Positions 1 through 64,000 of a DNA stretch of 64,000 nt are shown here, one piece after another. A model generated the notes under the pieces. That model had not been told where the DNA came from and searched no databases. It saw only the letters and a program-made list of their open reading frames with translations. The stretch comes from Mobula hypostoma (lineage: Eukaryota), in NCBI RefSeq assembly GCF_963921235.1, contig NC_086104.1, positions 4,092,001-4,156,000 of the forward strand. Reading direction: 5' to 3'. The translations under genes were made by a program, and so were the position numbers. Positions within the stretch are counted from its first letter, which is position 1, and each line of letters opens with the position of its first letter.

Positions 1-1010
1 TCCATGTCGCGTGGTAAGTGCTGCTCGCACGGAACTATTGATCCATAGTTTCTGGTTTGGGAAGATCCTGACTGACTTCTGGTGGACAGCATCATCAATG
101 TCCCTCCAGATGTAACACCTGACTCCATTTGTGAACTCGGAGACATCCTCATCATGAAAGACATTCTAATTGACGTCATCGAAGCAGTCCTGCAGCATGG
201 AGGCCAACTGGTCGGACCAACAGTGGACGGTTTTAACGATGGTCGCCTCTTGTTTCAGCTTCTGCCTGTACGTTGGCAAAAGCAGGATCGAAGAGTGATC
301 TGATTTTCCAAAAGCTGGGCAAAGGAGAGTCTTGTAAGCATTGCGGAAGGGAGTGTAGCAGTGGTCAAGTGTCTTATCTCCACTAGTGCTCACCTGGATG
401 TGCCGACAAAACTTCGGAGAGACTTTTGTTAGTGACACTCGACTAAAGTCACCCACCGGCAATGATGAAGGCAGCCTCTGGGTGTGCAGTCTTTAGCATG
501 TTGTTGGTCTCGTACAGTTCCTTGGGAGCTGAGTCAGTATTAGCCTGCAGCGGAATGTACACCGCTGTGATGATAACAGCCATGAACTCCCCAGGCAGCC
601 AGTAGGCAACACCAGATATTCCAGGTCTGGGGAACAAAATGATTTGAGGGCATGCACATTCTGGGGTTCGTACCAAGCATTGTTGGCCATGAAGCACACC
701 CCTCCTCCTTTACTCTTCCCAGAGAGGTTTTTCAACCTGTCCACCCAGAACAGGAAGAACCCAGAGGGCTCGATAGCATGGTCTGGTATCTCCTCCATCA
801 GCCAGGTCTCCATGAAACACAAAACGTTACATTCCTTTGTTTCCCACTGACAGGAGATTCTGGCTCTCAGTTCGCTCAGCTTGTTGTCCAGGGACTGAAC
901 ATTAGCCAGGAGGAGGCTAAGGAGCGGCAGCCAATTAGCAGGCCATCTCAGCCTCACCAGGACGCCGACCCTTCTCCCTCACCTCCAGCACTTCTTCCAA
1001 GGTAGTGGCG
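1..1010 (-). mobile_element. Rex1/Babar-type LINE, endonuclease region, degenerate
   Basis: ORF 493-957: LANVQSLDNKL...CFMETWL...KSKGGGVCFM, an APE domain of the fish Rex1/Babar type. Confidence 0.8.
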
Positions 1011-1019
1011 GTCTAGGAG

Positions 1020-1785
1020 ACGAGTCTCCTATGGATTGCGAAAGCAGGGGTCCCATTGTAAGAAAGGTGGCACATAGTGGGTAAATGCCATTTTTCCAAT
1101 GTTCAGAAGGGTCAGCCTATCGATCCTGATGTGACTATCAGCTACTATAGTTCAGAAAATGCCATCCCTTGCAACAATCACTCCCAGAAACTGATAGCCA
1201 TTTCCATTTGTTAACTTGTACTTCATCTGCTTGCTTCATTATATCCATTGTTCCCCTCACCTGGCCAATAGTATGCAGCTAAGGCATTGGTTATACCTTG
1301 GAACCATTCCAGTCCCATTACGTTGAAGGGTATTGGCCGTAGCGACATACACCCACCTGCATTTGCAGGAATCCCCGGACATACTCTGTAACTTGACATA
1401 TTGGTCCGAGAAGCATAGTCATAAGCTAAGCCTGAACATTTATTAGAAGTGCAGGCAAATCTGGACACTAAAGTAATGAGGCAATTAAGTCCATATATCG
1501 TTAGCCACTTCACTTTTCTTTTTTCTGTTTTCCATCTTTTCCAGTACACTATCGGACTCTGGAAGAGAGGGATAATACAGCTTTCACTTGGTTCCATGCA
1601 CCCAGTCGGCATTGCCTTGTACCTTGACCCTCATACAGCTGGTTAGCAGCTCTTGAAAGGGCCCCTACCACGTAGGAGAGTGACTTAATATGTATATAAT
1701 CACCTGGTTTAAATTGATGTGTATTTTCTTCCCCAGGTTTGGGTCAGGCCTCAGTCACGTTTCCTTAATTCATTCTATTAGCTTC
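1020..1785 (-). mobile_element. ERV relic: integrase C-terminus and env leader/SU start
   Basis: Minus strand reads HQFKPGDYIHIKS...SPTW*GPFQELLTSCMRVKVQGNADWVH (class I GPY/F module), followed by a Cys-containing ORF at 1223-1612 in the env position. Confidence 0.7.
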
Positions 1786-2159
1786 ACCTAGAGCAGCCTT
1801 TCTCAACAGTTTTTGCTCTGGAAGAGCCCTTGAAATTATTTTCAGGTCCCTCAGCAAAAATCATTATATCTACAGCTCTCAATGATCAGTAAGTTGTAGA
1901 TATAATCATCAAAAATAATTATCAATGCTCTTTTGAGTAGAGAATGAATTTTTAGCCAACTTGTCTTGAAAAAAGCAACAGCTAGTTAAACTTAGCTTAC
2001 CTTTCGTAAAATTAATCTTTCTTTCATAAATTTTAAAAACTCATAAAGCAGACATAATAATTTTCTGTTAATAACTGGTTGTAATGTAAATAAAGGTTGT
2101 AAATTGATTTTAATGCTATTTACAACATGAAAATTTATTGACAATGTTGAATCGTAAAG

Positions 2160-2893
2160 TTACTGAAGACTGTAAGCCAAAGTAGCCCAGTTCCTCCAAG
2201 ACAGACCTTTTTATCCAGGTATGAAGGCAAAACATTAAAAATATCTAGGCCTTTGCTTAATTCGGGAAGCTCTTTGCAACAGAAAAAGTTTTCTTGAAAT
2301 TAACCATCATTTACAAATCTTACAAATGCTACAACATGACTTTTTACTGGTGAAATCTGCTGACTCATCAACCTGGATAGACAAGCTGTTGTTTTTCAGT
2401 TAATCACACAGAACCTCTTCAGCATCATGTGGCATATCATCAATATATCGACTTGTCATACTCTTTGAGAGTGAAACCTTTTCAATTTCCTGTGTTGCAT
2501 GTTATCTGCGCATTTTACTCACTATAATTTTACGTGCTGGCATTATTAGGTTATCACCAACTGTGTGACTTTTCCTCTTCTGGGTAATAAGCTCTAGTAC
2601 TAAACAAATTGCTTCATGAATCTTTCTACTGACTGACTATACTTCACAACCAAAAGCTTTACTCTGTTTGCTTTGAGATTCCAATGACCATTTAAAATAA
2701 TCAGGACTTTTAAGTGCCATACGGCTGTGATTTGCAGTTGAGTGTCTTTTCATTTTTGCTGGAGCCATTGCTGCATCCGTGAGTTGTTTGCCACGGACTC
2801 GGATTGTCGGAGTAGGACAACTCGGATCACCAGCCCGTGTAAAACCCATTGATAAGTAGCTTTCTTTGTAAAGATGGACTCTTTTTGATCCAT
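2160..2893 (-). pseudogene. hAT transposase remnant (ZBED5/SCAND3/FAM200-like)
   Basis: YLSMGFT...MAPAKMKRH...KSHTVGDNLIMPA...SIQVDESADF...VVAFVRFV...FFCCKEL, with stops and frameshifts. Confidence 0.8.
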
Positions 2894-3289
2894 TGTCGCA
2901 CTTGTGCAGTGAAGTGTCTCAGAAGATTGCACCATCAGACATGTCTGTAAAACACAGGGGTTAATAAAATAAAAAAAAGAACAGCATAATAAAAAACTCC
3001 ATTAAAAATTACGAGAACTTCACGATGCAGTCACTTCTAACCTACGCAATCCACCTTCTGCAACATTTACAACAACAGCAAAGCAGCAGGCCTACTGCTG
3101 AATCTCAGTGCGTAAGATTTCCGATAGAGTGAACATTACCCTCCAATTTTCTCCTGCACCTGCAGAGTTTGCTCACTCCCATAACTCAGTCAGTGGCGCG
3201 TAAGGGAAGTTGGGGGAGGTAATTCTGGAGCGAGAGGCTGACATCACAGCCCAAGTTGGGTGAAACCATTCAATGCACAGAAAATGCAC

Positions 3290-4035
3290 TTCATGCTCAT
3301 CAACCTGCTGTCCTTTCCTCCGTACATTACGGCGCTCACTGCCAGCCTACTGTCCCCACCTCCGTGCAATATAGCGTTCACCAATTATCAGCCTACCATC
3401 TTCCCCTCTGCGTAATACAGCTCTCATCAATGATCAGAATACCGTACACCCTTTGTGCAATACAGCAGTCACCAATTATCAGAATACTGTCCCCCCTCCA
3501 TGTAATACATCACTCACCAATTATCAGCCTACCATCTTCCCCTCTGTGTAATACAACACTCACGAATTATCAGCCTACCGTCCTCCCCTCTGTGTAATAC
3601 AGCACTCACCAATTATCAGCCTACCATCTTCCCCTCTGTGTAATACAGCACTCACCAATTATCAGCCTACCGTCCTCCCCTCTGTGTAATACATCACTCA
3701 CCAATTATCAGCCTACCATCTTCCCCTCTGTGTAATACAGCACTCACCAATTATCAGAATACCGTCCTCCCTCAGTGCAATACAGCGTTCTCCAATTATC
3801 AGCTTACCATCCCCACCTCCGTGTAATACAGCACTCATCAATGATCAGAATACCGTACCCCCTCCGTGCAATACAGCATTCACCAATTATCAGAATACCC
3901 TCCCCCCTTTGTGCAATACAGTGCTTATCAATTATCAGCCTAACATTCTCCCTCCTTGTGATATAGTGCTCATCAATTATCAGCCTATCGTCCTCCCATC
4001 CGGGCAATACAGCACTCACCAATTATCAATGCCTC
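3290..4035 (+). repeat. 46-bp minisatellite, about 16 units, inside the hAT element
   Basis: Unit CAGCACTCACCAATTATCAGCCTACCATCTTCCCCTCTGTGTAATA with starts at 3600 and 3646; degenerate at both edges. Confidence 0.9.
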
Positions 4036-4255
4036 CCCTATCTCGCGTCAAAAATGGAAAGTGGATTCAAGCAAATAAACACAGTCCTATTGGGCTGAGA
4101 GGCCTCTAGCGAGATTGCTAATGGGGCTCTTCGTTCACTGCCCACCACTGCAAGGTCTAGCAACGTGGGTCGCTCAAAGCTCAAAGTTTTAAAATCTCTT
4201 GTAGAACCCTGAGTGACCTCTCGTGGAATCCCGGTTGAGAAACCCTGACCTGGAG

Positions 4256-4731
4256 ATTTTATTATTTTGAGGGTTTTCTTATCAGTCCATTTCAGCACTG
4301 TTTGGGCACTTGTCAAAGACGGTTTGAACCCAAGGGCATAGGAGTTCCCATCAATATTTCAAAGGAGGTCAATCTGGCAGTCCTGTTAACATAATTTCTC
4401 AAGGTGCAGTGAACAGAGCAATCAGCAATGCCTCAGGTCAGTTCAATCCTGTCTCTTGGCCAGAGTGTCTTGCAGTTCTCCATTCATTCTTTCTACTATT
4501 CCTGATGATTGTGGTTGGTACATCACATGTCACTCCCAGGGCTTACCCCAATGCCTCAGGTCAGATCATTTCCCTGTAGTGGCTCCTCGGTCACTATTAA
4601 CCTTACTGGGAATCCCAAATTGGGGAATGATCTCCTTCATCAGTAATTTAATTACTGTCCTAGTGTCATCTTTTCATATGGGAAAGGCCTCTATCCATTT
4701 AGAAAGCATGTCCAGTATTACTAACAGATAA
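4256..4731 (-). mobile_element. ERV relic: integrase core
   Basis: YLLVILDMLSKWIEAFP...KEIIPQFGIPSKVNSDRG...QPQSSGIVERMNG. Continues into 1785 across the hAT insertion. Confidence 0.8.
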
Positions 4732-6287
4732 CGGGTTCTCCGGGCCTGTGCAAGCGAGCTAGCTGGAGTGTTTGCTGACATCTTCAACTGCTCCTTGCTT
4801 CAGTCTAAGATCCCCTCATGTTTTAAGAAGGCAACAATAATCCCAGTGTCGAATAAGAGCAAGGTGGCATGCCTGAATGACTATCGACCTGTGGCTCTGA
4901 CATCAATTGCTATGAAGTGCTTCGAGAGATTGGTTATGGCACACATCAACCACAGCCTACTGGTCAACCTCGACGCTTTGCAATTCGCTTACCGGAGCAA
5001 CAGGTCAACGGCAGATGCCATCTCTCTGGCCTTACATTCCTCCTTAGAACATCTGGAGAATAAAGATGCAGACGTAAGGCTCCTTTTCATTGACTACAGC
5101 TCTGCCTTTAATACCATCATTCCAAATAAACTGATTCCTAAGCTCTGGAACCTGCGCCTTAGCACTCAGATCTGCAGCTGGATCTTCAACTTCCTTATAG
5201 ACGGGACCCAGGCTGTAAAAATAGGGGACAAGCTCTCCACTACAATCACTCTGAGCACCGGTGCCCCACAAGGCTGTGTACTCAGCCCCCTGCTGTACTC
5301 ACTGTACACCCATGATCGTGTAGCCAAGTTTCCATCAAACTCAATATATAAGTTTGCTGATGACACAACAATTGTAGGCTGTATCTCGGGTAATGATGAG
5401 TTTGAGTACAGAGAGGAAATTAAGAACCTGGTGGCATGGTGCGAAGACAATATCCTATCCTTCAACGTCGGCAAGACGAGGGAATTGGTTGTTGACTTCA
5501 GAAGGAGTAGCGGACCGCACGACCCAATTTACATCGGTGGTGCGCAAGTGGAACAGGTCAAAAGCTTTATGTTCCTTGGGGTCAATATCACAAATGGCCT
5601 GACTTGGTCCAACCAAGCAGAGTCCACTGCCAAGAAGGCCCACCAGCACCTTCACTTCCTGAGAAAACTAAAGAAATTTGGCCTGTCCCCTAAAACCCAC
5701 ACTAATTTTTCTAGGTGCACCGTAGAAAGCATTCTTCTAGGGTGCATCACAACCTGGTATGGAGGTTGTCCTGTCCAAGACCGAAAGATGCTGCAGAAGA
5801 TCATGAACATGGCGCAGCACATCACACAAACCAATCTTCCGTCCATGGACTCACTTTACACCGCACGCTGTCGGAGCAGTGCTGCCAGGATAATCAAGGA
5901 CACGACCCACCCAGCCAACACACTTTTTGTCCCTCTTCCCTCCGGGAGAAGGTTCAGGAGCTTGAAGACTCGTACGGCCAGATTTGGGAACAGATTCTTT
6001 CCAACTCTGATAAGACTGCTGAACGGATCCTGACCCAGATCTGGGCCGTACCCTCCAAATATCCGGACCTGCCTCTCGGTTTTTTTGCACTACCTTACTT
6101 CCCATTTTTCTATTTTCTGTTTTTCATTTATAATTTAAATTTTTAATATTTACTAATTTTTACTATTTTTTATATTTTTAAAATTTAGTATTTGTAATCC
6201 AGGGAGTATGAAGCACAGAATCAAATATCGTTGTGATGATTGTACATTCTAGTACCAATTGTTTGGCGACTATAAAGTGTAAAGTAT
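4732..6287 (+). mobile_element. Rex1/Babar LINE, 5'-truncated, RT ORF 4768-6033 open
   Basis: [10 protein letters not shown]...[12 protein letters not shown]...[10 protein letters not shown]...KFADD; 3' UTR ending in a (t/a)aaagt tail. Confidence 0.9.
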
Positions 6288-6649
6288 GCACTCCAATTCC
6301 AATGTCAATACATTAATTTTTTGAAGTTCCAATAAGTCAAAGTCTGTCATTCTGTCATTCAGAACGAAAAATTGAACAAGTTGTCTTTAGATGTGAAGCA
6401 TTCATGGTGTCACATAATTTTCCAAGACCATCTTCACTAGCTATATTTTCAACACTTAGAACAGCAGTGTGAACTTTTGATAGTTCGTGATCAACAATTT
6501 TTTTTTTCTGAGAGACTTCAAGTGTGTACTTCGATCAGCTCCATAACAGGATACTTGGTACATCTGCCCTTCATTTGACAGTCTGAGACCCTTAAATCTG
6601 AAAAGTGTCAGATTGCTTTGGTTTGCAGTTGCACATACTTTACACCCAA

Positions 6650-8497
6650 GTTTGGAGTACTTGGAGTACTGTGTCCAGTTCTGGTCACCTCACTATAAGA
6701 AAGATGTGGAAGCATTGGAAAGGGTACAGAGGAGATTTACCAGGATGCTTCCTGGTTTAGAGAGTATGGATTATGAGTAGAGATTAAGGGAGCTAGGGCT
6801 TTACTCTTTGGAGAGAAGGAGGATGAGAGGAGACATAATAGAGGTGTACAAGTTTTTAAGAGGAATAGATAGAGTGGATAGCCAGCACCTCTTCCCCAGG
6901 GCACCACTGCTCAATACAAGAGGACATGGCTTTAAGGTAAGGGATGGGAAGTTCAAGGGGGATATTAGAGGAAGGTTTTTTACTCAGAGAGTGGTTGGTG
7001 CGTGGAATGCACTACCTGAGTCAGTGGTGGAGGCAGATACACTCGTGAAGTTTAAGAGACTACTAAACAGGTATAATCGGACAAAGTCAGCATGGATTTG
7101 TGAAAGGAAAATCATGTCTGACGAATCTCATAGAATTTTTTGAGGATGTAACTAGTAGAGTGGATAGGGGAGAACCAGTGGATGTGGTATATTTGGATTT
7201 TCAAAAGGCTTTTGACAAGGTCCCACACAGGAGATTAGTGTGCAAACTTAAAGCACACGGTATTGGGGGTAAGGTATTGGTGTGGGTGGAGAATTGGTTA
7301 GCAGACAGGAAGCAAAGAGTGGGAATAAATGGGATCTTTTCAGAATGGCAGGCGGTGACTAGTGGGGTACCGCAAGGCTCAGTGCTGGGACCCCAGTTGT
7401 TTACAATATATATTAATGACTTGGATGAGGGAATTAAATGCAGCATCTCCAAGTTTGCAGATGACACGAAGCTGGGTGGCAGTGTTAGCAGTGAAGAGGA
7501 TGCTAAGAGGATGCAGGGTGACTTGGATAGGTTGGGTGAGTGGGCAAATTCATGGCAGATGCAATTTAATGTGGATAAATGTGAAGTTATCCACTTTGGT
7601 GGCAAAAATAGGAAAACAGATTATTATCTGAATGGTGGCCGATTAGGAAAAGGGAGGTGCAACGAGACCTGGGTGTCATTATACACCAGTCATTGAAAGT
7701 GGGCATGCAGGTACAGCAGGCGGTGAAAAAGGCGAATGGTATGCTGGCATTTATAGCGAGAGGATTCGAGTACAGGAGCAGGGTGGTACTACTGCAATTG
7801 TACAAGGCCTTGGTGAGACCACACCTGGAGTATTGTGTGCAGTTTTGGTCCCCTAATCTGAGGAAAGACATCTTTGCCATAGAGGGAGTACAAAGAAGGT
7901 TCACCAGATTGATTCCTGGGATGGCAGGACTTTCATATGAAGAAAGACTGGATGAACTGGGCTTGTACTCGTTGGAATTTAGAAGATTGAGGGGGGATCT
8001 GATTGAAAGGTATAAAATCCTAAAGGGATTGGACAGGCTAGATGCAGGAAGATTGTTCCCGATGTTGGGGAAGTCCAGAACGAGGGGTCACAGTTTGAGG
8101 ATAGAGGGGAAGCCTTTTAGGACCAAGATTAGGAAAAACTTCTTCACACAGAGAGTGGTGAATCTGTGGAATTCTCTGCCACAGGAAACAGTTGAGGCCA
8201 GTTCATTGGCTATATTTAAGAGGGAGTTAGATATGGCCCTTGTGGCTACGGGGGTCAGGGGGTATGGAAGGAAGGCTGGGGCGGGGTTCTGAGTTGGATG
8301 ATCAGCCATGATCATAATAAATGGCGGTGCAGGCTCGAAGGGCTGAATGGCCTACTCCTGCACCTATTTTCTATGTTTCTATGTATATGGAGGAACTTAA
8401 GTTGGGGGTTATATGGGAGGCAGGGTTTAAGGGTCAGCACAACATAGTGGGCCGAAGGGCCTGTACTGTGCTGTACTATTCTATGTTCTATGTTCTA
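6650..8497 (+). mobile_element. CR1 3' fragment (family B) hosting a nested CR1 (family A)
   Basis: The host breaks at ...acaggtat (7074) and resumes tatatggaggaac (8384); compare the intact copy near 45960. Confidence 0.85.
7075..8383 (+). mobile_element. CR1 LINE family A, 5'-truncated, young
   Basis: RT ORFs 7100-7696 and 7657-8292 (LDFQKAFDKVPH, KFADDTKLGG), with a (tctatgtt)n tail. Confidence 0.92.
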
Positions 8498-8689
8498 TTA
8501 TCATCCTTGAAGTCTAAACAGGAATAAGTTTCCTTCTTTTTCTTCCACATTTCTTCAGTCCAAACATCTGAACAGGGATACAAGCCTGTCTTTGAAGGAC
8601 CATTACTATCAGAACTGCATTTGGACCCAGTTAGAAAATTTGAACTAGAAGCAGGCGAAAGAAGTCCATGGAGTAAAGCCAGATCTAAC

Positions 8690-11612
8690 ACACAGAGAGG
8701 CTTTGAGGAAAGAGAAGCAGAATAAACGGTGTAAAGACAGTAAGGTAGAAGGGCTGAAATGTGTGTACCTCAATGCAAGAAGCATCAGGAACAAAGGTGA
8801 TGAACTGAGAGCTGATACATACATGGAATTATGATGTGGTGGCCATTACAGAGACTTGGCTGGCACCAGGGCAGGAATGGATTCTCAATATTTCTGGATT
8901 TCAGTGCTTTAAAAGGGATAGAGAGAGTAGAAAAAGGGGAGGAGGGGTGGCATTACTGGTCAGGGATACTATTACAGCTGCAGAAAGGGTGGGTAATGTA
9001 GCAGGATATTCTTTTGAGTCATTATGGGTGGAAGTCAGGAACAGGAAGGGAGCAGTTACTCTATTGGGAGTATTCTAAAGGCCCCCTGGTAGCAGCAGAG
9101 ATACAGAGGAGCAGATTGGGAGGCATTTTGGAAAGGTGCAAAAATAACAGGGTTGCTATCATGGGTGACTTTAACTTCCCTAAAATTGATTGGCCCCTGA
9201 TTAGTTCCAAGGGTTTAGATGGGGCAGAGTTTGTTAAGTGTGTCCAGGACGGATTCCTGTCACAGTATGTGGACAGGCCAACCAGGAGGAATGCCATACT
9301 AGATCTAGTACTAGGTAATGAAGCAGGTCAGGTCACAGATCTCTCAGTGGGTGAGCATCTGGCGGACAGTGACCACCGCTCCCTGGCCTTTAGCATTATC
9401 ATGGAAAAGGATAGAATTGGAGAGGACAGGAAAATTTTAAATTGGGGAAGGGCAAATTATGAGGCTATAAGGCTAGAACTTGTGGGTGTGAATTGGGATG
9501 ATGTTTTTGCAGGGAAATGTACTATGGATATGTGGTCGATGTTTAGGGATCTCTTGCAGGATGTTAGGGATAAATTTGTCCTGGTGAGGAAGATAAAGAA
9601 TGGTAGGGTGAAGGAACCATGGGTGACAAGTGAGGTGGAAAATCTAGTCAGGAGGAAGAAGGCAGCATACATGAGGTTTAGGAAGCAAGGATTAGATGGG
9701 TCTATTGAGGAATATAGGGAAGCAAGAAAGGAGCTTAAGAAGGGGCTGAGAAGAGCAATAAGGGGGCATGAGAAGGCCTTGGCGAGTAGTGTAAAGGAAA
9801 ACCTCAAGGCATTCTTCAATTATATGAAGAAAAAATGGATGACAGGAGTGAAGGTAGGACCGATTAGAGATAAAGGTGGGAAGATGTGCCTGGAGGCTGT
9901 GGAAGTGAGCGAGGTCCTCAATGAATACTTCTCTTCGGTATTCACCAATAAGAGGGAACTTGATGGTGAGGACAATATGAGTGAGGTTGATGTTCTGGAG
10001 CATGCTGATATTAAGGGAGAGGAGGTGTTGGAGTTGTTAAAATACATTAGGACAGATAAGTCTCCGGGGCCTGACGGAATATTCCCCTGGCTGCTCCACG
10101 AGGCGAGGGAAGAGATTGCTGAGCCTCTGGCTAGGATCTTTATATCCTCATTGTCCCCGGGAATGGTACCGGAGGATTGGAGGGAGGCAAATGTTGTCCC
10201 CTTATTCAAAAAAGGTAGTAGGGATAGTCCGGGTAATTATACACCAGTGAGACTTACGTCTGTGGTGGGAATGCTCTTGGAAAAGATTCTTAGAGATAGG
10301 ATTTTGGGGCATTTAGAGAATCATGATCTGATCAGGGACAGTCAACATTGGCTTTGTGAAGGGCAGATCGTGTCTAACAAGCCTGATAGAGTTCTTTGAG
10401 GAGGTGACCAGGCATATAGATGAGGGTAGTGCAGTGGATGTGATCTATATGGATTTTAGTAAGGCATTTGACAAGGTTCCACATGGTAGGCTTATTCAGA
10501 AAGTCAGAAGGCATGTTATCCAGGGAACTTTGGCAGATGGATTCGGAATTGGCTTGCCTGCAGAAGGCAGAGGGTGGTGGTGGAGGGAGTACATTCAGAT
10601 TGGAGGATTGTGACTAGTGGTGTCCCACAAGGATTTGTTCTGGGACCTCTACTTTTCGGAATTTTTATTAACGACCTGGATGTGGGGGTAGAAGGGTGGG
10701 TTGGCAAGTTTGCAGACGACACAAAGGTTGGTGGTGTTGTAGATAGTGTCGAGGATTTTCAAAGATTGCAGAGGGACATTGAAAGAATGCAGAAGTGAGC
10801 TGAGAAGTGGCAGATGGCGTTCAACCCGGAGAAGTGTGAGGTGATACACTTTGGAAGGGCAAACTCCAAGGCAGAGTACAAAGTAAATGGCAGGATACTT
10901 GGTAGTGTGGAGGAGCAGAGGTATCTGGGGGTACATGTCCACAGATCCCTGAAAGTTGCCTCACAGGTGGATAGGGTAGTTAAGAAAGCTTATGGGGCAT
11001 TAGCTTTCATAAGTTGAGGGATAGAGTTTAAGAGTCGCGATGTAATGATGCAGCTCTATAAAACTCTGTTTAGGCCACAATCGGAGTACTGTGTCCAGTT
11101 CTGGTAGCCTCACTATAGGAAGAATGTGGAAGCATTGGAAAGGATACAGAGGAGATTTACCAGGATGCTGCCTGGTTTAGAGAGTATGCATTATGATCAG
11201 AGATTAAGGGAGCTAGGGCTTTACTCTTTGGAGAGAAGGAGGATGAGAGGAGACATGATAGAGGTGTACAAGATAATAAGAGGAATAGATAGAGTGGATA
11301 GCCAGCGCCTCTGCCCCAGGGCACCACTGCTCAATACAAGAGGACATGGCTTTATGGTAAGGGGTGGGAAGTTCAAGGGGGATATTAGAGGAAGGGTTTT
11401 TACTCAGAGAGTGGTTGGTGCGTGGAATGCACTGCCTGAGTCAGTGGTGGAGGCAGATACACTAATGAAGTTTAAGAGACTACTAGACAGGTATATGGCG
11501 GAATTTAAGGTGGGTGCTTATATGGGAGGCAGGGTTTGAGGGTTGGCACAACGTTGTGGGTCGAAGGGCCTGTCCTGTGCTGTACTATTCTATGTTCTGT
11601 ATTCTATGTTCT
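8690..11612 (+). mobile_element. CR1 LINE family B, near-complete ORF2 (APE+RT) with frameshifts
   Basis: YLNARSIRNK, VAITETWL, MGDFNFP, KSPGPDG, DFSKAFDKVPH and KFADD in successive broken ORFs; ttctatg tail. Confidence 0.9.
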
Positions 11613-11875
11613 ATGAAACACAGCTTTTGTCACGTTACCAGTCTCTTGTACGTTATTCTTGTTACACTGCTCAGCTTGTTTGTGAAAGAAAGAAGTTAAC
11701 ATTGTTTGCTTAGAAGCCATAGGGTTGTTAGTGAGAAAAATTTACTTTTGTATTAGCGAGTAATCCACAGAACACCACAGATGTAGCCTTACTAATACGA
11801 CTGAGTCAGAGTAGACAGCAGGGCCCGGAGCGCTGAGCAGTGTTCCTAAACAGGTATAAAAATAACAGAAATAAA

Positions 11876-12309
11876 GCAAGCAACACACATAAAAGTTGCT
11901 GGTAAATGCAGCAGGCCAGGCAGCATCTCTAGGAAGAGGTACAGTCGAAGTTTCGGGCCGAGACCCTTCGTCAGGACTAACTGAAGAAAGAGCTAGTAAG
12001 AGATTTGAAAGTGGGAGGGTGAGGGGGAGATCCAAAATTATAGGAGAAGACAGGAGGGGGAGGGATGGAGCCAAGAGCTGGACAGGTGATTGGCAAAAGG
12101 GATATGAGAGGATCATGGGACAGGAGGCCTAGGGAGAAAGAAAAGGGGTAAGGGGGGGAAACCCAGAGGATGGGCAAGGGGTATAGTGAGAGGGACAGAG
12201 GGAGAAAAAGGACAGAGAGAAAAAGAATGTGTGTATATAAATAAATAATCGATGGGGTACGAGGGGGAGGTGGGCATTAGTGGAAGTTTGAGAAATCAAT
12301 GTTCATGCC
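11876..12309 (-). mobile_element. Penelope-like element 3' end / pseudo-LTR with hammerhead-like motif
   Basis: Minus strand ends ORF GMNIDFSNF; CTGACGA-agggtctcggccc-GAAAC at 11943-11978. Confidence 0.75.
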
Positions 12310-13866
12310 GCATCCCATCCGTCTGATGGGACCGACTGAGATGTATCCCAGGCTACTGTGGGAGGTGAGGGAGGAGATTGCTGAGATTCTGGCAATGATT
12401 CTTGAATCATCAATGGGGACGGGAGAGGTTCCAGAGGATTGGAGGGTTGCAAATGTTGTTCCTTTAATCAAGAAAAGGAGTAGAGATAGCCCAGGAAATT
12501 ATAGTCCAGTGAGTCTTATCTCAGTGGTTGGTAAGTTGATGGAGAAGATCCTGAGAGGTGGGATTTATGAACATTTGGAGAGGCATAATATGATTAGGAA
12601 TAGTCAGCATGGCTTTGTCAAGGGCAGGTCATGCCTTACGAGCCTGACTGAATTTTTTGAGGATGTGACTTAACACATTGATGAAGGAAGAGCAGTAGAT
12701 GTAGGGTATATGGATTTCAACAAAGCATTTGATAAGGTACCCCATGCAAGGCTTACTGAGAAAGTAAAGAGGCTTGAGATCCAAGGGGACATTGCTTTGT
12801 GGATCCAGAACTGGCTTGCCCACAGAAGGCAAAGCGTCGTTGTAGACAGGTCATATTCTGCTTGGAGGTCGGTGACCAATGGTGTGCCTTAGGGATCTGT
12901 TTTGGGTCCCCAACTCTTTATGATTTTTACAAATGACCTGAATGAGGAAGTGGAGGGATGGGTTAGACAATTTTCTGATGACTCAAAGGTTCGGTGTGTT
13001 GTGAATAGTGTGGAGGGCTGTCAGAAGTTACAACGGGACATTGATATGATGCAAAGATGGTGATTACCCCAGGTATGTGTGAGGTGGTTCATTTTGGTAG
13101 GTCAAATATGATGGCAGAATATAGTATTAATGGTAAGACTCTTGGCAGTGTGGAGGATCAGAGGGATCTTGGGGTCCAAGTCCACAGGACGCTCAAAGCA
13201 GCTGCGCAGGTTGACTCTGTGGTTAAGAAGGCGTACGGTCTATTGGCCTTCATTAATCGTGGAATTGAATTCAGGAGCCGAGAGGTAATGTTGCAGCTAT
13301 ATAGGACCCTGGTCAGACTCCACTTAGAGTACTGTGCTCAGTTCTGGTCGCCTCACTACAGGAAGGATGTGGAAGCCATAGAAAGGGTGCAGAGGAGATA
13401 TACAAGGATATTGTCTGGATTGGGGAGCATGCCTTATGAGAATAGGTTGAGTGAACTCAGCCTTTACTCCTTGGAGCGACGGCGGATGAGAGGTGACCTG
13501 ATAGAGGTGTATAAGATGATGAGAGGCTTTGATCATGTGGATAGTCAGAGGCTTTTTCCCAGGGTTGAAATGGTTGCCACAAGAGGACACAGGTTTAAGG
13601 TGCTGGGGAGGAGATACAGAGGAGATGTCAAGGGTAAGTTTTTTACTCAGAGAGCGGTGAGTGTGTGGAATGGGCTGCCAGCAATGGTGGTGGAGGCGGA
13701 TATGGTAGGGTCTTTTAAGAGACTTTTCGATAGGTTCATGGAGCTTAGTAAAATAGAGGGCTATAGGTAAGCCTAGTAATTTCTAAGGTAGGGACATGTT
13801 CAGCAGAACTTTGTGGGCCAAAGGGCTTGTATTGTGCTGTAGGTTTTCTATGTTTCTATGTTTCCA
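12310..13866 (+). mobile_element. CR1 LINE RT region, degenerate
   Basis: ORFs 12299-12673, 12710-12892 and 13057-13770; tttctatg tail. Confidence 0.88.
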
Positions 13867-14269
13867 TAAATAACTGTATACAGTGGTGGTGGTCCATTAG
13901 TCTCGCGAGACCATGGATCTGCGCTTGGAAAGTCTTGCTTCAGTCTGCGTTAGAGCAGCGTCTGTTGTGGCTGTAGAGTCCCACACGGGAGTAACAGTCT
14001 CGGCTGCAGCGACTGCACTTGAAGGCGCTGTCCTCCAGTGTTGTCTTGTAACCCAAGCTAAAATGTAACAATTAATGGGCTGGAATTTCCCACCATAATC
14101 CCACAAAAACATTTTAACATAAGAACAATAAACAGTACTGGTCATTAGAAATGCAGGGGTGGGCTGTCGACCACAGCGTCACAATATCGGGAATCAGTAT
14201 AGATTCCCTCAGGCAAAATGTAAATTCGTGGGCCATCCTGTGGATAACTTTGGCAAGATCGATCTCCTG

Positions 14270-16836
14270 GCTGTACTTTACTCCCACAGACCACAGCACC
14301 AGTGGAGAGAACCGCAAAGATATGGTCATGGGAGATGGAGGAGCATTTACAGGACTGCTTTGACCATCTTCAGGAATTTATCTTTGGATCTGAATGAATA
14401 TGCCATGGCTCTCACTGACTCCATCAAAACTCATGTGGGATGAGTGCTTGCCTTTGAGAACATTCTGAAACTTTCAAAACCAGAAGCCCAGGATGAACCA
14501 GGAGATTCACAGTCTGCTGAGTGTGTTCATGACCAGCAATCCGGACCCAAACAACAAGTCCAGGTTCGACTCATCACTGTGAGAGCAAAATAGGCAATTG
14601 CATGTGATCAGAGATACAATCAGATGCACAACAGCTGTGACAAAGTTTGCAGGCCATTCCTTCTGGAACGCCCTGGTAAAGGTTTCACTGATAATGTAAG
14701 TTAATTCACGTAACGGTCTTTCTGTCCAAGTAGCATTTGGATTATTGTTCGTGATGACAGGCTGAGCAATGTGCACCATCCGATCAGGAGAGAAGGCTGG
14801 GTGAGCAGTATTTTTTACGCCTGGCACTGGTGTGAACCGAGGTCATTGTTCAGTGGGGGATGAAGAGAGAAGACACTGGAGAGAACCGGTCGTAGGATTC
14901 GATCTGGTGGGGACTGTGATTTGATGGAACAAGGTGCAGGAGTCTACCAAGTATTGGTGAAAATGACTTTTGGAAGAGTTGAGCTCCAACCTGGTCACAT
15001 TTGACTGTTTAATTATAATAGAGCCCTTTCTGGTTTTTTTTTTCGTTCTTTTCTTTACTCTCTTTAGTTCAGTTAATATTCATAAATATACGTCCTTTAA
15101 TTAAATGCAGTGTGTGGTCTGTTATTTTCTGGCAAAGAGTTGTAACAGGGCAGCAAATCAGACAGCATTTACCCAAGCCGGGGTTTGTGTGGGAGATACA
15201 TCCCAATCTCACGGATTTGGTGGTACTGGAGAGTGTAATCCTTAAACATATGCACCTGAAGAAAAGCAGGCCTCTCGGACGCCACATTGGGAGACTGCCA
15301 ACTAACGAGCCATTTCCAGAGACACCCAGGAAGAAAGGGGGTTCACGTCCTAACATTGCAATTGGCAGTGACGTTTCACTTGTCAATGAGCTCAGCGTCT
15401 TTTCTACACACTTCGACGGGGAGAATAACAGTTCACCTGTGTGACTGCCCACAGCATCTCGCTCAATGTCAGAACACCCTTCAGGAAGGTGAACTTTAAG
15501 TCCCTGGGTGTTAACATCTGAGAGGTTCTTTCCTGTTCGCAACACATTGATGCAATTACAAAGAAGGCACCTCTGCAGCTCTACTTCTTCCAGAGTTTGA
15601 GGAGGTTCGGTATGTCATCAAAGACTCCAGCAAATTTCCACAGATGTACATGGAGACCATTCCATCTGGTTGTATCACGGTCTGGTATGGAGGCTCCAGT
15701 GCACAGGATCAACAGAGGCTGCAGAGAGCTACAGTCCCAAGCTCCTCCATCATGGGCACAACCCGTCACTCCATCGAGAACATCCTCAAAAGGAGGTACC
15801 TCAAGAAGTACAAGTGACTCACTGCTTCATCCGGAAAGACTGAGTGCTGGATAGTGCGAAGCAAAGGGGTGAAAGGACAGGTGTTGCATCACCTGCAAAA
15901 CTTCTACAAAAAGTAATGGATTCCACCCAGTCCATCACAGGTAAAGCCCTCCCCACCATTCAGAACATCTGCACAGAGCGCTTTCACAGGAAAGCAGCAT
16001 CCATCATCAGGGACCACCACCACCCAGGACAGGCTCTCTTCTCACTGCTGCAATCAGAGAGAAGGTACAGGAGTTTTGGGTCCCACACCACCAGGATCAG
16101 GAACAGTTATTACCCCTCAACCATCAGGCTCCTGAACCAGAGGGGCTAACTTCCCTTAACGTGTCATTGGAATGTTTCCACAACCAATGGACTCACTTTC
16201 AAAGTCTCTTCATCTCATGTTCTCAATATTTATTATTTTTTTTTATCATTAATTTTTTTTTTCAATTCTGTTTGCTTTACAGTTTGTTATCTTTTGCACA
16301 TTGGTTGTTTGTTTGTCCTGTTGGGCGTGGTCTTTCATTAATTCCATTACGTCTCTTGGAATTACTAAGTCTGCTCGCAAGGAAACAAATCTCATGGTTG
16401 GATTTTGTGAAATATATTTACTTTGATAATAAATTTACTTTGAACTTTGAAGGATGAGAGGTGACTTGATAGAGGTGTATAAGGTTATAACAAGCACAGA
16501 CAGAGCAGACAGCTAAAGACTTTTCTCAGGGCAGCAATAGTTAATAGGGGAAGACATGCTCTGAAGGTGGGTGTAGGAATGTAAGGGGAGATACGTATCA
16601 GAGGTACCTCTTTCCCACACAGAAAGTGCCTGAACTGTGCTTCCAGGGGTGGTGGTAGAGGCTAATACATTGGGGACATTTTAGAAACTGATACGTTAGA
16701 TAAACTCATGGATGAAAGGAAAATGGAGCTTTAAGGTCTGTGTTTGAGGGAAGGGTTACATTGAACTTGGAGTAGATTAAAAATTTGGCACAACACTATG
16801 GGCCGAAGGGCCTGTACTATGCTGTACTATTCTATG
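14270..16836 (+). mobile_element. Mosaic of degenerate Rex1 pieces, an LTR-like segment (about 14750-15200) and a CR1 3' end
   Basis: QKPWMNQEI-like, NELSVFSTHFD and RRFGMSSKT motifs; actttga tail at about 16450; CR1 tail to about 16836. Confidence 0.6.
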
Positions 16837-17154
16837 AGGCCTCTGTTGGTCAGTGTCAACCATGGATATTGTGTCCTAGCTGTCTAGATACACAAGCCTG
16901 GGCAGTACGATATGGAGAGCAAGCTGTTGCCCATGTAGCAAGCTCCCCCTCTCCAAGCATCTGATGAACTCAAAGAAATGTGTCAGGAAGGGGAAACAGT
17001 GTACTTGGCTTGTTTCTGACGTTTCAATCTGATCATGGTGTATGGACATAAGGAGTGAGTTTCAGTGACAGATATGTAAATGTGGATGAAACATTCAGCT
17101 ACTCTGCAGTTTGTTACTATTTTTTCAGCAGTTTCTGCAGGACTGTCCACTCTC

Positions 17155-17303
17155 CCCCATCACTTCCTCTTCACACCCCGTGCCTTTGTGCTGGAATAAA
17201 CTTGTGGGGAAATTGAAGGGGATCAGTCACTTGTGAAATACCAACAGGGAACATCGGGTCTGAATGAGCAGAAATTCAGTTTTTAAAAAACAAGTGAGAA
17301 GAA
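17155..17303 (+). promoter_or_regulatory. Putative TATA-less leukocyte promoter with PU.1/ETS site
   Basis: CACTTCCTCTT at 17161-17171 (reverse complement AAGAGGAAGTG, PU.1/Spi-B consensus), CACCC box at about 17174-17179 and TGTGGG at 17203-17208, in a TE-free island about 135 bp upstream of the leader ATG. Confidence 0.5.
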
Positions 17304-17352
17304 ATGTTTGCAGCGATAATCACAACCTTGACTCTGTCCGTCTGTGCAGTGG
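17304..17352 (+). CDS. Leader (signal peptide) exon MFAAIITTLTLSVCAV(G)
   Basis: ATG with A at -3, hydrophobic 16 codons + 1 nt, donor G|GTAAGT. The 49-nt phase-1 form is typical of Ig-superfamily leaders, and it joins V1 as ...CAVG-ADIPVLIQSP. Confidence 0.75.
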
Positions 17353-17955
17353 GTAAGTAAATTCCCAGAGTGGGGTCACCCAGTCTGAGATTGGTTTCAT
17401 CTGCCTTTGAGTTTAATTGACCATTTGTGGGCCGTGGTACTGTGTACAGTTCTGGTCATCCTGTTATAGGAAGGATATTATTAAACTAGAAAGAGAGCAG
17501 AAACGATCCACCAGGATGTTGTCTGGTCCTGGGGGTCTGTGTCATAAGGATAGATTGGGAACTGTACTTCCCTCAATTGCCGGACTCTGCAGAGAGTGGT
17601 GTGGACACCCCCACACATCTGTAGTTGTAAACTTCCTACTATTCAGGATATTTACAAAGACAGGTGTGTAAAAAAGGCCAAGGATCATTGGGGACCCAAG
17701 TCACCACAACCACAAACTGTTCCAGCTGCTACCTTCCAGGAAATGGTACCACAGCGTAACAGCCAGAACTATCAGGCTCCGGGACAGCTTCTCGCACCAG
17801 GCCATCAGATTGATAAATTCACGCTGATACAATTGTACTTCTGTCATATTGACCGTCCTGTTATGCAGACTATTTATTCCAAATTACTATAAAATGCACT
17901 TTTCACATTTGGACAGAGATGTAATGCAAAGATTTTTACTTCTCATGTATATGAA

Positions 17956-18594
17956 CTATGAAAGATGACGGCGTGACGCAGCTCGCAGCGGCCACTCCGG
18001 TGGTGATGTCTGTTATCTGTCAAGCAGGGTGCCGTGCACAATCCTGATTTGATGGAGACAGACATGAGAGCACGGAGGAACATCTGGTGAAACTCCTGAA
18101 ATGCCTGTTTCGCTGCTGCTGCTACTGTGTGGTCTGGAATCTCCAGAGGGGAAGGCCCTGAGTCCTCGGCTTTGTTTGTTGCTCGGCGGCCAGGGCGGGG
18201 TCGAAGCGCTCGGCAGAGGATGCTGCTTGGAGAGGCTCGGAGTTTTCGGACGGACTCTGTCCGCTGCGGTCGGGTGCTTCCAATGGTGCTGTATTGGCGA
18301 GTTGGTGGCGCTTGGGGGTTCATGGCAGGGAGAGTTCCTCCCTTCTGCTGCCTGTGTGAGATAATGAGTCTATCGGGACTTTGAGACTTTTTTTTACCGT
18401 GCCCATGGTCTGCTCTTTATCAAATTACGGTATTGCTTCGCATTATTGTAACTATATGTTATAATTATGTGGTTTTGTCAGTTTTAGTCTTGGTTTGTCC
18501 TTTGTTTTCTTGTGATATCATTCTGGAGGAACGTTGTCTCATTTTTTAATGCATGCTTTTCTAAATGACAATAAACAAAAACTGAACTGAACTG
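17956..18594 (+). mobile_element. Non-autonomous CpG-rich retroposon nested in a Rex1 3' end
   Basis: TSD atatgaa at 17949-17955 and 18595-18601, AATAAA plus (aactg)n tail, no coding motif. Confidence 0.6.
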
Positions 18595-18994
18595 ATATGA
18601 AGGATGTAAGTAATAAAGCCAATTCAATTCAATTCAGATTGCATACACTCGGAACTTCCTGTCACAATGGGGTGCTGGGAACGGACCCAAATGTGGGACA
18701 CAGACACTGAAGTACAAGGACCAGGACTTGACTAGAGTAGGGACAGGATTCAGGCAAAGAGCAGGGACAAGGACGCAGAGTTGGGCTAGGGAGAGCGGGA
18801 CCAGGACTAGGAACCATGGACTAGGAGACAAGGCTTGTACTCTGAGCCCGAGACTGGACGAGGACCCAAAACCTGGGTCTTGCCTTGGGCTCGGACCCCG
18901 GAACCAGGCAAGGACATGAGATGGCTTCAGGACAGGATGTGGCTGGGGTCTAGAGGCCTGAGCTTGGAGACAGGCTGGGATCTTTGCTCTTGAG

Positions 18995-19145
18995 GCTTGA
19001 GGCTGAGGTCTTGGGTCTTGAGCTTGGCTTAGGATCCTTGAGGCTTGGTGTCCTGGGTCTTGAGATTGGTTTGGGATCCTCGAGGCTTGGGGTCTTGGGT
19101 CTTGAGATTGGCTTGGGATCGTCGAGGCTTGGACTCTTGGAGCTT
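18995..19145 (+). repeat. About 42-bp tandem repeat (3-4 units) inside the solo LTR
   Basis: GAGGCTTGGGGTCTTGGGTCTTGAGATTGGCTTGGGATCCTC-like units. Confidence 0.75.
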
Positions 19146-19293
19146 GGCTGTGGGATTGTCGTCTTGAAATGCGAGTTGGAGGCTGGAGCTGGAGACCGAC
19201 TGGGAACTGAACATTAACACGGAGCCGGGACTTGTCCTTTGAAAAGCCGGGACTCATCGTTAACACGACACCAACATGAGACAGAACAGTAGA

Positions 19294-19597
19294 GAGACAA
19301 TCCGGGACTCATACTGAGACAAGCCGGGACTCATACTGAGACAATCCGGGACTCATACTGAGACAAGCCGGGACTCATACTGAGACAAGCCGGGACTTAC
19401 ACTGAGACAAGCCGGGACTCATACTGAGACAAGCCGGGACTCATACTGAGACAAGCCGGGACTCATACTGAGACAAGCCGGGACTTACACTGAGACAAGC
19501 CGGGACTCATACTGAGACAAGCCGGGACTTATACTGAGACAAGCCGGGACTTATACTTAGACAAGCCGGGACTTATACTTAGACAATCCGGGACTCA
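19294..19597 (+). repeat. 22-bp tandem array x14 inside the solo LTR
   Basis: Unit GAGACAAGCCGGGACTCATACT; ccgggact occurs every 22 bp from 19302 to 19588. Confidence 0.95.
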
Positions 19598-20344
19598 ACT
19601 TCTCCACACCAAGATGGGACAGGTCTCTCCGTCAGGTAACGGCAGAACAGCCGGACTTACCCAACAGAGGCAAGGACAAGACACGACATGTCCCCCCACA
19701 AGGCAACGGAGAAACGGCCTGGCTTACCCCATGGAGGTGAGGACAAGACAAGACAGATCCTCCCACAGGGCAACGGCAAAACAGCCTGGCTTACCCCACA
19801 GAGGTGAGGACAAGACAGATCCCCCTGCAGGGCAACGGAAAAATGGCCTGGCTTATCTCACAGAGGCAAGGACAAGCGACAAACACCAAAGAACAACAGA
19901 CAGTTCCACTTCTGCTCCGGGGAAGCTCCAAGTCTCAGTTCGGCCAGCAACCTCAGCTGGCTACAGAAACAGCCAGATCCCTACCTAGCTCAGAGTGGCT
20001 GGCAGACACTCAGCTGGCCCGGGAAACAGCCGAATCCATACCGCAAAGACCACTCCAACGAGAGGCAACAAGGCTCCATGAAGCAATGGTTCTCCAACCA
20101 GGTCTAGAGATCATGAATGGTTTCACTAGCCTTCCATCAGCAGGTTGCTCCAAGGGGGACTGACAAGACAATCCAGCAGCCCACACTCACTCCCAAGGCT
20201 ACTTATATTGCAAGCCCAAAGATGGGAATCAGGTGCCTATGATTAATTCAAACAAGGGACAGTTGGAAGACCCGGAGTCCTGAGACAACAGACCGGACTG
20301 TGAACCGGAATGCGGACTTCACGGACTGGACCATGACACTTCCG

Positions 20345-23150
20345 TCTTAAATATACCCACGGACTTGGACTCCACTGCAGTCTGTGATAGATTCACTGCT
20401 CTCTGGCTAAAAATATTCTTCCTTATCTGTGTTCTGAAAGGTCATCACTCAATTTTGAGGTTGTGCCCTCTAGTTCTGGATACCCTCACCAAAGGAAACA
20501 TCTTCTTCACATCCACCTTATCTAGTCCTTTCAATGTTCAGTCTGTTTCAATGAGATCCCCATACATTCATATAAGTTCTAGTGAGTACAGGTCCAAAGC
20601 TGCCAAATGCTCCTCATTTCTTAACACTCTCATTCCCAAAATCATTCCAATGAACCTCCTCTGGACTCTGGCCAGTGACAACACATCCTTTCTGAGATGT
20701 GGGGCCCAAAACTGTTGACAATACTCCAAGTGTGTCCTGACTAGTGTCTTATAAAGCCTCAGCATTATTTCTTTGCTTTTATATTCTATCCCCTTGAAAT
20801 AAATGCCAACATTACACTTACCTTTTTTAACACAAACTTCTGGGAGTCTTGCATGAGGACTCCCAAGTCCCTCTGCACCTCTGATGTTTGAACCTTCTCC
20901 CCATTTAGATAATATTCCGCACTATTGTTCCTTTTACCAAAATGCATTCCCAACATTTCCCAACACTGTGCCATCTGTCACTTTTTTGTTCATTCTTCCA
21001 ACTTGTCGAAGTCCTGCTGCAATCGCATTGTGTCCTCAGCATTACCTACCCCTCCACCTATCTTTGTATCATCGGCAAGTCTTCAATCCCATTATCCAAA
21101 ATCATTAACACACAATGTGAAAAGTAGCGTTCCCAAAACTGACCCCTGAGGAACACCACTAGTCACTGGCAGCCAACTATGAAAAGATCCTTTTATTCCC
21201 ACTCACTGCCTCCTGCCTGTCAGCCGTTCCTCTATGCACACAACTGCCTTTCTTGTAATGCCGTATGATTTTATCTTGTTAAGCAGCCTCGTGCTTTCTG
21301 AAATGCCTTCTGAAAATCCAAGTAAATGACATCAACTGCCTCTCCTTTGTCCACCCTATTTGTTACTTCCTTGAAGAATTCTAACAGATTTGTCAGGCAA
21401 GATTTCCCTTCACAGAAGCCATGCTGACTTTGACTTATTTTATCATTAGTCTATAAGTACCCTGAAACCTTAATAGAAGACCTCATAATAGACTCCAACA
21501 ATTTCTAGGCCACTGAATCTAGGCTAACTGGCCTATAATTTCCTTTTTTTGCCTTCCTCCCTTCTTAAAGAGTGGAGTAGCATTTGCAATCTTCCAGTCT
21601 GCTGGGACGATGCCAGAATCAAGTTAATCTTGAAAGATCAATGCGAATGCATTCAGTATCTCTTCAACAACCTGTTTCAGGACTCTGGGATGTAGTCCAT
21701 CTGGGCCAGATGACTTATCCACCTAAAACCTTTGAGTTTGTCTGATAGCAATGGCACTCACTCCTGCTCCCTGACAGTCACAGACCTCTGGCACAATGGT
21801 AGTGTCTTCCACAGTGAAGGTAGATGCAAAGTGCCCATTAAGTTCATCTGCCATTTCTTTATCGCCTATTAGTACCTCACCAACATCATTTTCCAGTGGT
21901 CCAATGTCAACTCTCACCTCCCTTTTATTCTTTATATAACTGAAAAAGCTTTTAGTGTCCTTCTTTATATTATTGGCTAGTTTGCCCTCATATTTCATCT
22001 TTTCCCTCCCTAAAGGTTTTTTGGATGCCTTTTGTTGGATTTTCAAAAACTTCCCAATTATCCAACTTCCAACTCATTTTTGCTACTTAATTGCCCTTTC
22101 TTTGGCCTTATATGCTGTCCTTAACTTCCCTTGCCAGTCATAGTTGCCTACCCCTGCCAGTTGAGAACTTCTTCCTCTGTGGGACATATCTATCCTGCGC
22201 CTTGTGAACTGTCCCCAGAAACTTCAGCCATCTGTGTTTTGCCGTCATCCCCGGCAGTACCCTCCTCCAATCTACGTGAGCAAGCTCCTTTCTCAAGCCT
22301 CTGTAATTTCCTTTATTCCATTGCGAAACTGATACATATGACTTATTCTTCTCCCTCTTAAACTGAAGAATTAATTCAATCATATTATTATCACCGCCTC
22401 CTAAGCATTCCTTTATGTTAAACTCCCTGATAGGATCTGGGTTATTACACAACTTCCAATCTAAGTTTGCCTTTCCCTGAATAGGCTCAACCACAAGATG
22501 CTCTAAAAAGCCATCTCATCAGTATTCAACAATTTCCCTCCCTTGTGAGCCAACGCCAATGTGATTTCCCCATTCTACTTGCATCTTGAAGTCCCCCATT
22601 ACAATTGTGTCATTACCTTTATTACATGCCTTTTCCAGCTCCCTTTGCAATATCAACCCCACATCTTGGATACTATTTGGAGGCCTATAATGAACCATTA
22701 TTCCTATAATGGTTTTTACACTCTTGTGGTTTCTTAACTCCACCCAAAAAGATCCAACATTTTTTATGCAATGTCTCCTGTTTCTAAAGATGTAATTCCA
22801 TCTCTTACCAACAGAGTCATACCACCCGCTGCTTGCCCATTTGATACAAAGTATATCCTTTAATGTTAAGCTCTCAACTAATGGCCTTCTTTCAGTCACG
22901 ACTCAGTGATGCCCAGAACGTCATACCGACCAATCTCTAATTGCGCCATGAGTTTGTTCACTGTATTCCGAATGCTACGCTCATTTAAATACAGCACCTT
23001 GAGTCCTTCTTTCATCACGCATTTGAATTTTGCCTCTGTGGTACAACTCAACTCTCTGCCCTGTCTGCATTTGTACTCTATCATTGCCTCGTCCTTCCTT
23101 ACATTCCTGTTACACCCGTCGTCTATTTATAAACCTGCTGGCTCATCCTC
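20345..23150 (-). mobile_element. CR1 LINE ORF2, old and degenerate
   Basis: Minus-strand LYLNERSIRN, MGDF, FFSYIKNKR and LEYCQQFW fragments. Confidence 0.85.
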
Positions 23151-24379
23151 AGCTCCATCATAGTCATAGTGGTTCCCATCCCCTTGCCATACTAGTTTAA
23201 ACCAATCCGAAAAGCTCCAGTAAATCTGCCTGTGAGAATAATATTGCTTTTGCTTGCAGTTACTGTTTGCATGATGTTATTTTTCTTTGCACATTGGTGG
23301 TTTAAAAATTGAGAGACATTGGGTTTCTCATGGCTGACACTGAGCTGAGATACTGCAGTGTAATCTTCCTCAGTTCCTATCGAGCATGATAAACAAAAGT
23401 TTTACTTCCCCGCTCTACATACCAGCAAATTCTAGCAAATCTGCCTGTGAGAATATTATTGTCTTTTAAGAGACTTTTAGATAGGTAGATGGAGCTTAGA
23501 AAAACAGAGGGCTCTGGGTAACCCTGGTAATTGCTAAGATAGGGACATGTTTGGCACAACTTTGTGGGCCGAAGGGATTGTATTTTGCTGCAGGTTTTCC
23601 ATCTTTCTATGTTAACTCTTCGCTCTGTCTGCATTTGTACCCAATCATTGGCTTGTCTTTCCTTACGTTCCTGTTACACCCATCACCTAATTGTAATCCT
23701 GCTGGCTCATCCTCAGCTCTGTCATGCTCGTTCACGTCCTGCTGCCATATTAGTTTATACCATTCCCAAATGCTCTAGTAAATCTGCCTGCAAGAATATT
23801 ATTGTTTCTGCTTGCAGTTACTGTTTGTAGTTACTGTTTGCATGATGTTTTGTTTCTTTGTACATTGGGTGTTCAATGGTCTTTTTTATTTCTTATTTTA
23901 TTCCTTTAACTTTAATGGACATGATGTAGTTTTTTATTCTCTGCACATTGTGTATTAGACAGTCTTTTTTCATATATATGGGGTTAGTTTTGAGTATCTT
24001 TGTTTTGTGGTTGCCTGTTAGGAGACGAATCTCAAGGTAATATAATGCAAACATACTTTGATAATTAAATATACTTTGAAAATTTGAAACATTAGCAACG
24101 TGAAGCAATCTAGATAAGTACATGAACAGCAGAGGGTTTGCAGTCTGTGAGCCAAATGCATGCTGGGCAACACAGTCTGAGTGAACAAGTTGAGCCAAAG
24201 ATCTTGTTTCTGTACTGAACGATTTAATGAGTCACATGAATCTGAATTTGTGGTTTAAAAATTGAGAAATGTTGGGTTTCTCGTGGTTCACACTGAGCTG
24301 AGACACTGAAGTATAATCTTCTACAATTCCTATTCAGCATGATAAACAAAGGTTTTACTCCCGCTGATCTACCTGCTTT

Positions 24380-25280
24380 ACACCTATGACTGTACAGCCC
24401 CAGTACCAGATTCAAGTTTGCTGCTGACACCAGAGCTGTAGGCAGGGTCAAAGTGGCTGATGAATGGTATACAGGCAGGACACTGAAAATCCGGCTGAGT
24501 GGTGTCACAACAGCAATCTCTCACTCAACGTCAGCAAGACCACGGGGAGGGATTGTAGACTATCAGAGAAATCCACTCAGAGGATGAGAGGTGGAGAGGC
24601 TCAGTGGCTTTAAATTCCTTGGTGACACTGTCTCAGAAGACCTGTCCTGTACCATCATATAAATGTAGTTGTAAAGAAAGCATGACAGCACCTTAACTTC
24701 CTGAGGAGTTGCTGAGATTCGGCATGTCATCAAAATCCTTGACAAATTTCCACAGATGGGTGGTGGAAAATGTTCTGACTGGCTGCATTAAGGTCTGGTA
24801 TGTGAACACCGATGCCTTTAGGTGGAAAATACTACAGAAGGTAGTGGGTGTGATCCAGTACAACAGGTGTAAAACCCTATCAACCACTGAGAACATCTAC
24901 GTGAAATGTTGGAGCAGAAAAGCAGCATCCATCATCAAAGATCCTCACCACCCAGGCCATGCTCTTTTCACGCTGCTGCCGTCAGGTAAAAGGTACAAGA
25001 AGGTACAATTGTCTCAGGACTCACACCAACAGGGTCAAGAACAGTTACTACCCCTCAACCATCAGGCTCTTGAACAAATGAGGATAACTACACTCATTCT
25101 GTTTCCAGTGATCTCACAACCAATGATCTCACTTTGAGGACTCTTCACCTTGGTATTTCTTGCTAGTTATTTATATTTGCATTTGCACAGATTGTTGTCT
25201 TCGGTACTCTTGCTCTTTCATTGATCCTGTTCAAAGTTACTTTTCCATAGATTTGCTGAGTGTGCACAGGAAAAAGAATC
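24380..25280 (+). mobile_element. Rex1/Babar 3' region
   Basis: KFAADT, LRFGMSSKSL and HPGHALFTLLPSGKRY. Confidence 0.8.
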
Positions 25281-25284
25281 TTGG

Positions 25285-25508
25285 TTATAAATCTGATTGA
25301 TTTGAGATTTAACATAATTAGATTTCAATTGATTAGCCAGCAGCTTGCCAATTTTATCACTGTGAACATAAAAATCACTTCTTGTTTTCTTTAATTGGTT
25401 TACAATCGAGGACGAGAGTAGTAAACTGTGTTCCATTTGAAGTTCAGTTCTTTGTTTGTATAGCTCCTCAGAAGGAGCCATAACATATTTCTTATCAATT
25501 TCTTTAAT
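25285..25508 (-). mobile_element. L1-clade ORF2 fragment
   Basis: ORF 25218-25586 contains KTRSDFYVHSDKIGKLLANQL, the conserved L1 linker between endonuclease and RT. Confidence 0.6.
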
Positions 25509-27682
25509 CTTATGATCATGGCTGATCATCCAACTCAGAACCCTGCACCAGCCTTCCCACCATCCCCCTGATCCCCGTAGCCGCAAGGGCCATATCTAAC
25601 TCCCTCTTAAATATAGCCAATGAACTGGCCTCAACTGTTTCCTGTGGCAGAGAATTCCACAGATTCACCACTCTCTGTGTGAAGAAGTTTTTCCTAATCT
25701 CAGTCCTAAAAGGCTTCCCCTTTATCCTCAAACTGTGACCCCTCGTTCTGGACTTCCCCAACATCGGGAACAATCTTCCTGCATCGAGTTTGTCCAATCC
25801 CTTTAGGATTTTATACGTTTCAATCAGATCCCCCCTCAATCTTCTAAATTCCAACGAGTACAAGCCTAGTTCATCCAGTCTTTCTTCATATGAAAGTCCT
25901 GCCATCCCAGGAATCAGTCTGGTGAACCTTCTTTGTACTCCCTCTATGGCAAGGATGTCTTTCCTCAGATTAGGGGACCAAAACTGCACACAATACTCCA
26001 GGTGTGGTCTCACCAAGGCCTTGTACAACTGCAGTAGTACCTCCCTGCTCCTGTACTCGAATCCTCTCGCTATAAATGCCAGCATACCATTCGCCTTTTT
26101 CACTGCCTGCTGTACCTGCATGCCCGCTTTCAATGACTGGTGTATAATGACACCCAGGTCTCGTTGCACCTCCCCTTTTCTTAATCGACCACCATTCAGA
26201 TAATAATCTGCTTTCCTATTTTTGCCACCAAAGTGGATAACTTCACATTTATCCACATTAAATTGCATCTGCCATGAATTTGCCCACTCACCCAACCTAT
26301 CCAAGTCACCCTGCATCCTCTTAGCATCCTCCTCACAGCTAACACTGCCGCCCAGCTTCGTGTCATCTGCAAACTTGGAGATGCTGCATTTAATTCCCTC
26401 ATCCAAGTCATTAATATATATTGTAAACAACTGGGGTCCCAGCACTGAGCCTTGTGGTACTCCACTAGTCACTGCCTGCCATTCTGAAAAGGTCCCATTT
26501 ATTCCCACTCTTTGCTTCCTGTCTGCTAACCAATTCTCTGTCCACATCAATACCATACCCCCAATACCGTGTGCTTTAAGTTTGCACACTAATCTCCTGT
26601 GTGGGACCTTGTCAAAAGCCTTTTGAAAATCCAAATATACACATCCACTGGTTCTCCCCTATCCACTCTACTAGTTACATCCTCAAAAAATTCTATGAGA
26701 TTCGTCAGACATGATTTTCCTTTCACAAATCCATGCTGACTTTGTCCGATGATTTCACCGCTTTCCAAATGTGCTGTTATCACATCTTTGATAACTGACT
26801 CCAGCAGTTTCCCCACCACCGACGTTAGGCTAACCGGTCTATAATTCCCCGGTTTCTCTCTCCCTCTTTTTTTAAAAAGTGGGGTTACATTAGCCACCCT
26901 CCAATCCTCAGGAACTAGTCCAGAATCTAATGAGTTTTGAAAAATTATCACTAATGCATCCACTATTTCTTGGGCTACTTCCTTAAGCACTCTGGGATGC
27001 AGATCATCTGGCCCTGGGGATTTATCTGCCTTTAATCCCTTCAATTTACCTAACACCACTTCCCTACTAACATGTATTTCCCTCAGTTCCTCCAGCTCAC
27101 TGGACCCTCTGTCCCCTACTATTTCTGGAAGATTATTTATGTCCTCCTTAGTGAAGACAGAACCAAAGTAATTATTCAATTGGTCTGCCATGTCCTTGCT
27201 CCCCATAATAAATTCACCTGTTTCTGTCTGTAGGGGACCTACATTTGTCTTTACCAGTCTTTTCCTTTTTACATATCTATAAAAGCTTTTACAGTCAGTT
27301 TTTATGTTCCCTGCCAGTTTTCTCTCATAATCTTTTTTCCCCTTCCTAATTAAGCCCTTTGTCCTCCTCTGATGAACTCTGAATTTCTCCCAGTCCTCAG
27401 GTGAGCCACTTTTTCTGGCTAATTTGTATGCTTCTTTTTGGAATTGATACTATCCCTAACTTCTCTTGTCAGCCACGGGTGCACTACCTTCCTTGATTTA
27501 TTCTTTTGCCAAACTGGGATGAACAATTGTTGTAGTTCATCCATGCAATCTTTAAATGCTTGCCATTGCATATCCACCGTCAATCCTTTAAGTGTCATTT
27601 GTCAGTCTATTTTAGCTAATTCACGTCTCACGCCTTCAAAGTTACCCCTCTTTAAGTTCAGAACCTTTGTTTCTGAATTAAC
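25509..27682 (-). mobile_element. CR1 family A, young, truncated at both ends
   Basis: RT ORF 25516-26634 (372 aa) and 26589-27206; the terminal microsatellite tail is missing. Confidence 0.92.
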
Positions 27683-27914
27683 ATGTTTGCACTCTGGTAA
27701 TAAATTTTACCAAGCATTCAGCAGGTCAGAGAGAAACTGAGTTCATGGTATACATAGAAAACCTGATGATGCTCACCCAGGTTGCTGATACTACTGAGTA
27801 AGGAGGGTGCGTTGGCAAAACTACAGAAGATTGGAATTTATTGAAGAAAAATCTCAAATGATTCGATAAAGTCAAATGACCACATCTTCTTCATCCATTT
27901 TATGTTCAAGGGTC

Positions 27915-28720
27915 ATAGAATCACAGAGACTACAGCAGACAAACAGGTTGTTCTGCGGATCTGGTCTATGCCAACCTGATCTTCTACCTAGTCCCATTTA
28001 CCTGCACCTGGACCATATCCCTCCATAACCCTGTCATCCATGTACATATTCAAACTTCCCTTAAGTGTGACAATTGAACCTATATCCACCACTTCCACTG
28101 ACAGATGGTTCCACACAGTCACCACCCTCTCAGTGAAGAATGTTCCCCTTGAATATTTCACTTTTCACTCTCAACCTGACACCTCTAGTTCCAGACACAG
28201 TCAACCTGAAGTGAAAAGGCCTGTACGTATAAGTATTTATACCTCTATCCAATCTCCCCTCATTCTCCAGCACTCCACTCAAAAAATGCCTGAAACTATT
28301 CAATCTTTCATCATCACTCAGATCCTCAAGTGTCCTTGTAAATTTTCCCTGCAGCCTTTCAATCTTATTGATATCTTTCCTGCAGGTAGGTAACCAGAGT
28401 AGGTAGGCATTGCACCCAATTCTCCAAGTCAGCCTCCACAATGTTTTACAAAATGTCAACCTAATATCCCAACTATTGTACCCTATACTTTAATTTATGA
28501 AAGCCAATGAATTAAAAGCTCTCTTTACGATACTATCCAAGAAGACAATTTCAAGGATTTATGGACCTGCTTTCCCAGTTCCCTCATTCTACCGCACCCC
28601 TCTGTGCTCTACTTTTCACTATGTTAGTCCTACCCTGGCTTGACCTCTCAAAGTGCAACTTCGCATACTGGTCTGCCAGTTTTCAGCCTATTTTTCCTGC
28701 TGGTACAGATACCACTGCAA
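27915..28720 (-). mobile_element. CR1 3' fragment, degenerate
   Basis: RKDINKIERLQGKFTR-like ORF 28130-28459. Confidence 0.7.
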
Positions 28721-28774
28721 ATTTTAATTGTAATGGCTTCTCTGTAATGTTCACTGCTGAAGTAATGGTTCCTC

Positions 28775-29273
28775 TGTAGCAGCATGGTTGGGTTATGGCG
28801 GGAGATAACAGGATTGTGGTTTGCATGTCAGCCACTCGGAGATTGTTGCTTTGTCTTGTGCATCTGGAAGGATGTTTTTCTGCGGTCTTTTGTCGAGGAG
28901 AGATGAAGAGGGAAGACGCGTGTGGAGAGAGCTGGTAGACCACTGGACGCAGTGGACTGGGGTCTGAGGGTCCGAAAGTCGCAACGCTCGGAGGAGACCG
29001 ATGGTGGAAGAATGATTACTGATTGAGCTCCAACGTGAACTTTTGACTGGAATTTGGCCCTTTTTTATTTTAACTACTAACTCTATATTCAGATTAAGAT
29101 TCATAAAGTTCAATCATTTCATTGCATATGGTGTACTGTCTGATAGTTTGCGTTGTGGGTTTGTGACTGGGGGTACATTACACAGCGTCCACACAAATGT
29201 GATTTCCCAGTTTGACGGGGCCAACAGCTGTCTCCCCCAGATGAACACAAGCTGGGCGAGCCTGGGGGTTACA
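28775..29273 (+). mobile_element. Solo-LTR-like repeat, about 500 bp
   Basis: TGTAGCAGC...GGGGTTACA termini; diverged inverted copy at 31009-31507; TSD not clear. Confidence 0.55.
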
Positions 29274-30668
29274 CCATAGTTTTCTTTGGTGTCCACTACA
29301 CCTCCCAGTCTTTGCGCAACGCACAAATGTTCTGATTCAGTTTATCACATTATCATCTAAATCATTAATGTGGATGATAAAACAACAACAGACCCAGCAC
29401 CTATTCCCAGTGGCACATCACTGCTCACAGGCCACCATTCCGTCAGAGAGACAAACATCTACTACCACTCTGGCTTCTCCCACTAAGCCAACTTAGAATA
29501 TACAAGCTACTTCACCTTTAGGGATCAGCCTTTCATGCAGGACTTTGTCAAACACCTTGTTGAAATCCGTGTGGGCAAGGTCCACTGGCTTTCCCTGGTA
29601 CAATTTCCTGGTTAATTTGTTGAGCATTTCTTGAACAACAATACAACAATAGTATTCTTCAGTCTTCCAATAGCCAACCTGTGGCTGAATATCTCTGCCA
29701 GAGCCCCTGTAATTGCTGCACTGGTCTACCACAAAGTCCAAGAGGTATGATCTCTCAGATGGCACCCATTTCAATTCAACTCCCCATTCTGAAATGTCAG
29801 TCCATGTCCTTCTCTACTGTCAAAATGAGACTAAACTAAGTCATGAATTGTTGTCATGAACTTTGATCTCTCCAACTTCTGGTAATTTTTCATCCTTCCC
29901 ACTCTTTCATTTTCCATTCACCATTTTGATTAGTCTCTCATCCTTCCTCATCTCCTCATCTATCCATCACCTCCTACTGAGGTTCCTGCTCCTTCCCTTT
30001 CTTCCATGGTCCCCTGCCTTTTCTTATCAGATCCTACTTATTTTACCTCTACTACCTATCCCTTCCCAGCTACTTACCTCATCTCCTTTTGCCACTCACC
30101 TACCTTCCTCCTCACCTGGTAACACCTATCACCTGCCAGCTCGTAGTCCTTCCTCCCTCCTCACCATCTTATTTGAAGCCTCTTTCCAACCCTGGTGAAT
30201 GGTCTCTGCCCAAGTTATTAACTGTTTATTCCCCTCGATAGTTGTTGCCAGACTTGCTGAATTCTTCCAGCATTTATTATGTGATGGCCCATGTTCTACC
30301 AAAATTTCTTCTGTCTCTTCAACAATACTGTTTGTACATTGCTCCTGTTACCCAAATAGAGAAAGTTCCCTTTTACAATTTATATTTCCTTATGGTTGCA
30401 ATAGCCAGGGGTGATAATGGGGATAAGCTCCCATTACCTGTTAGATACTCCCAATGGCGTGTGCCTCAAATAGCCTCTGGCAACCAAGTCCAGCTCTTGT
30501 CCTTCATGTGTGACTTCTCTACTAAGCCTGGAGGAACCGTTTCTACTGACAAGAGAAGGGGCACAGTTGGGTTACTAGTTGGATACCTTAAAACCAGTTG
30601 CTTTGGGCAGGTGGGGCTTGTCAGCTGTGGTCAGCGCTGGGAGCAAACCTTGAAGGAAAAATATGGAA

Positions 30669-30878
30669 GCATGAGGAATTCTGCAGATGCTGGAAATTCA
30701 AGCAATACACATCAAAGTTGCTGGTGAATGCAGCAGGCCAGGCAGCATCTTTAGGAAGAGGTACAGTTGACGTTTCGGGCTGAGGCCCGAGTCCTGATGA
30801 AGGGTCTCGGCCCGAAACGTCGACTGTACCTCTTCCTAGAGATGCTGCCTGGCCTGCTGCATTCACCAGCAACTTTGA
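30669..30878. mobile_element. 210-bp fold-back Penelope pseudo-LTR insertion
   Basis: Perfect 14-bp TSD ggaaaaatatggaa at 30655-30668 and 30879-30892; 72-bp inverted arms at 30712-30783 and 30807-30878. Confidence 0.85.
30790..30825 (+). ncRNA. Minimal type I hammerhead ribozyme motif (Penelope-borne)
   Basis: Stem I AGUC/GACU, core CUGAUGA, extra A, stem II GGG/CCC, GAAA, palindromic ACGU stem III, predicted cleavage after GUC (30821). Confidence 0.7.
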
Positions 30879-31008
30879 GGAAAAATATGGAACTGGATTC
30901 CCAAATGCAGTCCAATGTTAAGTTCAACACTGACTGGCAACTCCTGCAAAGCTGTTGGTGTCAAACTGTATTGGCCTCTGTCATTTCTTTGAGATCATCA
31001 GATGCATG

Positions 31009-31507
31009 AGTAACCCTCCGGCTCAGCCAGCCCGTGTTTGTCTAGGGGGCCCCGCCAAACTGAGAAATCTCGCTTGTGTGGATGCTGTGTGATGTGTTGC
31101 CCGGTTACAAATCCGCACTGCAAAATATCAAACAGTACACCATATGCAACTGAATGATTGAACTTTATAAATCTTAATGTGGATAGAGGGATAGTAAAGA
31201 AAATAAAAAGTAAAAGGGCCCATTTTAAGGAAAAAGTCAAAAGTGCACGTTGGATCTCACTGCTCCGGCTATGCATCAACCATCGACCTCCTCTGTGCGT
31301 CGCCTGCCTTCGGGCCCACGCCCCCAGTCCACTCCATCCAGTCATCTCCCAGCTCTCTCCACACATGTCTTCCTTCTTCTTCTCTCACCAACAAAAGACC
31401 ATGAAAATCTCTTTTCCAGACTCACAAGAAACAACATTTTTTCCATTGGATAATGTACATTCCAAAGCCCCGTAATCTCTAGTCAGAACCCAAACATTGC
31501 TGCTACA
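31009..31507 (-). mobile_element. Solo-LTR-like repeat, same family as 28775-29273
   Basis: Shared ataaagttcaatcatt..gcatatggtgtactgt core and a gctgctaca terminus. Confidence 0.55.
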
Positions 31508-32039
31508 GAGAAACCATTACGTTAGCAGTGAAACATTGCAGAGGGGTCATTACATCAGCAGTGAAACCTTACAGTGTGGGTTACGTATGTAGAGGGGGAG
31601 CCTCCTGCATGGACAACAGCTTGCTCTCCATATTGTACTGCCCTGACTTGAGTATCTGGGCAGCTGGAAAACAGCATCCACTGTCATCCCTGAGACAAGA
31701 GCCTCTCTCTCTCTCTCTCATTTTCAAACCAGTTTAAAATGGTGTTCCTGACAGCTTGAATAAACTGTCAGTAATGGATGAGTATGAGTAACAGGTCCGA
31801 GAGAACTTTGTTGACAGATGTAATGAGAACTGTCTTGTTCTGCCGAGACCAAATAGTGTTACTTTTACAACCTAATTTATACCTAATGAGTCTCCTTTTG
31901 GTGGAAGGAGGTGAATTAGGATAAATGTAGATGAAACCTTTTCCTGTTACTCATTAGTAAATGCGAGCTAATAAATTGGAGCTGCCTAAATCTCTCAGCA
32001 GTTAGCAAGCATTTAATGGATATATTGGGAACTGCTGAC

Positions 32040-33400
32040 ATAATTGCCATTAGAGCAGCAAATGACTGTATTTTTTATCAACAAACAATCTGCTGGTGAC
32101 AGAGGGAGGAGGTGAATGGGCAGGTGTAACGCTTAGGCTGCTTGAAGAGATAAGTGCTTGGAGGGAGATTAGTGGGGAGGGACGAATGGACAAGGGAATC
32201 CCGGAGGTACTGATCCTTGTGGGAAGCAGGGGTCTGGGAGGAGGTGAAGATATGTTTACTGGAAGGATCCCTTTGCAGATGGCAGTAGTTGCGGAGGGTG
32301 ATCTGTTGGATGTGAAGATCGATGGGGTGGTAGGCAAGAACAAAAGGAACTCCATCATTGTTAAGGTGGCGTGCATGCTTGGGAAATCGAGGAGATGTGT
32401 GTGAGGGCAGCATCAATAGTGGAGGAAGAAAACCTTATTCTTTGAACAAGGAAGACATCTCTGATGTCCTGGAATGGTAAGCTGAGTCCTGGGAATAGAC
32501 TGTGGCAGAGATGAAGGAACAGAGGAAAGAGAATAGTACTTTTACAGGAGATAGCACAGTCACGATAACCAATGGTATCAGAAGGTTTATAAAAGGTGTC
32601 AGTTGGCAATTTGTCTCCAGAGATGAAGACAGAGATTGAGAAAGGGGAAGAAGGCGTCCGCGATGGACCAAGTGAATTTAAGGCAGGGTGGAAATTAAAG
32701 GCTAATTTGATGAAATTCACGAAATCATCATGGGTGCATGAAGCAGCACCAATGCAGTTGTCAATGTAGCAGAAGAAGTGTTGGGGAGTAATGCGAGGGA
32801 AGGATCAGAACATGGATTGTTCTACGTAGCCAATGAAGTGGCAGGCATACCCGGGGCCCATACCGATGCCCATGGCTACCCCTTGAGTTTGGAGAAAGTG
32901 GGAGGAGCTGAAGGAAAATTTGCTGAGGATGAGGAGCAGTCCTGCCAGACAGAGGAGGGTGGAGTTGGAGGGGAATTGATTGGTTCTTTTATCATCAAAG
33001 AAGCAGAGAGGTTTGAGGCCTTTTTGATGGGGAATAGTAGTGTATAGGGACTGAACATCCATGGTGAAAATGAGGCTGTCGGGACCAGGGAATTGAAAGT
33101 CACTGATGAGATTGCGGGCATGAGAAGTGCTGAGGACGTAGGTGGGAAGGAACTGAACCAAGGGGGAATAGAATAGAATCAAGGTATGAGGACACGAGTT
33201 TAGTGGGGCAGGAACAGGCAGAGACAATAGACCTACAGTCCAGTTTGTGGATCTTGAGTAGGAGGTAGAAGTGGGCAGTGCCGTAGTAAGGGAATTATGA
33301 ATTTGGTGGCAGTGGATGGGAATTCCTCAAAGAAGAGGTCAGTGGTGGTGTCAGAGACGATTTTCTGATTGTCTGGATGGGTGTCCTCCTCAAGGGGTAG
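32040..33400 (-). mobile_element. Penelope-like element RT region, degenerate
   Basis: FTMDVQSLYTTIPH and TQGVAMGIGMGPGYA (ORF 32805-33227). Confidence 0.8.
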
Positions 33401-33429
33401 GAATAAAGAGTTTTCTTTAACTTAGTCCT

Positions 33430-35720
33430 CCTCCAATATGACACTTGATTTGCTTAAAGAAATCGCAATCATGCTGGTACCTCAGAAAAATAAGATAATG
33501 TGCCACCTAGTGGCTCTGATATCCACCTTCATGATGTGCTTCCAGAGGCTGGTCATTACACACATCAACTCCAACCTCCCAAACTCAACCACTGCAATTC
33601 ACCTGCTGCCAAAACAAGTCCACACTAGATACCCTCTCTCAAACATCTGGGTAATAAAGACACCTACAACTATTTCTTGAACACAGGTGCAACTTCAATA
33701 CCATAATAAAAAGTTCCAAGTTCAGAGATCAAAGTAAATTTATTATCAAAGTACATATATGTCACCATCTTCAGCCCTGAGATTCATCTTCCCATGGGCA
33801 TACTCAATAAATCCAATAACCATGATAGGATCAATGAATGACCACACCAACAGGGTAGGCAACCAATGTGTAAAAGACAACAAGCTGTGCAAATACAAAA
33901 GAAAAAAAATCATAATAATTTCCAAAGATATACACATGAACTTTCGACTAGGTAAGTATGAAACATTAAGCATTAAGAGAGGTGTAATCGAGCTAGTAGA
34001 ATACAAAACAGAGAAGAAGAATACAATACATCGATAGATAAATATACTGTAACGATCTGGGATATCAACAAGCAAAGAAAAAAGATCAAATTCTGTTAAA
34101 GCGAAAACCTTCAACAAAATTTACTTCAAAGCTTAAGAAAATCTGCCAAACAGAGCTCAACAGTGAACATAATACAAAGGCAATAAACACTTTCTTTATA
34201 CCCATATTAATATGTTCTTTGACATCATATCTTAGTCTGAAACCAACCTGGATAATTCACAAATAAAATAATAAGAACTGAAATGACAAATTTTAGAAAG
34301 CAAAACATACACTCAAACATGCTTAGATTTACAGAACCTAGGACAGGAGGAGGAAGAAGAATAACAGACATTAAAAATCTTACAGAACAGCAGCCAGGCC
34401 ACCTGAGTTCCTCTAGCATTCTGTGTGCATCAATAAGACTTCTAAGGATATGTTTTCATCAATGAAAATAAGATTCAGCACACCACACAACAAATGGAAT
34501 TCTAATCAGAAGTATATGTCACTGAACTTAACTGAGAGCACAACCCAGAGAAAATGAAGAAATTGCTATGTTGAAGAAGGTACTGCATCATGTCTTCTTC
34601 CTCACAGGTCTAAGGAAATCTGGCATATTCCCAAAGACCATCACCAGTTTTTATACAGAGAGCAGTCTGTCTCCATGCGTCATAGACTCATATGGCAACA
34701 GCTCTGCCCAAGACTGCATTAAAATTACAGAGTTGTGAACGCAGCTCTTCCATGGCAAAATCCAACCTCCCTCCATACAATTCTCAATGTCTCAGGAAAA
34801 CAGACAACATAATCAAAAGCCCCTACCCTGGACAGAGTTATGTTCTCCCCACTTCTGTTGGGAAAAAGATATTAGGGATAAAAAACATGCAGCACAATAT
34901 CTATTCTATTATAAAATTCTTGAATGGACCTCTTGTATAATAAAGATGAACTCTTGATCTTTCACTCTAATGTCTCACTAATGCCTACCTACCCTGAACT
35001 TCTCACTCATTGTCAATGACACCAATGAACTGATAGTAGACTTCAGGTGAAGGAAGCCAGAGGTCCATAAGCCAGTAATCATCAGAGGTGGTGTGTGTCA
35101 GTAAATTTAAATTCCAGGGTGTCACTATCTTAGAGGACCCGTCCTGGACCCATCATATAAATATAATTGCGAAGAGAGCACACATGCATCTCTACTTCCT
35201 CGGGGGATAACTATACTCATTTAAGGACTCTTTGTTTGTTATTTCATGTTCATTATTTACTGCTATTAATTTATATTTGCATTTGCACAGTTTGTTGTCC
35301 ATCGACCCTGTTTAATGTTCAATAGATTTGCTCAGTATGCCCACAGAAAAAGAATCTCAGGGTTGTATGTGCTGATGTCTATGCACTCCGATAATAAACC
35401 TCAATTTGAACTTTGAAACTCAAACTTTCTCTGTAACTTTGATGCTATTTTCTGCAATCAGTTGTTGCATTTTCTTGATGTGCTCGTGTTTGGAAAGATC
35501 TCTCTGGAAGATATGCAGAGCAAAGCTTTGTCCTGGATGTTGGGCACTAGCCTCTGTAGCATCCAGGATATCTTCAGTGAGCGATGTCACAACAAGGTGG
35601 AATCCATCATTAAGGTCCCTCGTCTCCTAAGACAAGCCCTCTTCTCATTGCTACCATCAAGGATGGGTACAGGAGCCTGAACGCACACACTCAGTGATTG
35701 AGGAACTGCTTCTTCCCCTC
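33430..35720. mobile_element. Mixed Rex1 fragments and LINE 3' scraps
   Basis: MMCFQRLVITHIN and LRKSGIFPKT-like fragments; actttga tails. Confidence 0.5.
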
Positions 35721-35734
35721 TGCCATCTGATTTC

Positions 35735-36022
35735 CTGCCTCGCCTCAAGTCTCTAAGACTCCAGCCTCGTCCTGCCTGCCAGCCAAGCCTCATCATTGCC
35801 TAGTTCTGGGGTCCGAGCCAGAGGCAAGACCCAGGAACTGGGTCCTTGTCCAGTCTCCGGCTCAGAGTCCAAGCCCGGGCTCCTGGCTCTTTTGTCCAGT
35901 CCTGTTCCAGGTTCCCGGTTTTCCTGTCCATGTCCTTACCATCGCCCTGTATCCTAGTCCTGTCCCTAGTACTTCAGTGTCTGTGTCTTGCACTTGGGTC
36001 CATTCCCAGCCACAGCCCTATG
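35735..36022 (+). mobile_element. Partial LTR related to 18660-20338
   Basis: Matches the reverse complement of 18660-18960 and ends ...cttgggtccattccc...atgaca. Confidence 0.65.
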
Positions 36023-36784
36023 ACAGCTAGTGGCAACGAATTCCACAGATTCACCTTTCTCTGACTAAAGAAATTCCTCCACGCCTCCATTCCAACTCTA
36101 TTCTGATCTTAGACTCTCCCACTATACGAAACATCCTCTCCACATCTACTCTTTTGAGGCTTTTCAATATCCAACAGGGTTCAATGAAGTCACCGCTCAG
36201 TCTTCTGAATTACACTCTATGGTCCACTCTCCTCTCATATCAGATTCTTTCTTCACCAGACCTTTATCTTTCACACCCACCTGGCTTCACCTCTCATATT
36301 CTACATTTTCCTTTCCCTCCCCCAACATTTTTATTCTGGCATCTTCCTCCTTCCTTGCCAGTCCTGATGAAGGGTGTCCGCCCGAAACATCAACTGTTTA
36401 ATCATTTCCATAGATGCTGCCAGACCTGCTGAGTTCCTTCAGCATTTTGTATGTTACTCTAAATTTCCAGCATCTGCAGACTTACTCGTGTTTTTGGTCT
36501 GCAGATTTCCTTGTGTTTCCCTATCGATTACTTCTATGTTTTATCTGACTTTAGGGTCGCAGCTCAGCTGCCGATTTTCTGGAGAAAACAAACCAAGTTT
36601 GTCCAAACTCCCCTTCTAACTAAAGGTCTGCAATCCAGGCCACATCCTGGTGAACCTCTTCTGCATCCTCTCCAAAGTCTCCGCAACCTTCTTGTAACAG
36701 AGTAACCAGAACTGCACAGGAAATGTCCCCCAAGCAGAACTTCACACAGCTGCTGCATGACTCCTTGTGCATATACATTCTCTA

Positions 36785-39735
36785 CATAGAAACATAGAAA
36801 CATAGAAAATAGGTGCAGGAGTAGGCCATTCGGCCCTTTGAGCCGGCACTGCCATTTATTATGATCATGGCTGATCATCCAACTCAGAACCCTGCACCAG
36901 CCTTCCCTCCATACCCCCTGATCCCCGTAGCCACAAGGGCCATATCTAACTCCCTCTTAAATATAGCCGATGAACTGGCCTCAACTGTTCCCTGTGGCAG
37001 AGAATTCCACAGATTCACCACTCTCTGTGTGAAGAAGCTTTTCCTAATCTCAGTCCTAAAAGGCTTCCCCTTTATCCTCAAACTGTGACCCCTCGTTCAG
37101 GACTTCCCCAACATCGGGAACAATCTTCCTGCATCTAGCCTGTCCAATCCCTTTAGGATTTTATACCTTTCAATCAGATCCCCCGCAATCTTCTAAATTC
37201 CAACGAGTACAAGCCTAGTTCATCCAGTCTTTCTTCATATGAAAGTCCTGCCATCCCAGGAATCAATCTGGTGAACCTTCTTTGTACTCCCTCTATGGCA
37301 AGGATGTCTTTCCTCAGATTAGGGGACCAGAACTGCACACAATACTCCAGGTGTGGTCTCACCAAGGCCCTGTACAACTGCAGTAGTACCTCCCTGCTCC
37401 TGTACTCGAATCCTCTCGCTATAAATGCCAGCATACCATTCGCCTTTTTCACCGCCTGCTGTACCTGCATGCCCACTTTCAATGACTGTGTATAATGACA
37501 CCCAGGTCTCATTGCACCTCCCCTTTTCCTAATCGGCCACCATTCAGATAATAATCTGTTTTCCTATTTTTGCCACCAAAGTGAATAACCACACATTTAT
37601 CCACATTAAATTGCATCTGCCATGAATTTGCCTGCTTACCCAACCTATCCAAGTCACCCTGCATCCTCTTAGCATCCTCCTCACAGCTAACACTGCCGCC
37701 CAGCTTCGTGTCATCCGCAAACTTGGAGATGCTGCATTTAATTCCCTCATCTAAGTCATTAATATATATTGTAAACATCTGGGGTCCCAGCACTGAGCCT
37801 TGCGGTACCCCACGAGTCACTGCCTGCCATTCTGAAAAGGTCCCGTTTATTCCCACTCTTTGCTTCCTGTCTGCCAACCAATTCTCTATCCACATCAATA
37901 CCTTACCCCCAATACCGTGTGCTTTAAGTTTGCACACTAATCTCCTGTGTGGGACCTTGTCAAAAGCCTTTTGAAAATCCAAATATACCACATCCACTGG
38001 TTCTCCCCTATCCATTCTACTAGTTACATCCTCAAAAAATTCTATGAGATTCGTCAGACATGATTTTCCTTTCACAAATCCATGCTGACTTTGACCGATC
38101 ATTTCACCGCTTTCCAAATGTGCTGTTATCACATCTTTGATAACTGTCTCCAGCAGTTTCCCCACCACCGACGTTAGGCTAACCGGTCTATAATTCCCCG
38201 GTTTCTCTCTCCCTCCTTTTTTAAAAAGTGGGGTTACTTTAGCCACCCTCTAATCCTCAGAAACTAGTCCAGAATCTAACGAGTTTTGAAAAATTATCAC
38301 TAATGCATCCACTATTTCTTGGGCTACTTCCTTAAGCACTCTGGGATGCAGACCATCTGGCCCTGGGGATTTATCTGCCTTCAATCCCTTCAATTTACCT
38401 AACACCACTTCCCTACTAACATGTATTTTGCTCAGTTACTCCATCTCATTGGACCCTCTGTCCCCTACTATTTCTGGAAGATTATTTATGTCCTCCTCAG
38501 TGAAGACAGAACCAAAGTAGTTATTCAATTGGTCTGCCATGTCCTTTCTCCCCATAATCAATTCACCTGTTTCTGTCTGTAGGGGACCTACATTTGTCTT
38601 TACCAATCTTTTCCTTTTTACGTATCTATAAAAGCTTTTACAGTCCGTTTTTATGTTCCCTGCCAGTTTTCTCTCATAATCTTTTTTCCCCTTTCTAATT
38701 AAGCCCTTTGTCCTCCTCTGCTGAACTATGAATTTCTCCCAGTCCTCAGGTGAGCCACTTTTTCTGGCTAATTTGTATGCTTCTTCTTTGGAATTGATAC
38801 TATCCCTAATTTCTCTTGTCAGCCACGGGTGCACTACCTTCCTTGAGTTATTCTTTTGCCAAACTGGGATGAACAATTGTTGTAGTTCATCCATGCAATC
38901 TTTAAATGCTTGCCATTGCATATCCACCGTCAATCCTTTAAGTGTCATTTGCCAGTCTATCTTAGCTAATTCACGTCTCATACCTTGAAAGTTACCCCTC
39001 CTTAAGTTCAGAACCTTTGTTTCTGAATTAACTATGTCACTCTCCATCTTAATGAAGAATTCCACCATATTATGGTCACTCTTACCCAAGGGGCCTCTCA
39101 CGACAAGATTGCTAATTAACCCTTCCTCATTGCTCAAAACCCAGTCTCGAATAGCCTGCTCTCCAGTTGGTTCCTCGACATGTTGGTTCAAAAAACCATC
39201 CCGCATACATTCCAAGAAATCCTCTTCCTCAGCACCTTTACCAATTTGGTTCACCCAATCTACATGTAGATTGAAGTCACCCATTATAACTGCTGTTCCT
39301 TTATTGCACACATTTCTAATTTCCTGTTTAATACCATCCCCAACCTCACTACTACTGTTAGGTGGCCTGTACACAACTCCTACCAGCGTTTTCTGCCTCT
39401 TAGTGTTATGCAGCTCTACCCATATCGATTCCACATCTTCCCGGCTTATGTCCTTCCTTTCTATTGCGTTAATCTCATCTTTAACCAGCAACGCCACCCC
39501 ACCTCCTTTTCTTTCATGTCTATCCCTCCTGAATATTGAATATCCCTGAACGTTGAGCTCCAATCCTTTGTCACCCTGGAGCCATGTCTCTGTGATCCCA
39601 ACTATATCATAATCATTAATAACAATCTGCACTTTCAATTCATTCACCTTGTTACGAATGCTCCTTGCATTGACACACAAAGCCTTCAGGCGCTCTTTTA
39701 CAACTCTCTTAGTCCTTATACAATTATGTTGAAAA
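36785..39735 (-). mobile_element. CR1 family A, near-complete ORF2, young
   Basis: ORFs 38436-39746 (APE), 37509-38246 (RT) and 37174-37512; (catagaaa)n tail at 36785. Confidence 0.93.
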
Positions 39736-39879
39736 GTGGTCTGCAATCATAAACACAAGAGATTCTGCAGCTAATGGAAATGCAGAACAACACACACAGA
39801 CAATGCTGGAGGGATTTGGCAGGTCAGGCAGCATCTATGGAGAGGAATAAAGAGTCAATGATTCCAGCTGAGATCCTTC

Positions 39880-42800
39880 TTCAGCGCTGCATTGCCACTT
39901 TCAGTTAACAATTGATTAATGCCACAAGATCCCCCTGTATACTAATGCTCCAAGTAGTCCATCCAGTTATTGTATACTGTCATGTACATTTAACCTCCCA
40001 AATTGTAGCACCATACACTAATCAAAATTAATTTTTCTTTCCCAATCTTCAGCCCACGTCTGCAACATTGACCCCTCAGTATCCACTGACACTCTTTTAA
40101 ACAACCCACAATGCCACACATTTCCATTTTTGTGTCATCAGCAAACTGACATATTAGCCCACATAAATCTTCAACTAATATCACAAAAAAGCAGAGGCTG
40201 CAATATGGTTCCTCTTGGAAACCACTAGTCACAGTAACTAGCAGAGTAACAGCCCTTCACCACTCCCATGTCTTCTCTGGCCAGTTTTGAATCCAATCTA
40301 GAATTGCAGGACAGCTGGTGGAGTTATTGTGGAGAATGATATCCTGAAGCCTACCTACAAAGTAAGGAATCAAATTTTCAAGCATGGTGGGACTAATGTT
40401 CTGAGCTGCACATATTCCAATACAGGGAGTATTGTCGGAACGGCAGATGAGCTGAGGGCTTGGATCAGTGTGTAGGATTGCGATATTGTGGTCATTAGTG
40501 AGATTGTTGCAGGAGGGGCAGGACTGGCAGCTCAATGTTCTGGGGTTCTATTGTTTCGAACTGAGATTCCAGACTGTTGCAAGAAACATAAGTTTGTGAT
40601 AGTAGATGATACTAACTTTCCACATATTGATTTGGAATCCCATACAATAAAAGGGTTGGATGGGAAAGAGTTTGTCAAATGTGTTCTGGAAACTTTCCTT
40701 CATCAATGTATAGAGGTTCCACTGAGAGAGAGTGATACTGCATCTTTTATTGAAGTTCAAAGTAAATTTCTTATCTTGGGATTCATTTTCCTGCGCATAT
40801 ACACAGTAAGTACAAAGAAACACAATACAGTCACTGAAAAATCACACACAAGACGAACAAAATACAACAAACTGTGCAAATACAAAATGATAAAAAAAAA
40901 CAAAAAAAAACAACAAATATCAAGAACATGAGATGAAGAGTCTGAAAGTTGTGGGAACAGATCAGAGATGGGGTGAGTGAAGTTGACTGAAGTTATCCCC
41001 TCTGGTTCAAGAGTGTGATGGTTGTGGTGATAACTGTTTCTAAATCTGGTGGTGTGGGTCCTGAGGCTCTTGTACCTCCTCCCTGATAGCAGCAGTGAGA
41101 AAAGAGCATGGTCTGAATGGGAACGTGACAGGGCAGGTGACAAAGTTGTGTGTGGGAATCATTTTGGATCTCGTGATTATATTTACATTAGTTTCAAGAT
41201 AATTATGGAGAAGGGTAAGTCTGGTCCATGGGTTGAGATTCTAAATTGGCGAAAGGCCAATTTTAATGGTGTCATAAAGGATATGGCAAGTGTGGAAGGG
41301 GCAGATTATCTCCTGGTAAAGGCGTTCTTGGAAAATGCCTCAATTTGTGACACATGACTTCAGCCACACAAGATCTGTGGAATCCTCTGGCCAATGAAGC
41401 AGTGGAGGCTATCTAAGTAAATATATTTAAGGACAAGGTTGGATAGATTTTTGGATAGTAGAAGAAGTAAGGGTTATGGGGAAAAGGCAGGTAGGTGGAG
41501 ATAAGTCCATGGTCAGATCAGCCATAATCTTATTGAATGGAGGAGCCGGCTCGACGGGCCAGGAGGCCGACTCCTGCTCCTATTTCTGTGTTCTTATGTA
41601 CAACAATGCTGACTGTTCCTATTAAATCTATGTAAGATCCCATTGCGAAGAACCTTCTTCAGTTATTTCTCTACCACAAATGTAAGGCTCACCAGCCTAT
41701 AATTTCCAGGTTTTCCTTTGATGCCCTTCAATAAACAGAGGAAGAAATTGTCCTCTCTTCACTCACATGGGATCTCACTTGTGACTAAAGAGGACACAAA
41801 GTTTTCCTCTTTTGTCTCTCTCAATAACCTGAGACAGATCCCATCAGGCCCCGGGAACCTACCCAGCTTAATGTTCCTCAACAGACCTGACATCTCTTCC
41901 TCCTTAATATCAATATGACTTAAATCATGGGTTCCCAACCGGGGTCCAAGAACTCTTGGTTAATGAAAGGCTCCATGGCATGGAAAAGGTTGGGAATTCC
42001 TGCCCTCAATCAGCACAACCTTTCCTGATCTCACTGACTCGGAGGTAGAGAATACCACATTCACTAGTCCTTATGAAAAATAGTTAACTTAACCTCAGGT
42101 CGAAACAGCCAACAGATTACACTGAGGCTCTATACCCAACTAGATTCATACAATCACAGAGAAGTACTGAAAAGAAGGAGGCCATTTGGCTCATCTAGTC
42201 TATGCCAAAACCATTTATACTGCTAATTCTTGACGACTTGCACGGGGATCATCGGCCTCCATAACCGTACTATCCAGGTACCTATCGAAACTTCTCTTAA
42301 ACCTTGAAACCTAGCTTGAAAGCACCATGTGTGCTGCCAGCTCACTCCACACACTCATGAACTTCTGAGGGAAGAAGTTTCCTCTCATGTTCCCCTTAAA
42401 CTTTTCACCTATCCCCCTTAATCCATGATCTCTGGTTGTAGTTCCACCCCATCTCATAGAAAAAGCCTGCTTTGATTTACCCTCTCTATACCCTTCATAA
42501 TTTTGTATGCCTTTGACAAATCTCCTCTCAATCTTCTACGTTCTAAAGACGCAGTCCAAACCTATTCAATCTTTCCTTGTAACTCAGGTCCTCCAGACCT
42601 GGCAACATCTTTGTAAAGTTTCTCTGTACTCTTTCAAACTTATTTACGTACATCTTTCCTGCAGATACGTGACCAAACCTGCACACAATACACCAAATTA
42701 GGCTTCACTAACATCTTATACAGCTTCAACATAACAGCCCACCTCCTGTACTCAATACATTAATGAAGGCTAATGTGCCGAAAGCTTTCTTTACAACCAT

Positions 42801-44450
42801 ATCAACCTGTGATGCCACTTTCAATGAATTATGGACCTGTATTCCCAGGTCACTTTCTTCCACAACACTCCTCAGTGCCCTACCGTTCACTGTGTAAGTT
42901 CTACCCTGGACGGTCCTACTGAAGTGCAAAACCTCACACATGTCTGCATTAAATTTCATTGGCCATTTTCTAGCCCATTTTTCTACCTGACGTGGATCTC
43001 TCTGCAAGCTTTGATTATGTTGTATCTAAATGCACGTAGTATAAGAAATATGGAGGATGATTTTGCTGCAGTATTACAGATTGCCAGGTATGATGTTGTG
43101 GCCATCACTGAATCGTGGCTGAAGGATGGTTGTAGTTGGGAACTGAATGTCCAAGGTTACACGGTATATCAGAGGGATAGGAAGATAGGCAGAGGGAGTG
43201 GTGTGGCTCTACTGGTAATGAATGGCATCAAATCAGTAGAAAGATGTGACATTGGGTCAGAAGATGTTGAATCCTTGTGGATTGAGTTAAGAAACTACAA
43301 GGGTAAAAGGACGTTGATGACAGTTATATACAGGCCTCCCAACAGTGGCTGGGAGGTGGACCACAGGTTACAACAGGAAATAGAAAAAGTGAGTCAAAAG
43401 GGCAGTGTTATGGAGGTCATGGAAGATTTTAACATGCCGGTCGATTGGGAAAATCAGGTTGGTAATGGATCTCAAAAGAGTGAGCTTGTTGAATGTCTAA
43501 GAGATAGCTTTTGAGAGCAGTTTGTCGTTGAGCCTACTAGGGGATCAACTATACTAGATTGGGTGTTATGTAATGAACTGGAGCTTAAGGCAAAAGAACC
43601 ATTAGGAACCAGTGATCACAATATGACTGTGTTCAACTTGAACTTCAATAGGGAGAAAGTAAAGCCTGGTGGAGCAGTATTTCAGTGGAGTAAGGGAAAT
43701 TACAGTGGTATGAGAGAGGAGTTGGCTAGAGTAAATTGGAAGGAGCTGCTGGCAGGGATGTCAACAGAGCAGTAATGGTCTGTGTTTTGGGGAAAATGAG
43801 GAAGGTGTATTCCCAAAATGAAGAAATACTCAAATGGTAAATAGTACAACCATGGTTGACAAGGGAAGTCAAGGCTATTGTGAAAGCAAAAGAAAGGGCA
43901 TACTACAGAGCAAAAATTAGTGGGAAGATAGAGGATTGGGAAGTTTTTAAAGACCTACAGAGACCAAGTAAAAAAATCATTAGAAAGGAAAAGATGAAAT
44001 ATGAAAGCAAGCTAGGAAATAATATCAAAGTGGATAGTAAAAGTTTTTTTCAAATATGTTAAAAATAAAAGAAAAATGAGAATGGATATAGGACCACTAG
44101 AAATGAGGCCAGAGAAATAATAACGGGGATAAGGAGATGGCTGCTGAACTAAATGGGTATTTTGCCTCAGTCTGCACTGTGGAAGATGCTAGCAGTGTGC
44201 CAGATGTTGAAGGGTGTGAGGGAAGAGAAGTGGATTCGGCTACTGTTACAAGAGAGAAGGTCCTCAAAAAGCTGAAAGACATGAAGGTACATAAGTCACC
44301 CGGGCCAGATGAACTGCACCCCAGGGTTCAGAAAGAGGTAGTGTTAGTGATTCTGGTGGCGAAATGGAAATGTTCTTTTAAAAACCTAAGATATTACAAT
44401 CTAAGATGCAGAGGGACTTGGGTGTCCTTGTGCAGAACACCCTGAAGGTT
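39880..44450. mobile_element. Stack of old CR1 fragments in both orientations with a nested Rex1 3' end (about 40740-41120)
   Basis: LYLNARSIRN/VAITESWL ORF 42831-43514, DDTNFPHID and KFNADMCEVLHF fragments. Confidence 0.75.
41926..42002. mobile_element. 77-bp hAT-type MITE
   Basis: CATGGGTTCCCAACC...GGTTGGGAATTCCTG termini; 8-bp flanks match at only 5/8. Confidence 0.4.
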
Positions 44451-44454
44451 AAGG

Positions 44455-44705
44455 AAAAGAGATGTCCACTCACAATTTTCTAAATACTAACTTGAAAGGA
44501 TGAGTAATTATGTAATCATTTATTTTGTGTTTAATAACTGTAATAAGTTTAGACCAATTTGCAGAAATTTGTTTACATTTCGACATTAAAAAAGCCTTCT
44601 GTTGATCAGCGTCAAAGGAGCCAAATTAAATCCTCTGTGATTTAATATTTAAAACATGAAAAGTTCCAAGGCAGGGCAGGGTGCAAATAATTTTTATAGG
44701 CACTG
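44455..44705 (+). mobile_element. Tc1-like transposon 3' terminus
   Basis: Ends ...tttttataggcactg|TA, with a typical Tc1 inner repeat region. Confidence 0.6.
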
Positions 44706-44709
44706 TATA

Positions 44710-47230
44710 TCCGGTCCCTGAGAATACCTTCCAATAACTTGCCCCCACTGACGTCAGATTCACCAGCCAATAATTTCCTGCTTCTGTTAGAGCCTTTTTT
44801 AACCAGCAGAACAACATTTGCTGTCCTCCAATCCTCCAGTAACTCTTCTGTCACTAAGGATGTTTTAAATATCTCTACTCGGGCCCCTGCAATTTCTGCA
44901 GTTGCCTCCCGTAGGGCCCAAGGAAACTCCTCATCAGGCCCTGGGGATTTATCCACCCTCATTTTCTTAAGGGTAGCAAGCACCTCCTCCTCTGTAATCT
45001 GTAGAGGTTCCATGAAGTTGATGCTGCTTTGCTTCACTTCTCTGTGTCTGTCTCCCAAGTAAATAGAAATGCCAAAAATGCATTTAAGATCTCCCATATG
45101 GATTAACATTCTGGACTTCCAAAGGACCAATTTTGTCACTTGGAATCCATTTTTCTCTTAACATACTGGGACTTCTGTTCTGGGACCAATACTTTTCGTG
45201 ATTTTCATTAACGACCTGGATGTGGGGGTAGAAGGGTGGGTTGGCAAGTTTGCAGACGACACAAAGGTTGGTGGTGTTGTGGATAGTGTAGAGGATTGTC
45301 AAAGATTGCAGAGAGACATTGATAGGATGCAGAAGTGGGCTGAGAAGTGGCAGATGGAGTTCAACCCGGAGAAGTGTGAGGTGGTACACTTTGGAAGGAC
45401 AAACTCCAAGGCAGAGTACAAAGTAAATGGCAGGATACTTGGTAGTGTGGAGGAACAGAGGGAACTGGCAGTACATGTCCACAGATCCCTGAAAGTTGCC
45501 TCACAGGTGGATAGGGTAGTTAAGAAAGCTTATGGGGTATTAGCTTTCATAAGTCGAGGGATAGAGTTTAAGAGTTGCGATGTAATAACTCTGGTTAGGC
45601 CACACTTGGAGTACTGTGTCCAGTTCTGGTCGCCTCACTATAGGAAGGATGTGGAAGAGAGTATGCATTATGATCAGAGATTAAGGGAGCTAGGGCTTTA
45701 CTCTTTGGAGAGAAGGAGGATGAGAGGAGACATGATAGAGGTGTACAAGATAATAAGAGGAATAGATAAGAGTGGATAGCCAGCGCCTCTTCCCCAGGGC
45801 ACCACTGCTCAATACAAGAGGACATGGCTTTAAGGTAAGGGGTGGGAAGTTCAAGTGGGATATTAGGGGAAGGTTTTTTACTCAGAGAGTGGTTGGTTCA
45901 TGGAATGCACTGCCTGAGTCAGTGGTGGAGGCAGATACACTCGTGAAGTTTAAGAGACTACCAGACAGGTATATGGAGGAACTTAAGGTGGGGGCTTATA
46001 TGGGAGGCAGTGTTTGAGGGTCGGCACAACATTGTGGGCCAAAGGGCCTGTACTGTGCTGTACTATTCTATGTTCTATGTTCTATGTATACCTGTAGAAT
46101 CCTTTACGATTCTCCTTCACCTTGTCTGCAACTTCACACTTTTGTTTAGCCTTCCTGATTTCTTTCTTAAGTGTTCTCTTGCATTTCTATACTCCATAAA
46201 CACCTCATTTTTTTATGCCTGCTATACACCCTTTATCTCTGAACCAGGGCCTCAATACCTCTTGAAAAGCAAGGTTTCATTCACTAGGGTCTGTGGTGTT
46301 AGTCACAGAGTATTACAGCACAAACAAAGGCCCTTCAGCCTGACTGGACATTGCTGACTACAGCATCCTCCCTGCTGGTCCTAGTTACCTGTGTTTGGAA
46401 CATAAACCTCCAAGCACCTATTGAAATGTCTCAGAGGTTGCAATTGGATCCAGCTTGACCTCTTCCTCTGACATCTTATTCCAGATACTAAGTACCCCCA
46501 CTGTAAAGAAGTTACCCCTCAGGTCTCTTTTAATGCCTCTTATCTTGTACCTGTCTCTTCAAGGTTTGGACTTTCCAACTCTGGGGAAAGGACAGTGATT
46601 GTCTACATTATCCATACTCCTCCTGATTTTACTAACTGCTCTGAGGTCACCTCTCGTTCTCCAGTTTTCCGGGGAATAAAGATCAAGTGTGACCAATCTC
46701 TCCCTATAACTCAGGCCCTCTCATCCAGGCAGCATCTCCATAAATCTCTTCAGCACTGTTTCCAGCTTGACAATGTCATTCTGCTAACAGAGTGACCAAA
46801 ACTGTACACAGTACTCCAAGTCTCACCAATAATTTACACAAATGGACCATACTCTGTCAAATCTTACTCTCAATGTCCTGGCTGATGGTTAAATGCTTTC
46901 TTTGCCAAGCTGTCTGCCTGTGATGCCACTTTCAACAAACTATACACTTGCACTCCGAGATCCCTCTGTTCCATTACTCTAGCTGGTGCTCTACCATTCA
47001 TAGTACAATCCTCTCACTTTCCAAATTACATCACTTCACTCTTATCTAAGCTGAAATCATAGGTTTAAATTCAAGTACATTTATTATCAAAGTATGTATA
47101 CATTATACAACCTTGAGATTCGTCTCCTAACAGGCAACCACGAAACAAAGAAACCCAAAAGAAACAATTTTAAAAAAGACCGTCAAACACCCAGTGTGCA
47201 GAGAAAACAAAAGATATCATGCAAACAATA
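44710..47230. mobile_element. CR1 fragments (family B copy 45172-46085 on +) and Rex1 3' end
   Basis: RT ORF 45198-45779 with ttctatg tail; flanking minus-strand CR1 pieces. Confidence 0.8.
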
Positions 47231-48071
47231 AATGCAAACAAACAGTGTGCTGATGGTCCACAGAGAGAGTTTGTTCATGGACCCTTGGTACAGCACAGAG
47301 CAGGGCAACGAACTGAACCTGCCCAACCCTCACCTCGGGCACCGACAGCCTGACCCTTTCAATGTGGTCAGCACCGAAATCATCATCCAAACGTCAGTTT
47401 CAGTCATTTCTGTATGCTCCAGTACTTGGACCATGATATCTTGATTCGGCCTGTACCCAACCTTTCTGATTCAGCCCAGTGCTTTAAAAACATCGGGTTT
47501 ATCACCATTCCTCATCCCATCGCTGATGATCCAGATCTCCTTGCAATCAATGAGGAACCGATTGTATAGGTGCTAATGTTGTGTAAATTACAGAAACAGA
47601 GTCTGGAGACCGGCTAGCCAAGTGTGATTAGATTTACTGTGTAAATTTGAATTGTAACCTTACGTTGGTGGAGACGTTGTAAGGAACAGCTCCCTTTAAA
47701 TTTATGAATTGTAGGCAATGACTAGTTTTGAGTTCTTTGTGTTTGATCAGTACTAAACTCTCTACCTAATATAATGATATGAGTGGAGGAGAATATTTAA
47801 CATAAATGAGCATCAAGGTCATCACAACATCAAGGCCAGATGTCCTGTCCAGTTCTGTACTGTTCCACGTTCAATTTGAAGTGGGTGGTGATTACCTGAA
47901 GCACATATTTATCACCCATCATTGGTCTCACCTGAACTCTGTAAACTCGGGAACAGCTGCAACATAATATTAATATCAGAAGCAATAAGTGTTTGTACTT
48001 TCACTAGAGGTCATGTAACAAAAGATGTCTGCTTCAAGCTGGGGTTGAAGTGACGATATTCTCCCTTACAG

Positions 48072-48425
48072 GTGCAGACATTCCTGTCCTTATCCAGTCC
48101 CCGAATATACAGCGTGTCAGTGAGGGTCACACGGCGTGGTTTTGCTGTACCATCAGCAATATCAGACCAGAAGTCATTGACCTCCACTGGTATCGGAAAC
48201 TACCTGGGCAGAACATGAAGACCATAGAGTTGGTTTATACACACAGGGCAAGAAGCAGCACAGAGAAGGAATACCGTTTGAGTGAGAGGTTCCAACCCTA
48301 CAGAAACACGTCCAACAGCAGCTTCACCCTGACAGTCACAGACGTGGTGCACAGTGATTCTGCCGTCTATTACTGCAGAACGTGGGGATCCATCAACGGG
48401 AATGGCGCCCAACTCATCGTAACCA
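48072..48425 (+). CDS. V1 exon: V-set domain with joined J-like strand
   Basis: Acceptor ttctcccttacag|, donor A|GTGAGT. Encodes IQSP, B-strand Cys, WYR, RF, DSAVYYC and GNGAQLIVT. 354 nt, phase 1-1, open. Confidence 0.92.
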
Positions 48426-50641
48426 GTGAGTACAAGTTCTATTTATTCAGCAGTGTGTTCCTGCATTGGGAGTTATTCCACCACCACTCACTTCCCGTGG
48501 CTGGGCACATTGTACTGAAGAACACACAGTGTAATACTGGAGCCCCATCACTGGGACACGATCCAGAGCACTGTGGCCCCTAACTCATGGGTGGAGAGCA
48601 CCAACATGGTGACTGACCGTCTGCTCTGTGTGTCCAGTTGGATATTTGAAAATAAATGTCAATGTGGAGTGTGTTATCACAGGAGACAAAAGGAGAAGCT
48701 GTTCAGTGTTCAGAGTCATAGATGAGGCTCTCTAAAATCTCAACCATCTCTTCCAAAAGCTCCGAAACTGTGGAATTCAAAACCTAAAACAATAAGGGAT
48801 GTAGAATCAGTTACACTTTTAACTGCCAACTATTTATTTCACAATTAACATATTTTCAAAGATCAAACAAAGTAAATTTATTTTCAAAGTCCATATATGT
48901 CACCATATTCAACCCTGCGATTCATTTTCTTGCGGGCATACTCCATAAGTCCACAACAGAATAATCACCGTTGTAGAATCAATGAAAGACTGCAATAACT
49001 TGCTCTTGGATGCGAGATGGTGTCAGAGAATCATGGTGACATTCTCTGGGCTACGTGTATCTTTTTGTCTTTAATTTTCATGTTTATTTCTATTTTTTCA
49101 TTTTATTTTCATGTTTGCCCTTTCACTCTTTTTAAAGCACTTTGAAATACACTGTCTGTATGAAGAATGCTCAACGAATAAGTTATTATTATTATTATTA
49201 CAGCTCAGCACTGTACAAAGGTGCCTGACTAAAAGCCTGGGCTGGTGAAGGATTTAGATGAACCAAATCAATTTAAGACAGGGTTGGATAGGTTTTTGCA
49301 TATTGGGAATTAAGGGTTATGGGGAAATAGCAGGTAGGTGGAGATGAGTCCATGGCCAGATCAGCCATGATCTTATTGAATGGATGAGCGGGTTCGGTGG
49401 GCCAGATGGCCGACTCCTACTCATTTTTCTTCTGTTTTTGGGTTAATTCTCCCTCCTCATTCAAACATTGTTAATTCTACCACTCACTGAACAGAAATGT
49501 GGAAGTTGTTTAGGGACCACTTCCATGGAGTTCTGGATAGCTTTGTCCCCTTGAGTCAGGGAAAGGAAGGGAGGGTGAAGGAACCATGGTTGACAAGAGA
49601 AGTGGAACATCTGGTGAAGAGGAAGAAGGAAGTACACTTAACATTTATGAAGTAAAACATCAGACGGGGCTCTGGAGAGTTATAAGGAAGAATCTTCGGT
49701 TGGGAGAAGCATCACTGCCTGGTTCGGGAATTGCACTGTCTCGGATCGCAAGACTCTGCAGTGGATAGTGAGGTCAGCTGAGAAGATCATTAGGGTCTCT
49801 CTTCCCGCCATTTCAGACATTTACACTACACGCCGCACCCGTAAAGCCAACAGCATTGTGAGGGACCCCACGCACCCCTCATACAAACTCTTCTCCCTCC
49901 TGCCATCTGGCAAAAGGTACTGAAGCATTTGCATCTCATGACAGTTGTGCAACAGTTTCTTCCCCCAAGCCATCAGACTTCTTCATACCCAGAGAGTAGA
50001 CTGACATCTACATAATTTATTATCATATTGTAATTTGTCCTCTACTGTGCCTCTTGTCGTGTTTATTATTTATTCACCCTGTATTGTTTTGTGCACTTCA
50101 TGTAGTCCTGTGTAGGTCTGCAGTCTAGTGTAGTTTTTGTGTTGTCTTACGTAGTCTAGTGTAGTTTTGTGTTGTTCCATGTAGTACCATGGTCCTGGAG
50201 GAACGTTGTTTCATTTTTACTGTGTACGGTACCAGCAGCTTATGGTCAAAATGACAATTAAATGCGACTTGACTTGACTCAACTTGACTTGGGAGAGCTG
50301 GAAGGAGCCTTGGGGAGTAGGAATAAGGAAATCCTCAAGGCATTCTACACATACCTGAAGAACAGGAGAATGACTAGACTGAGGGTAGGACTGATCAGGG
50401 ATAAAGGGAAAAATATTATCAACCGATGCCACATGATCTTCAGAACTCTCTCCAAACTGTACCAGACCCCATGACCGTAGGGCAGCCAGAACATCAGAAC
50501 CAGCCAGATATCACTGACTTCAGTAAAGAACTTGGAACTAACATTTATTTAAATATTAGAAATTGTTAAATGCTGGGGAAATACACTGCCTTGTATTGAG
50601 CTCCATAAATATACATTAATGTCTACATATCCAACACACAG

Positions 50642-50989
50642 ATCCCGCGGATGATCCCGTCCTTGTGCAGGATCCACCAATCAGCAAGGTGCCGGAGGGT
50701 GTAACTGTCCAGCTCCACTGTGCCTTGTATAATGCCAGTGTGACTGTCACCGATGTCCAGTGGTACCACCAGCGGCCGGGGAACAAGAGCGAGTGGGCGT
50801 TGAGTCACTTTGTGAATGACTCTGTGAGCAGGTCTGGGTGTATCTCTGACCGTTTTCAGTCTTACAGGAATGTTGTGAGTAACAGTTACATTCTGACCAT
50901 CAGTAACACATCTATTAGTGACACTGCAGTGTACAACTGCAGTGTGTGGAGTTACATCTACGGAGGAGGAACACAGCTCAATGTAACTG
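50642..50989 (+). CDS. V2 exon: V-set domain with joined J-like strand
   Basis: Acceptor caacacacag|, donor G|GTAAGT. Encodes VLVQDP, LHC, WYHQRPG, DRF, DTAVYNC and YGGGTQLNVT. 348 nt, phase 1-1, open. Confidence 0.92.
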
Positions 50990-51947
50990 GTAAGTCAACG
51001 TCAGTTCACACCGACAATAACAGCATCTCAGTATTCAACCTTCACACGATGACTGTCAGACACAGGGGGTTCTGTAATGTCCCCAGTAGAACAGAGAGTC
51101 GGATGGTTTTCCCTGGAGTGTAAACTGGGAATAGTTGGGAAATGGAAAAGAGGGAAAGGACAAGTACTCTGGAATAATATAGAAAATCTTGGCAAATCAT
51201 TTTGTGGATGAACAGGTTTTTCTCTATACCTCAGTACGTGTGACAATAATAAACCAATTTACTAAGAGCTCGCCCTGTGGGTGTGAGTTGTCAGAACTGG
51301 ACGATGTTACCAATCAGAAAAACAGTCAGAACAAGTGGACGGGAGAAGAGGATAAAATGATGTGTGTAAAAGAAATAGACTGGCCATTAAATTCAAAGTA
51401 AGTAAGAGAATATAATTAATGGTAGAAAGGACACTATTAGAGTCATCGAGTCACAGTAAAGTACAGTAGTCCCTTCAGTCCATCGAGTCTGTGTTGAACG
51501 ATTTAAGCTGCTTATTCCCATTGACCGGCACTGAGACTTCCATACCCTGATCATCCACGTACCTATCCAAACTTCTCGTAAACTTTCGGATCAAGCTTGC
51601 ATGCACCACTTGTGCTGGCAGCTCGTTCCACACTCTCACCACCTTCTGAGTAAAGAAGATTTCCTTCACGTTCCACTTAAACTTTTCACCTTCACCCTCA
51701 ATCCATGTCATCCAGTGGTATTTCTACCCAACCTCAGTGGAAGAAGCCTGTTTACATTTACCCTATCTAACCCCCCCCCCACAATTTTGTATCTCTCCAT
51801 CAAATCTCCCCTCAATTTTCTACATTCTAAGGAATGAAGATGTAACCTCTTAAATCTTTCCTTAGAGCTCAAATCCTCTAGTTCTGATGTCATCCTTGAA
51901 AATCTTCTCTGTACTCTTTCAACCTTATTTACGTCTTTCCAAAACTA

Positions 51948-52163
51948 TGAGGGGTGATTGATAAGTTTGTGGCCTGCGGTAGAAGGAGTTCTGTTATACA
52001 GCTCTCGTTACATACATGTGCAATTCAACTCTTTGAGTGATTATGAAGAAAGTTTGAAGTTAATAACTTTTGTGGTATTTCTGTTTCAGATCATTGAAAA
52101 TTGATAGGTTTTCTAAAATGGTCTCCTTCTACCTTAGGCCACAAACTTATCAATCACCCCTCG
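51948..52163. mobile_element. Mariner-type MITE, 216 bp, inside a CR1 fragment
   Basis: 41-bp TIRs (t/c)GAGGGGTGATTGATAAGTTTGTGGCCT..GGTAGAAGGAG with 3 mismatches; TA on the left, AA on the right. Confidence 0.85.
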
Positions 52164-52303
52164 AATGTACAATACTCCAAATTACGCTCACCAACATTGT
52201 ATACAACTTCAACATAACATTCCATCTCCTGTACTCAGTACTTTGATTTATGAATACCAACGAGCCAAAAGTTTTCTTTCTGACCCTATCTACCTGTGAC
52301 AAC

Positions 52304-53040
52304 TTCCAATGATTGCAGCAGTTCTGTCAATAGCTGATAGTGTTCCTGCTTGGTTTCAGTCTGCATATTGTACCAAGCACTCGGGTTTTGAAAACCCTTT
52401 ACCTAAGCGTTGGTGAAATATAGATGGGGAAATATGGGACCCCGTTGTAGGGCAGTCCATGTATACTGCTGATCCAGAAAGTTAAATGCAAATTTGTATT
52501 GACACTGTCGTTCTAGTGGGATAGACCAAAGTCCATTATTTACGTCTAAAACTGTGAACCATTGTGCTCTTTCATTCTGTTTGACCACCGTCTCCCGGCA
52601 AGTTACTACAGTTGGGGCTGTTAACGGACTTACTTCATTCAGCTCTCAATAGTCTATTGTCAGTCTCTAACTACCATCTGGTTTCCTCACTGGCCACATG
52701 GGTGAGTTGTTAGTGGAGGCTACTGGCCTCAGTACCCCTTGTTGTACCAGACACTGTATTACCTTACCGACATCTTTCTCTGCTTTTTTTTTTGGAAACC
52801 TATATTGCTTTTGGGGTTTGGGGTCTGGAACTTGTATGCACACACTGCCAGACATCTTTCCACATTTATGCTTGTGCCTTGCAGATACCCGCGAGTCCTG
52901 TGCAATAACTTGCTGCACCGTCTGATCATTGCTCATCTCCTCTGGTTTTATCCACATTTCACCCACTGTACATACTCTATCCTGATATTCTCCTGCTGGG
53001 ATCTGCTCTCTATGGGACAGCCCGAAATTCGTGAGAAGTA
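52304..53040 (-). mobile_element. ERV relic: protease end and RT (to just past YxDD), degenerate
   Basis: KQYRFP...NSPMWPVRKPDGS*RLTIDY*ELN...WFTVLDVNNGLWSIPL...QYTWT...LVQYAD. Confidence 0.85.
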
Positions 53041-53454
53041 ATCAAGTTGACAGCTGCACTAGAGTTGGCGAATAGTACTGCTAAGGTTTTAACTGATGTC
53101 CAGAACCAGATTACGGATTTAACTACTGAAATAGTAGCTCTGAGGATGGTAGTTTTACAGAATAGGATGGCATTAGATTTATTGCTAGCAGAGAAAGGAG
53201 GGACATGTGCTGTCATAGGAAAGGAATACTGTATTTATATTCCAGATGAAGCCTCTAATATTACAGATCTATCTCAGCATATCACTCAGGAAATCCAGAA
53301 AATTAAGGGAATTGGAGAAAAGATGCATGTGTTTACCGATGGTAAGGAAACCTGGCCATGGCCTTTTAACATTTTTGGAGACTTCTGGGGAATGCTTCTG
53401 CATGTAGCTCTGATAAAAGTTTTAATTATAACCATAGTAATTCTTATAAGATAG
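53031..53454 (+). mobile_element. ERV relic: env TM subunit (gamma-type)
   Basis: Heptad region, ISD LQNRMALDLLLAEKGGTC (53155-53214), CX6CC degraded to CAVIGKEYC, hydrophobic anchor. Confidence 0.9.
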
Positions 53455-53520
53455 GTTAGTCCCCTTCTTATAGCTTGTTGTTAACATGATGGATTCCTTT
53501 AAGATTTATCATTAAATGAT

Positions 53521-54000
53521 AAAAAGGAGGGAATGATATAAGTTCTCCACAAAAGACGTCTCCTGACTTTTCACACCTTTTGGTTTCGACAAAAGGTGGT
53601 TGCTGATGGAGCTTAAGATAGGACATTCTTTTATCAATTAAAATTTAAATTTCAGTAGAGTCGTTTTTCTAGGTTATTAAGTTTTGCCCTATTTGAGTAG
53701 CTGGGATGTCTATCGAACTGACTGTTCTTTTGTATCAACCTGAGTGTCTTTTTCAGTGGTCTTATAACTTGTAACAATTCTGACATCAGGCAGTGAACTT
53801 GTTGAACCACTGGAGGGATGAGAACGCTTCTCCCCTGATGTCGGGACCAAGTTCACTTGCCGACTGAGATCGAAGAAATAAACTGGTGAAAAGATAAGTA
53901 ACAATTTTTTTTGTGCTGTGGTTATTTGATCCGGCAAATTTACGTTTACACACTGCCAATCAGTAACATTAACCATCACACATTCCCCTCACTGATATCA
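53521..54000 (+). mobile_element. PPT and 3' LTR of the env-bearing ERV
   Basis: PPT aaaaaggagggaa (53521-53533), LTR starts TGATAT at 53534, AATAAA at about 53877 then a GT-rich tract. The end is either tttaCA (53950) or ATATCA (54000). Confidence 0.65.
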
Positions 54001-55049
54001 CCGATCAATTCACAGTGATACCCCAACACTCACAGTCACACAATCCTAAAATGGCCATTTCCGTTTCAGAAACTGGTTGTGAACAGACTGTTTTCTGTTC
54101 ATAACCAATCCACAGTCCACATTAGTATATTACCTCTCATACTGTGCACTGTAGTTTATTTAATGATCTGTGTGCGACTCCTCACAGGAATCTCCTCTCG
54201 ACCCTCTCCAATGTCACTCCACTCTTTAAGAAGGGAGGGAAGCAAAAGAAAGGAAATTATAGGCCAGTGAGCCTGACTTCAGTGGTTGGGAAGACGTTGG
54301 AGTCCATTATTAAGGACGAGGTTTCAGGGTACTTGGAGACACATGATAAAATAGGCCAAAGTGTGCACGGTTTCCTTGAGGGAATGTCCTGCTTGACAGA
54401 TCTGAGGAATTATTTAAGGAAATAACAGGCAGGGTAGAGAAAGGAGAATCAGTCTATATCGAGCCCTCAGATTTTCAGAAGACCTTTGACAAGGTCCACG
54501 TGAGGCTGCTTAACAAGATAAGAGTCCATGGTATTACAGGAAAGATACTAGCATAGAGTGCGAATTGACTGATTGGCACGAGGCAAAGAGTGGGAATAAA
54601 TGGAGTGACATTTACAATTTTACAGTCTTCCAGAACCATTTCAGAATCTAGAGATTCTTGAAAGATCATTACTAATGGCTCTGCAATCTCTTCAGCCACA
54701 ATGTTCAGAACCCTCGGGTGTTGACCGTGTGGCCCAGGTGACTTACCTACTTTCATACCTTTCAGTGTCGCAAGCACCTTTGCCTTCGTAATCGTTCAAG
54801 TTTATTGTGATTTGACTGTAAACATATTCTGTATACAACCACATGACACAATGTTCCTCTAGACCACAGTGCACCTTCAAAACATATATTACACACTGTG
54901 GAGATTTGTCTCCTACCCTCGGCTTTCAGTGGAATTCTGTAGACAGAGCTTGTTCTCTGCACCTCTGTGTCTCAGGAACACTTTTCAAAACCACGTTCCC
55001 CACTCAGCAACTCTGTCCCTGCCACCCCTCAAGCTGGAGTTGAAGTGAG

Positions 55050-56219
55050 GTGCAGATGTTCCTGTACTTATCCAATTCCCGAGCATACAGTGTGTCTCTG
55101 AGGGTCACACAGTATGGTTATGGTGTACCATGAGCAAAGACAGACTGGAAGACAATTACGTCTGCTGGTACGGAAGCTACCTGGGCAAGACATGCAAACA
55201 CGAGGAAATCTGCAGATGCTGGAATTTCAAGCAACACATGAAATTTGCTGGTGAACGTAGCAGGCCAGGCAGCATCCCTAGGAAGAGGTACAGTCGACGG
55301 TTTGGGCTGAGACCCTTCGTCAGGACTAACTGAAAGAAGAGCTAGTAAGAGATTTGAAAGTGGGAGGGGGAGGGGGAGACCCAAAATGATAGGAGAAGAC
55401 AGGAGGGGGAGTGATGGAGCCAGGAGCTGGACAGTTGTTTGGCAAAAGGGCTATGAGAGGATCTCACTCCTATTCTGATATGTCTATCCACGGCCTCCTC
55501 TACTGTAAAGATGAAGCCACACTCAGGTTGGAGGAACAACACATTATATTCCGTCTGGGTAGCCTCCAACCTGATGGCATGAACATCGACTTCTCAAACT
55601 TCTGCTAATGCCCCACCTTCCCCTCGTACCCCATCTGTTATTTATTTATATACATACATTCTTTATCTCTCTCTCCTTTTTCTCCCTCTGTCACTCTCCA
55701 TATACCCCTTGCCCATCCTCTGGGCTTTTACCCCCCCTCCCCCTTTTTCCTTCTCCCTGGGCCTCCTGTCCCATGATCCTCTCATATCCCTTTTGCCAAT
55801 CACCTGTCCAGCTCTTGGCTCCATCCCTCCCCCTCCTGTCTTCTCCCATCATTTCGGGTCTCTCCCTCCCCCTCCCACTTTCAAATCTCTTACTATCTCT
55901 TCTTTTAGTTAGTCCTGACAAAGGGTCTCAGCCTGAAACGTTGACTGTACCTCTTCCTAGAGATGCTGCCTGGCCTGCTGCGTTCACCAGCAACTTTTAT
56001 GTGTTGCTGGGCAGAACATGGAGTGGGTTTTAACACACAGGGCAGGAGGCAGCCCAGAGTGGGGACGGGGTTTCACTGGGAGGTTCCAGTCCTACAGAGA
56101 CACGTCGAACAGCAGCTTCACCCTGACAGTCACAGACGTGGTGCACAGTGATTCTGCCGTCTATTACTGCAGAGTGTGGGGAGACATCGGTGGGAACGGC
56201 ACCCAGCTCATCGTAACCA
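55050..56219 (+). pseudogene. V3 pseudo-exon (paralog of V1), split by a Penelope insertion
   Basis: 55050-55194 aligns to V1 48072-48217 with a 1-nt deletion after TGGTA, and 56021-56219 aligns to V1 48227-48425. The 17-nt pyrimidine tract/acceptor of V1 (48054-48070) is missing. An 812-bp insert lies at 55195-56006. Confidence 0.9.
55195..56006 (+). mobile_element. Penelope-like insertion with inverted partial pseudo-LTR, inside V3
   Basis: ORF end RLEEQHIIFRLGSLQPDGMNIDFSNF; inverted arms at about 55219-55460 and 55775-56006; 14-bp TSD ctgggcaagacatg / ctgggcagaacatg (2 mismatches); two degenerate hammerhead motifs. Confidence 0.88.
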
Positions 56220-56397
56220 GTGAGTACAAGTTCTATTTATTCAGCAGTGTGATCCTGAATGGATTTATTAGATATAGTAAACACCTTTTTCAAAGAGCTG
56301 GCACAGGAGGATGGGCTGAATGGATTCTTTCTACACTGACAGTGAGCTTCCCAGATGTTTACCCACTGATGTGATTTCCTTTCCGTTCCTCAAACAG

Positions 56398-56517
56398 AGA
56401 TGTCCCGAGCCCCATCGTACCTGGCCTGGCTCATTCTGGCTGTCGTGCTGGGAGTTCTCGCTGTCACTGGAGGCATTTTCCTCATCAGACGCAGAGCGTT
56501 TAGAAACCACCCGTCCC
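56398..56517 (+). CDS. Transmembrane exon MSRAPSYLAWLILAVVLGVLAVTGGIFLIRRRAFRNHPS
   Basis: Acceptor tttccgttcctcaaacag|, donor C|GTACGT. About 23 uncharged hydrophobic residues followed by an RRR stop-transfer. 120 nt, phase 1-1, 178 bp after V3. Confidence 0.88.
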
Positions 56518-56532
56518 GTACGTGTGACTAAA

Positions 56533-59002
56533 TGGTTCATAATGGGTGACTTCAATCTACATGTAGACTGGGTGAACCAAATTGGTAAAGGTGCTGAGGA
56601 AGAGGATTTCTTGGAATGCATGCGGGATGGTTTTTTGAACCAACATGTCGAGGAACCAACTAGAGAGCAGGCTATTCTGGACTGGGTTTTGAGCAATGAG
56701 GAAGGGTTAATTAGCGATCTTGTCGTGAGAGGCCCCTTGGGTAAGAGTGACCATAATATGGTGGAATTCTTCATTAATATGGAGAGTGACATAGCTAATT
56801 CAGAAACAAAGGTTCTGAACTTAAAGAGGGGTAACTTTGAAGGTATGAGACGTGAATTAGCTAAGATAGACTGGCAAATGACACTTAAAGGATTGACGGT
56901 GGATATGCAATGGCAAGCATTTAAAGGTTGCATGGATGAACTACAACAATTGTTCATCCCAGTTTGGCAAAAGAATAAATCAAGGAAGGTAGTGCACCTG
57001 TGGCTGACAAGAGAAATTAGGGATAGTATCAATTCCAAAGAAGTAGCATACAAATTAGCCAGAGAAAGTGGCTCACCTGAGGACTGGGAGAAATTCAGAG
57101 TTCAGCAGAGGAGGACAAAGGGCTTAATTAGGAAGGGGAAAAAAGATTATGAGAGAAAACTGGCGGGGAACATAAAAACGGACTGTAAAAGCTTTTATAG
57201 ATATGTAAAAAGGAAAAGACTGGTAAAGACAAATGTAGGTCCCCTGCAGACAGAAACAGGTGAATTGATTATGGGGACATGGCAGACCAATTGAATAATT
57301 ACATTGGTTCTGTCTTCACTAAGGAGGACATAAATAATCTTCCAGAAATAGTAAGGGACAGAAGGTCCAGTGAGATGGAGGAACTGAGTGAAATACATGT
57401 TAGTAGGGAAGTGGTGTTAGGTAAATTGAAGGGATTGAAGGCAGATAAATCCCCAGGGCCAGATGGTCTGCATCCTAGAGTGCTTAAGGAAGTAGCCCAA
57501 GAAATAGTGGATGCATTAGTGATAATTTTTCAAAACTCGTTAGATTCTGGACTAGTTCCTGAGGATTGGAGGGTGGCTAATGTAACCCCACTTTTTAAAA
57601 AAGGAGGGAGAGAGAAACCGGGGAATTATAGACCGGTTAGCCTAACGTCGGTGGTGGGGAAACTGCTGGAGTCAGTTATCAAAGCGGTGAAATGATCGGA
57701 CAAAGTCAGCATGGATTTGTGAAAGGAAAATCATGTCTGACGAATCTCATAGAATTTTTTGAGGATGTAACTAGTAGAGTGGATAGCGGAGAACCAGTGG
57801 ATGTGGTATATTTGGATTTTCAAAAGGCTTTTGACAAGGTCCCACACAGGAGATTAGTGTGCAAACTTAAAGCACACGGTATTGGGGGTAAGGTATTGGT
57901 GTGGGTGGAGAATTGGTTAGCAGACAGGAAGCAAAGAGTGGGAATAAACGGGACCTTTTCAGAATGGCAGGTGGTGACTAGTGGGGTACCGCAAGGCTCA
58001 GTGCTGGGACCCCAGTTGTTTACAATATATATTAATGACTTGGATGAGGGAATTAAATGCAGCATCTCCAAGTTTGCGGATGACACGAAGCTGGGTGGCA
58101 GTGTTAGCAGTGAGGAGGATGCTAAGAGGATGCAGGGTGACTTGGATAGGTTGGGTGAGTGGGCAAACTCATGGCAGATGGAATTTAATGTGGATAAATG
58201 TGAAGTTATCCACTTTGGTGGCAAAAATAGGAAAACAGATTATTATCTGAATGGTGGCCGATTAGGAAAAGGGGAGGTGCAACGAGACCTGGGTGTCATT
58301 ATACACCAGTCATTGAAAGTGGGCATGCAGGTACAGCAGGCGGTGAAAAAGGCGAATGGTATGCTGGCATTTATAGCGAGGGGATTCGAGTACAGGAGCA
58401 GGGAGGTACTACTGCAGTTGTACAAGGCCTTGGTGAGACCACACCTGGAGTATCGTGTGCAGTTTTGGTCCCCTAATCTGAGGAAGGACATCTTTGCCAT
58501 AGAGGGAGTACAAAGAAGGTTCACCAGATTGATTCCTGGGATGGCAGGACTTTCATATGAAGAAAGACTGGATGAACTGGGCTTGTACTCGTTGGAATTT
58601 AGAAGATTGAGGGGGGATCTGATTGAAACGTATAAGATCCTAAAGGGATTGGACAGGCTAGATGCAGGAAGATTGTTCCCGATGTTGGGGAAGTCCAGAA
58701 CGAGGGGTCACAGTTTGAGGATAGAGGGGAAGCCTTTTAGGACCGAGATTAGGAAAAACTTCTTCACACAGAGAGTGGTGAATCTGTGGAATTCTCTGCC
58801 ACAGGAAACTGTTGAGGCCAGTTCATTGGCTATGTTTAAGGGGGAGTTAGATATGGCCCTTGTGGCTACAGGGGTCAGGGGGTATGGAGGGAAGGCTGGG
58901 GCGGGGTTCTGAGTTGGATGATCAGCCATGATCATAATAAATGGCGGTGCAGGCTCGAAGGGCCGAATGGCCTACTCCTGCACCTATTTTCTATGTTTCT
59001 AT
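56533..59002 (+). mobile_element. CR1 family A, young, in the TM-Cyt1 intron
   Basis: ORFs 56320-57294 (part), 57279-57695 and 57692-58912; 25-nt deletion at an aaag microhomology near 57684; tttctatg tail. Confidence 0.93.
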
Positions 59003-59145
59003 TCTGATCCGATTGTTGTATGGGGTTATTAAAATGTGAAGGTCGGGGACTGATTGTGAAAGAGTCCGTCGTTCTGTTGTGACAACAATGTGTGACTCAC
59101 AGCTTGGAGACGGGCGTTACTGACACTTTATACTCTATTTCACAG

Positions 59146-59219
59146 ACCCACCCACAGAAACTGATCACCGGAGCTCAGGGGCAGATTATGAAAATGTTTC
59201 CGTGGCCAGGGGTGTCCCG
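59146..59219 (+). CDS. Cytoplasmic exon 1 (H)PPTETDHRSSGADYENVSVARGVP
   Basis: Acceptor ctctatttcacag|, donor G|GTGAGT. Phase 1-0, contains YENV, lies in unique sequence between CR1 copies. Confidence 0.8.
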
Positions 59220-59414
59220 GTGAGTTCTGATGCTTTTCTCAGATGAGTAGAATTGTGTGGGGATCGCTCTGGTATGTTCTTGGCTTCTTACATCAGGGAT
59301 ATTCCCCAGTGACATTGTGGTTCATCGAATATTTCTGCAATGTCTGAATGTTTTGCAAATGTATGTGGTGTAACTGTTCCTGGATATTGACCACAGACTG
59401 TACAGCTGTACAGC

Positions 59415-60630
59415 ACAGGAACGAGGGGTCACAGTTTGAGGATAAAGGGGAAGCCTTTTAGGACCGAGATTAGGAAAAACTTCTTCATACAGAGAGTGGT
59501 GAATCTGTGGAATTCTCTGCCACAGGAAACAGTTGAGGCCAGTTCATTGGCTATATTTAAGAGGGAGTTAGATATGGCCCTTGTGGCTAAAGGGATCGGC
59601 GGGTATGGAGGGAAGGCTGGTACAGGGTTCTGAGTTGGATGATCAGCCATGATCATAATAAATGGCGGTGCAGGCTGGAAGGGCAGAATGGCCTACTCCT
59701 GCACCTATTTTCTATGTTTCAATGTTTCTATGAATAGGCCCTTCTGCCCATCATGGCAGGAGGAGAGGGGGCATAAGCTAGAAGGTGATAGGTGAAGACA
59801 AGTGAGTGGGGGAGGAGGATGCAGTGAGTAGCTGAGTGGTGTCGGTGGAAAAGCTAAAAGACTGAAGACACACAGGAAAAGGTGATAGTCAAATAAGGAG
59901 GTAAGAAGAGAGCCAGGGTGGGGAATGGAAGAAAAGGAAAGGGGGATGTGAGAATTTACTGGAATATAGAGAAATCACTGTTCTAGCTATCAGTTTGGAT
60001 TCTGCCCACATGGAATATGAGGTGTTTCTCCTTCAACCTGAGAGTAGCCTCATCATTGTAGTAAAGACGGCCATGGATCAACATGTTGGAATTGGAATGG
60101 GGATTGGAATCAAAGACGAGAGGACAGAAGGCCATGGAAGAAAGGAAGCACCAGAGGGAGGTGATGGGCAGGTAAGGAGGTAAGTTGGGAAATAGGAATG
60201 TGGAATGGTGAATGAGTGGGGCCTTACAGTAAGTTCAACAAATCAATGTTCATGCCACCAGGTTGGAGGCTACCCAAATGGAATATAAGGTGTTGATCCT
60301 CCAACCTGAGTGTGGTCTCATCTTGACAGTAGAGGAGACTTCGGACTAACATGTCGGAATGGGAATGTCTTTTCCACAGATTCCCCCTTCTCCAGACCTG
60401 TAGCTCTTTCACCCCACCACTCCTCCTGGTTTCTTCTATCACCCAGTGTGTCTTTATCCTCTCCCCCCCACTATTCCTCATCTTTTTTTCCTCAGGCCTG
60501 ATGAAGGGTCTCAGCCCAAAATGTCAACTGTACTTTTTTTCTATAGATGCTGCCTGGCCTGTTGAATTCCTCCAGCATTTTGTGTCTGTTACTTGGATTT
60601 CCAGCATTTGCAGATTTTTCTCTTGTTTGT
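59415..60630. mobile_element. CR1 family A 3' fragment and Penelope pseudo-LTR pieces
   Basis: ORF 59436-59633; LEDQHLIFHLGSLQPGGMNID on the minus strand; degenerate CTGATGA motif at about 60498. Confidence 0.75.
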
Positions 60631-60656
60631 AATGATGCAGTTGTGTTCTCTTGTAG

Positions 60657-60698
60657 GGTTCAGGAGGTCACCAGGTCGATTCAAACAACACCTACATG
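60657..60698 (+). CDS. Cytoplasmic exon 2 GSGGHQVDSNNTYM (first half of ITAM)
   Basis: Acceptor gtgttctcttgtag|, donor ATG|GTAAGG. 42 nt, phase 0-0. Confidence 0.78.
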
Positions 60699-60788
60699 GT
60701 AAGGAAGGTCACCTCTGGAACATTGAAGCTTTTCCCACAGCATGAGCTGTCAAGCTGTTGTTCACACCATTTCTGTGTTCTCTACTAG

Positions 60789-60831
60789 GCTCTGCAACGT
60801 CCCACTCAGTCCATCTACGGTCATCTCCAAG
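60789..60831 (+). CDS. Cytoplasmic exon 3 ALQRPTQSIYGHLQ (second half of ITAM)
   Basis: Acceptor ttctgtgttctctactag| after a 90-nt intron, donor G|GTACGT. Completes YMAL-x7-YGHL. Confidence 0.78.
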
Positions 60832-62223
60832 GTACGTTGCAACATCTTTGGACAGGCCGGCTAAACCATATCAACTGCTGTGGAAGTGGTGAGACTGGAG
60901 AAGTCCTTTCCTTGAAGTCCCACTCACAGTCCCCGTCCTCTTCTGGATCCATCAGTAACTCCTCACGATGACTTCAGGGAAAGGACATCCATCCCTGAGC
61001 AAGTTCACTGTGTCATCTGAACCAGATCTACTGGCGAGATGAGGCAGGGTTCAATGTTCCCAGCCATTTGCACAATTGGTCCCAGGTTTGAATCTGTCCG
61101 GTACCTTGCACACTTCCCATCGGTGATCAGTGGAGTATTGAGCTGTCAACTCAACCTCATGAAAACAGTTAAATGTTAACAAAATGGCTAGATTGCCACC
61201 CAATGCACCACAAGGCATGGAGAGGAACCACAACCAGGTGTGTTCAAGACCTCGATGGCAATGGGGAAGAAGCTGTTGTTGCACCTCTATGTATGTAACT
61301 TCAGGCTCCTGTACCTGCTGCCTGAAGATGGCATTAAGTAGCGGATACGGCCCAGATGGTGGGGTTCTCTGATGGATGGCACCTTCCTGAGACATCATCC
61401 CTTGTAAATGTTCTCAATGGTGGGAAGAGAATTTCATGATGAACTGGTTCAGTCCTGGACTCTCTGTAGCCTCTTGTGTTCCTGAACACTGAAGATCCAC
61501 ACCAGAACATGGTACAACTAGGTGTGATCTGACTGATTCCCTTATGTTCCTGTGTGCTGGAGATCCCACACCAGAACATGATATGAGAGGAGCTGCCAAT
61601 GTTAAGGTAGTCCATTCTGATGGATGTAGAGAAACCATTTGTTCTCGTGGGGAATACAGAACGTGGGGCAGTTGTACAACGTCACCGTAGCCTAGCTGCT
61701 CTGGAAACCCTGGTGTTGCCATGGAGATGTACAAGCCTCTCCAACACAGGTGGGAATTCCCGGTTGGAACCGGCTGGAATTTGCTGGTTTTGGACCGTGA
61801 AGGTTGGTCAGAGCTAAAACACATCGGCCACTATCTGATCAAGTGACAGAACGGATTGGAGGGACTGAGTTGTCTTTTCACCACATTCATTTTGCATAGT
61901 CTGTTCAGGGCCCCTGATATGAGTCCAGCATCAGGACAGCAGCATTGTGTTGCTGATAGAGTCCCCCACCCATGGGTGCTTCTGCCCTCAGCACCCTGCA
62001 TCCAGCAGTAACCTGGCATGGTAGTGAGAAACATCCATGTTGTCCAGTTCATTACCCCTGGCCACAGGTCCATTCTCAGGACCAGCAGAGGTGACTTATT
62101 CCTGAGTCCCAAAACCCCGAAAGTCAGAGACTCGGGAAAACCACTCAGACAGTGCCTGCCACATAGTTTAACTCTCCCATTCTTCACCGGCTCACCTCAC
62201 ACAACTCATTGTTTGTGTTTCAG

Positions 62224-62252
62224 CCGACAATAAACCACCGTCTCGCAGCTGA
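62224..62252 (+). CDS. Terminal coding exon (A)DNKPPSRS-stop
   Basis: Strong acceptor ttgtttgtgtttcag|, phase 1 matches exon 60789-60831, TGA at 62250-62252. Short, so it is less certain; read-through of the previous exon to a stop near 60970 is an alternative. Confidence 0.6.
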
Positions 62253-62984
62253 ACCACAGCGGGAATCGGTCTGTGTGACCTCGGCTGGGGGAGGAACCCT
62301 GGATGGATTTCTGCACAGACACGCTCATCAGACATGGAAAAGTTAAAAGGCCAGACATTCTACTCATTTGACGTGCGAGACAAGAATTTCACCAAAGACA
62401 ACATTTGCGATGTTTCTGACCCTGGTCGGTGGTTGAGATCAAGAGGGTGAATGTGATCAGAGCCCAGTTGTTGGAACAAAGAACAGTACAGCACTGGACT
62501 GGCCATTCCGCCCACAATACGGTGCTGATCTTGGTGACAATTTGTACTAAATGTCCTCCTCCTGTGTATCATCCATTTCCCTCCGTTCCCTTCAATGTCA
62601 TTTCGAACATCGGACTCAGAACAATATTGCACTGGAACAGACCCTTTGGACTTGCTGTGTCAAAATAGTTAAAATTCATAATCAAATGTCCAGTGAAACT
62701 GCTTATTTCTGCCCACCCAATGTCCATATCCCTCCACTTCCTGCCAATTCATGTCTCTATCCAGGGACCTCTTGAACGTCTCTGTCATATTTGTCTCCAC
62801 CACCGCCCCGGCAGTGAATTCCAGACTCTCCCCCTCTCTGTTTCAGAAACTTGCCCCTCGTATCTCCTTTGAAATTACCCTCTGTCACTTCCAACGCCTG
62901 TCCTCTGGGACGAGACATTTCACCGGTGGGGAAAAGACACTGGTATCTATCTGTGCCCCACATAATATTATCTATATTAATATA

Positions 62985-63281
62985 TCTGGGCACCATGGTT
63001 GGGTAGCGGTCAGCGCGATGCTATTTCAGCTTGTGACGTCAGAGTTCAGAGTTCAATCCCATCATCCTCTCTGAGGATTTTGTACGTCCACCCTGTGGAA
63101 TGTGTGGGTTTTCTCTGGGTGCCTCGGTTTCCTCCCACAGTCCAAAGACCTATCACAGAGGTTAATTGGTGATTGGGTTCGGGTTAAATCAGGTCTGTTG
63201 GTGGTTGCTGGTCTACACGGGTCAATGGGCCGGAAGGGCCGACTCCACACTCTACCTGTAAACAAACAAACAAACTTCTAA
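62985..63281 (+). mobile_element. tRNA-derived V-SINE (HE1-like)
   Basis: tRNA-like head, central GTGGGTTTTCTCTGGGTGCCTCGGTTTCCTCCCACAGTCCAAAGAC domain, CR1-like tail ending (aaac)n. Confidence 0.7.
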
Positions 63282-63403
63282 CAAACCCGAGATATGCAAT
63301 TCACCAGATCCAGGTCCCATCACGGGTCAGGTGGAGGAACTTAGCAGGCCAGGCAGCATCTGTGGATAAAAACACAATGTTTCGGGCTCGGATTTCTAGC
63401 ATC

Positions 63404-63804
63404 TGTCACAACCACGGATTCGGCAGCGCAGCAGATTCAGCAATTGCGTGTCAGCTTGTTATCATTTCATTGTGATAGTATTTAACTCCATTCATTCCAT
63501 CGCAGTTTTTGTCGAGATTTGAACATAGTTACGCTTCGCTATCTGCATTCCGCCTTGCCTGAGAAATTGGACTGTCGAGTCAACTGTCTCTGAAGACCAG
63601 CGATATTCCTTTAGCTCTTAGCTGTTCTTTTCAACCACAGTGTAGACTTCGTTTTCCATTTGAGAGTTTTAGTTAACGGCACGGTTTGGCCTAGTGTTGA
63701 CTGTTTCCTTTCCCTTTAACACTGTTCGCAATAAAGTCTGTGAAGTATCGACCTGCTTCAGTGTCTCTCACTCCGCACTTGGGCCATGTCCGAACCGGGT
63801 GACA
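63404..63804 (+). mobile_element. Solo LTR, 401 bp
   Basis: TGTCAC...GTGACA, perfect 5-bp TSD gcatc (63399-63403, 63805-63809), internal AATAAA. Confidence 0.88.
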
Positions 63805-64000
63805 GCATCTGCAGGTTTTCACCGTTTTATGGTTCAGGTGGAGCCCGTCCCAACAGAACAGCTCCCTCCTTCCCCAGTACTGGTGCCAGTTCTCCATGAA
63901 TTCAAACCCTCTTTCCTACACTATTCCCAGAGTCACGTATTTAACTCTCTAATCTTCTTCACCCTGTGCCAATTTGCACGTGGCTCAGCTAATAAACCAG

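Follow-up and report, generated by a model that had tools for sequence, protein, structure and literature searches.

The two-exon ITAM module is usually viewed as having descended from a common ancestor. Mammalian NKp30 has one V domain and a charged transmembrane (TM) segment and signals through CD3-zeta/FcR-gamma. Shark NCR3 genes have been reported to be linked to the MHC, and nurse-shark NCR3 is said, in work by Kinlein from 2021, to comprise eight subtypes. Classical ITAMs follow the Reth consensus, D/E/N-x-x-Y-x-x-L/I-(x)6-8-Y-x-x-L/I as quoted in PMC4536121, and characteristically contain a phase-0 intron that interrupts their first YxxL (PMC4536121). The same split occurs in the single-chain ITAMs of the CEACAM family (PMC2832619). 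Human CEACAM3 and the ITAM-bearing partners of CEACAM1 in dog, opossum, and other mammals are single-chain receptors of the immunoglobulin superfamily that combine a V-type ligand domain with an ITAM of their own and need no adaptor; their ITIM/ITSM partner genes have near-identical ectodomains, and their tail exons are swapped together as one unit (PMC2832619). In teleosts, the NITR and NILT genes form clustered V-domain families, mostly with ITIM tails and with a few members that carry a cytoplasmic ITAM (PMC3022915).

We analyzed a window of 64,000 nucleotides from the devil ray Mobula hypostoma (NC_086104.1, positions 4,092,001 to 4,156,000), for which a preliminary description made from the sequence alone had proposed an ITAM split between two short exons. 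We consider it likely that these two exons, here called A and B, form the ITAM cassette of a single-chain activating type I receptor that belongs to a family of paired receptors, with the same phase-0 split as in the classical signaling subunits. The features of the locus are collected in the table below; a slash inside a half-site, as in Yx/xL, or at a splice site marks the exon boundary.

Features of the candidate receptor gene in the window (positions are those of the window)
Feature	Position	Strand	Description
Leader exon	17304..17352	+	MFAAIITTLTLSVCAV + G; phase 1 out; tblastn of P0007 17/17 identical; donor GTAAGT
V1 exon	48072..48425	+	Germline-joined VJ-type V-set, 354 nt; Pfam V-set E=9e-13; phase 1 in/out
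V2 exon	50642..50989	+	VJ-type V-set, 348 nt; Pfam V-set E=1.4e-14; phase 1 in/out
V3 exon, broken	55049..56219	+	Frameshift and ~750-bp repeat insertion (about 55250-55990)
TM exon	56398..56517	+	120 nt, (E)MSRAPSYLAWLILAVVLGVLAVTGGIFLIRRRAFRNHPS + one base; phase 1 in/out; 100% identical to P0007 residues 250-290
5'-truncated LINE in the TM-to-cyt1 intron	56537..59000 (approximate)	+	ORFs with GDFN...RT motifs (endonuclease, reverse transcriptase)
Cytoplasmic exon 1 (cyt1)	59146..59219	+	74 nt, (H)PPTETDHRSSGADYENVSVARGVP; tblastn to P0002 and P0007; AG/GTGAGT
ITAM exon A	60657..60698	+	42 nt; phase 0 in, phase 0 out; reads GSGGHQVDSNNTYM
Phase-0 intron	60699..60788	+	90 nt; GT...AG ends; cuts first YxxL after 'Yx'
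ITAM exon B	60789..60831	+	43 nt; phase 0 in, phase 1 out; ALQRPTQSIYGHLQ + g
Last coding exon	62224..62252	+	(A)DNKPPSRS and stop tga (62250-62252); acceptor tttcAG

The full gene model leaves out V3 and joins eight exons in the order leader, V1, V2, TM, cyt1, A, B, and last, so that A and B are exons 6 and 7; it has AG/GT at every junction and an intact open reading frame of 352 aa. The model is 95% identical to P0007, the RefSeq isoform X2 of LOC134350038 from M. hypostoma, and agrees with it in the C-terminal exons. Its V1 and V2 exons are 87% and 97.5% identical to those of P0007 and have AG/GTGAGT and AG/GTAAGT junctions, respectively, and its last exon agrees with the ...LQADNKPPSRS ending of the Mobula models. 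The predicted protein is of type I, with two tandem VJ domains, a TM helix, and a tail of 72 residues. No charged residue was found in the sequence of the TM span (SYLAWLILAVVLGVLAVTGGIFLI), and cyt1 encodes a YxN motif, YENV, at positions 59187-59198.

Spliced in phase 0, exons A and B read ...NNTYM/ALQRPTQSIYGHLQ, i.e., NxxYxxL-x7-YxxL, with the half-sites and spacer YMAL-QRPTQSI-YGHL and the intron directly after TAC ATG. In this spliced model, N-N-T-Y-M-A-L-QRPTQSI-Y-G-H-L satisfies the Reth consensus; the codon of the first ITAM tyrosine lies at 60693-60695 in exon A and that of the second at 60816-60818 in exon B. The motif is placed in the cytoplasmic tail, 50 residues past a 24-residue hydrophobic span and RRR. 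Both exons are bounded by regular splice sites (acceptor ...ctcttgtAG/ and donor /GTAAGG for A; acceptor ...ctctactAG/ and donor /GTACGT for B). Exon A is open in all three frames, and its frame was taken from the upstream exons: the TM exon ends in phase 1, and the exon at 59146-59219 starts in phase 1 and ends in phase 0, leading into exon A. Because this chain of phases from the TM exon fixes the frame, the true ITAM frame is known independently of the motif. A direct join of the TM exon (donor CCC/GTACGT, phase 1) to exon A was rejected, as it puts exon A in another frame and destroys the ITAM; the intermediate exon was revealed by P0002, a RefSeq protein of the stingray Hemitrygon akajei, whose tail (...RRRVFRNPSDPPTAADHQSPGADYENVSVARGVLGSGGHQVDSNNTYMALQRPTQSIYGHLQADNKPPSTS) pointed in tblastn to the exons at 59146-59219 and 62224-62252. 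The same joins are present in RefSeq models of four ray species, e.g., ...NNTYMALQRPTQSIYGHLQADNKPPS(R/T)S.

The sequence, the splice sites, the phase chain, and the RefSeq models thus bear out the proposed reading of NNTYM/ and what follows as YxxL-x7-YxxL with a 90-nt intron after 'Yx', and they confirm, at the level of sequence, a real and conserved classical ITAM motif encoded by the two exons. We see next to no likelihood that the motif arose by chance, in a wrong frame or in noncoding DNA. The bare ITAM pattern is indeed common, with 13 unspliced six-frame matches in the window, so that the weight comes from context, conservation, and intron position, and no frame of exon A contains a stop; however, the frame is set by the TM-exon phase chain, the open reading frame, and ten RefSeq models, and when the 72-aa tail was shuffled 200,000 times with its composition preserved, the pattern came up only 45 times (2e-4). 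Together with the conservation and the intron position described below, the shuffle test sets the motif beyond chance, as the preliminary description had held. The Pfam ITAM profile PF02189 gave no match to the ray tails, but it also missed two CD3-zeta-like ITAMs of the same genome and scored the FcR-gamma ITAM at 19.1 bits against a cut-off of 22.2. Judged by these controls, PF02189 is too narrow for its silence to weigh against the motif.

We then looked at the conservation of the tail, which is found in ten RefSeq models from four ray species. An alignment of eight ray tails shows no change in either Y or either L of the ITAM (YTAL and YGNL being variant half-sites) or in the Y-E-N of cyt1, which also occurs in shark tails; exon A is identical in the Mobula and Hemitrygon RefSeq tails and near-identical in Hypanus (R and one extra G). 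Shark models (Heterodontus, Pristiophorus, Chiloscyllium, Hemiscyllium, Rhincodon, and Scyliorhinus) keep ...TY(M/T)xLQxxxxS(I/V/T)YS(E/D)(L/I)..., and seven of them retain the x7 spacing and both YxxL/I halves, with YxN or Yxx(V) upstream. Tails that combine YxN with the ITAM are found in Heterodontus (ADYENI...STYMALQRRDQSIYSEL), Pristiophorus (ADYENV...ATYMALQQPDQSIYSEL), and Chiloscyllium (ADYENV...ATYTTLQPTDQSVYSDL), and similar ones in Hemiscyllium, Rhincodon, and Scyliorhinus. The proposed conservation of both tyrosines and of their spacing therefore held in eight ray tails and seven shark models, with x7 throughout.

Intron positions in sharks were read from isoform breakpoints alone. 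Isoforms diverge right after 'TYM' in P0011 (M. birostris) and between P0078 and P0080 (Pristiophorus), so that in one ray and one sawshark the exons meet after 'Yx'; both breakpoint isoforms read the last exon in a shifted frame (TINHRLAAEPQ in M. birostris, TINKQLTAEPQ in Pristiophorus). As judged from these protein models, the ITAM cassette is older than the shark-ray split. DNA and protein searches of the M. hypostoma genome with the cassette returned five family copies only, all at 3.4-4.6 Mb of C22 and all with the 90-nt intron (5/5); these copies are uninformative on selection because they are 97 to 99% identical, introns included.

The conservation also bears on whether the motif, although real, could be something other than a classical activating ITAM: a YxxΦ signal for endocytosis, an ITAM with inhibitory function, or a motif in a tail that works mainly through the YxN/Grb2 site. 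The second half-site, SIYGHL, also fits a loose ITIM pattern, some relatives keep only YxN motifs, and CEACAM3-type motifs have been described as endocytic or ITAM-like (PMC2832619). Against this, from sharks to rays the spacing is strictly x7 and neither YxxL/I half is lost, and sister genes carry dedicated ITIM/ITSM tails, the usual layout beside an activating ITAM form. We regard such a nonclassical role as very unlikely.

The preliminary description had stated that the ITAMs of CD3-epsilon, CD79A, and FcR-gamma are split at the same point, and we searched for these genes in the same genome. The Pfam model TCR_zetazeta led to two TM exons, downstream of each of which we read the ITAM exons. 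The CD3-zeta-like gene (C18) contains ...SAYE/RLQKKNQDAYSDL and ...DTYS/KLNTKNRSEPYGEL, i.e., YE/RL and YS/KL splits in phase 0, and a terminal GLTSATQDPYDQLQMQPL... that probably follows ...LTYD/; the FcR-gamma-like gene (C52) reads ...EGVYT/GLGEHRIDTYESLQ, a YT/GL split in phase 0. The CD3 Ig-domain models PF16680 and PF16681 had no match above their cut-offs in the genome. Their best candidates below the cut-offs led to the ITAM exons of a CD3-epsilon-like gene (C96; ...AEYA/PIKSGQREVYDKLQKR and a stop, split YA/PI) and of a CD79A-like gene (C22:123.2 Mb; ...ENLYQ/GLNQDDQATYEDITRGQQSMYQDV..., split YQ/GL), both in phase 0, while the candidates on C21 and C5 yielded nothing. The stated splits were thus recovered within one genome, all as Yx/xL in phase 0, and the intron of the window ITAM equals those of the CD3-zeta-, FcR-gamma-, CD3-epsilon-, and CD79A-like genes in both position and phase.

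This agreement has to be weighed against an independent origin of the ITAM within the ray family, in which case the intron position would be a coincidence or a convergence with the CD3/CD79/FcR-gamma cassette. Adaptor tails show no detectable similarity to the ray tail beyond the motif, the bare pattern is frequent in random translation, and tyrosine motifs are easily gained and lost, the family itself including tails in which YxN occurs twice and an ITAM is absent. On the other hand, position and phase match seven ITAM splits read in four adaptor genes that this genome contains; with three introns in the tail, a hit on precisely this nucleotide has a probability of about 1.4%; and the split has been described as universal among classical ITAMs (PMC4536121) and as present in single-chain CEACAM ITAMs too (PMC2832619). 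We therefore consider an independent origin improbable. A profile of the TM segment plus tail, run against 1.84 billion representative proteins, retrieved three family proteins, one weak unrelated repeat protein, and no adaptor, but the same profile also missed shark ITAM tails that were later found by the V-domain search. Of the homology to the antigen-receptor cassette that had been proposed, the shared split and its phase stood, while similarity to adaptor tails beyond the motif was not found; common descent with the CD3/CD79/FcR-gamma cassette would fit the data, with the intron position as its basis.

To place the gene in a family, a search with V1-V2 recovered 88 relatives, which have from two to four or more VJ domains in tandem, are mostly labeled "uncharacterized," and come from rays, skates, sawfish, electric rays, and many sharks. 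In the PDB, where antibodies took up the matches, the VJ domains of the ectodomain come nearest to the V regions of antibody light chains (E of about 1e-22); they are 46% identical to shark lambda chains. An identity with UrIg/UrIg2 was rejected, as UrIg consists of VJ and C1 domains. Three types of tail occur in the family: YxN plus ITAM, ITIM/ITSM, and two YxN motifs without the second ITAM half. The ITIM/ITSM type has the form KKWACFQ...NTVYATV...(L/I/V/M/C)(Y/F)YADIQF...TEYAVIKRA. P0025, for example, is 93% identical to P0007 over residues 18-250, which make up the ectodomain, and has a tail with NTVYATV, CYADI, and TEYAVI. In Scyliorhinus, P0077 and P0082 are identical in the TM segment and proximal tail and then continue with an ITAM and with ITIM/ITSM motifs, respectively, and ITAM exons stand behind an inhibitory-type TM segment and proximal tail in Hemiscyllium, Rhincodon, and Scyliorhinus. 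At 3.08-4.6 Mb of C22, the five ITAM cassettes are interspersed with at least six ITIM-type TM or tail exons, and one ITIM-type gene ends ~12 kb upstream of the window start.

Near-identical ectodomains on opposite tails, interspersed exons, and shared TM contexts argue for a paired-receptor family with a modular tail, of which the window gene would be the activating arm; the family is clustered and elasmobranch wide. The occurrence of the ITAM cassette behind two different TM/proximal-tail contexts favors modular exon exchange, and the cassette appears to behave as a swappable 3' module within the family. In RefSeq, the family goes by "uncharacterized protein" or by misleading automatic names, and we did not find it described in the searchable literature, the NCR3 subtypes of Kinlein (2021) standing outside this comparison. 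The Yx/xL split is in itself a known, textbook hallmark of ITAMs; the locus draws its interest from the family, not from the intron.

Among the described systems, the CEACAM receptors resemble the ray gene in the phase-0 intron inside the first YxxL as well as in the single-chain, paired layout given above. They belong to an unrelated lineage and have an unrelated V domain, whereas the ray gene has two or more tandem VJ domains and its family, confined to elasmobranchs, has an additional conserved YxN motif. The classical subunits (CD3-zeta, FcR-gamma, CD3-epsilon, and CD79A) share with it the consensus, the x7 spacing, the two-exon coding, and the phase-0 Yx/xL split, verified in the same genome; in contrast to the ray protein, with its uncharged TM segment and two VJ domains, they carry an acidic residue in the TM segment and have hardly any ectodomain for binding ligands, or none at all, and outside the motif the ray tail is not similar to theirs. 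NITR and NILT are, like the ray family, clustered multigene V-domain receptors, but they are limited to bony fish and are set apart by their descriptions, with V plus V/C2 domains in NITR and an NKp44-like V domain in NILT. NKp30/NCR3 is likewise an innate-type receptor whose V domain is of the VJ type, does not rearrange, and has a J-like strand, GxGTxLxV. The ray cluster on C22 differs in not being linked to MHC class I: in a search for class I only, exons were found on C12 (28-32 Mb), C13, and C15 and none on C22.

We propose that ligand-driven clustering of the receptor would lead Src-family kinases to phosphorylate both ITAM tyrosines, that the doubly phosphorylated ITAM would dock the tandem SH2 domains of Syk or ZAP-70, and that pYENV would recruit Grb2-type adaptors. 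As it has its own ITAM and an uncharged TM segment, the receptor would signal by itself, without CD3-zeta, FcR-gamma, or DAP12, and its ITIM/ITSM twins, presumably with the same ligands, would counterbalance it. Phosphorylation, recruitment of Syk/ZAP-70 and Grb2, and the activating outcome are predictions from established ITAM biology. A bolder idea, to which we assign only a slim probability, is that the family may preserve or mimic a one-chain antigen receptor from before RAG, made of a germline-joined, light-chain-like VJ ectodomain and its own two-exon ITAM; CD3/CD79-type adaptors would then be tails that were separated later rather than the donors of the cassette.

The ray gene offers a testable example of an ITAM from cartilaginous fish, which are the oldest of the living groups whose immunity is based on antibodies and TCRs, and joins a nonrearranging, antibody-light-chain-like VJ receptor with its own ITAM to ITIM/ITSM twins in one cluster. 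It provides material for studying how activating/inhibitory pairs are made when blocks of tail exons are swapped, the age of the two-exon ITAM module in genes other than the classical adaptors, and the nature of innate, NK-like recognition in sharks and rays.

We then examined transcript evidence by aligning the contigs of four runs, which are only guessed to be RNA and include unspliced contigs, to positions 56350-62330. LINE/SINE contigs dominate the joint table, and the A/B joint (60698/60789) is not among the joints listed. Two contigs (X25 record 1 and X6 record 25) are bounded exactly by 56398-56517 and have other letters beyond. The X25 contig has a depth of 4.5, found again at 59175, and the bin mean of 0.86 (4.5 x 38/200) is that expected if 42 further letters lie on 59146-59187, which fits a 56517/59146 joint. 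In run X5, cyt1 reaches a depth of 132.4 with a bin mean of 45.7 (46.3 expected for 70 nt); the exon-B bin has a mean of 28.1, compared with 28.5 expected for 43 nt and ~54 if the 90-nt intron were retained; and bins 61750-62149 are at zero before the last exon is covered again, at a depth of 120. Contig depth over the last exon (62224-62252) was seen in runs X5 and X6. The read depth is consistent with exon-only coverage of cyt1, exon B, and the last exon and agrees with the gene model, for which the RNA support is partial; for the joins, the ten RefSeq models from four ray species are the stronger evidence. The contigs show one to three mismatches on the TM exon and may come from a paralog or from another species.

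These data bear on the state of the window copy, which could be a dying or dead gene whose ITAM exons are a recent relic of a motif that is functional elsewhere in the family. V3, the membrane-proximal V exon, is destroyed, with V-domain matches (Pfam and tblastn) to its two halves only. The ~2.5-kb LINE is unique to this copy, in which 4.1 kb separate the TM exon from exon A compared with 1.7 to 2.9 kb in four paralogs, and the first intron, from the leader to V1, spans ~30.7 kb. Moreover, the window's own protein was absent among the protein-search matches, nothing in the run contigs ties expression to this copy in particular, and their mismatches leave room for a paralogous or foreign source. 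We nevertheless hold a dead copy to be unlikely. Skipping V3, which is flanked by phase 1 on both sides, yields the intact 352-aa frame with canonical sites, and the LINE is intronic, with V1, V2, TM, and all tail exons open. V3 is broken in the same way in a paralog at C22:4.485 Mb, for which RefSeq lists an isoform, P0007, of exactly this architecture, with V2 spliced directly to the TM exon.

A third type of tail was found in the protein models P0074 (Carcharodon), P0075 (Mustelus) and P0076 (Chiloscyllium). It consists of an exon A-like sequence, ...VD(S/A/P)N(L/Q)IY(E/M/V), followed by N(V/M)..., and therefore contains two YxN motifs and lacks the second ITAM half. It looks as if, at this same boundary, exon B had either disappeared or been exchanged for another sequence. 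RefSeq isoform X1 of LOC134350038 (P0013) shares its V1-V2 with the ITAM isoform (P0007, isoform X2); downstream it has a third V, then a TM exon and finally an ITIM/ITSM tail. Either far-off 3' cassettes are used alternatively, or the gene model is a merged one.

Among the paralogs, a LINE pair in the TM-to-cyt1 intron is limited to the window copy, in which TM and exon A are 4.1 kb apart, versus 1.7-2.9 kb in the paralogs. The sequencing runs X4, X5 and X6, whose "RNA" label is a guess, also contain unspliced contigs (matching window 56350-56538 and 59001-59421), which cross the V3-TM intron, the TM donor and the cyt1 flanks and originate from LINE-free paralogs. These contigs correspond to either pre-mRNA or DNA carry-over, making the label uncertain. 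The first intron of the window gene is densely filled with retroelement ORFs, and no further V exon was found on the + strand between the leader and V1.

Coordinates of the features in the window and elsewhere in the Mobula hypostoma genome (C numbers are contigs)
Feature	Location	Strand	Remark
Leader exon	window 17304-17352		30.7 kb upstream of V1
LINE, 5'-truncated	window 56537-59000		TM-to-cyt1 intron; endonuclease and reverse-transcriptase ORFs
Second LINE, 3' fragment	window 59391-59700		grouped with the TM-to-cyt1 intron LINE
Paralog compared with P0013 3' exons	C22:4.483-4.493 Mb		
Third V, TM and ITIM/ITSM tail of P0013	C22:4213144-4240648	minus	~250 kb beyond paralog
Large V-exon array	C2:235.9-238.0 Mb		
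Large V-exon array	C2:154.4-155.9 Mb		
Large V-exon array	C73:8.1-9.2 Mb		
Large V-exon array	C40:18-27 Mb		
FcR-gamma-like TM exon	C52:1479181-1479267	minus	
FcR-gamma-like ITAM region	around C52:1477621 (locus L020)	minus	~1.6 kb downstream of TM exon

Elsewhere in the genome, the V exons of four large arrays are 30-45% identical to the family V domains, and these arrays are probably Ig light-chain, TCR or more VJ receptor clusters. The family V domain shares 46% identity with shark lambda light chains (P0089, P0090).

An FcR-gamma with two ITAMs has been described as unique to Xenopus laevis (PMC4536121). The FcR-gamma-like gene on C52 seems to contain an extra split ITAM, ...GQSEYE/HLRHGATDVYEELKGEK, upstream of the canonical one, ...GVYT/GLGEHRIDTYESLQ (slashes mark the split); the donor at the upstream ITAM, GTTAGG, is weak.
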